Origin: Microcystis aeruginosa NIES-843
Lineage (GTDB): Bacteria > Cyanobacteriota > Cyanobacteriia > Cyanobacteriales > Microcystaceae
DNA: 32,000 nucleotides
Assembly (NCBI RefSeq): GCF_000010625.1
Contig: NC_010296.1
Span: 2,340,001 to 2,372,000, forward strand
Direction: 5' to 3'
Part shown: positions 1 to 32,000 of the stretch, in pieces
Position numbering within the stretch: position 1 is the first letter of the stretch
Layout: each line of letters begins with the position of its first letter
Translations under genes and position numbers: made by a program
The notes under the pieces: generated by a model
The model's input: the letters and a program-made list of their open reading frames with translations, nothing else
What the model was told of the DNA's origin: nothing
Database searches by the model: none

Positions 1-96
1 TTTATCCTTTAATTTCCCCCTATCTTAACTAATTTTTACCCAGAAAACTTTCATATTTCTCTCATGATCCTCTCATTTATCTATCATTTCTCTAAC

Positions 97-250
97 CTAA
101 GTAGGTAGGCGTTAAAAGTTGTCAGATGCCCCCCTTATCAAGGGGGGATTAAAGGGGGGACTAAGGGGGGATCGGCACCCCCCTTATCAACGGGGGCAGG
201 GGGGATCGAACCTAAAATCCATTTTTAATTTAATTATAACCAGCTACTTA
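97..250. repeat. MITE-like element, full copy, with terminal inverted repeats CTAAGTAG...CTACTTA and internal C6-N7-G6 hairpins
   Basis: The left half recurs inverted at 14104-14206 and the right half recurs inverted at 8348-8417. The 73-aa track ORF 119-340 is this repeat translated (PLIKGGLKGG...). Confidence 0.7.
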
Positions 251-669
251 ATTAGTGAGAGGATCGAATTGAAAACGTTTAAAACCACATTACTGGTTTC
301 TAACCGATCGCCTGCACCTGATGGATCGCTTCTGGGGTAAAACCGATAATATACTCAGCTTCTAGGACTTTTTCAGCCGCTACTGCGATTTTATCGGGAA
401 ATTCAGCCGTAGGAGTCCGAGTAACCAATGCTACTGTTTCATAAATTCCCCCGAATTTTTTCCAGGACAAAGTTGAGGAAGATACCTTTTCCCATCATCG
501 ATCATCCCGTCTGCTTTTAAGGTGGCGAACGCTACCATATAGGAAAAGTGCCAAGTAAAAAATTATGATAATTTCGAGAATTACCGGAGAATGAGGTGGG
601 AGAGAACGGTGATAAAATTAGCTAATTGACTCCCCTAACTTAAGCACTCAATAACCGCTCACTGAAAAT

Positions 670-1623
670 ATGGCTGATTTTTTTAACACCTATGGTTTTT
701 TAATTGTTTCAATGATATTTGGAGCCATATTAGGCATTTCAATTTATCTGCCCTTAATGGCCGGTCAATTATCCTTAGCAACCCCCGGTTTTTACGCTTT
801 AGGTGGTTATGTTGCCGCCATTCTTTCCACGAAAGTTTTTACTAATACTGGTAGCAATTATCCCCTTAATTTGGTCTTTTTAGAAATGTTAATTGCTGGC
901 ATTATTGCAGGAATATTAGCCATAGTTTTAGGTATTCCTGTTCTCCGTTTGCGAGGGATTTATTTAGCTATTGCCACAATCGCCTGGGTAGAAATTTTGA
1001 GAATTATTGCCCTTAATCTCGAGATAACTGGCGGTGCGGTCGGTATTTTCGCCATTCCCCAACCTTTCACCACTCAATTAGCCTACCTTTGGCTGGCCTT
1101 GCCCCTCTTATTCCTAACTATGCTGTTTCTCTACCGGTTAGAAAACATCAAAATTGGTCGGGCATTTAATGCCATTCGTGCCGATGAATTGGCAGCTGCA
1201 TCTATGGGAATTAATCCCACCTATCACAAAGTTTTATCCTTCACTTTCGGGGCAGTTTTAGCGGCAGTGGTGGGAGCGGTAAGCGCCCATTTTCTCAATA
1301 CTTGGAATTCCCGTCAGGGAACTTTTGATGCCAGTATTATTTTCCTGGCTTTCGTTTTAATTGGTGGTTCAAGAACTTTTGTCGGGCCCGTGGTGGGCGG
1401 CATTGTTTTAACTGCTTTGCCCGAAGTTTTACGCGCCCTCGGCGGCATGAATGGTTTACCAATTTGGTTAGGGAATTTCTTGCGCGATGGTCGTTTGATT
1501 ATTTTTGGAATTTTAATCGTTTTGGGAACAATTTTTTATCCCCAAGGCTTAATTACACCTGAATTAATCAAAAAACTAATTCCTTTTAAAAGACGTTCCT
1601 CTCTTAGTCAATTTGATTCCTAG
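670..1623 (+). CDS. Branched-chain amino acid ABC transporter permease (LivM/NatC-like family)
   Basis: 317-aa polytopic membrane protein. The N-terminal 'LPLMAGQLSLATPGFYALGGYVAA' and the 'GGSRTFVGPVVGG' motif are typical of LivM-type permeases. Confidence 0.85.
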   Translation: MADFFNTYGFLIVSMIFGAILGISIYLPLMAGQLSLATPGFYALGGYVAAILSTKVFTNTGSNYPLNLVFLEMLIAGIIAGILAIVLGIPVLRLRGIYLAIATIAWVEILRIIALNLEITGGAVGIFAIPQPFTTQLAYLWLALPLLFLTMLFLYRLENIKIGRAFNAIRADELAAASMGINPTYHKVLSFTFGAVLAAVVGAVSAHFLNTWNSRQGTFDASIIFLAFVLIGGSRTFVGPVVGGIVLTALPEVLRALGGMNGLPIWLGNFLRDGRLIIFGILIVLGTIFYPQGLITPELIKKLIPFKRRSSLSQFDS

Positions 1624-1714
1624 TCATGGATCAATGTTGTCGATTGGATTCCTTTTTAATTAATGATATAATAGGATAGTTTATCCCCCTTTATATTCTC
1701 AGTCATCTCCGAGA

Positions 1715-2626
1715 ATGACCCGCCAAATTCACGACCAATTTGCCAAGGAATATTTAGAGGAACTGTTAGCGCCTCTAGGAACCATAAAAAAGAGTAAGAA
1801 AGTGAAAAGTGAGGTTCAAGAAATAGATGTCTGGTTTGAACCGGCCAGTTCACCATTAAGGACCGAACTCCCTTTAGGTTTACTCGGAAAAATGGCGGCG
1901 ACTTCCTGTTTGTTTGAACCTTTCCGTAACCCGCCCTCAGAAATAGAGATTCGCAGTTGTATATCAAAGTTATATACTGTTCATAATGACCTGTTAAGAA
2001 AGGCGAAACGGGCAAACAAAACTCTGACGGTCGCAGAATTGCCAGTTTTATGGATTCTCACCCCCACCTTTTCAGCTAGAATGATTCAAGGATTCAGGGC
2101 TGACAGCGATGAGAGGAATTGGTTAAAAGGGGTTTACTTTTTAGCTGACTTCCTCAAAGTGGCAATCGTTGCCATCCACCAGTTACCAGTGAGTGAAGAC
2201 ACTTTATGGTTGAGGGTTTTAGGAAAAGGAGAAACACAAAAAAGAGCCGTAGAAGAGTTAGTTCAATTGCCAGAAGATAACTCTTTTAAAGAAAATTTGT
2301 TAGAAATTCTAGCCAACTGGCGTAAGAATTTGGAATTGAGAGATAATTTAAGTAGCGAGGAACAGGAGGACATCATGAACCTATCACCAGCCTATCTAAA
2401 ACAGCGAGAAGATTGGAAAATAGAAGGAAAACAGGAAGGCACTTTAGAGGGACAACTCTCGCTGATAGCTAGTCTTCTGGAAGGGCGGTTTGGAACCCTA
2501 GATTCGGAATTGTCTGGTCTAGTTGAACAGATTGCCCAACTTCCCATCTCAGAACGCACCGGGTTACTTCTTTCTTTAGTGAATTTATCCCGCTCTGAAC
2601 TGTTAGAAAGATTGAGAAAAGATTAA
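1715..2626 (+). CDS. DUF4351-type protein (Rpn/PD-(D/E)XK putative-transposase-like N-terminus)
   Basis: The N-terminus 'MTRQIHDQFAKEYLEELL' and the C-terminal 'LSLIASLLEGRFGTLDSELSGLVEQIAQLPISE...' match the pattern of the multi-copy cyanobacterial DUF4351 family. Confidence 0.7.
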   Translation: MTRQIHDQFAKEYLEELLAPLGTIKKSKKVKSEVQEIDVWFEPASSPLRTELPLGLLGKMAATSCLFEPFRNPPSEIEIRSCISKLYTVHNDLLRKAKRANKTLTVAELPVLWILTPTFSARMIQGFRADSDERNWLKGVYFLADFLKVAIVAIHQLPVSEDTLWLRVLGKGETQKRAVEELVQLPEDNSFKENLLEILANWRKNLELRDNLSSEEQEDIMNLSPAYLKQREDWKIEGKQEGTLEGQLSLIASLLEGRFGTLDSELSGLVEQIAQLPISERTGLLLSLVNLSRSELLERLRKD

Positions 2627-2828
2627 AGTTTTAGTCCGCTCAAGCCATGAATTTTCATGCCAAAATCCTGATGGTAGTTTGTCTGCTGAGTTACTGTCAT
2701 GGTCAAATCTAGCATTCCCTCAGACGCTCTAGCCGTGGGTTGGATTGAGCTATCATTATTGAGCAGGTATTACCAATCGGCTCAAAAGGCGAAACCCAAC
2801 CAAGATTGTGAAAATATTCCGGGAAGTT

Positions 2829-2854
2829 GTTGGGTTTCCTTGGGTCAACCCAAC
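2829..2854. repeat. GTTGGGTT-N10-AACCCAAC hairpin repeat (widespread cyanobacterial intergenic hairpin type)
   Basis: 8-bp perfect stem at 2829-2836 / 2847-2854. Related GGGTTGG/AACCCAACC motifs lie at 2737-2743 and 2793-2802. Confidence 0.45.
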
Positions 2855-3141
2855 CTACGAGTTTTACTCTAAACTTGGTCTGACTGAATCAAGGGGGCAT
2901 TTATGGTATTTTTAGAAGCAATTTAGCCAACTTTTGTGGTTTCTTTTTTGGTGGATTTAGAGGACTTCAGTTTGCGTTTGAAGAAAATACCATACAAGAT
3001 CATGTGATCGCACTAAGGGAAAATTTTATAAATTTCTTGGCGATGAGCAACTCGTTGATAGATAATGGTTTGATGATTTGACCTCTCCCCCAACCCCTCT
3101 GGGAGCAGGAAAGGGGAGTTAGTCTGGATTCATTGGTAGCC

Positions 3142-3516
3142 TTATTCGTCTTCGTTTCTTAAAGGTATAATTCCTTTAAGAATCTTTCCTCTAATAATCA
3201 AATAGGCAGGAAAACAATACACCCAAAGGAGCAATACAAACAAAAAAACTGACCATGAATTACCAAATGATGGTACGAATGATCCTGTAATTTTATACTT
3301 ATGAATTTCTATTCTATGGGAATCACTTGCTGCCCAAAGTGCTGTCCAGAAGACAATTCCACGCATTATAGGACCTCCTGTAATCGCTCCAAGACCAATG
3401 CCAACAACCAAAATCAACAATGTTAGTAAAAGTGAATTTCTCCAACCCATAATGAATATTAATCTTTTTAGTAGTGTTTCTATCGAATCGAGATAGACTC
3501 GCGCATCCTTGCCCAT
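3142..3516 (-). CDS. Hypothetical small membrane protein (start uncertain: 3516, 3450 or 3615)
   Basis: Long ORF with 2-3 hydrophobic helices (LLLTLLILVVGIGLGAI, VFLFVLLLWVYCFPAYLII). No recognisable family and no clear SD. Confidence 0.4.
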   Translation of the reverse strand: MGKDARVYLDSIETLLKRLIFIMGWRNSLLLTLLILVVGIGLGAITGGPIMRGIVFWTALWAASDSHRIEIHKYKITGSFVPSFGNSWSVFLFVLLLWVYCFPAYLIIRGKILKGIIPLRNEDE

Positions 3517-3847
3517 GCCATTGTTGAAATTGCGGGTATTGCGATCGCTTCTTCGCAGCCAAGTTAAGCAACACCCCAACCCAACACCAAAGGGAGATAG
3601 CAGAAGAATACACACTCCCCCCCCATAACTGTATCAAAAGCTACAATTTAATAAATCTTTATATTCTTCTCCCTAGCTTAGGGATTCACAGGGGAAAGAG
3701 TTTCAGGTATTTTCCCCTGTTTTACTGCTTCTCAAGCGACCTATCGCCTTCCGTGAGGGATTGTGGCGCGGTGTGTCAGATTCGATAATAGGGTTCAAAA
3801 TTTCGCTAACCGCTACTTGAGCCATAGCGTTTTCCCTTAAGCAGAAT

Positions 3848-4108
3848 TCACGCCGCCTCCAGTTCATAATGCAATACCAGAAGCTCATCGCCTGGCAGAA
3901 TAGCCATCGCATATTCCCTCCCCTGACTGTCAGAAAATTCCACTAAATATTGATAGCGCGAACCTTTTTCATACACCTCAACCACCGTTCCCACCTGTCC
4001 GCTTGGCAAGCTGGGGACAGCTTCATAATCTGGCTCAACTAAAGTCAATCGCTCCCGAGGGACGGAGTTGAGGATGGCAACCGTATCTAAAAGTTTGATG
4101 TCTTTCAT
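3848..4108 (-). CDS. DUF4926 domain protein (antitoxin/immunity-like small protein)
   Basis: 86 aa. 'LLDTVAIL..VP..GQVGTVVEVYEKG..YLVEFSDSQGREYAMAIL..DELLVLH' is the characteristic DUF4926 pattern. It starts 6 nt downstream of the DUF6883 gene. Confidence 0.8.
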   Translation of the reverse strand: MKDIKLLDTVAILNSVPRERLTLVEPDYEAVPSLPSGQVGTVVEVYEKGSRYQYLVEFSDSQGREYAMAILPGDELLVLHYELEAA

Positions 4109-4114
4109 GGTACT

Positions 4115-4453
4115 TCACTTGATAAAGGCAGAAATTAGGCGAGGGTTGGGATTAATTAAGCTGATTTCCCAGATAGTTCGCAGTTGTGTTTCTTCCCGTT
4201 CTGGTATCGTCCAATCCACTCTAAACTGCTGGCCGAATTCCGTGACCGCTTGTTGCACAACTTCCCCCTCCAGGGCAGCCTGTGAGATGAGCGATCGCAA
4301 AACCTCAGCGTTCTCGGCAGTTATTCCCAGACGAGAGCGAAAGACTCTGGCTTGATTTTTTCCTCTGGAATGTTCTGGATTTAAGCAATAGCCAATCAGT
4401 TTTTCCATCGAGATTTCTGCCAGTTCCCCGTTGGGTAATTTCATCTGCGGCAC
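4115..4453 (-). CDS. DUF6883 domain protein (partner of DUF4926)
   Basis: 112 aa. The 'KLIGYCLNPEHSRGKNQARVFRSRLGIT' motif is typical of DUF6883. It is co-directional and nearly contiguous with the DUF4926 gene. Confidence 0.65.
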   Translation of the reverse strand: MPQMKLPNGELAEISMEKLIGYCLNPEHSRGKNQARVFRSRLGITAENAEVLRSLISQAALEGEVVQQAVTEFGQQFRVDWTIPEREETQLRTIWEISLINPNPRLISAFIK

Positions 4454-4473
4454 TCCGAACTTTCTGACTTCCC

Positions 4474-4758
4474 TCAGAGCAACTCGATTCGCAATTGGCG
4501 GCCCACCACAGAAGCCGCCCGTTGGATAGTATCGAGAGAAACGCCCGTCTTTTCCGGGTCGAGGAGGCGGTCAAGTTGCGCTCGACTGGTCTGCATCCGC
4601 GCCGCCATCTCCGTTTTCGTCAGAGAGATCCGTTTCATCTCCTCAGCCAACTGCCGCGCCAGTAACCGTTTGAGTGCCACCGCACTACAGTCCTCCTCAA
4701 GACCTTCTTCTTTGAGAAAAGCATCGAAATCGGAGCCAGTATGGGGGTTAGCGGTCAT
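4474..4758 (-). CDS. XRE-family helix-turn-helix antitoxin (partner of Gp49/RelE-like toxin)
   Basis: 94 aa with the HTH segment 'ISLTKTEMAARMQTSRAQLDRLLDPEKTGVSLDTIQRAA'. Its ATG overlaps the reconstructed stop of the upstream toxin pseudogene. Confidence 0.8.
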   Translation of the reverse strand: MTANPHTGSDFDAFLKEEGLEEDCSAVALKRLLARQLAEEMKRISLTKTEMAARMQTSRAQLDRLLDPEKTGVSLDTIQRAASVVGRQLRIELL

Positions 4759-4780
4759 ATTTTTGCTGTTCCTTCTTGCG

Positions 4781-4814
4781 CTAGTAGGGGCGAACGGCCG
4801 TTCGCCCCTACTAG
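4781..4814. repeat. 34-bp perfect palindrome CTAGTAGGGGCGAACGGCCGTTCGCCCCTACTAG
   Basis: Read directly as a perfect inverted repeat. It lies inside the toxin pseudogene 3' region. Confidence 0.9.
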
Positions 4815-4916
4815 ATTTCCCGTTTTGGGGTTTTTGGGACTTCGCCGATGTTGCCGTGCGGCAGAATCATCTCCCCTCGGCTGATGTAAAAGATGACCCG
4901 CGTGATGCGTCTGCCC

Positions 4917-4944
4917 GTAGGGGCAATTCATGAATTGCCCCTAC
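4917..4944. repeat. 28-bp perfect palindrome GTAGGGGCAATTCATGAATTGCCCCTAC
   Basis: Read directly. It has the same architecture as 8417-8444 (GTAGGG..ATTCATGAAT..CCCTAC) and interrupts the toxin reading frame. Confidence 0.9.
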
Positions 4945-5159
4945 TCCGCACCTCCCATAAGTCTTGATAACCGGAAAGTGAACGGCACAGGGGCAGCCGA
5001 TGGGAAAGCTAAACTCTACGTCCTTGATATCGCTGCCAATAATCCGGCAATCTTCACGGCCGAGGGTTTTCCACCAATCTTTGACTGGCTCCGACCCACC
5101 TTCGGCTCGAAAAAACTTGGCTGGCAGCCTTTTCAATCCTTACCTTCTCAGTTATCGAA

Positions 5160-5517
5160 AATTTGGGTTAAAACCCCGTCCTTTTAGGACGGCTTTAAGC
5201 TACAATGGAAAAAGCGATAACCAAGCTAAAAACTGAACCTTGACCACAGATAGTAGGGGGTTTTGTTCAGAAAAGAATTCAAATTCGGCCTTGAACGAGT
5301 AAAACTTTCTAGGAAATAAGGTTGAACATGAGATTTTTTCGACTTGTTCAAAGTGGCCGTCCGGCATTCGGACACTCAAAACGGACGGGTCGAAAGAGTC
5401 AGACTTAAGCAATTAAGCGTTTTTCGCTATCTGCGTCAACCCCGTTGACGCGACCACCCTAAAAAAGTGGCGTGGTGAGGAATCGCCGTCCGTTTTACGG
5501 CGGCGAGGATGTCAAAT
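5160..5517 (+). mobile_element. Internally deleted IS200/IS605-family (TnpB) relic retaining both ends
   Basis: The left end 'AAAATTTGGGTTAAAACCCCGTCC' resembles the left end of the second relic (12.2 kb). There are a few degenerate TnpB N-terminal codons (ATGGAAAAAGCG...). The right end GGAATCGCCGTCCGTTTTACGGCGGCGAGGATGTCAAAT (5479-5517) matches 11824-11861 on the minus strand. Confidence 0.55.
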
Positions 5518-5648
5518 GGTACATCAATCGGATTAACGAGATCGTCAACGGTCGCCCAGAAATCACTGGGAGTACCGCCCTTCGATTGGCGAAATATTGG
5601 CAAGTTTCCCCATATTTCCGGCTGAACCTGCAAATTCGTTACGATCAT
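5517..5648 (+). pseudogene. HigA-type HTH antitoxin fragment (N-terminus lost to the IS relic, C-terminus replaced by tandem repeats)
   Basis: 'INRINEIVNGRPEITGSTALRLAKYWQVSPYFRLNLQIRYD' matches the conserved HigA core (RINEIVNG...TALRLAKYFGTS..FWLNLQ..YD). There is an in-frame stop just upstream at 5460. Confidence 0.65.
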
Positions 5649-5729
5649 CTCCCCCCGCAAGGCGCACGAAGTGGTCTCCCCCCGCAACGCGCACGAAGTG
5701 GTCTCCCCCCGCAACGCGCACGAAGTGGT
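5649..5729. repeat. 27-bp tandem repeat x3 (CTCCCCCCGCAA[G/C]GCGCACGAAGTGGT)
   Basis: Three contiguous units at 5649-5675, 5676-5702 and 5703-5729. It is followed by TTCATAA heptamers at 5754-5781 and CCCACTCC motifs. Confidence 0.9.
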
Positions 5730-5901
5730 CTCCCCACTCCCCCATCACCCCACTTCATAATTCATAATTCATAATTCATCATTCCCACTCCCCACTCCTG
5801 TCCCCTAACCCACCCTACTGATACGGATATCCCCCTTCCGGCTAATGTAAAGAAAACGTTACAGTAACAAGTAAAGCCCAGTAGCCAGGAAGCCGTCGAT
5901 C

Positions 5902-8289
5902 ATGTTTGAATACTTTAACCAGAAAGCTATCAAAGCGGTGATGTTCGCCCAAGAGGAAGCCCGTCGTACCGGTCACAGTGTCGTCGGTACGGAGCATTTA
6001 CTGTTAGGATTGATAGGAGAAGCCACCGCCACCGCAGCCTTAATTCTCAAGGATTTAAAAGTTACCCTGCACGAAAGTCGCCGCCTGATTGAAGGAATGA
6101 CCGGCCGCGGCACCGGTTACAGTCCCGTTAATATCCCTTTTACCCCGAAAGCGAAAAAGATGTTCGAGCAAGCATTTCAGGAAGCTCGACAATTAGGGGA
6201 AAATGCGATCGCAACTGAACATCTATTACTCGCTATCACCAGCGATCCCGAATCCCTAGCCGCTAAAATTTTAATTATGCAGGGTGTTGATTTGATCAAA
6301 CTTCGCGGCCTTTTAATTAAAAATGCCGGGGAAAAAGTCGCTAGTGGTCGCTTCACGGCCAAGAGTGACTATGAAGACCAGAAAAATGCTCCCCAAGGCG
6401 GGATTTTAGCCCAATATGGTCGCAATTTAAACCAAGAGGTCAAAAATGGCAAAATTGACCCTGTAATCGGTAGAGAGCCAGAAATCGAGCGAGTTGTCCA
6501 AATTTTAGGCCGTCGTACCAAAAGTAACCCGATTTTACTGGGTGAGCCGGGGGTGGGCAAAACAGCGATCGCTGAAGGGTTAGCACAACGCATCCATAAT
6601 GGCGATATTCCCGAACTTTTGCAGGATAAACAGGTAATTGCCCTCGATATGGGGTCTTTACTGGCGGGAACCCGTTTTCGCGGCGATTTTGAGGAACGTT
6701 TAAAGGGTATCGTGGAGGAAGTTCGCAAATCGGGCAATATTATCCTGTTTATCGATGAAATTCACACTCTTGTGGGTGCTGGTAGCATGGGAGGAGCCAT
6801 GGATGCTTCTAACTTGCTTAAACCTGCTTTAGCTCGCGGGGAGTTACAGTGTTTAGGGGCAACAACTCTCGATGAGTATAAACGGCATATTGAGCGAGAT
6901 GCGGCTCTAGAAAGACGTTTTCAGCCAGTTATGGTGGGAGAACCAACTAAAGAGCAGGCGATCGAGATTTTACGCGGTTTAAAAGCCACCTACGAGGATT
7001 TCCATCAGGTAAAATACGATCAAAAAGCGATCGAAGCTGCCGTTAATCTATCCTCGCGCTATATCAATGATCGCTTTTTACCGGACAAAGCGATCGATCT
7101 TCTCGATGAAGCGGGATCCCGCACCCATCTACGCTATTCCCTGCAAAGTACAAGTCCTGCGGAGGTTAGGGAAGAATCACCCCTAATTAACCCCGAATCT
7201 TTAATTCCAGTGGTGGATGCGGAGGAAATCGCCCAAATTGTCGCCGCTTGGACAGGTATTCCCGTTACCCAATTAACTGAAACTGAGTCGGAATCGCTCT
7301 TAAATCTGGAATGTCAACTGCACGAGCGGATTATTGGCCAACAGGAGGCAGTGAATGCCGTTTCTCGTGCTATTCGTCGAGCGCGAGTAAATTTAAAGAA
7401 TCCTAACCGTCCGATTGCCTCGTTTATTTTTGCCGGTCCCACGGGAGTCGGTAAAACTGAATTAACGAAAGCCTTAGCTAAGTTGCTCTTTGGCTCGGAA
7501 TCCAGTATGATTCGCCTAGATATGTCGGAATTTATGGAATCCCACACGGTTTCTAAATTAATTGGTGCGCCTCCCGGATACATCGGTTACAATGAAGGCG
7601 GTCAGTTAACGGAAGCAGTGCGTCGTCAACCCTATAGAGTGGTCTTGTTTGACGAAATCGAGAAAGCACATCCCGATGTTTTTAATCTTCTCCTGCAACT
7701 GTTAGAAGATGGTCATTTGACCGATTCCCAAGGTCGTCGGGTGGACTTTAAGAATACCCTAATTATCATGACCTCGAATATTGGCTCAAAAGTCATCGAA
7801 AAAGGCGGTAATAGCTTAGGATTCGAGATTGCTGACGATTTTGCTCAATCGCGCTACCAACAGATTTCTAATCGGGTGACAGAGGAGTTAAAACAATATT
7901 TCCGTCCCGAATTTCTCAACCGTCTCGATGAAATCATTGTTTTCCGACAGTTAACTCGCGAAGAAGTTACCCAGATTGCCGATATTCTGATCGCGGATCT
8001 AGCCAAACAATTGACAGAAAAAGGCATTTCTGTGGAAGTTACCGCCGCTTTTAAGGATTTGGTCATCAATGAGGGTTATGATCCTAGCTACGGTGCGCGG
8101 CCTTTACGTCGTGCTTTAACTCGACGCTTAGAGGATAGTTTAGCGGTCGCGATGTTATCGGGAAAAGTCAATTCTGGAGACCATGCGATATTAGATGTAA
8201 CTGCTGAAGCTGTGGTGACAGTCTCTAGTCATCAGCGCTCTGAGCAAAGCGATATTCTCTCGCAATTACAGTTACAACCAGTGGGTTAA
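5902..8289 (+). CDS. ClpC-like class I AAA+ Clp/Hsp100 ATPase lacking the UVR/middle domain
   Basis: 795 aa with two Clp_N repeats. Walker A/B 1 are [13 protein letters not shown] / ILFIDEIH. Walker A/B 2 are [13 protein letters not shown] / [12 protein letters not shown] ClpP-docking-type 'LGF' loop is present (GGNSLGFEI). About 25 aa separate 'DEAGSRTHL' from '[12 protein letters not shown]', where canonical ClpC has a ~65-aa UVR coiled coil. Confidence 0.9.
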
Positions 8290-8311
8290 TCCCCTCAAAA
8301 ATTGCTTTTTT

Positions 8312-8343
8312 CGGGGTTGAAACATTTTCAACCCCGATTTTTA
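8312..8343 (+). terminator. Rho-independent terminator downstream of the ClpC-like gene
   Basis: CGGGGTTGAAA-CAT-TTTCAACCCCG (11-bp stem) followed by ATTTTTA. Confidence 0.6.
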
Positions 8344-8347
8344 TCAT

Positions 8348-8417
8348 CTAAGTAGCTGGTTATAATTAAATTAAAAATGGATTTTAGGTTCGATCCCCCC
8401 TGCCCTCCTTGATAAGG
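8348..8417. repeat. Right half of the MITE-like element (inverted relative to 181-250)
   Basis: The reverse complement reads ...GGCAGGGGGGATCGAACCTAAAATCCATTTTTAATTTAATTATAACCAGCTACTTAG, nearly identical to 195-250. Confidence 0.8.
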
Positions 8418-8444
8418 TAGGGTTGATTCATGAATCAACCCTAC
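8417..8444. repeat. 28-bp perfect palindrome GTAGGGTTGATTCATGAATCAACCCTAC
   Basis: Read directly. It sits between the convergent ClpC-like gene and ORF 8444-8686, overlapping the latter's stop codon. Confidence 0.9.
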
Positions 8445-8686
8445 TATTTAGGGAACCAGCGTTCTTGAATTTGATTAATCGCCCAGCTTAAAATCGCCCC
8501 CGCAATTAAAATACTAATAGCAGGATTGAATAGGGGCAGCCAAAGACGCTGAAAAAGTTTAAATCCTAGGGGAATTCCCGTGGATTCACCGATAACAGCC
8601 ACGGCAAACCAGAGAAAGCCCGCTATTACTAAAAACACATCAAATATTAAGATTCTATTCAACCACTTGACAAATTGCTCTTTCAT
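8444..8686 (-). CDS. Small hypothetical membrane protein (2 TM helices)
   Basis: 80 aa with hydrophobic segments ILIFDVFLVIAGFLWFAVAVIG and LFNPAISILIAGAILSWAI. Confidence 0.5.
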   Translation of the reverse strand: MKEQFVKWLNRILIFDVFLVIAGFLWFAVAVIGESTGIPLGFKLFQRLWLPLFNPAISILIAGAILSWAINQIQERWFPK

Positions 8687-8745
8687 TGCCTTAAAAACTT
8701 AGGTTATTTAACAGTTTATTCACGAAAAAGTATAGCACTGTCACC

Positions 8746-10272
8746 TTAATCCCAAGCTCTCCAGAGCCAAGCGAGTCCGGCAGTAATGATTAAAACTTTA
8801 GTTAACCAATCTCCCCAGCGCACATATAAAGTTCTCGTATCCCGTCGATAAATTGTTTCGCTATGGATTTGATATTTATCTAAATCCGATAGCCAAAGGT
8901 GATTACCGTGGGGATCGACAAAAGCAGAATAACCTGTATTGGTGGCCCGGGCCATCCATCGATCGGTTTCGATCGCTCGCATGGTATCCTGAGCATGGTG
9001 TTGAGCGGGCATGGCGTGGCTATAATGGGCGTTATTAGAAGCAGTAATAATAAATTCGCCTCCCCTAGCAGTTTGACGGCGAAAATGTTCGGAAAAAGCC
9101 GACTCGTAACAAATGCCCACAATTATTTGACCGAAAGGGCTGTCAATAATTTGATCAGGATTTCCCTGGATTAAATGCGCTTGCAAGGGAGAAAGGCGAT
9201 CAACAATTCCGCCCAAAATTTCCTGAAAAGGAACGTATTCGCCTAAAGGCACGAGAATTACTTTATCATACCGACTAATCACCTGTCCCTCGCCATCAAT
9301 GGTCAAGAGACTATTGTTATAACCCTTGTCCACCTTGCCAAATGCACCTAACCAGATCGGCGTTTTTTTGGCTAAAATTGCCGAATAAATCGAGCTATTA
9401 TTGACTAAGTTCTCCCAATAGTAGGGTAAGGCCGTTTCAGGAGTTAAGACGGCATCTACTCCTCGATCGGCGAGAATTTGATAACCAGAGGTGTAACCTT
9501 CGAGCGCCTTTTGAAATCCCAGGGGCGAAAGTTTAATCGTGTTGGCAATATTGCCCTGAATGACGCCAATTTTTATCCCTAAATCCCTTGACTTTTCGAT
9601 CGGTTTATGGTAAACATTCCATCCCCAGAGATGGAGGCTAAAACAAATGAGGAGGGGTAAAGAGAGAAAAGCGAGATTTTGCCGCGATTGACGGATTAGG
9701 AGCAAGCTTTCGGCGATTAAACCGTTAACTGCCACAATTGCCGCCGTTACCGTCGTAAAACCCGATAATTTGCCCAATTGCAGAATCAATAAATTATGGG
9801 GACTTTGACTATAAGCAAGGGTAGTCCACCAGAGAGGGGATTGACTCCAGAGAGATTCTAACCCACACCAGAGGGCAGTACCGATGAAAACCCGTAGGAG
9901 GGCATCCCGAAAAGATGACTGATTAACACTTTTGTTGACATAAAACATGACTAACGTCCAAGTTAGCACGATCGCCGTTCCCCAAAAAGTAATAAACAAC
10001 CAACAAAACAGGGCAATTAACAAACTCGCTAACCAGGGGACACCCATCCACGTCATCGGGTGAATTCCCGTGATCCAGAATAAAGCGAGGCCATGGTAGG
10101 CAAAACCCCAGCCAAAACCGTATAAAAGCGGTTTTTTTAGGGATTTTTCCGCTAATCTCACAACAATCCACAGGGGGACGAGAGAAATCCAAGCGAGTAA
10201 CCACCAAGAAACCGGTGCTACTGTTAACCCCATCCCCACACCGGCCAAAATTGCCCAGAGAAAACGCACCAT
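8746..10272 (-). CDS. lnt: Apolipoprotein N-acyltransferase
   Basis: 508 aa with a polytopic N-terminus plus a C-terminal CN-hydrolase domain. Lnt triad contexts are present: 'LTPETAL', 'YDKVILVPLGEYVP', 'GICYESAF'. Confidence 0.9.
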   Translation of the reverse strand: MVRFLWAILAGVGMGLTVAPVSWWLLAWISLVPLWIVVRLAEKSLKKPLLYGFGWGFAYHGLALFWITGIHPMTWMGVPWLASLLIALFCWLFITFWGTAIVLTWTLVMFYVNKSVNQSSFRDALLRVFIGTALWCGLESLWSQSPLWWTTLAYSQSPHNLLILQLGKLSGFTTVTAAIVAVNGLIAESLLLIRQSRQNLAFLSLPLLICFSLHLWGWNVYHKPIEKSRDLGIKIGVIQGNIANTIKLSPLGFQKALEGYTSGYQILADRGVDAVLTPETALPYYWENLVNNSSIYSAILAKKTPIWLGAFGKVDKGYNNSLLTIDGEGQVISRYDKVILVPLGEYVPFQEILGGIVDRLSPLQAHLIQGNPDQIIDSPFGQIIVGICYESAFSEHFRRQTARGGEFIITASNNAHYSHAMPAQHHAQDTMRAIETDRWMARATNTGYSAFVDPHGNHLWLSDLDKYQIHSETIYRRDTRTLYVRWGDWLTKVLIITAGLAWLWRAWD

Positions 10273-10496
10273 CTTTCACTCCAGTCAGGTTAAACTCCTC
10301 TGACCTACTAGATCAGAGTAGCTAGAGGGAAGACAAAACACAAGAGACATACAGAAGTTTTGGCTACATCTACAATAGATCAGTTAGCGAGTAAAAAAGC
10401 CCTTCCGTGAGATGCTATGGCAAGCTATAGACTCAGACAAACAGGGAGATGGGGAATGTCACCCTCACCCTGAAAGCCTAAACTCGGACTGAATAA

Positions 10497-11267
10497 GTGA
10501 TTGAATACATGGATAATTTTAACCCCAAATTAACGGCTCTGGCTCTTGTCTTGAATGTCGAGGAAAATCTCGAAGATATTTTTCGGAAAATAGCTAGTAT
10601 GAGCGCTCATCAATTGCGAGCGCGGCACTGTTCAATTATGTTAAGCTCTCCACAGGAATTAAAAGGGGAAATTACCGATTATCTAGAAGTTTTTGCCCAT
10701 TATGATGATCTATCACCCTTGGCTGATCAAGAAATAATTAAACTCGATCAAGTTATTGCCGACAGTGTAGCGGCCACAGGAAAACCTTTACTAATTAAGG
10801 ATATCACTCGATCGCCATTTTCCAGTGCAGCCCCTTATCCCAAAAGAGCAAATAATAATAGTTTTATATCCGTACCGATTATCCTAAACGAGCAGGTAAT
10901 CGGAGTAATTAATCTCAGTTTTCCCCTAGACAAAAAACATTTTGAACCATTAGATTTAGAAATCTTGCAGTTATTCGCTCAACAGGCTGCCCAATCCCTG
11001 CAAATTTTTCATTTGCAAGGGATGTTAAAATCTCGTTTTGTGGCGATGGCAGTGACTAGGGAAATAGCAGAAATTCAGTCCGAACATTTGATCGCTGTCC
11101 CTCCTTATCCCCCAAAATTAGCCAAAATTGTCGCTAAGGCTTTTTTTAAAGAATTGACTCAGGCCGGTTTTGGAACCCATCAAGTTATTGAGATTGCTAA
11201 TGAGGTTTTGAATTTACTACAAAAGACCCTTAATAAACATAAAAATCGTCTGGAAGCAAAAGATTGA
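10497..11267 (+). CDS. GAF domain-containing protein (alternative ATG start at 10509)
   Basis: GAF-like core 'HCSIMLSS...GKPLLIKDI...FISVPIILNEQVIGVINLSF' followed by a helical C-terminal tail. Confidence 0.7.
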   Translation: MIEYMDNFNPKLTALALVLNVEENLEDIFRKIASMSAHQLRARHCSIMLSSPQELKGEITDYLEVFAHYDDLSPLADQEIIKLDQVIADSVAATGKPLLIKDITRSPFSSAAPYPKRANNNSFISVPIILNEQVIGVINLSFPLDKKHFEPLDLEILQLFAQQAAQSLQIFHLQGMLKSRFVAMAVTREIAEIQSEHLIAVPPYPPKLAKIVAKAFFKELTQAGFGTHQVIEIANEVLNLLQKTLNKHKNRLEAKD

Positions 11268-11358
11268 GCGCTAGTCAAGGGTTAAAATCGACTAACTTGC
11301 CACTCCAGTAGCGTCTTAAGGAGTAATTGAGATAGTTAACAGCTTAATTGGTTGTTGT

Positions 11359-11820
11359 TTACTGATTACCGCTGCCGTCCTGCCGTCCTAATTCATAGAC
11401 ACCACAGGCAACACAGGCGAGAATACCGACACTAATCGGCCAACTTTTTCCTAAACTAATCTCGATTAACCAATCGGAGAAACCGCCGAGAATGAGAAAG
11501 GGAATAATACTAAAGATAGAGGCATAAAAAGCATTTTGGGATTCTCTGGCGAGGCGAGTTTTTTCAAACTCCTCTAGGGAAGTATAGAGGAAACGCTCGG
11601 CAAAATTAAACCAGCCATAGAAAATTTCTATAAACCAATTTCGCACCCCAGCTAACCCCAGATACAATGCTAAAGACCAGAGACAGCTACCGGCAATAAA
11701 GGCCGGGGAAATATTGATAGTGAAGGGCAGAAAGTCGATTACCATAAATGAGAGCCACAGGAGTGATAAATTTGAGCGAGCGGCTTGATCGATCTTAACA
11801 AGTCTTGACCCTGGCACCAA
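11359..11820 (-). CDS. Hypothetical membrane protein (TTG start at 11820 doubtful; ATG at 11745 possible)
   Basis: 3-4 hydrophobic helices with no recognisable family. Its 5' end abuts the right end of a TnpB relic. Confidence 0.5.
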   Translation of the reverse strand: MVPGSRLVKIDQAARSNLSLLWLSFMVIDFLPFTINISPAFIAGSCLWSLALYLGLAGVRNWFIEIFYGWFNFAERFLYTSLEEFEKTRLARESQNAFYASIFSIIPFLILGGFSDWLIEISLGKSWPISVGILACVACGVYELGRQDGSGNQ

Positions 11821-12215
11821 AAAGTTGACATCCTCACCGCCGGGGCCGGACGGTGATTTCCAAACCTGACGATTTGGGTTTCTGTTTGGGGTCCCTTACC
11901 CGGTTTCGCGGCTGCCTTAACAGATTTACCCCCCTCTGGTCATCAGGTCGCCACCAGGACTGGGAAAATGGGGAAATGGGGAAATTCAACTAAAACCCCT
12001 TCGCTGTGATTTCTCTGTGTTCTGACATGAAGAGCTTTATTGTCAACTAATCTTACACCGCCCAAGGTGCGCCGCAATAGCGACTCTTGTTCTGGTGTTG
12101 GGTAAAATCGGTAGCGATCGGCTTTCCCCATACCTGACGTTCTGGCATATATCCTGTAAATGCGCTAGTATTTAACAGTAAATCCAACCTAGAACGGCGG
12201 GGTTTCAGACCCAAT
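11821..12215 (-). mobile_element. Internally deleted IS200/IS605-family (TnpB) relic
   Basis: ORF 11943-12131 begins 'MGKADRYRFYPTPEQESLLRRTLGGVRLVDNKAL', a TnpB/OrfB N-terminal signature, then degenerates into GGGGAAAT repeats. The 3' portion keeps GGAAATCACCGTCCGGCCCCGGCGGTGAGGATGTCAAC (11824-11861, minus). A subterminal left-end hairpin GGGTCTGAAACCC is present. Confidence 0.65.
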
Positions 12216-12222
12216 TTTTTTG

Positions 12223-13212
12223 ATGAAAAGTTTTTTTAAGAAACCTTATCGGTTAGGAATTTTGATGCTTGTATCGACAAGTTTAATGGCCTGTAGTGCC
12301 TTAAACTATAGCTCTTTTACGGAACTCGTGCCATCTTTCTCTCCCGCTCCTTCTCCCTCTCCTTTAGATGCGGCAACTTTACTTATTTTAGAGAATAAAA
12401 TCTATCAACAGGTCAATCGCTATCGTCAATCTCGTAATTTATCTCCCCTACTGTTAAATCGAGCAATTTCGCAACAGGCAAGATTACATAGCCAACGTAT
12501 GGCCGCGGGTTTAGTTCCTTTTAGTCATCAAGATTTTGACAAAAGAGCGCAAACTATTGGTGTTTCGGTTCCCTATCAAGCGGTGGGGGAAAATGTGGCA
12601 GTTAATCAAGGTTATGATGACCCGGTAATGATTGCGGTGGATGGTTGGATTAAAAGTCAAGGTCATCGGGAAAATATGGAGGGAGATTTTGATAGTACCG
12701 GGATTGGAGTAGCGACGGATAATCAAGGGAAATTGTACTTTACTCAAATATTTCTAAAACGTCAATCCGATCCTGTTTCTACTAATTCCCTTAGCTACGA
12801 TTCTATCGAGAATAAATCTTTTTTAATCCCCCTCGAAGAAAACACTAATTATCAAGTTAATCGCTACCGAATTTCTCAAAATTTACCGCCCCTACGTCTC
12901 GATGCTCGTATTAGTCATGAAGCTCGCTTATTTAGTCAAAAAATGGCCCATAAACAGGCTCCTTTTAGTCATGATGGTTTTGAGGGAAGAGTCAAGGCAG
13001 TACAAAGGAAGATTCCTTTAGAAAAAATGGGCGAAAATTTGGCTTTTATGAAGGGATATCCTGACCCCGTTAGCGTTGCCGTCAAGGGTTGGATTAATAG
13101 CCCCGGCCATCAAAAAAATATGGTTGGTGATTATAATCTCACCGGTATCGGTATCGCTAAAAATAATGCTGGTGAATATTATTTTACACAACTTTTTGTT
13201 AAAAAGCGTTGA
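12223..13212 (+). CDS. Lipoprotein with two tandem CAP/SCP (YkwD-like) domains
   Basis: The signal peptide has the lipobox 'SLMAC'. Two repeats follow the pattern 'YQ.VNRYR....L.PL.L......A..HS..MA......FSH..F..R......GEN.A...GY.DPV..AV.GWI.S.GH..NM.GD...TGIG.A......YFTQ.F'. Confidence 0.8.
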   Translation: MKSFFKKPYRLGILMLVSTSLMACSALNYSSFTELVPSFSPAPSPSPLDAATLLILENKIYQQVNRYRQSRNLSPLLLNRAISQQARLHSQRMAAGLVPFSHQDFDKRAQTIGVSVPYQAVGENVAVNQGYDDPVMIAVDGWIKSQGHRENMEGDFDSTGIGVATDNQGKLYFTQIFLKRQSDPVSTNSLSYDSIENKSFLIPLEENTNYQVNRYRISQNLPPLRLDARISHEARLFSQKMAHKQAPFSHDGFEGRVKAVQRKIPLEKMGENLAFMKGYPDPVSVAVKGWINSPGHQKNMVGDYNLTGIGIAKNNAGEYYFTQLFVKKR

Positions 13213-13272
13213 CAAAATTACCCCGATGATACCTAAAATTAATTACCAGTCTTTAGCTATCAGCCTTTTCGG

Positions 13273-13328
13273 TGATCAGTTATCAGTTATCAGTTATCAG
13301 TTATCAGTTATCAGTGATCAGTTATCAG
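13273..13328. repeat. Heptamer microsatellite (T[T/G]ATCAG) x8
   Basis: Read directly. The reverse-complement family (CTGATAA) occurs at 19338-19372. Confidence 0.95.
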
Positions 13329-13373
13329 GGAAATAAAGGCACTCGTGCAATAGGCAAAAGCATTACAAATTTC

Positions 13374-13408
<35 letters not shown>

Positions 13409-13420
13409 TCTGCTAACTAT

Positions 13421-14050
13421 ATGAACTTAGACAATTTTCAAGTGTGCGATCGAGATTTAAGCGATGACCTATTATCCCGTTATCTAGGGGTTAATTCGAT
13501 CGCTGTAGATACAGAAACTATGGGATTAATACCGGGGCGCGATCGACTGTGTTTAATTCAACTCTGTGATCCCAGTGGTTTTGTCACTGCCATTCGGGTT
13601 TTTAGGGGGCAAACAGAGGCTCCTAATCTCAAAAAGGTCATGGAAGATGAGCGGATAGAAAAAGTCTTTCATTTCGCCCGTTTTGATGTGGCTCAATTGT
13701 CCCAAACTTTTGGCATTGCCACTAAACCGATTTTCTGTACCAAAATCGCCAGTAAACTGGCTCGGACTTATACCAGCAGTCACGGTTTAAAAAGTCTCGT
13801 GCAGGAATTGGAAGGCATAGAATTAGACAAAACCGCTCAGAGTTCTGATTGGGGAAATGCCGCTAATCTCACCCCACAACAACTGAGTTATGCTGCTAAC
13901 GATGTGCGCTATTTACTGTCAGTGCGAGATAAATTAATTGTGATGCTGCAAAGAGAAGAAAGATGGGAATTAGCCCAAAAGTGCTTTAGTTGTATCCCCA
14001 TCTTCACCGCTTTAGATTTACAGCAATACAAAGATATATTTGAGCATTAG
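13421..14050 (+). CDS. 3'-5' exonuclease, RNase D-like DEDDy domain only (no HRDC)
   Basis: Exo motifs 'AVDTETMGL', 'KVFHFARFDV' and 'SYAANDVRYL'. At 209 aa it is shorter than full RNase D. Confidence 0.85.
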   Translation: MNLDNFQVCDRDLSDDLLSRYLGVNSIAVDTETMGLIPGRDRLCLIQLCDPSGFVTAIRVFRGQTEAPNLKKVMEDERIEKVFHFARFDVAQLSQTFGIATKPIFCTKIASKLARTYTSSHGLKSLVQELEGIELDKTAQSSDWGNAANLTPQQLSYAANDVRYLLSVRDKLIVMLQREERWELAQKCFSCIPIFTALDLQQYKDIFEH

Positions 14051-14103
14051 TCAGCAAAAGTTACAGTCTATTTAATAAGTAAATAGAAGAGAGATTTTGT
14101 CTT

Positions 14104-14206
14104 TGATCCCCCCTTAATCCCCCCTTGATAAGGGGGGTGCTGATCCCCCCTTAATCCCCCCTTAATAAGGGGGGTATCTGACAATTTTTAACACCCACCT
14201 ACTTAG
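14104..14206. repeat. Left half of the MITE-like element (inverted relative to 97-~205)
   Basis: The reverse complement CTAAGTAGGTGGGTGTTAAAAATTGTCAGATACCCCCCTTATTAAGGGGGGATTAAGGGGGG... closely matches 97 onward. Confidence 0.8.
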
Positions 14207-14254
14207 TATGATTGACTCCCAATCGAACTTTAAAAACCCAGTTATGGATGGTTT

Positions 14255-14300
14255 CTTCCCACTTCCCCACTTCCCCACTTCCCCACTTCCCCACTTCCAT
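14255..14300. repeat. Octamer microsatellite (ACTTCCCC)n
   Basis: Read directly. The same unit recurs in the 21788-21917 array. Confidence 0.9.
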
Positions 14301-14419
14301 CACTGTTTACTGATCACTGAAAATGCTCTCTAGGGCCAAAAGCTGCCAAGATCACAAAAAAGACCGCTATGATCGAAAATAGAAATCATCGTCATTGGTA
14401 GAGAATAGGTAAAAAATCT

Positions 14420-15070
14420 ATGACATCTTATGCGGCCTCCTCTGCACGAGCCGAAATGAGCGAACTTCGGCGCCTAAAAACCCTACTACCTCCAGAGTTA
14501 CAAAGTTGGGTAACGGTAGAAGGTTCCACAGAGGTTAATCCCCCCCTGATCCGTTGTGAAGAAATTGGCAGAGATGAGGTAGAAATTCAGATAGATTTAG
14601 CCAAATGGGAAAATTTAGCCATCGATCAGCGTAATTTGCTCTTTTGGCATGAAGTCGCCAGGATTCAAAATGATAGTATTCCCCGGGAAGGCTGGGAAAT
14701 GGCCGCCCTCGCTATTGGCTTAGGTGGTGCGGTGGGGGAATTATGGGTACAGGACGGGTTATTATTGCTTTTGGCTATGGGATTATGTGGGATTTCCGGT
14801 TATCGTCTCTGGCGCAAAAATAATGGCGATAAAATTCTCAAAGAAGCGATCGAAGCCGATGAAAAAGCGATCGCCTTGGCCACCCGTTTCGGTTATTCTC
14901 TCCCCAACGCCTACAAGAGCCTAGGCAGTGCCTTTAAAACCCTAATTGAACAAACGCCCAACCGTCGTCTGCGTAAGCGTTATGAGACCCGTTTAGATGC
15001 CCTAAGAAAGAGTGCAGCCAAAGCGAAAGCCCAAACCCAAGGCCGTCCGCCCCTAGGTGAGATTCGTTAG
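14420..15070 (+). CDS. Conserved cyanobacterial hypothetical membrane protein (possibly DUF3318-type)
   Basis: 216 aa with a central hydrophobic pair (MAALAIGLGGAVGELWV / LLLLLAMGLCGISGY) and a basic C-terminal tail. The family name is from memory and is not verified. Confidence 0.55.
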   Translation: MTSYAASSARAEMSELRRLKTLLPPELQSWVTVEGSTEVNPPLIRCEEIGRDEVEIQIDLAKWENLAIDQRNLLFWHEVARIQNDSIPREGWEMAALAIGLGGAVGELWVQDGLLLLLAMGLCGISGYRLWRKNNGDKILKEAIEADEKAIALATRFGYSLPNAYKSLGSAFKTLIEQTPNRRLRKRYETRLDALRKSAAKAKAQTQGRPPLGEIR

Positions 15071-15183
15071 CCGATAATTACAGGTAATCTGTGACATTAC
15101 CCATTGGTATTTGGGGAAAAGTGTAGTAAACATTAAGTAGGTCATCAGGCCTTGTTCATCTATCAAACCACCTCGTTGTGTCG

Positions 15184-16179
15184 ATGACTTCCCAAATTCC
15201 TGAAACACGTTTTCTAATCATTCCGATGGAGTATCCGGTTTTGCGGATGCCCGATCGCTTGACTGTTCTGGAAGCAGTACAGTTCAAGGATTTGTTTCAC
15301 CATCTCATCGCCCAAACACCCACTCCCGAAAAAGTCATTCTTGATCTAAATGCCACTCAATTTATGGATAGTAGTGGTGTCGGTGCTTTAGTCCATAATC
15401 TCAAAGCGGCTAGGGAAAAAAATATCGAGTTAGTGCTGGCTAACGTCCATCCCCCAGTGATGGGGGTTTTATCGATTACGGGACTAGATCAATTATTCAC
15501 TTTCCAAACCCCTCCCCTAGCAGCCCAAGAAAACGGCTTTACTCCCACTGAAAACCATCTACCGGAAACCCATCCCTCGATTCGCAGTTGGTTAAAGCGC
15601 GGTCTTGACATTCTTGGTGGCATCGTGGGTTTATTAATCACGGGGGTTATTTTTGTCCCCATTGCTATCGCTATTAAGTTAGACAGTCCAGGTCCAATTT
15701 TTTTCAGTCAAACCCGCTGCGGTTGGTTGGGAAAGCAATTTACGATTCTTAAGTTTCGTTCCATGTGTGTGGATGCAGAAACACTCAAGGATAAAATCCC
15801 CAATCAAGCGGAGGGAGCTTTTTTTAAGAATAAAAATGATCCCAGGATTACCCGGGTAGGAAAATTTTTACGTCGTACCAGCTTAGACGAATTGCCCCAG
15901 TTTTGGAATGTGATCACCGGTGAAATGAGTCTTGTCGGCACTCGTCCCCCCACACCGGATGAGGTGGAACGCTACGATGTTCCCCAATGGCAACGTTTAG
16001 ATGTAAAACCCGGTATGACGGGGGAATGGCAGGTGAATGGTCGCTCTCAGGTGCGTAATTTTGAAGAAGTAATTCAACTAGATTTGCGCTATCAGGAAAA
16101 TTGGAGTTTAGGCTACGATCTACAACTGATTTTTAAAACAATTTTGATTCTCTTTCAAAAAAACAGTGGTGCCTTCTGA
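15184..16179 (+). CDS. STAS domain fused to a small phosphoglycosyl transferase (bacterial sugar transferase family); alternative GTG start at 15178
   Basis: The N-terminal STAS domain carries the phospho-acceptor-type motif 'FMDSSGVGALV' (D at 15367-15369). The C-terminal part has 'LKRGLDILGG..', 'KLDSPGPIFFSQTRCG..GKQFTILKFRSM', 'DPRITRVGKFLRRTSLDELPQFWNVITGEMSLVGTRPP' and 'KPGMTGEWQV'. Confidence 0.85.
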   Translation: MTSQIPETRFLIIPMEYPVLRMPDRLTVLEAVQFKDLFHHLIAQTPTPEKVILDLNATQFMDSSGVGALVHNLKAAREKNIELVLANVHPPVMGVLSITGLDQLFTFQTPPLAAQENGFTPTENHLPETHPSIRSWLKRGLDILGGIVGLLITGVIFVPIAIAIKLDSPGPIFFSQTRCGWLGKQFTILKFRSMCVDAETLKDKIPNQAEGAFFKNKNDPRITRVGKFLRRTSLDELPQFWNVITGEMSLVGTRPPTPDEVERYDVPQWQRLDVKPGMTGEWQVNGRSQVRNFEEVIQLDLRYQENWSLGYDLQLIFKTILILFQKNSGAF

Positions 16180-16566
16180 AGTCTTAAATTCCCCTTCTTT
16201 CCCCCTCCAATTCCATCTACAAGTCCAGACGGAATTGGCAGCTTTAATCCCAGTCCTACAATGGTTTGAATCTCACGGCCGCTCTTTTTTACCTGACTCG
16301 GTGCTTTGGCAGTGTAAGGTGGCTTTAGCAGAAGGATTTACTAATACTGTCCGTTACGCTCACCAACATTTACCACCGACCACACCGATCGATCTAGAAT
16401 TAACTTTAAAGTCCCATTCTCTAGAAATAAGAATATGGGATCACGGTCAACCTTTTGATCTGCAAGCCAAACTCGATTCTCTACAACAACATCCCCTCGC
16501 ACCTTTGGAAATGGAAAGCGATCGAGGATTACTTTTCATGCGTTCTCTTACTGATAGTTTACAATA

Positions 16567-17783
16567 GAACTCTTGCAAATTAATTATATGTTATAATGAT
16601 GGGTTAACTAATTTTCCCCAAAAAATTAGTTAATCAGTACATTCGTCCTGAATGAAAACTTGAAGTTTAACTTTTAACTCAAAACTCTTTAGAGCTGCTT
16701 TAATTTGGTTATCAAAACCTCTTTATTTAAGCGGCACAAACTATCTCAATTTTTATAATTGAGAATAAATTCTCCTTGACTTGATTAATCTTTAGGCAAC
16801 TTTTAAGAAGCTGCTATACCTATCCCTAACTCACAGTTATAAATAGCCGCCAACAAGTTAACTCTTAAACTATATCTTCGACGACGATTCCGATATTTAC
16901 AGGATAAGATTTTAAAGATTTTGAGTTTCCTATTTATATGTTCAATGATAATCCTTTCTTTAGCTAAAGCCTTGTTATACTCTTTTTCTAACTCTGTTAA
17001 TTTTCTATTTTTCGATTTCTTTTTCGGTGTATAACTATTACTATGGTATGCAGCTATTCCCTGATAACCACTGTCTTCTATGCTGGTAGTTAAAGGATGA
17101 AAACGAACTCGACTTTTTTTAAATAAACTAAAATCATGACCTCTACCTTTCCCACAGAAGACACAGATAATTTCCTCTGTATTTTGATCAGCTACTAATT
17201 GGGATTTTAAAGTATGATAACCTCTTTTACCCGAAAAAAAATCTTTCTGTTTCTTTTGGGGGCGTTCAATGGGAGTTTCCGTTACATCCATTACCGTTAT
17301 GACCGGTATCTCTGCTTGATTGAGTAAAGCTTTTTTTCCTTTTAAACGGAAGTTTCCCGATTGTAAAAGCATTTTTTCCGTCTTATTTACAATCCGACAT
17401 ATAGTTGATTCTGATAGTTCCCAGCTTGTACCAATGTGAAAATATGTTCTATATTCTCGCCAATATTCTAACGTTACTAAAACTTGTTCTTCTATAGATA
17501 GTTTAGGTTTCGGTCCCCTTTTAGATGGTGAATTAGAGTCGGCTTCAACACTTTTTACTGATTCTACCATCTTTCTATATGTTTGTTTGTACACACCGAA
17601 ACGGCGTTTGAATTGTTCATCTGATAAGTTTTGATAATCCATAATTTTGCTAATAAACATAGCAAAATTATAGATGATTTCCTGACCTAAGATCACATTT
17701 TATTCTTTTTTCCACTTCAATCTAAGAATTGAGAAAAAAGCAAAACCTTATATTATACCATAAAAAAATTATGCAAGAGGTCT
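16567..17783 (-). mobile_element. IS5-family-type insertion sequence (DDE_Tnp_4/Harbinger-like transposase), apparently intact
   Basis: Imperfect terminal inverted repeats are GAACTCTTGCAAATTAATT (left) and AGACCTCTTGCATAATTTT (right, reverse complement). Flanking direct repeat AATA lies at 16563-16566 and 17784-17787. Excision restores an open reading frame. Confidence 0.8.
16803..17642 (-). CDS. IS transposase (HTH + DDE_Tnp_4-type); the longer ORF extends to 17696
   Basis: 'MDYQNLSDEQFKRRFGV', 'KRGPKPKLSIEEQVLVTLEYWREYRTYFHIG', and the DDE contexts 'VMDVTE', 'EDSGYQG' and 'ERIIIEHINRKLKIFKIL'. Confidence 0.85.
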   Translation of the reverse strand: MDYQNLSDEQFKRRFGVYKQTYRKMVESVKSVEADSNSPSKRGPKPKLSIEEQVLVTLEYWREYRTYFHIGTSWELSESTICRIVNKTEKMLLQSGNFRLKGKKALLNQAEIPVITVMDVTETPIERPQKKQKDFFSGKRGYHTLKSQLVADQNTEEIICVFCGKGRGHDFSLFKKSRVRFHPLTTSIEDSGYQGIAAYHSNSYTPKKKSKNRKLTELEKEYNKALAKERIIIEHINRKLKIFKILSCKYRNRRRRYSLRVNLLAAIYNCELGIGIAAS

Positions 17784-17845
17784 AATATATCCGCACTGGC
17801 GAAGGGAGAAACTGTTTAATTCTCCAGAAAAGTTTTTAAGTCAAT

Positions 17846-19291
17846 TTATCCTCTGCTAGAAACTACGTCAATGGTACAGGTTTCCAGACGAGAAAAAAGA
17901 ATTATCCCACCCCCCACACCCCAGACAAGGGTGGGAAGATGTCCGGAAGGTGCTTTGAGAGAGAAAGTAATTTGATCGTAGTATAACCACTTGTTATTAA
18001 CTCGCCAACCGACTTTTGACCCAAAAGCGTTCCATTTTTGTTGGTCATAATTGCCGCTTCCTCCCAAACTTTCATAGATTCTTTTCTGAACAGATATACC
18101 GAATTTTCCCTGACTATATTTTAACCAGAGTTGATTGATAGTGGCTAAATCTTCACAGGGAAAGTTATCTATGTCTTCTATCTTAAGATATTTTTCTTTA
18201 GTTCGATCGGCAACTTTTAAGAAGAGATTAGCCGTTTCTTGATCTGCCTCTTGCCATTTTTCTTGCGCTAAGAAATCCCGTAGGTTAGTGTAATCAATTT
18301 CCTTGGCACTTTTGAGGTTAATTTCCCCCCTGGTGGCGGCTGGAAAAACTGGCAAAACCGTTTCTTGAATTGTATTCTGTGATCGGGGTTTTGGCGGAAT
18401 CACTACGGCTAATTTTACTGCTAACTCTTGTAGGAATTCCCCGGCTGATTGATAACGTTTTTTGGTGCCAAATTCAATTAATTTATCTAAAATTTTACCT
18501 AATTCAACACTAACAGGATTATTAATCAGGTGCTGTCTCCATACCCATTCATGTTCACTCACATCGAATAATTCAAAGGGAGATATTCCCGTTAATAAAT
18601 AGATACAAGTGACTCCCAAACTATATAAATCACTGCTATTAATCGCTTTGCCATTGCTTTGTTCTGGGGCGATATATCCCGCCGAACCGATCACTGTTCC
18701 TGTCAGGGAAAGGTTAGCAATGGTCATGAATTTAGAGGCACCGAAATCAACTAAAATTATTTTATTATCGCTGCGTCTCCTAATTATATTAGCTGGTTTA
18801 ATATCCCGATGAATGACTCTTTTAGCATGGATAAAATCAAGAATTGGCAAAATTTCTAATAAAAGATGTTTGATCTTTTCCTCATTGAAAACTCCCTCGC
18901 TTTGTAATTCTTGTTCTAGATTTTCTCCCTCAATATATTCTTGAACAAGATATTGTCGCCCATCATTGCTGGTAAAATAGGCATAGAGGGAGGGAATTTG
19001 TGGGTGTTGACCGAGATTATCTAAACTAATCGCTTCTTCTTTAAATAATTCCGCCGCTTTCTTGAGAGCATTACTGCCTTGAGCGCTAGGAAAAAATTGT
19101 TTAATCACACAATAAGGTTTAGAAGGTTTATCCTCATCAATTGCTTGAAAAGTTTTACCGAAACCTCCTTGACCAATTAATTTTATAGCACGATAACGAT
19201 CTTTTAGTAATAATTGAAAGCGACATTTTTGACAGAATTTATCTGTAGGATCATTGTTATATAGACAATCGGGATTAAGACATAAACTCAT
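17846..19291 (-). CDS. Ser/Thr protein kinase with N-terminal zinc ribbon and C-terminal GUN4-like domain
   Basis: Zn ribbon 'CLNPDCLYNNDPTDKFCQKC'. Kinase motifs 'GQGGFGKTF', 'HRDIKPANI', 'DFG' and 'APE'. The C-terminal 'EKWQEADQET..IDNFPCEDLATINQLWLKYSQGKFG..QKRIY' is GUN4-like. Confidence 0.85.
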   Translation of the reverse strand: MSLCLNPDCLYNNDPTDKFCQKCRFQLLLKDRYRAIKLIGQGGFGKTFQAIDEDKPSKPYCVIKQFFPSAQGSNALKKAAELFKEEAISLDNLGQHPQIPSLYAYFTSNDGRQYLVQEYIEGENLEQELQSEGVFNEEKIKHLLLEILPILDFIHAKRVIHRDIKPANIIRRRSDNKIILVDFGASKFMTIANLSLTGTVIGSAGYIAPEQSNGKAINSSDLYSLGVTCIYLLTGISPFELFDVSEHEWVWRQHLINNPVSVELGKILDKLIEFGTKKRYQSAGEFLQELAVKLAVVIPPKPRSQNTIQETVLPVFPAATRGEINLKSAKEIDYTNLRDFLAQEKWQEADQETANLFLKVADRTKEKYLKIEDIDNFPCEDLATINQLWLKYSQGKFGISVQKRIYESLGGSGNYDQQKWNAFGSKVGWRVNNKWLYYDQITFSLKAPSGHLPTLVWGVGGGIILFSRLETCTIDVVSSRG

Positions 19292-19337
19292 GGCTTGTTT
19301 AAACAGGGATAGGGAAGATGTTTCAGTGAGCAGTAAA

Positions 19338-19372
19338 CTGATAACTGATAACTGATAACTGATAACTGATAG
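19338..19372. repeat. Heptamer microsatellite (CTGATAA) x5
   Basis: Read directly. It begins immediately after the sbcD stop codon (19373-19375) and lies upstream of the kinase start (19291). Confidence 0.95.
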
Positions 19373-20626
19373 CTAAATCGAGGTTTCTTCCTCTAGCCAA
19401 ATTTCTGGCTGTTGATTTAATAAAAGCTGGGCTGCCTCTAACATATCATCGACAATATCCCGCAAATCTGTCTTATTATCGATATAAGCTTTTAACGCCT
19501 CCATCGGATCTAATTGATTACCCACCCCTAATTCCGGTAAACGGGGACGGGTTAATTGACTAATTAATTCCGCCCGAATACTATAACTATGGGCAGTTTT
19601 TAATGCCTCGTCAAGCTGATTGGTGTTGATTAGTTCTAATTGTTCACTGCGAATTTTATAAACTAAGCGGATAACTGCTTCCTGAATATCGTGTTTTTTG
19701 AGAGCTTTCAGCAATTCTTTTTGGGGGTTTTCTGCCTCGGAAACATCCACTTCGATGGAACGGAAAGGACGCACGGGTAAAGGACAAAATTCCCATTTAA
19801 CCTCTCCTTTAGCCACTTCTATTAAAACATAGCCCTTATCTTCTTTTTCCTCGCTAAAATCCACTCGATCGATGCTGCCCGGATAGACAATAGGCGGATC
19901 ATTGCTAGGATTAAGATTTTGGTGTTTGTGAACATGACCAAGGGCAACATACTCGAATTGTGGACGATTTAGCAACGATAAAGGCACAGTAAAACCTTTA
20001 CCAACCGCTAAAAATCTTTCTGCTCCTAAACTAGCTCGATCGGCCATTAAATGGGCTAATAAAACTGTTGGTACACTTGTATCTAATTGGCGAATTTCTC
20101 CTTCTAAAACCGGTTCTAAACGGTTAATTAACAATTCATTTACCCCACTCAAGGATAAACCCTCGGTTTCGGGACGGGTTAAGAGAGTGGCGCGGGTTAA
20201 CCAAGGTAAAGTAATTACTTGGATATCGCCGTTGCGAGTGGTGATGCGATGGGTGGTCAGGCGATCGCCAACAATAAACCCTGGCACCGCTAGGGTACGA
20301 TAGATGGAGAGACTGACACCGCCATTACCCTGAGAATGTTGATCGTGATTACCCACTAATAACACCGTCGGGATCTTAGCATCGGCAAGACGACGGAATT
20401 GACTGGCAAAAGCTTCGTGGACAAAAGGAGGGGGAGTGGCATCGGGAAAGGCATCTCCCCCAAAAAGCACTAGATCCACAGGGGAGGCAATAGCCCGATC
20501 GATACAGAGGCTTAAACTGCCCATAAAATCCTCTAAACGCGTGTTTAATCCCGTTTTTGGATTTAAACGTCCATGGGAAAAACCGCTCCCCATGTGAATA
20601 TCCGATAAGTGCAGTATTTTAATCAT
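19373..20626 (-). CDS. sbcD: Exonuclease SbcD (Mre11-type phosphoesterase)
   Basis: 'MIKILHLSDIHMG', 'GGDAFP', 'GNHD' and 'LGHVH'. The start is taken at the internal ATG (20624-20626) rather than the track start 20653. No sbcC is adjacent. Confidence 0.85.
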   Translation of the reverse strand: MIKILHLSDIHMGSGFSHGRLNPKTGLNTRLEDFMGSLSLCIDRAIASPVDLVLFGGDAFPDATPPPFVHEAFASQFRRLADAKIPTVLLVGNHDQHSQGNGGVSLSIYRTLAVPGFIVGDRLTTHRITTRNGDIQVITLPWLTRATLLTRPETEGLSLSGVNELLINRLEPVLEGEIRQLDTSVPTVLLAHLMADRASLGAERFLAVGKGFTVPLSLLNRPQFEYVALGHVHKHQNLNPSNDPPIVYPGSIDRVDFSEEKEDKGYVLIEVAKGEVKWEFCPLPVRPFRSIEVDVSEAENPQKELLKALKKHDIQEAVIRLVYKIRSEQLELINTNQLDEALKTAHSYSIRAELISQLTRPRLPELGVGNQLDPMEALKAYIDNKTDLRDIVDDMLEAAQLLLNQQPEIWLEEETSI

Positions 20627-20937
20627 AAGTAGTAGGCAAAAGGCAAGAGGCAAAAGGCAAGAGGTGGTGAGATATGTCTAATTAATTGCGTCTAGCTACT
20701 TAAGACCTCCTGAAAAAGTAAGTTCTCGAACCGCTATCTAGTCAAAATATCTAAAAACTCAGATAAATCTGACATAATCTTAGGTTTTGTGGATAGCATA
20801 GTTGTTTCTTGTCTTTTTTATCCTCCTGTCTCGGATTATCCTATCGACCGTCTCCTCACCTAACGGAAGATTTTTGATTTTTGCAGGAAATCTATAGTAA
20901 AGGAAAAACAGGCGCAATTAAGTACACCTGTTCAGGA

Positions 20938-21081
20938 TTATTTTCCTAATTTTTTATCGCCATCTTGACGACGGCGATCGCGCCATTCTGTAGTCGTCAG
21001 GTAGAGAATGCCACCACTGACGATAACGAGGAGAATTAAGGCGACTAGAAAGAGAGTGTTGAGAATCAAGGATGTTTCCAT
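20938..21081 (-). CDS. Possible 47-aa single-TM protein 16 nt downstream of petN (below the ORF-track cutoff)
   Basis: My manual translation is METSLILNTLFLVALILLVIVSGGILYLTTTEWRDRRRQDGDKKLGK: one hydrophobic helix plus a basic tail, co-directional with petN. Confidence 0.4.
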   Translation of the reverse strand: METSLILNTLFLVALILLVIVSGGILYLTTTEWRDRRRQDGDKKLGK

Positions 21082-21097
21082 GGTATCTATAGATTAC

Positions 21098-21187
21098 CTA
21101 GAAACCGTTACGACCCCAAACCACCATGGCGATCGACCAAGTGAACAGGGCGAGAATGCTAACCCAACCAAGTGTCAAAATATCCAT
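21098..21187 (-). CDS. petN: Cytochrome b6-f complex subunit 8 (PetN), 29 aa
   Basis: My manual translation [29 protein letters not shown] matches the conserved PetN sequence. It is missed by the ORF track, which shows the antisense ORF 21008-21202 instead. Confidence 0.9.
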
Positions 21188-21272
21188 AATTGCCTTTGTT
21201 AAACGAAATACTTAGGAGATAACTACTCAATTTATAATACTTCATCAGTGACTCCGTTTTAGAGAGGCGATC

Positions 21273-21668
21273 ATGCAAATTACGCTCAAGGAAAGAATCG
21301 AATCCATACAGGTGGGGAGTATCTCGGCTCTGGCTTTCCTGGTTCCCTATCTGCTATTTTTAACTGTTGAGCGACTATTGTTAGGGGAATCGATCACATT
21401 AATTGGCGCTTTTGTCAAGATATCCGGGGCGATAATTAGCGGATTTCTCTTCGGTGTCACCTATCGTTATGTCGTCCGTAACGATGATAATCCCCATCTC
21501 AAAGATGGTACAGTAGCAGCTTTTGCCCTAGTCCGCGGCCTAGTTCCCCTACAATTATCCACAGACTTGATCGCTGACAGTGGGCAATTAAGTCTCTTTC
21601 TGGGAGAGAGCTTTATCTGTTTTTTATCCTCTCGTCTGCTGTTAGAGTTGACTAAGCTGCGCCCATAA
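21273..21668 (+). CDS. Hypothetical membrane protein
   Basis: 131 aa with 3-4 hydrophobic segments and no recognisable family. Confidence 0.5.
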   Translation: MQITLKERIESIQVGSISALAFLVPYLLFLTVERLLLGESITLIGAFVKISGAIISGFLFGVTYRYVVRNDDNPHLKDGTVAAFALVRGLVPLQLSTDLIADSGQLSLFLGESFICFLSSRLLLELTKLRP

Positions 21669-21689
21669 CCAATCATCTTTTTGGCTATC

Positions 21690-21771
21690 GGGAGATAGGA
21701 GTCGGTCGTCAGGAGTCAGGAGATAGGAGTCAGGAGATAGGAGTCAGGAGATAGGAGTCAGGAGACAGGAG
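21690..21771. repeat. Tandem (GTCAGGAGATAGGA)-type 14-bp/7-bp repeats
   Basis: Read directly. The units are the reverse complement of the CTCCTGT/CTCCTAT family at 13374-13408. Confidence 0.9.
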
Positions 21772-21787
21772 ATTATTTTATTTATTC

Positions 21788-21917
21788 TCCCCACACCCCA
21801 CACCCCACACCCCACACCCCACTTCCCCACACCCCACACCCCACACCCCACACCCCACACCCCACTTCCCCACTTCCCCACTTCCCCACTTCCCCACTTC
21901 CCCACACCCCACACCCT
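21788..21917. repeat. ~130-bp array of CCCCACAC / CCCCACTT octamers ending at the aroB start codon
   Basis: Read directly. The array runs without interruption to ...CCCCACACCCT-ATG (21918). Confidence 0.95.
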
Positions 21918-23018
21918 ATGGCTATTTGTATTCCCGTTAATTTACCCGATCGCTCCTATAATATTCTGATCGAGAAGGGCAGTTTAGCTAATCTCGGTGG
22001 AGAAATGAGCCAGTTAAGCTTAGGTAAAAAGGTTTTATTGGTTTCTAATCCCGAAATTTTTGACTATTACGGGCAGATAGCCGTTAATTCCCTAGAAAAA
22101 GCGGGATTTGCCGTTTTTACTCATCTGATCCCCGCCGGCGAAAATTATAAAACCCTCGATGCGATCGCCCAAGTTTATGATAGCGCCCTCGCTCACCGGT
22201 TGGAACGTTCCTCGACTATGGTTGCCCTCGGTGGTGGTGTAATCGGGGATATGACGGGATTTGCGGCAGCCACATGGTTACGGGGCGTTAATTTTGTCCA
22301 AGTTCCCACCACCCTGTTAGCGATGGTGGACGCTTCCATCGGGGGTAAAACTGGTGTCAATCATCCCCAGGGCAAAAATCTGATCGGGGCGTTTTATCAA
22401 CCGAAATTAGTTCTGATCGATCCTGACGTGCTTAAAACCCTACCCGTGCGAGAATTTCGGGCTGGAATGGCAGAAGTGATTAAATACGGTGTAATTTGGG
22501 ATGCTGAGTTATTTCAACAGTTAGAAGACTCGGACAATTTAGCTAGTTTTTCTCAGATCGATGGCGAGCTATTGCAAACAATTATTACAAAGTCTTGCCA
22601 AGCTAAAGCAGATGTGGTAAGCAAAGACGAAAAAGAAGCGGGTTTGCGGGCGATCTTAAACTATGGTCACACGATCGCCCACGGCATTGAAAGTTTAACG
22701 GGATATACTAGCGTTAACCACGGGGAAGCGGTGGCCCTGGGGATGGTGGCGGCAGGAGCGATCGCTGTTAAACTGGGAATGTGGACCGCCGGGGAAAATC
22801 AACGTCAAACCGATCTAATCGAAAAAGCCGCCTTAGAAACCCGTATGCCGCCTTTAAATGCCGATGAGATGGTAAATGCTCTCACTGCCGATAAAAAGGT
22901 TAAAGATGGCCAAGTTAGATTTATTTTACCAACGGCGATCGGCCAAGTCACCATTAGCGATCGAGTCACCCCCACCCTGGTGCGCGAGGTGTTATCACCA
23001 ACCGAATCCGGGCAGTAA
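21918..23018 (+). CDS. aroB: 3-dehydroquinate synthase
   Basis: '[58 protein letters not shown]' and '[12 protein letters not shown]' are characteristic AroB motifs. Confidence 0.95.
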
Positions 23019-24131
23019 AAGCTTTTTCAATTGTTGCATCGCTTGTTCCGTAACATCCCGGTATTTTAAATCTCCCACGAGAATACGTCCCATCAGTTGA
23101 CCGGCGATCGGGCGTTTAACGGCGATATTGTAGGCGATTTGGGTAAATTGATAGAATAAACCGGCTAATTTGGCCGCTAAAGCCATATCTTCCCCCCATT
23201 CTTCCCGAATTATCCGACTATAGCCTGCTAAAGCCTGATTATCTCCGGCTAAAGCTCGATCGATCGCCTCGGCTGCCTTAACTCCCGTCAAAATTGCCGG
23301 ACGGATACCCTCACCGATGAGAGGATCGAGAATACCCGCCGCTTCTCCTGTAATTAGGGCATTTTGGGCGTGTAGCGGTTTATTTCCGTTCCAAAGGGCT
23401 AAAGCATACTCACTATAGCGATAATCCTCTAAATTCCAGCCCTTTTGACGGGCATAATTTAACAGTTGTTTTTTCAGCTCCTCGGATTTGATGCTGCCCT
23501 TAAAACAACCACCGCTAATTGTGTAACCATTAGACTTGGGAAAAGCCCAGATATAACCATTTTTTAGGGAACCAAAATCAAAAAAAGCTTTTTGGGGTGG
23601 AATAGTCGCTTCTGCGTTAGTAATTTCCAGAGTAGCCCCGATCGCTTGGTTTTTCGCCGGTAATCCCAACCAGCGACTGGTATTACCCTTAACACCATCG
23701 GCAGCAATCAGATATTTACCTGAAAATGTTCCTTGGGATGTGGTAACTTGCCAGTGATCTTGAACGAATTTGATCTGGGTAACTTCGCTGTTATCTTGGA
23801 TGGTTGCCCCGACTGCGATCGCCTGTTGACCTAAAAAATCATCGAAACGATCCCTTTGTACCATCCACATCGGTTCTAGCATATTTAACTTAGTGGTGGC
23901 GGCATCCCCCTGTTTCCAAGTAAACTCCACTTGGGTGACGGTATTCTCAATCACGGGGGTAAAGTCAAAATCAAACCACTGCTTAATTGCTGGGGATACC
24001 CCACCACCACAGGGTTTATAACGGGGTAATTTCGCTTTATCGAGGATCAGGATCGTTCGCCCCTTTTTAGCTAGATGATAACCCGCCGTCGCTCCTGCTG
24101 GTCCCGCACCGATGATAATACAGTCAAACAT
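22995..24131 (-). CDS. FAD-dependent oxidoreductase, geranylgeranyl reductase family
   Basis: N-terminal '[32 protein letters not shown]...YKPCGGGVS' and 'ADGVKG'. It is convergent with aroB and overlaps it by 24 nt. Confidence 0.8.
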
Positions 24132-24370
24132 TTGTACTAATTTAAGTTGTTGAACAAATTTATAGACAATTTACGCTATTTTGTCCAACTTGTGTTGAGT
24201 CTGGTGACGCTCAGAGGGGATTCTGTCATTGTTGAGCTTGCCTCTCTAGTTTCTAGTTGATTTATCCCCCCATGTCCAAGAGAACCTAATCTCTGGCTTT
24301 TTTGACTAATTGATCAATCTTCACATGATCAATCGTATAATCAAAAAAACTATAACTGCTTGATTATATC

Positions 24371-25555
24371 ATGAAAATTGTTTCTATTAAAATAAAAAAC
24401 TATCGTATGTTTAAAAACATACACATAAGAGATATTCCTCCTTTTTGTGTGATTATTGGAGCTAACGGCACGGGAAAATCTACTCTATTTGATATTTTTG
24501 GGTTTCTGCGAGATGCCCTTAAAAACAACATTCGCCAAGCTTTACAAATTCGCGGCGGTTATAGAGAAATTATCACTAGAGGTCAAGAACAGGAAGATAT
24601 TGAAATCGAGCTGCAATTTCCCATGAAAATCTTAGATACAGAACGTCTGGTTACTTATCAAATCATAATTGGACAAAACAATAATCGCCCCGTTATCAAA
24701 CGCGAAATACTTCGCTATAAACGGGGTGAACACGGTAAACCTTTTCATTTTTTAGATTTTCAACTTGGTCAAGGATATGCTATCACCAACGAAGAAGATT
24801 TTAGTAAACCGGATAAAGAACTCGATCGAGAAGAACAACAGCTAGAATCTAACGATATACTAGCAATCAAAGGATTAGGACAATTTCAACGTTTTAAAGC
24901 CGCTACAGCCTTTCGTTCTCTGATTGAAAATTGGCACGTTTCTGACTTTCATATTAGCGAAGCTAGAGGAAGTAAAGAAATATCTTATGCTGAACACTTA
25001 TCCCCCACTGGCGACAATATAGCTACAGTTGCTCAATATATTTATCAACAATATCCCAAAATTTTTCAGCAAATTCTCGAAAAAATGAAACAACGAGTTC
25101 CGGGTATTTCCTCTGTGGAAGCCAAAGAAACCGAAGACGGTCGCTTGATTTTACGTTTTCAAGATCAGGCCTTTAAAGACCCTTTTATTGATCGCTATGT
25201 TTCTGACGGGACTATGAAAATGTTCGCTTATTTAATATTACTATTCGATCCCAATCCTCATCCCCTACTCTGTGTCGAAGAACCAGAAAACCAACTTTAT
25301 CCTACTTTATTAAAAGAACTAGCCGAAGAATTCGCCCACTATAGCGATCAGGGGGGTCAGGTATTTGTTTCTAGCCACTCCCCCGATTTTATCAATGCGG
25401 TTCCACTAGCTAGTATTTTCTGGCTAATTAAATCCCAAGGTATCACCCAAATCCATAGGGCTACCGATAGCGAAATCCTCAAAAACTTAGTAGCGGCAGG
25501 CGATTTACCCGGCTATCTTTGGAATCAAGGCTGGTTTAAAGGAGTAGAACCCTAA
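24371..25555 (+). CDS. ABC-type (AAA_21-like) ATPase, SMC/OLD-ATPase-like
   Basis: N-terminal 'IKIKNYRMFKN..' with Walker A 'GANGTGKST' (24458-24484). Also present are the signature-like 'VSDGTMKMFAYL', Walker B 'LLCVEEPENQLYP' and H-loop 'VFVSSHSPDF'. Confidence 0.8.
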   Translation: MKIVSIKIKNYRMFKNIHIRDIPPFCVIIGANGTGKSTLFDIFGFLRDALKNNIRQALQIRGGYREIITRGQEQEDIEIELQFPMKILDTERLVTYQIIIGQNNNRPVIKREILRYKRGEHGKPFHFLDFQLGQGYAITNEEDFSKPDKELDREEQQLESNDILAIKGLGQFQRFKAATAFRSLIENWHVSDFHISEARGSKEISYAEHLSPTGDNIATVAQYIYQQYPKIFQQILEKMKQRVPGISSVEAKETEDGRLILRFQDQAFKDPFIDRYVSDGTMKMFAYLILLFDPNPHPLLCVEEPENQLYPTLLKELAEEFAHYSDQGGQVFVSSHSPDFINAVPLASIFWLIKSQGITQIHRATDSEILKNLVAAGDLPGYLWNQGWFKGVEP

Positions 25556-26073
25556 TGAACTATGATATCGTATTTTTGCTAGAAGAGTCATCTATAAAAA
25601 ATGTGTTAGAAGAACTTTTGCCTAAGCTTATTCCCCCAGAAATCAGCTATAAATGTATTAGTCATCAAGGTAAACAAGACCTAGCCAAATCTATTCCTAG
25701 AAAACTCAAAGCTTTCAAGAACTCTAGTCCCAATACCAAATTTATTATTGTTCACGATCAGGATTCCCACGACTGTCAAAAACTCAAAAAAGACCTAGGG
25801 GAAATTTGTCAAAATGCCAGTGATGCTCAAGTCTTAATTCGGATTATTTGTCATGAATTAGAATCTTGGTTTCTGGGAGATTTAGCAGCGGTGGCCAAGG
25901 CGTATAATTTAAATAGTCTCGGCCAAAAACAAAATAAAAGTAAATACAGAGAACCAGACCAGCTTAACTCGGCTAAACAAGAATTAACAAAGCTAGTGAA
26001 AGAGTATTATGCAGGAACCCACTCTAAACAGATTGCCCCCCATCTTTTCCTAACTGAAAATAAATCCCTTTGA
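25555..26073 (+). CDS. DUF4276-type protein (Toprim-like acidic motifs)
   Basis: The start overlaps the ATPase stop (TAATG). 'IVFLLEESS', 'FIIVHDQDSHD' and 'CHELESWFLGD' fit the pattern I recall for DUF4276, and the E...DxD layout is Toprim-like. The family call is from memory and is unverified. Confidence 0.65.
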   Translation: MNYDIVFLLEESSIKNVLEELLPKLIPPEISYKCISHQGKQDLAKSIPRKLKAFKNSSPNTKFIIVHDQDSHDCQKLKKDLGEICQNASDAQVLIRIICHELESWFLGDLAAVAKAYNLNSLGQKQNKSKYREPDQLNSAKQELTKLVKEYYAGTHSKQIAPHLFLTENKSL

Positions 26074-26132
26074 CCACTGCTGTTATTGTATGTCTTGAAT
26101 CCGCAAAGGTCTGTATAATTTAGCCAATAAAA

Positions 26133-32000: not shown

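Follow-up and report, generated by a model that had tools for sequence, protein, structure and literature searches.

An apparently damaged Microcystis copy of the candidate anti-phage system HEC-01, with an intact ATPase gene and a 3'-truncated DUF4276 gene

[quoted passage not shown] It was discovered embedded in Hma systems, it is catalogued in PADLOC-DB v2, and a representative tested in E. coli MG1655 deltaRM conferred no defence (Payne et al. 2024, bioRxiv 10.1101/2024.01.29.577857). A cold-seep HEC-01 that was cloned alone protected E. coli B against at least one of the phages T7, T5, and T4 (Nat Commun 2026). The partners of DUF4276 proteins have been placed in the tree of AAA15/21 defence ATPases (PMC11464382). 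DUF4276 and RloB have been placed jointly in the Toprim superfamily, with E and DxD (NAR 2025), and Mad4 has been named as a DUF4276 homologue (PMC12065111). Already published are the ATPase–DUF4276 pairing, its interpretation in terms of TOPRIM, and its grouping with OLD, Gabija, and PARIS.

The window, i.e., the whole stretch of 32,000 nucleotides analyzed here, comes from Microcystis aeruginosa NIES-843 (contig NC_010296.1, positions 2,340,001 to 2,372,000). An initial annotation had proposed two of its genes as a candidate defence module of an ATPase and a DUF4276 protein. The classification stood, as PADLOC assigned the pair to HEC-01, but the newness did not. With a PADLOC entry, a published Toprim assignment, and phage assays of representatives already behind it, the pair is minor as a discovery. 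New here is that the DUF4276 gene of NIES-843 is a deletion allele. The features of the pair are:

24371..25555, + strand: ABC-type ATPase gene, 394 aa, intact, HEC-01 ATPase component (ORF list, Pfam, PADLOC)
25555..26073, + strand: DUF4276 (Toprim-like) putative nuclease gene, HEC-01 partner, 172-aa C-terminally truncated allele
24132..24370: intergenic spacer of 239 bp that separates the ATPase gene from the divergent FAD-oxidoreductase gene, presumed to hold the promoter of the pair
25539..25557, + strand: translational-coupling element, with Shine-Dalgarno AAGGAG at 25539-25544 and the TAATG stop/start at 25553-25557

Both ORFs and their overlapping junction were found as first described. 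The junction reads cccTAATGaac, in which the TAA (25553-25555) and the ATG (25555-25557) overlap by 1 nt on the same strand, the adjacency and co-direction of a HEC-01 pair. The Shine-Dalgarno sequence lies inside the 3' end of the ATPase gene. A TAATG or TGATG (or ATGA) junction was kept in most of the ATPase–DUF4276 loci compared. Promoter-like matches in the 239-bp region were at chance level (10 found vs 11.3 expected); we therefore name no particular promoter for the pair. The terminator scan was likewise at chance level.

In the hmmscan analysis, AAA_21 and DUF4276 were both above the Pfam cut-off, as had been anticipated. The ATPase matched AAA_21 (E 3.8e-28), AAA_15 (E 1.3e-24), SMC_N (3.9e-08), and AAA_23. 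The 172-aa protein, which is identical to BAG02437.1 (B0JID9_MICAN), matched DUF4276 (PF14103) with an E-value of 4.2e-13 and 50.4 bits against a gathering cut-off of 30.2, over profile positions 2-172 of 192. The domain matches of both proteins are far above chance, at the level of Pfam profiles. PADLOC analysis of the window, another proposed check, gave matches to HEC-01 models almost end to end for both proteins. The ATPase matched PDLC04144 at 4.8e-201 (1-394 of the 395-position profile) and PDLC04182 at 2.6e-125, and the DUF4276 protein matched PDLC04143 at 4.3e-60 and PDLC04202 at 1.1e-38. Judged by these profiles, the pair is a Microcystis copy of the already catalogued candidate anti-phage system HEC-01. 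In PADLOC, the two best-matching HEC-01 models have swapped A/B labels.

The ATPase carries four motifs:

24458..24484, + strand: Walker A / P-loop GANGTGKST, aa 30-38 (K36)
25199..25234, + strand: ABC signature-equivalent VSDGTMKMFAYL, aa 277-288 (S278-D-G-T281)
25265..25288, + strand: Walker B, OLD-type variant LLCVEEPE, aa 299-306 (E303, E304)
25370..25381, + strand: H-loop SSHS, aa 334-337 (H336)

A first homologue search with the ATPase returned Microcystis proteins only, with at least 98% identity, and the copy at the related locus L009 is 98% identical. Conservation was assessed with 26 orthologues of 54-82% identity. Invariant residues were G30, A31, N32, G33, G35, and K36 in Walker A; S278, D279, G280, and T281 in the signature-like motif; E303, E304, and P305 in Walker B; and H336, S337, and P338 in and next to the H-loop. 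All four motifs are intact and occur in the order of an ABC ATPase of the SMC/Rad50/OLD-like clade. The motif positions first given for both proteins were correct on re-check.

The phmmer search of the ATPase against the PDB gave no match, and its family profile matched PDB entries in the P-loop region only. A structure modeled from an alignment of 79-98% identity was of low confidence (pLDDT 61.6, pTM 0.66). Foldseek analysis of this low-confidence model against the PDB gave 210 matches at E ≤ 1e-3, led by PtuA, Rad50, SMC, GajA, and OLD, with E-values of about 1e-10 for these heads. An ABC head fold is predicted by the low-confidence model. Because the model is poor, the sub-family is given no finer than "ABC, PtuA/Rad50/GajA/OLD-like".

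The DUF4276 protein carries four conserved acidic residues:

25582..25584, + strand: codon E10, invariant Glu right after beta1 (Toprim general acid/base position)
25756..25764, + strand: codons D68-Q69-D70, DxD putative metal-binding motif at the end of beta3
25861..25863, + strand: codon E103, fourth invariant acidic position (in HELESW), opening the helix that follows beta4

They lie in the motifs LLEESS (aa 8-13, E10), VHDQDSHD (aa 66-73, D68 and D70), and HELESW (aa 100-105, E103). In an alignment of 113 DUF4276 sequences, E10, D68, and E103 were invariant and D70 was at least 90% conserved. The full-length DUF4276 model (pLDDT 95.8) has beta1 at 5-9, beta3 at 62-68, and beta4 at 92-98, followed by a helix at 103-107. 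In this predicted model, a Glu after beta1 and a DxD after beta3 sit in a beta-alpha-beta-alpha-beta-alpha-beta core, a comparison that covered the positions of motifs and strands along the sequence. The E...DxD...E set that had been read as an acidic set in Toprim order was thus confirmed by the alignment and the model. All four acidic residues are still present in the 172-aa protein.

Remote Toprim/OLD matches had also been expected. They were absent from Pfam, from the PDB profile search, and from Foldseek analysis against the PDB. The Pfam hmmscan of the DUF4276 protein gave no Toprim, DUF4435, or RloB match at E ≤ 0.1. The PDB profile search with the 113-sequence alignment gave no Toprim and no meaningful match; a DUF4297 restriction endonuclease ranked first, with E 0.1. 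Foldseek analysis of the high-confidence DUF4276 model against the PDB found nothing significant, with no Toprim among the best 50 matches, so the fold class was not confirmed by Foldseek. What appeared were weak hhalign alignments and an RloB-like neighbour. The hhalign probabilities were only 2.4-8.7%. One alignment, against P2 Old/Ts OLD/GajA, had both E10 and the DxD in register, with a probability of 8.7% and a pairwise E of 0.0039. In these weak alignments, E10 was paired with the Glu of "LLVEG" in all three proteins, and D68-Q69-D70 fell on the DCD of P2 Old and the DND of GajA. In the viral library, the DUF4276 model came closest to an RloB-like protein (TM 0.54/0.50).

Comparison with related loci revealed the lesion in the DUF4276 gene:

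26068..26069: junction of a clean 392-bp deletion, with the last 25 DUF4276 codons and about 315 bp of intergenic DNA gone

Positions 26068 and 26069 of the window, adjacent here, correspond to positions 10514 and 10907 of L009 and to positions 6317 and 6710 of L010. The junction joins AATAAATCCC to TTTGACCACTGC. The lost DUF4276 segment was not encoded in any downstream frame. Homologues are nearly all 186-198 aa long, and other Microcystis alleles are nearly all 196 aa long, indicating that the 172-aa ORF is a 3'-truncated allele. In the full-length model, the lost residues 172-196 include the entire terminal helix (172-189). They also include S173 (100% conserved in the DUF4276 family) and F174 (96%), which are part of an N-x-S-x-S-F motif. 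The initial annotation was right that the 172-aa ORF exists, but it had missed the loss of this conserved C-terminal helix. Of the two HEC-01 components, the ATPase is complete and the DUF4276 protein lacks residues 172-196.

By sequence comparison, the NIES-843 pair appears to be a HEC-01 member by descent, but a damaged one. Since the deletion removes a conserved C-terminal helix, the copy may not work; a reduced or lost activity is most likely. Purifying selection acts on both genes (omega about 0.25). The dN/dS of the truncated allele was 0.15-0.40, not above that of full-length alleles (median 0.24) in a comparison of low power, so a loss of function is not visible in the substitution patterns. 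PADLOC-style HMM matches would score the truncated copy as complete; automated defence calls should therefore check the completeness of components.

The NIES-843 allele is one of several. At least four independent inactivating lesions were found in about 12 Microcystis lineages, and about eight were found in 65 other species. Natural 3' truncations of the DUF4276 gene occur in the Microcystis NIES-843/NIES-102 lineage, Prochloron, and several Pseudanabaena, with the catalytic residues and the ATPase intact. In some strains the ATPase gene is disrupted (loci L023 and L029). The natural truncated alleles flag the C-terminal S-x-S-F helix as worth mutating. A long shot is that either the ATPase docks or restrains the nuclease through this helix, the truncations, which show no visible relaxation of selection, being a repeatedly selected "disarmed" or re-wired state and not simple decay, or HEC-01 is a PrrC-like guard of type I R-M in cyanobacteria. 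If true, either reading would give a first mechanistic handle on a widespread, uncharacterized ATPase–nuclease module.

The Microcystis pair was at the same locus in every species representative examined that had the upstream flank, and the locus was flanked by aroB-like, FAD-oxidoreductase, and cobW genes. The pair had been described as lying in AT-rich DNA, and the GC contents agreed with this (38.1% for the ATPase gene and 36.0% for the DUF4276 gene vs 42.3% for the window). The low-GC tract also takes in the two genes that follow, and GC contents just as low occur in other genes of the window. The accessory-islet reading was not supported: the synteny across Microcystis species indicates that the pair is not a recent islet. 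The description of the pair as lying between core genes held for its housekeeping flanks but not for a direct abutment to the COG0523 block, as an orphan gene intervenes:

26133..27128, - strand: 331-aa orphan gene, between the pair and the COG0523 block

The orphan is convergent with the DUF4276 gene, with 59 bp now left between them. It was rejected as a third component, as no family model matched it and its position beside the pair is conserved in Microcystis alone. The only other PADLOC match near the pair was to a broad PD-T4-6/mad6-like kinase model, 5 kb away. The housekeeping neighbours and the Microcystis-wide synteny indicate that there is no local defence island in the window.

The shared locus and the purifying selection on both genes would also fit a housekeeping pair for DNA repair or maintenance, analogous to SbcCD or to a RecF-type ABC ATPase with a nuclease, and the ATPase model is as close to Rad50/SMC heads as to defence ATPases. 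We regard such a role as very improbable. The distribution of the pair is patchy, with plasmid and R-M-embedded copies, and inactivating lesions are frequent. The HMMs that the two proteins match are those of defence candidates, and neither protein matched a repair family.

The two genes are kept as neighbours, a point that had been put up for checking. The ATPase gene was directly upstream of the DUF4276 gene in 78/78 assessable loci from distinct species, and the distance matrices of the two proteins were correlated (r = 0.90, Mantel 0 of 2000). Co-occurrence is strict, and the two proteins co-evolve. HEC-01 is common in cyanobacteria that form blooms or serve as models, among them Microcystis, Planktothrix, Anabaena/Nostoc, and Moorena, and it is on the Synechocystis 6803 plasmid pSYSM. 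Overall the pair is patchy, being found in Cyanobacteria, Methylococcales, Parabeggiatoa, Aeromonas, and Persicobacter.

Enrichment next to defence genes had been proposed as a second check, and the outcome was mixed. Uma2 and HsdR made up 15/123 immediate neighbours vs 3/143 distant genes, with a Fisher p of 0.001 that overstates independence because the R-M association is phylogenetically clustered. HsdR was immediately downstream in 5 species, while about 10 had a Uma2 of 72-81% identity immediately upstream. But most of the 65 loci had housekeeping neighbours. In Anabaena, the pair is inside a type I R-M operon, between hsdM and hsdR. On pSYSM, it has a cysteine desulfurase on one side and a phosphorothioation-associated methyltransferase on the other, and it is accompanied by HNH, RelE/HigA, and MNT/HEPN-like genes. 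In Methylococcales, the genes on either side of the pair encode a release factor and a class II tRNA synthetase.

These neighbourhoods might suggest that HEC-01 guards DNA-modification systems, as PrrC and RloA/RloB do. In that case, a latent effector would be freed when a phage inhibits the neighbouring R-M or phosphorothioation system, and the Microcystis copy would be an orphan. The Anabaena operon, the Uma2 and HsdR neighbours, and the phosphorothioation-associated cluster of pSYSM are in line with this. So are the discovery of HEC-01 inside Hma systems, the RloB-like ("restriction-linked ORF") protein as the closest structural neighbour, and the same domain pair in MAD3/MAD4 of the methylation-associated MADS. 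A guard is unlikely, however. Housekeeping genes flank the pair at most of the 65 loci, the Methylococcales pair adjoins release-factor and tRNA-synthetase genes, the R-M association is clustered as noted above, and the cold-seep HEC-01 was reported to be protective in E. coli on its own.

A tblastn search of 50,697 phage records gave no match, and a phage-borne origin was rejected on this ground. Plasmid matches were limited to 7 records, of which the Synechocystis and Pseudanabaena plasmids are non-mobilizable. The Planktothrix pair adjoins the TA genes HicAB and HigB. A selfish, addiction or TA-like module could account for some of these observations. Here the ATPase would neutralize a toxic DUF4276 nuclease, and the pair would persist through post-segregational killing or the stabilization of a region or plasmid. 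The annotation of AAA_21 reads "putative AbiEii toxin, type IV TA system", the pair sits on non-mobilizable plasmids, and TA genes are among its neighbours in Planktothrix and on pSYSM. One E. coli test showed no defence, and the nuclease gene is repeatedly disrupted beside an intact ATPase gene, as expected if the nuclease is toxic. Even so, we give this explanation little chance. The ATPase gene is also disrupted in L023 and L029, a lesion that cells should not survive if the ATPase were an essential antitoxin; one phage assay was positive; and the pair was absent from the phage records and scarce among plasmids.

The best explanation, which we consider probable, is that the pair is a chromosomal NIES-843 copy of HEC-01 with a phage-triggered, ATPase-licensed DUF4276 nuclease, and that this copy is crippled by the 392-bp deletion. 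The operon would encode an ABC-type ATPase, with an SMC/Rad50/OLD-like head and an EEPE Walker B, and a translationally coupled DUF4276 protein. In the predicted core of the latter, E10, D68-x-D70, and E103 would make up a metal site of the Toprim type. An oligomer of the ATPase may sense a phage-derived cue, by analogy with OLD, Gabija, PARIS, and Septu. It would then license the DUF4276 nuclease, and nucleic acid would be cut and the infection stopped. The NIES-843 copy would be among several, in Microcystis and in other cyanobacteria, that were damaged independently of one another. To our knowledge, no DUF4276 protein has been shown to have nuclease activity, a complex, or a trigger.

Of the solved structures of known systems, those of Septu/retron PtuA proteins (9n69, 9n6c, 8eea, and 8sux, E 6e-11 to 9e-10) come nearest to the low-confidence ATPase model. 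PtuA also gave the best PDB sequence match (1.5e-06), which covered only ATPase residues 1-47 to 1-93. The similarity is restricted to the ABC core, and the partner of PtuA is the HNH nuclease PtuB, not DUF4276.

The OLD and GajA proteins share OLD-type ABC motifs with the ATPase, including the "(I/V)EEPE" Walker B of Ts OLD and GajA. The signature-equivalent motif of P2 Old and GajA (GHGTQR / SGDGRRK) comes before Walker B, as it does here, and OLD (6p74) and GajA are among the structural matches of the low-confidence ATPase model. The weak hhalign alignment matches the E and DxD of DUF4276 to the Toprim Glu and DxD in the correct register, but there is no significant profile or Foldseek similarity between DUF4276 and the OLD Toprim domain. 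Membership in the OLD family (class 1) was ruled out, as a stop codon splits the pair into two ORFs rather than one polypeptide. Gabija was ruled out because no GajB UvrD-like helicase adjoins the pair; GajA models match the ATPase in two partial stretches only (3e-16).

PARIS resembles the pair in having a split ABC ATPase and a small Toprim-type effector in one operon. AriA models match the ATPase at 1.1e-28, and AriA and the DUF4276-partnered ATPases are in the same AAA15/21 tree (PMC11464382). But no AriA structure was among the best 50 Foldseek matches of the low-confidence ATPase model, and the AriA sequence match is limited to the P-loop region (E 0.0024). The trigger (Ocr) and the tRNA target are features of PARIS, not established for HEC-01. 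PARIS membership was ruled out, as the partner has no AriB/DUF4435 match in PADLOC or Pfam.

RloA/RloB likewise combines an AAA_21-type ATPase with a small Toprim-like partner, inside type I R-M operons, and relatives of the present pair are directly upstream of hsdR. The RloB-like neighbour covers the full DUF4276 model with a probability of 0.99, but with a Foldseek E of 0.03. RloB is a separate Pfam family, which the DUF4276 protein did not match.

MADS includes an AAA_21-type ATPase and a DUF4276 protein in MAD3–MAD4, and PADLOC gave matches to mad3 (3.2e-25) and mad4 (2.1e-3). However, the NCBIfam equivalog cut-offs were missed (122.4 bits vs 420 for MAD3 and 15 vs 160 for MAD4). No methyltransferase or other mad gene was found within 10 kb of the pair, besides the broad kinase match. 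MADS membership was ruled out by the scores below the equivalog cut-offs and by the housekeeping neighbours.

From HEC-01 as described, the NIES-843 copy differs in lying outside an Hma or other defence system and in having a DUF4276 gene without its last 25 codons. It shares with HEC-01 the same two components, in the same order and of the same family.

The initial annotation had placed an ABC-type ATPase gene and a DUF4276 gene next to each other, with overlapping stop and start codons. Both ORFs were found exactly as placed.

24371..25555, + strand: ABC-type ATPase ORF, 394 aa
25555..26073, + strand: DUF4276 ORF, 172 aa

At the junction (cccTAATGaac), the TAA stop (25553-25555) and the ATG start (25555-25557) had one base in common, and a Shine-Dalgarno sequence, AAGGAG, was located within the ATPase coding sequence, 10 nt 5' of the ATG. 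All motifs were at the residues that the annotation had assigned, and its numbering of K36, D68, and D70 was right. The Pfam search returned the two families it had expected. The ATPase matched AAA_21 (3.8e-28), AAA_15 (1.3e-24), and SMC_N, and its partner matched DUF4276 (4.2e-13; 50.4 bits vs a cut-off of 30.2). The ATPase–DUF4276 gene pair was confirmed.

Among orthologues at 54-82% identity, the Walker A, the S-D-G-T signature equivalent, the Walker B, and the H-loop of the ATPase were invariant. The Walker B was of the OLD-type 'VEEPE' form. By sequence, only the N-terminal P-loop region aligned to solved proteins (PtuA, retron Eco8 OLD, Ts OLD, GajA, Rad50, SMC, and AriA). The structural model of the ATPase was poor (pLDDT 61.6, pTM 0.66) because the alignment was shallow. 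It nevertheless matched 210 PDB chains at E <= 1e-3, with heads of retron I-A and Septu PtuA, Rad50, GajA, OLD, and SMC at the top. These matches confirmed the modeled protein as a member of the ABC class; the poor model left the sub-family unseparated.

Both proteins matched HEC-01 models of PADLOC-DB nearly end to end. The ATPase matched PDLC04144 (4.8e-201; 1-394 of 395) and PDLC04182 (2.6e-125), and the DUF4276 partner matched PDLC04143 (4.3e-60) and PDLC04202 (1.1e-38). The window pair is already catalogued as HEC-01 and is therefore already known. HEC-01 was defined as an ABC ATPase plus a TOPRIM-like partner embedded in Hma systems, with a metal-binding site conserved in alignment to B. 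pseudomallei OLD, and the representative tested in that study did not defend E. coli (Payne et al., bioRxiv 10.1101/2024.01.29.577857). In E. coli B, a HEC-01 representative from a cold seep was reported to be protective against one or more of the phages T7, T5, and T4 (Nat Commun 2026). The Menshen paper placed DUF4276 and RloB in the Toprim superfamily and described Mad4 of MADS as a DUF4276 homologue (NAR 2025, PMC12065111), and the AAA15/21 defence-ATPase tree takes in DUF4276 partners (PARIS paper 2024, PMC11464382). The initial proposal of a split ATPase/nuclease defence module agreed in essence with this published view of the family, and it is not new. As a separate observation, the DUF4276 protein was matched by PDLC04143 ('HEC-01A') and the ATPase by PDLC04144 ('HEC-01B'). 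The remaining HEC-01 models use A for the ATPase and B for DUF4276, so these two labels look swapped.

The sole new point is that NIES-843 carries a C-terminally deleted nuclease allele, which is probably impaired. The 172-aa protein had identical counterparts in Microcystis aeruginosa NIES-843 (BAG02437.1 / B0JID9_MICAN) and among the proteins of AP019314.1. All listed homologues were 185-205 aa long, nearly all of them 186-198 aa, and 196 aa was the length of almost every other named Microcystis allele. In the alignment, the window protein ended with '...TENKS-L*', where relatives went on with 'RSFQxFIxGI...'. The missing segment was not encoded in any of the three downstream frames. DNA comparison with two related loci, L009 and L010, equated window 26068/26069 with 10514/10907 and 6317/6710, respectively. 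The window has thus cleanly lost 392 bp, and the sequence at the junction is AATAAATCCC/TTTGACCACTGC. The deletion took the final 25 DUF4276 codons and ~315 bp of intergenic DNA, and the new stop codon is only 59 bp from that of the convergent 331-aa gene.

The full-length DUF4276 allele was modeled using AlphaFold2 with 113 diverse sequences in the alignment, and the model was very confident (pLDDT 95.8, pTM 0.90). It contained strands beta1 (5-9), beta2 (32-36), beta3 (62-68), and beta4 (92-98), with a helix after each strand. The terminal helix comprised residues 172-189; therefore, the deletion takes out exactly this modeled helix. The motif at the helix start (N169 84%, S171 99%, S173 100%, F174 96%, F177 71%, and G180 62%) was conserved to the same degree as the catalytic residues. 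Among the 150 best 50%-identity representatives, ~92% had a match that extended at least to query residue 175. The 172-aa protein kept E10, D68, D70, and E103, and the adjacent ATPase gene was intact, sharing 98% identity with its L009 counterpart. In a low-power test, dN/dS between truncated and full-length alleles was 0.15-0.40 and showed no rise over the full-length alleles compared with each other (median 0.24). Three substitutions were private to the window lineage (K56N, K/Q145T, and S165F). From sequence and model, the effector of the window copy, the DUF4276 nuclease, is probably impaired, with the four retained acidic residues and the dN/dS values as caveats.

Lesions were also observed in other genomes. 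Three Microcystis loci had independent ATPase lesions: in L023, the 5' end and promoter were swapped for unrelated sequence (8817-8852); in L027, a 1-nt deletion in a poly-C run caused a frameshift (~8880), which may be an assembly or long-read error; in L029, codon 230 changed from AAA to TAA (K230 stop). Outside Microcystis, DUF4276 was 3'-deleted in L076, L082, and L092, frameshifted in L064, L071, L083, and L088, and interrupted in L060. Accessory or defence genes typically show such turnover.

The ATPase gene was directly upstream of DUF4276 in 78 of 80 loci from distinct species, and the remaining two were cut by contig ends. A TAATG/TGATG (or ATGA) junction was conserved at most examined loci. 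Pairwise distances of the two proteins were correlated (r = 0.90; Mantel 0/2000), with DUF4276 evolving faster than the ATPase (mean distance 0.37 vs 0.24). The hosts were chiefly Cyanobacteria, plus Methylococcales and Parabeggiatoa. No copy of the pair was detected among 50,697 phage records, and seven plasmid records contained it, including Synechocystis 6803 pSYSM and one Pseudanabaena plasmid.

The initial annotation had taken the AT-rich DNA of the pair to be consistent with an accessory islet. The GC content of the pair was indeed 4-6 points under the window mean, but the low-GC tract ran on through the 331-aa gene (30.6%) and cobW (35.9%). Its position, on the downstream side of aroB-like and FAD-oxidoreductase genes, was also shared by those Microcystis species representatives for which the upstream flank was retrieved. 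Judged from these sequence comparisons, the pair is a long-resident Microcystis locus and no strain-specific insertion.

The 331-aa ORF (26133-27128, - strand; GC3 22.9%), convergent with the pair, encodes hydrophobic stretches and had no match in Pfam, PADLOC, or NCBIfam. It adjoined the pair only in Microcystis (93% nucleotide identity to L009/L010) and not in other genera, and was therefore rejected as a part of the system. Collinearity with L009 and L010 ended at 27166/27167. Beyond this breakpoint, they had Pkinase and DnaJ genes, and the window and M. viridis NIES-102 (L001) had a cobW/amidohydrolase block. In NIES-102, an IS605-family TnpB insertion (OrfB_IS605 / Cas12f1-like_TNB, 370 aa; L001 15371-16881, ~ window 29740), absent from the window, lay between the amidohydrolase gene and a 152-aa gene. 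L009 and L001, collinear in other respects, lacked a 1.2-kb AT-rich segment of the window (16567-17783, 33% GC), which encodes a 297-aa DDE transposase (ORF 16803..17696, - strand; DDE_Tnp_4 4.9e-22, HTH_Tnp_4) and is therefore a strain-specific IS insertion. PADLOC matches elsewhere in the window were only generic ones, to ClpB and exonuclease, and one of a kinase 5 kb upstream to a PD-T4-6 model. This Ser/Thr kinase (17846-19291, - strand; 481 aa) also has a GUN4 domain and matched PD-T4-6 PDLC04062 over its full length (5.1e-175) as well as mad6 (3.4e-40). Planktothrix (L016/L017) had a similar kinase-GUN4 gene at a distance of 7 kb from the pair. As the PD-T4-6 models are broad kinase models, a defence role of the window kinase is putative.

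In other genera, the contexts of the pair were as follows.

Anabaena: between hsdM and hsdR, with Fic, PIN, and Uma2 genes
Synechocystis pSYSM: between cysteine desulfurase and phosphorothioation-associated methyltransferase genes, close to HNH, RelE/HigA, and MNT/HEPN-like genes
Planktothrix: near HicAB and HigB
Moorena: amid glycosyl- and sulfotransferase genes
Geminocystis and Methylococcales: amid housekeeping genes

Immediate neighbours (n = 123) included 10 Uma2 and 5 type I HsdR; among genes 6-10 kb off (n = 143), there were 3 Uma2 and no listed HsdR family. Fisher's test gave p = 0.001 for this enrichment, with independence overstated because the neighbours are 72-81% identical syntenic copies. 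Second neighbours held nothing notable except four AAA_21 proteins.

A Uma2 putative restriction endonuclease gene, 72-81% identical, was directly upstream of the pair in ~10 cyanobacterial species (L013, L030, L033, L034, L038, L039, L043, L047, L077, and L088), several with hsdR directly downstream, which suggests that a conserved Uma2-ATPase-DUF4276 cassette is carried inside type I R-M operons. In five Methylococcales loci (L084, L089, L090, L091, and L098), a peptide-chain release factor gene (PCRF/RF-1) flanked the pair on one side, and in four of them (not L089) a class II tRNA-synthetase (lysS-like) gene was on the other. There, the pair is an insertion between housekeeping genes that are usually adjacent partners. 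On pSYSM of Synechocystis sp. PCC 6803 (25994-27735), the full-length pair SGL_RS00110/00115 lay in a dense island that, besides the desulfurase and methyltransferase genes, contained DUF4007, LAGLIDADG and HNH endonuclease, MNT/DUF86, and RelE/HigA genes. A full-length pair in this model cyanobacterium is a tractable system for testing HEC-01.

As a defence module, the pair would work like OLD, Gabija, PARIS, and Septu: on sensing a phage cue, the oligomeric ATPase would license the putative metal-dependent DUF4276 nuclease. The coupled junction may lead to co-translation and so to the right ATPase:DUF4276 stoichiometry. Among the alternatives, a PrrC/RloAB-like guard of modification systems is unlikely, an addiction module is quite improbable, and a repair function is very improbable.

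The DUF4276 partner had no match to AriB, DUF4435, or Toprim_Old in PADLOC-DB and Pfam; therefore, PARIS, OLD, and Gabija were rejected as identities. PARIS has an AriB/DUF4435 partner, whereas the window pair has a DUF4276 partner. MADS has a DUF4276 homologue, Mad4, as the window pair does, but the window proteins scored far under the NCBIfam cut-offs (MAD3, 122 vs 420 bits; MAD4, 15 vs 160 bits), so the pair is not MADS. With OLD, the window ATPase has the 'VEEPE' form of the Walker B in common.
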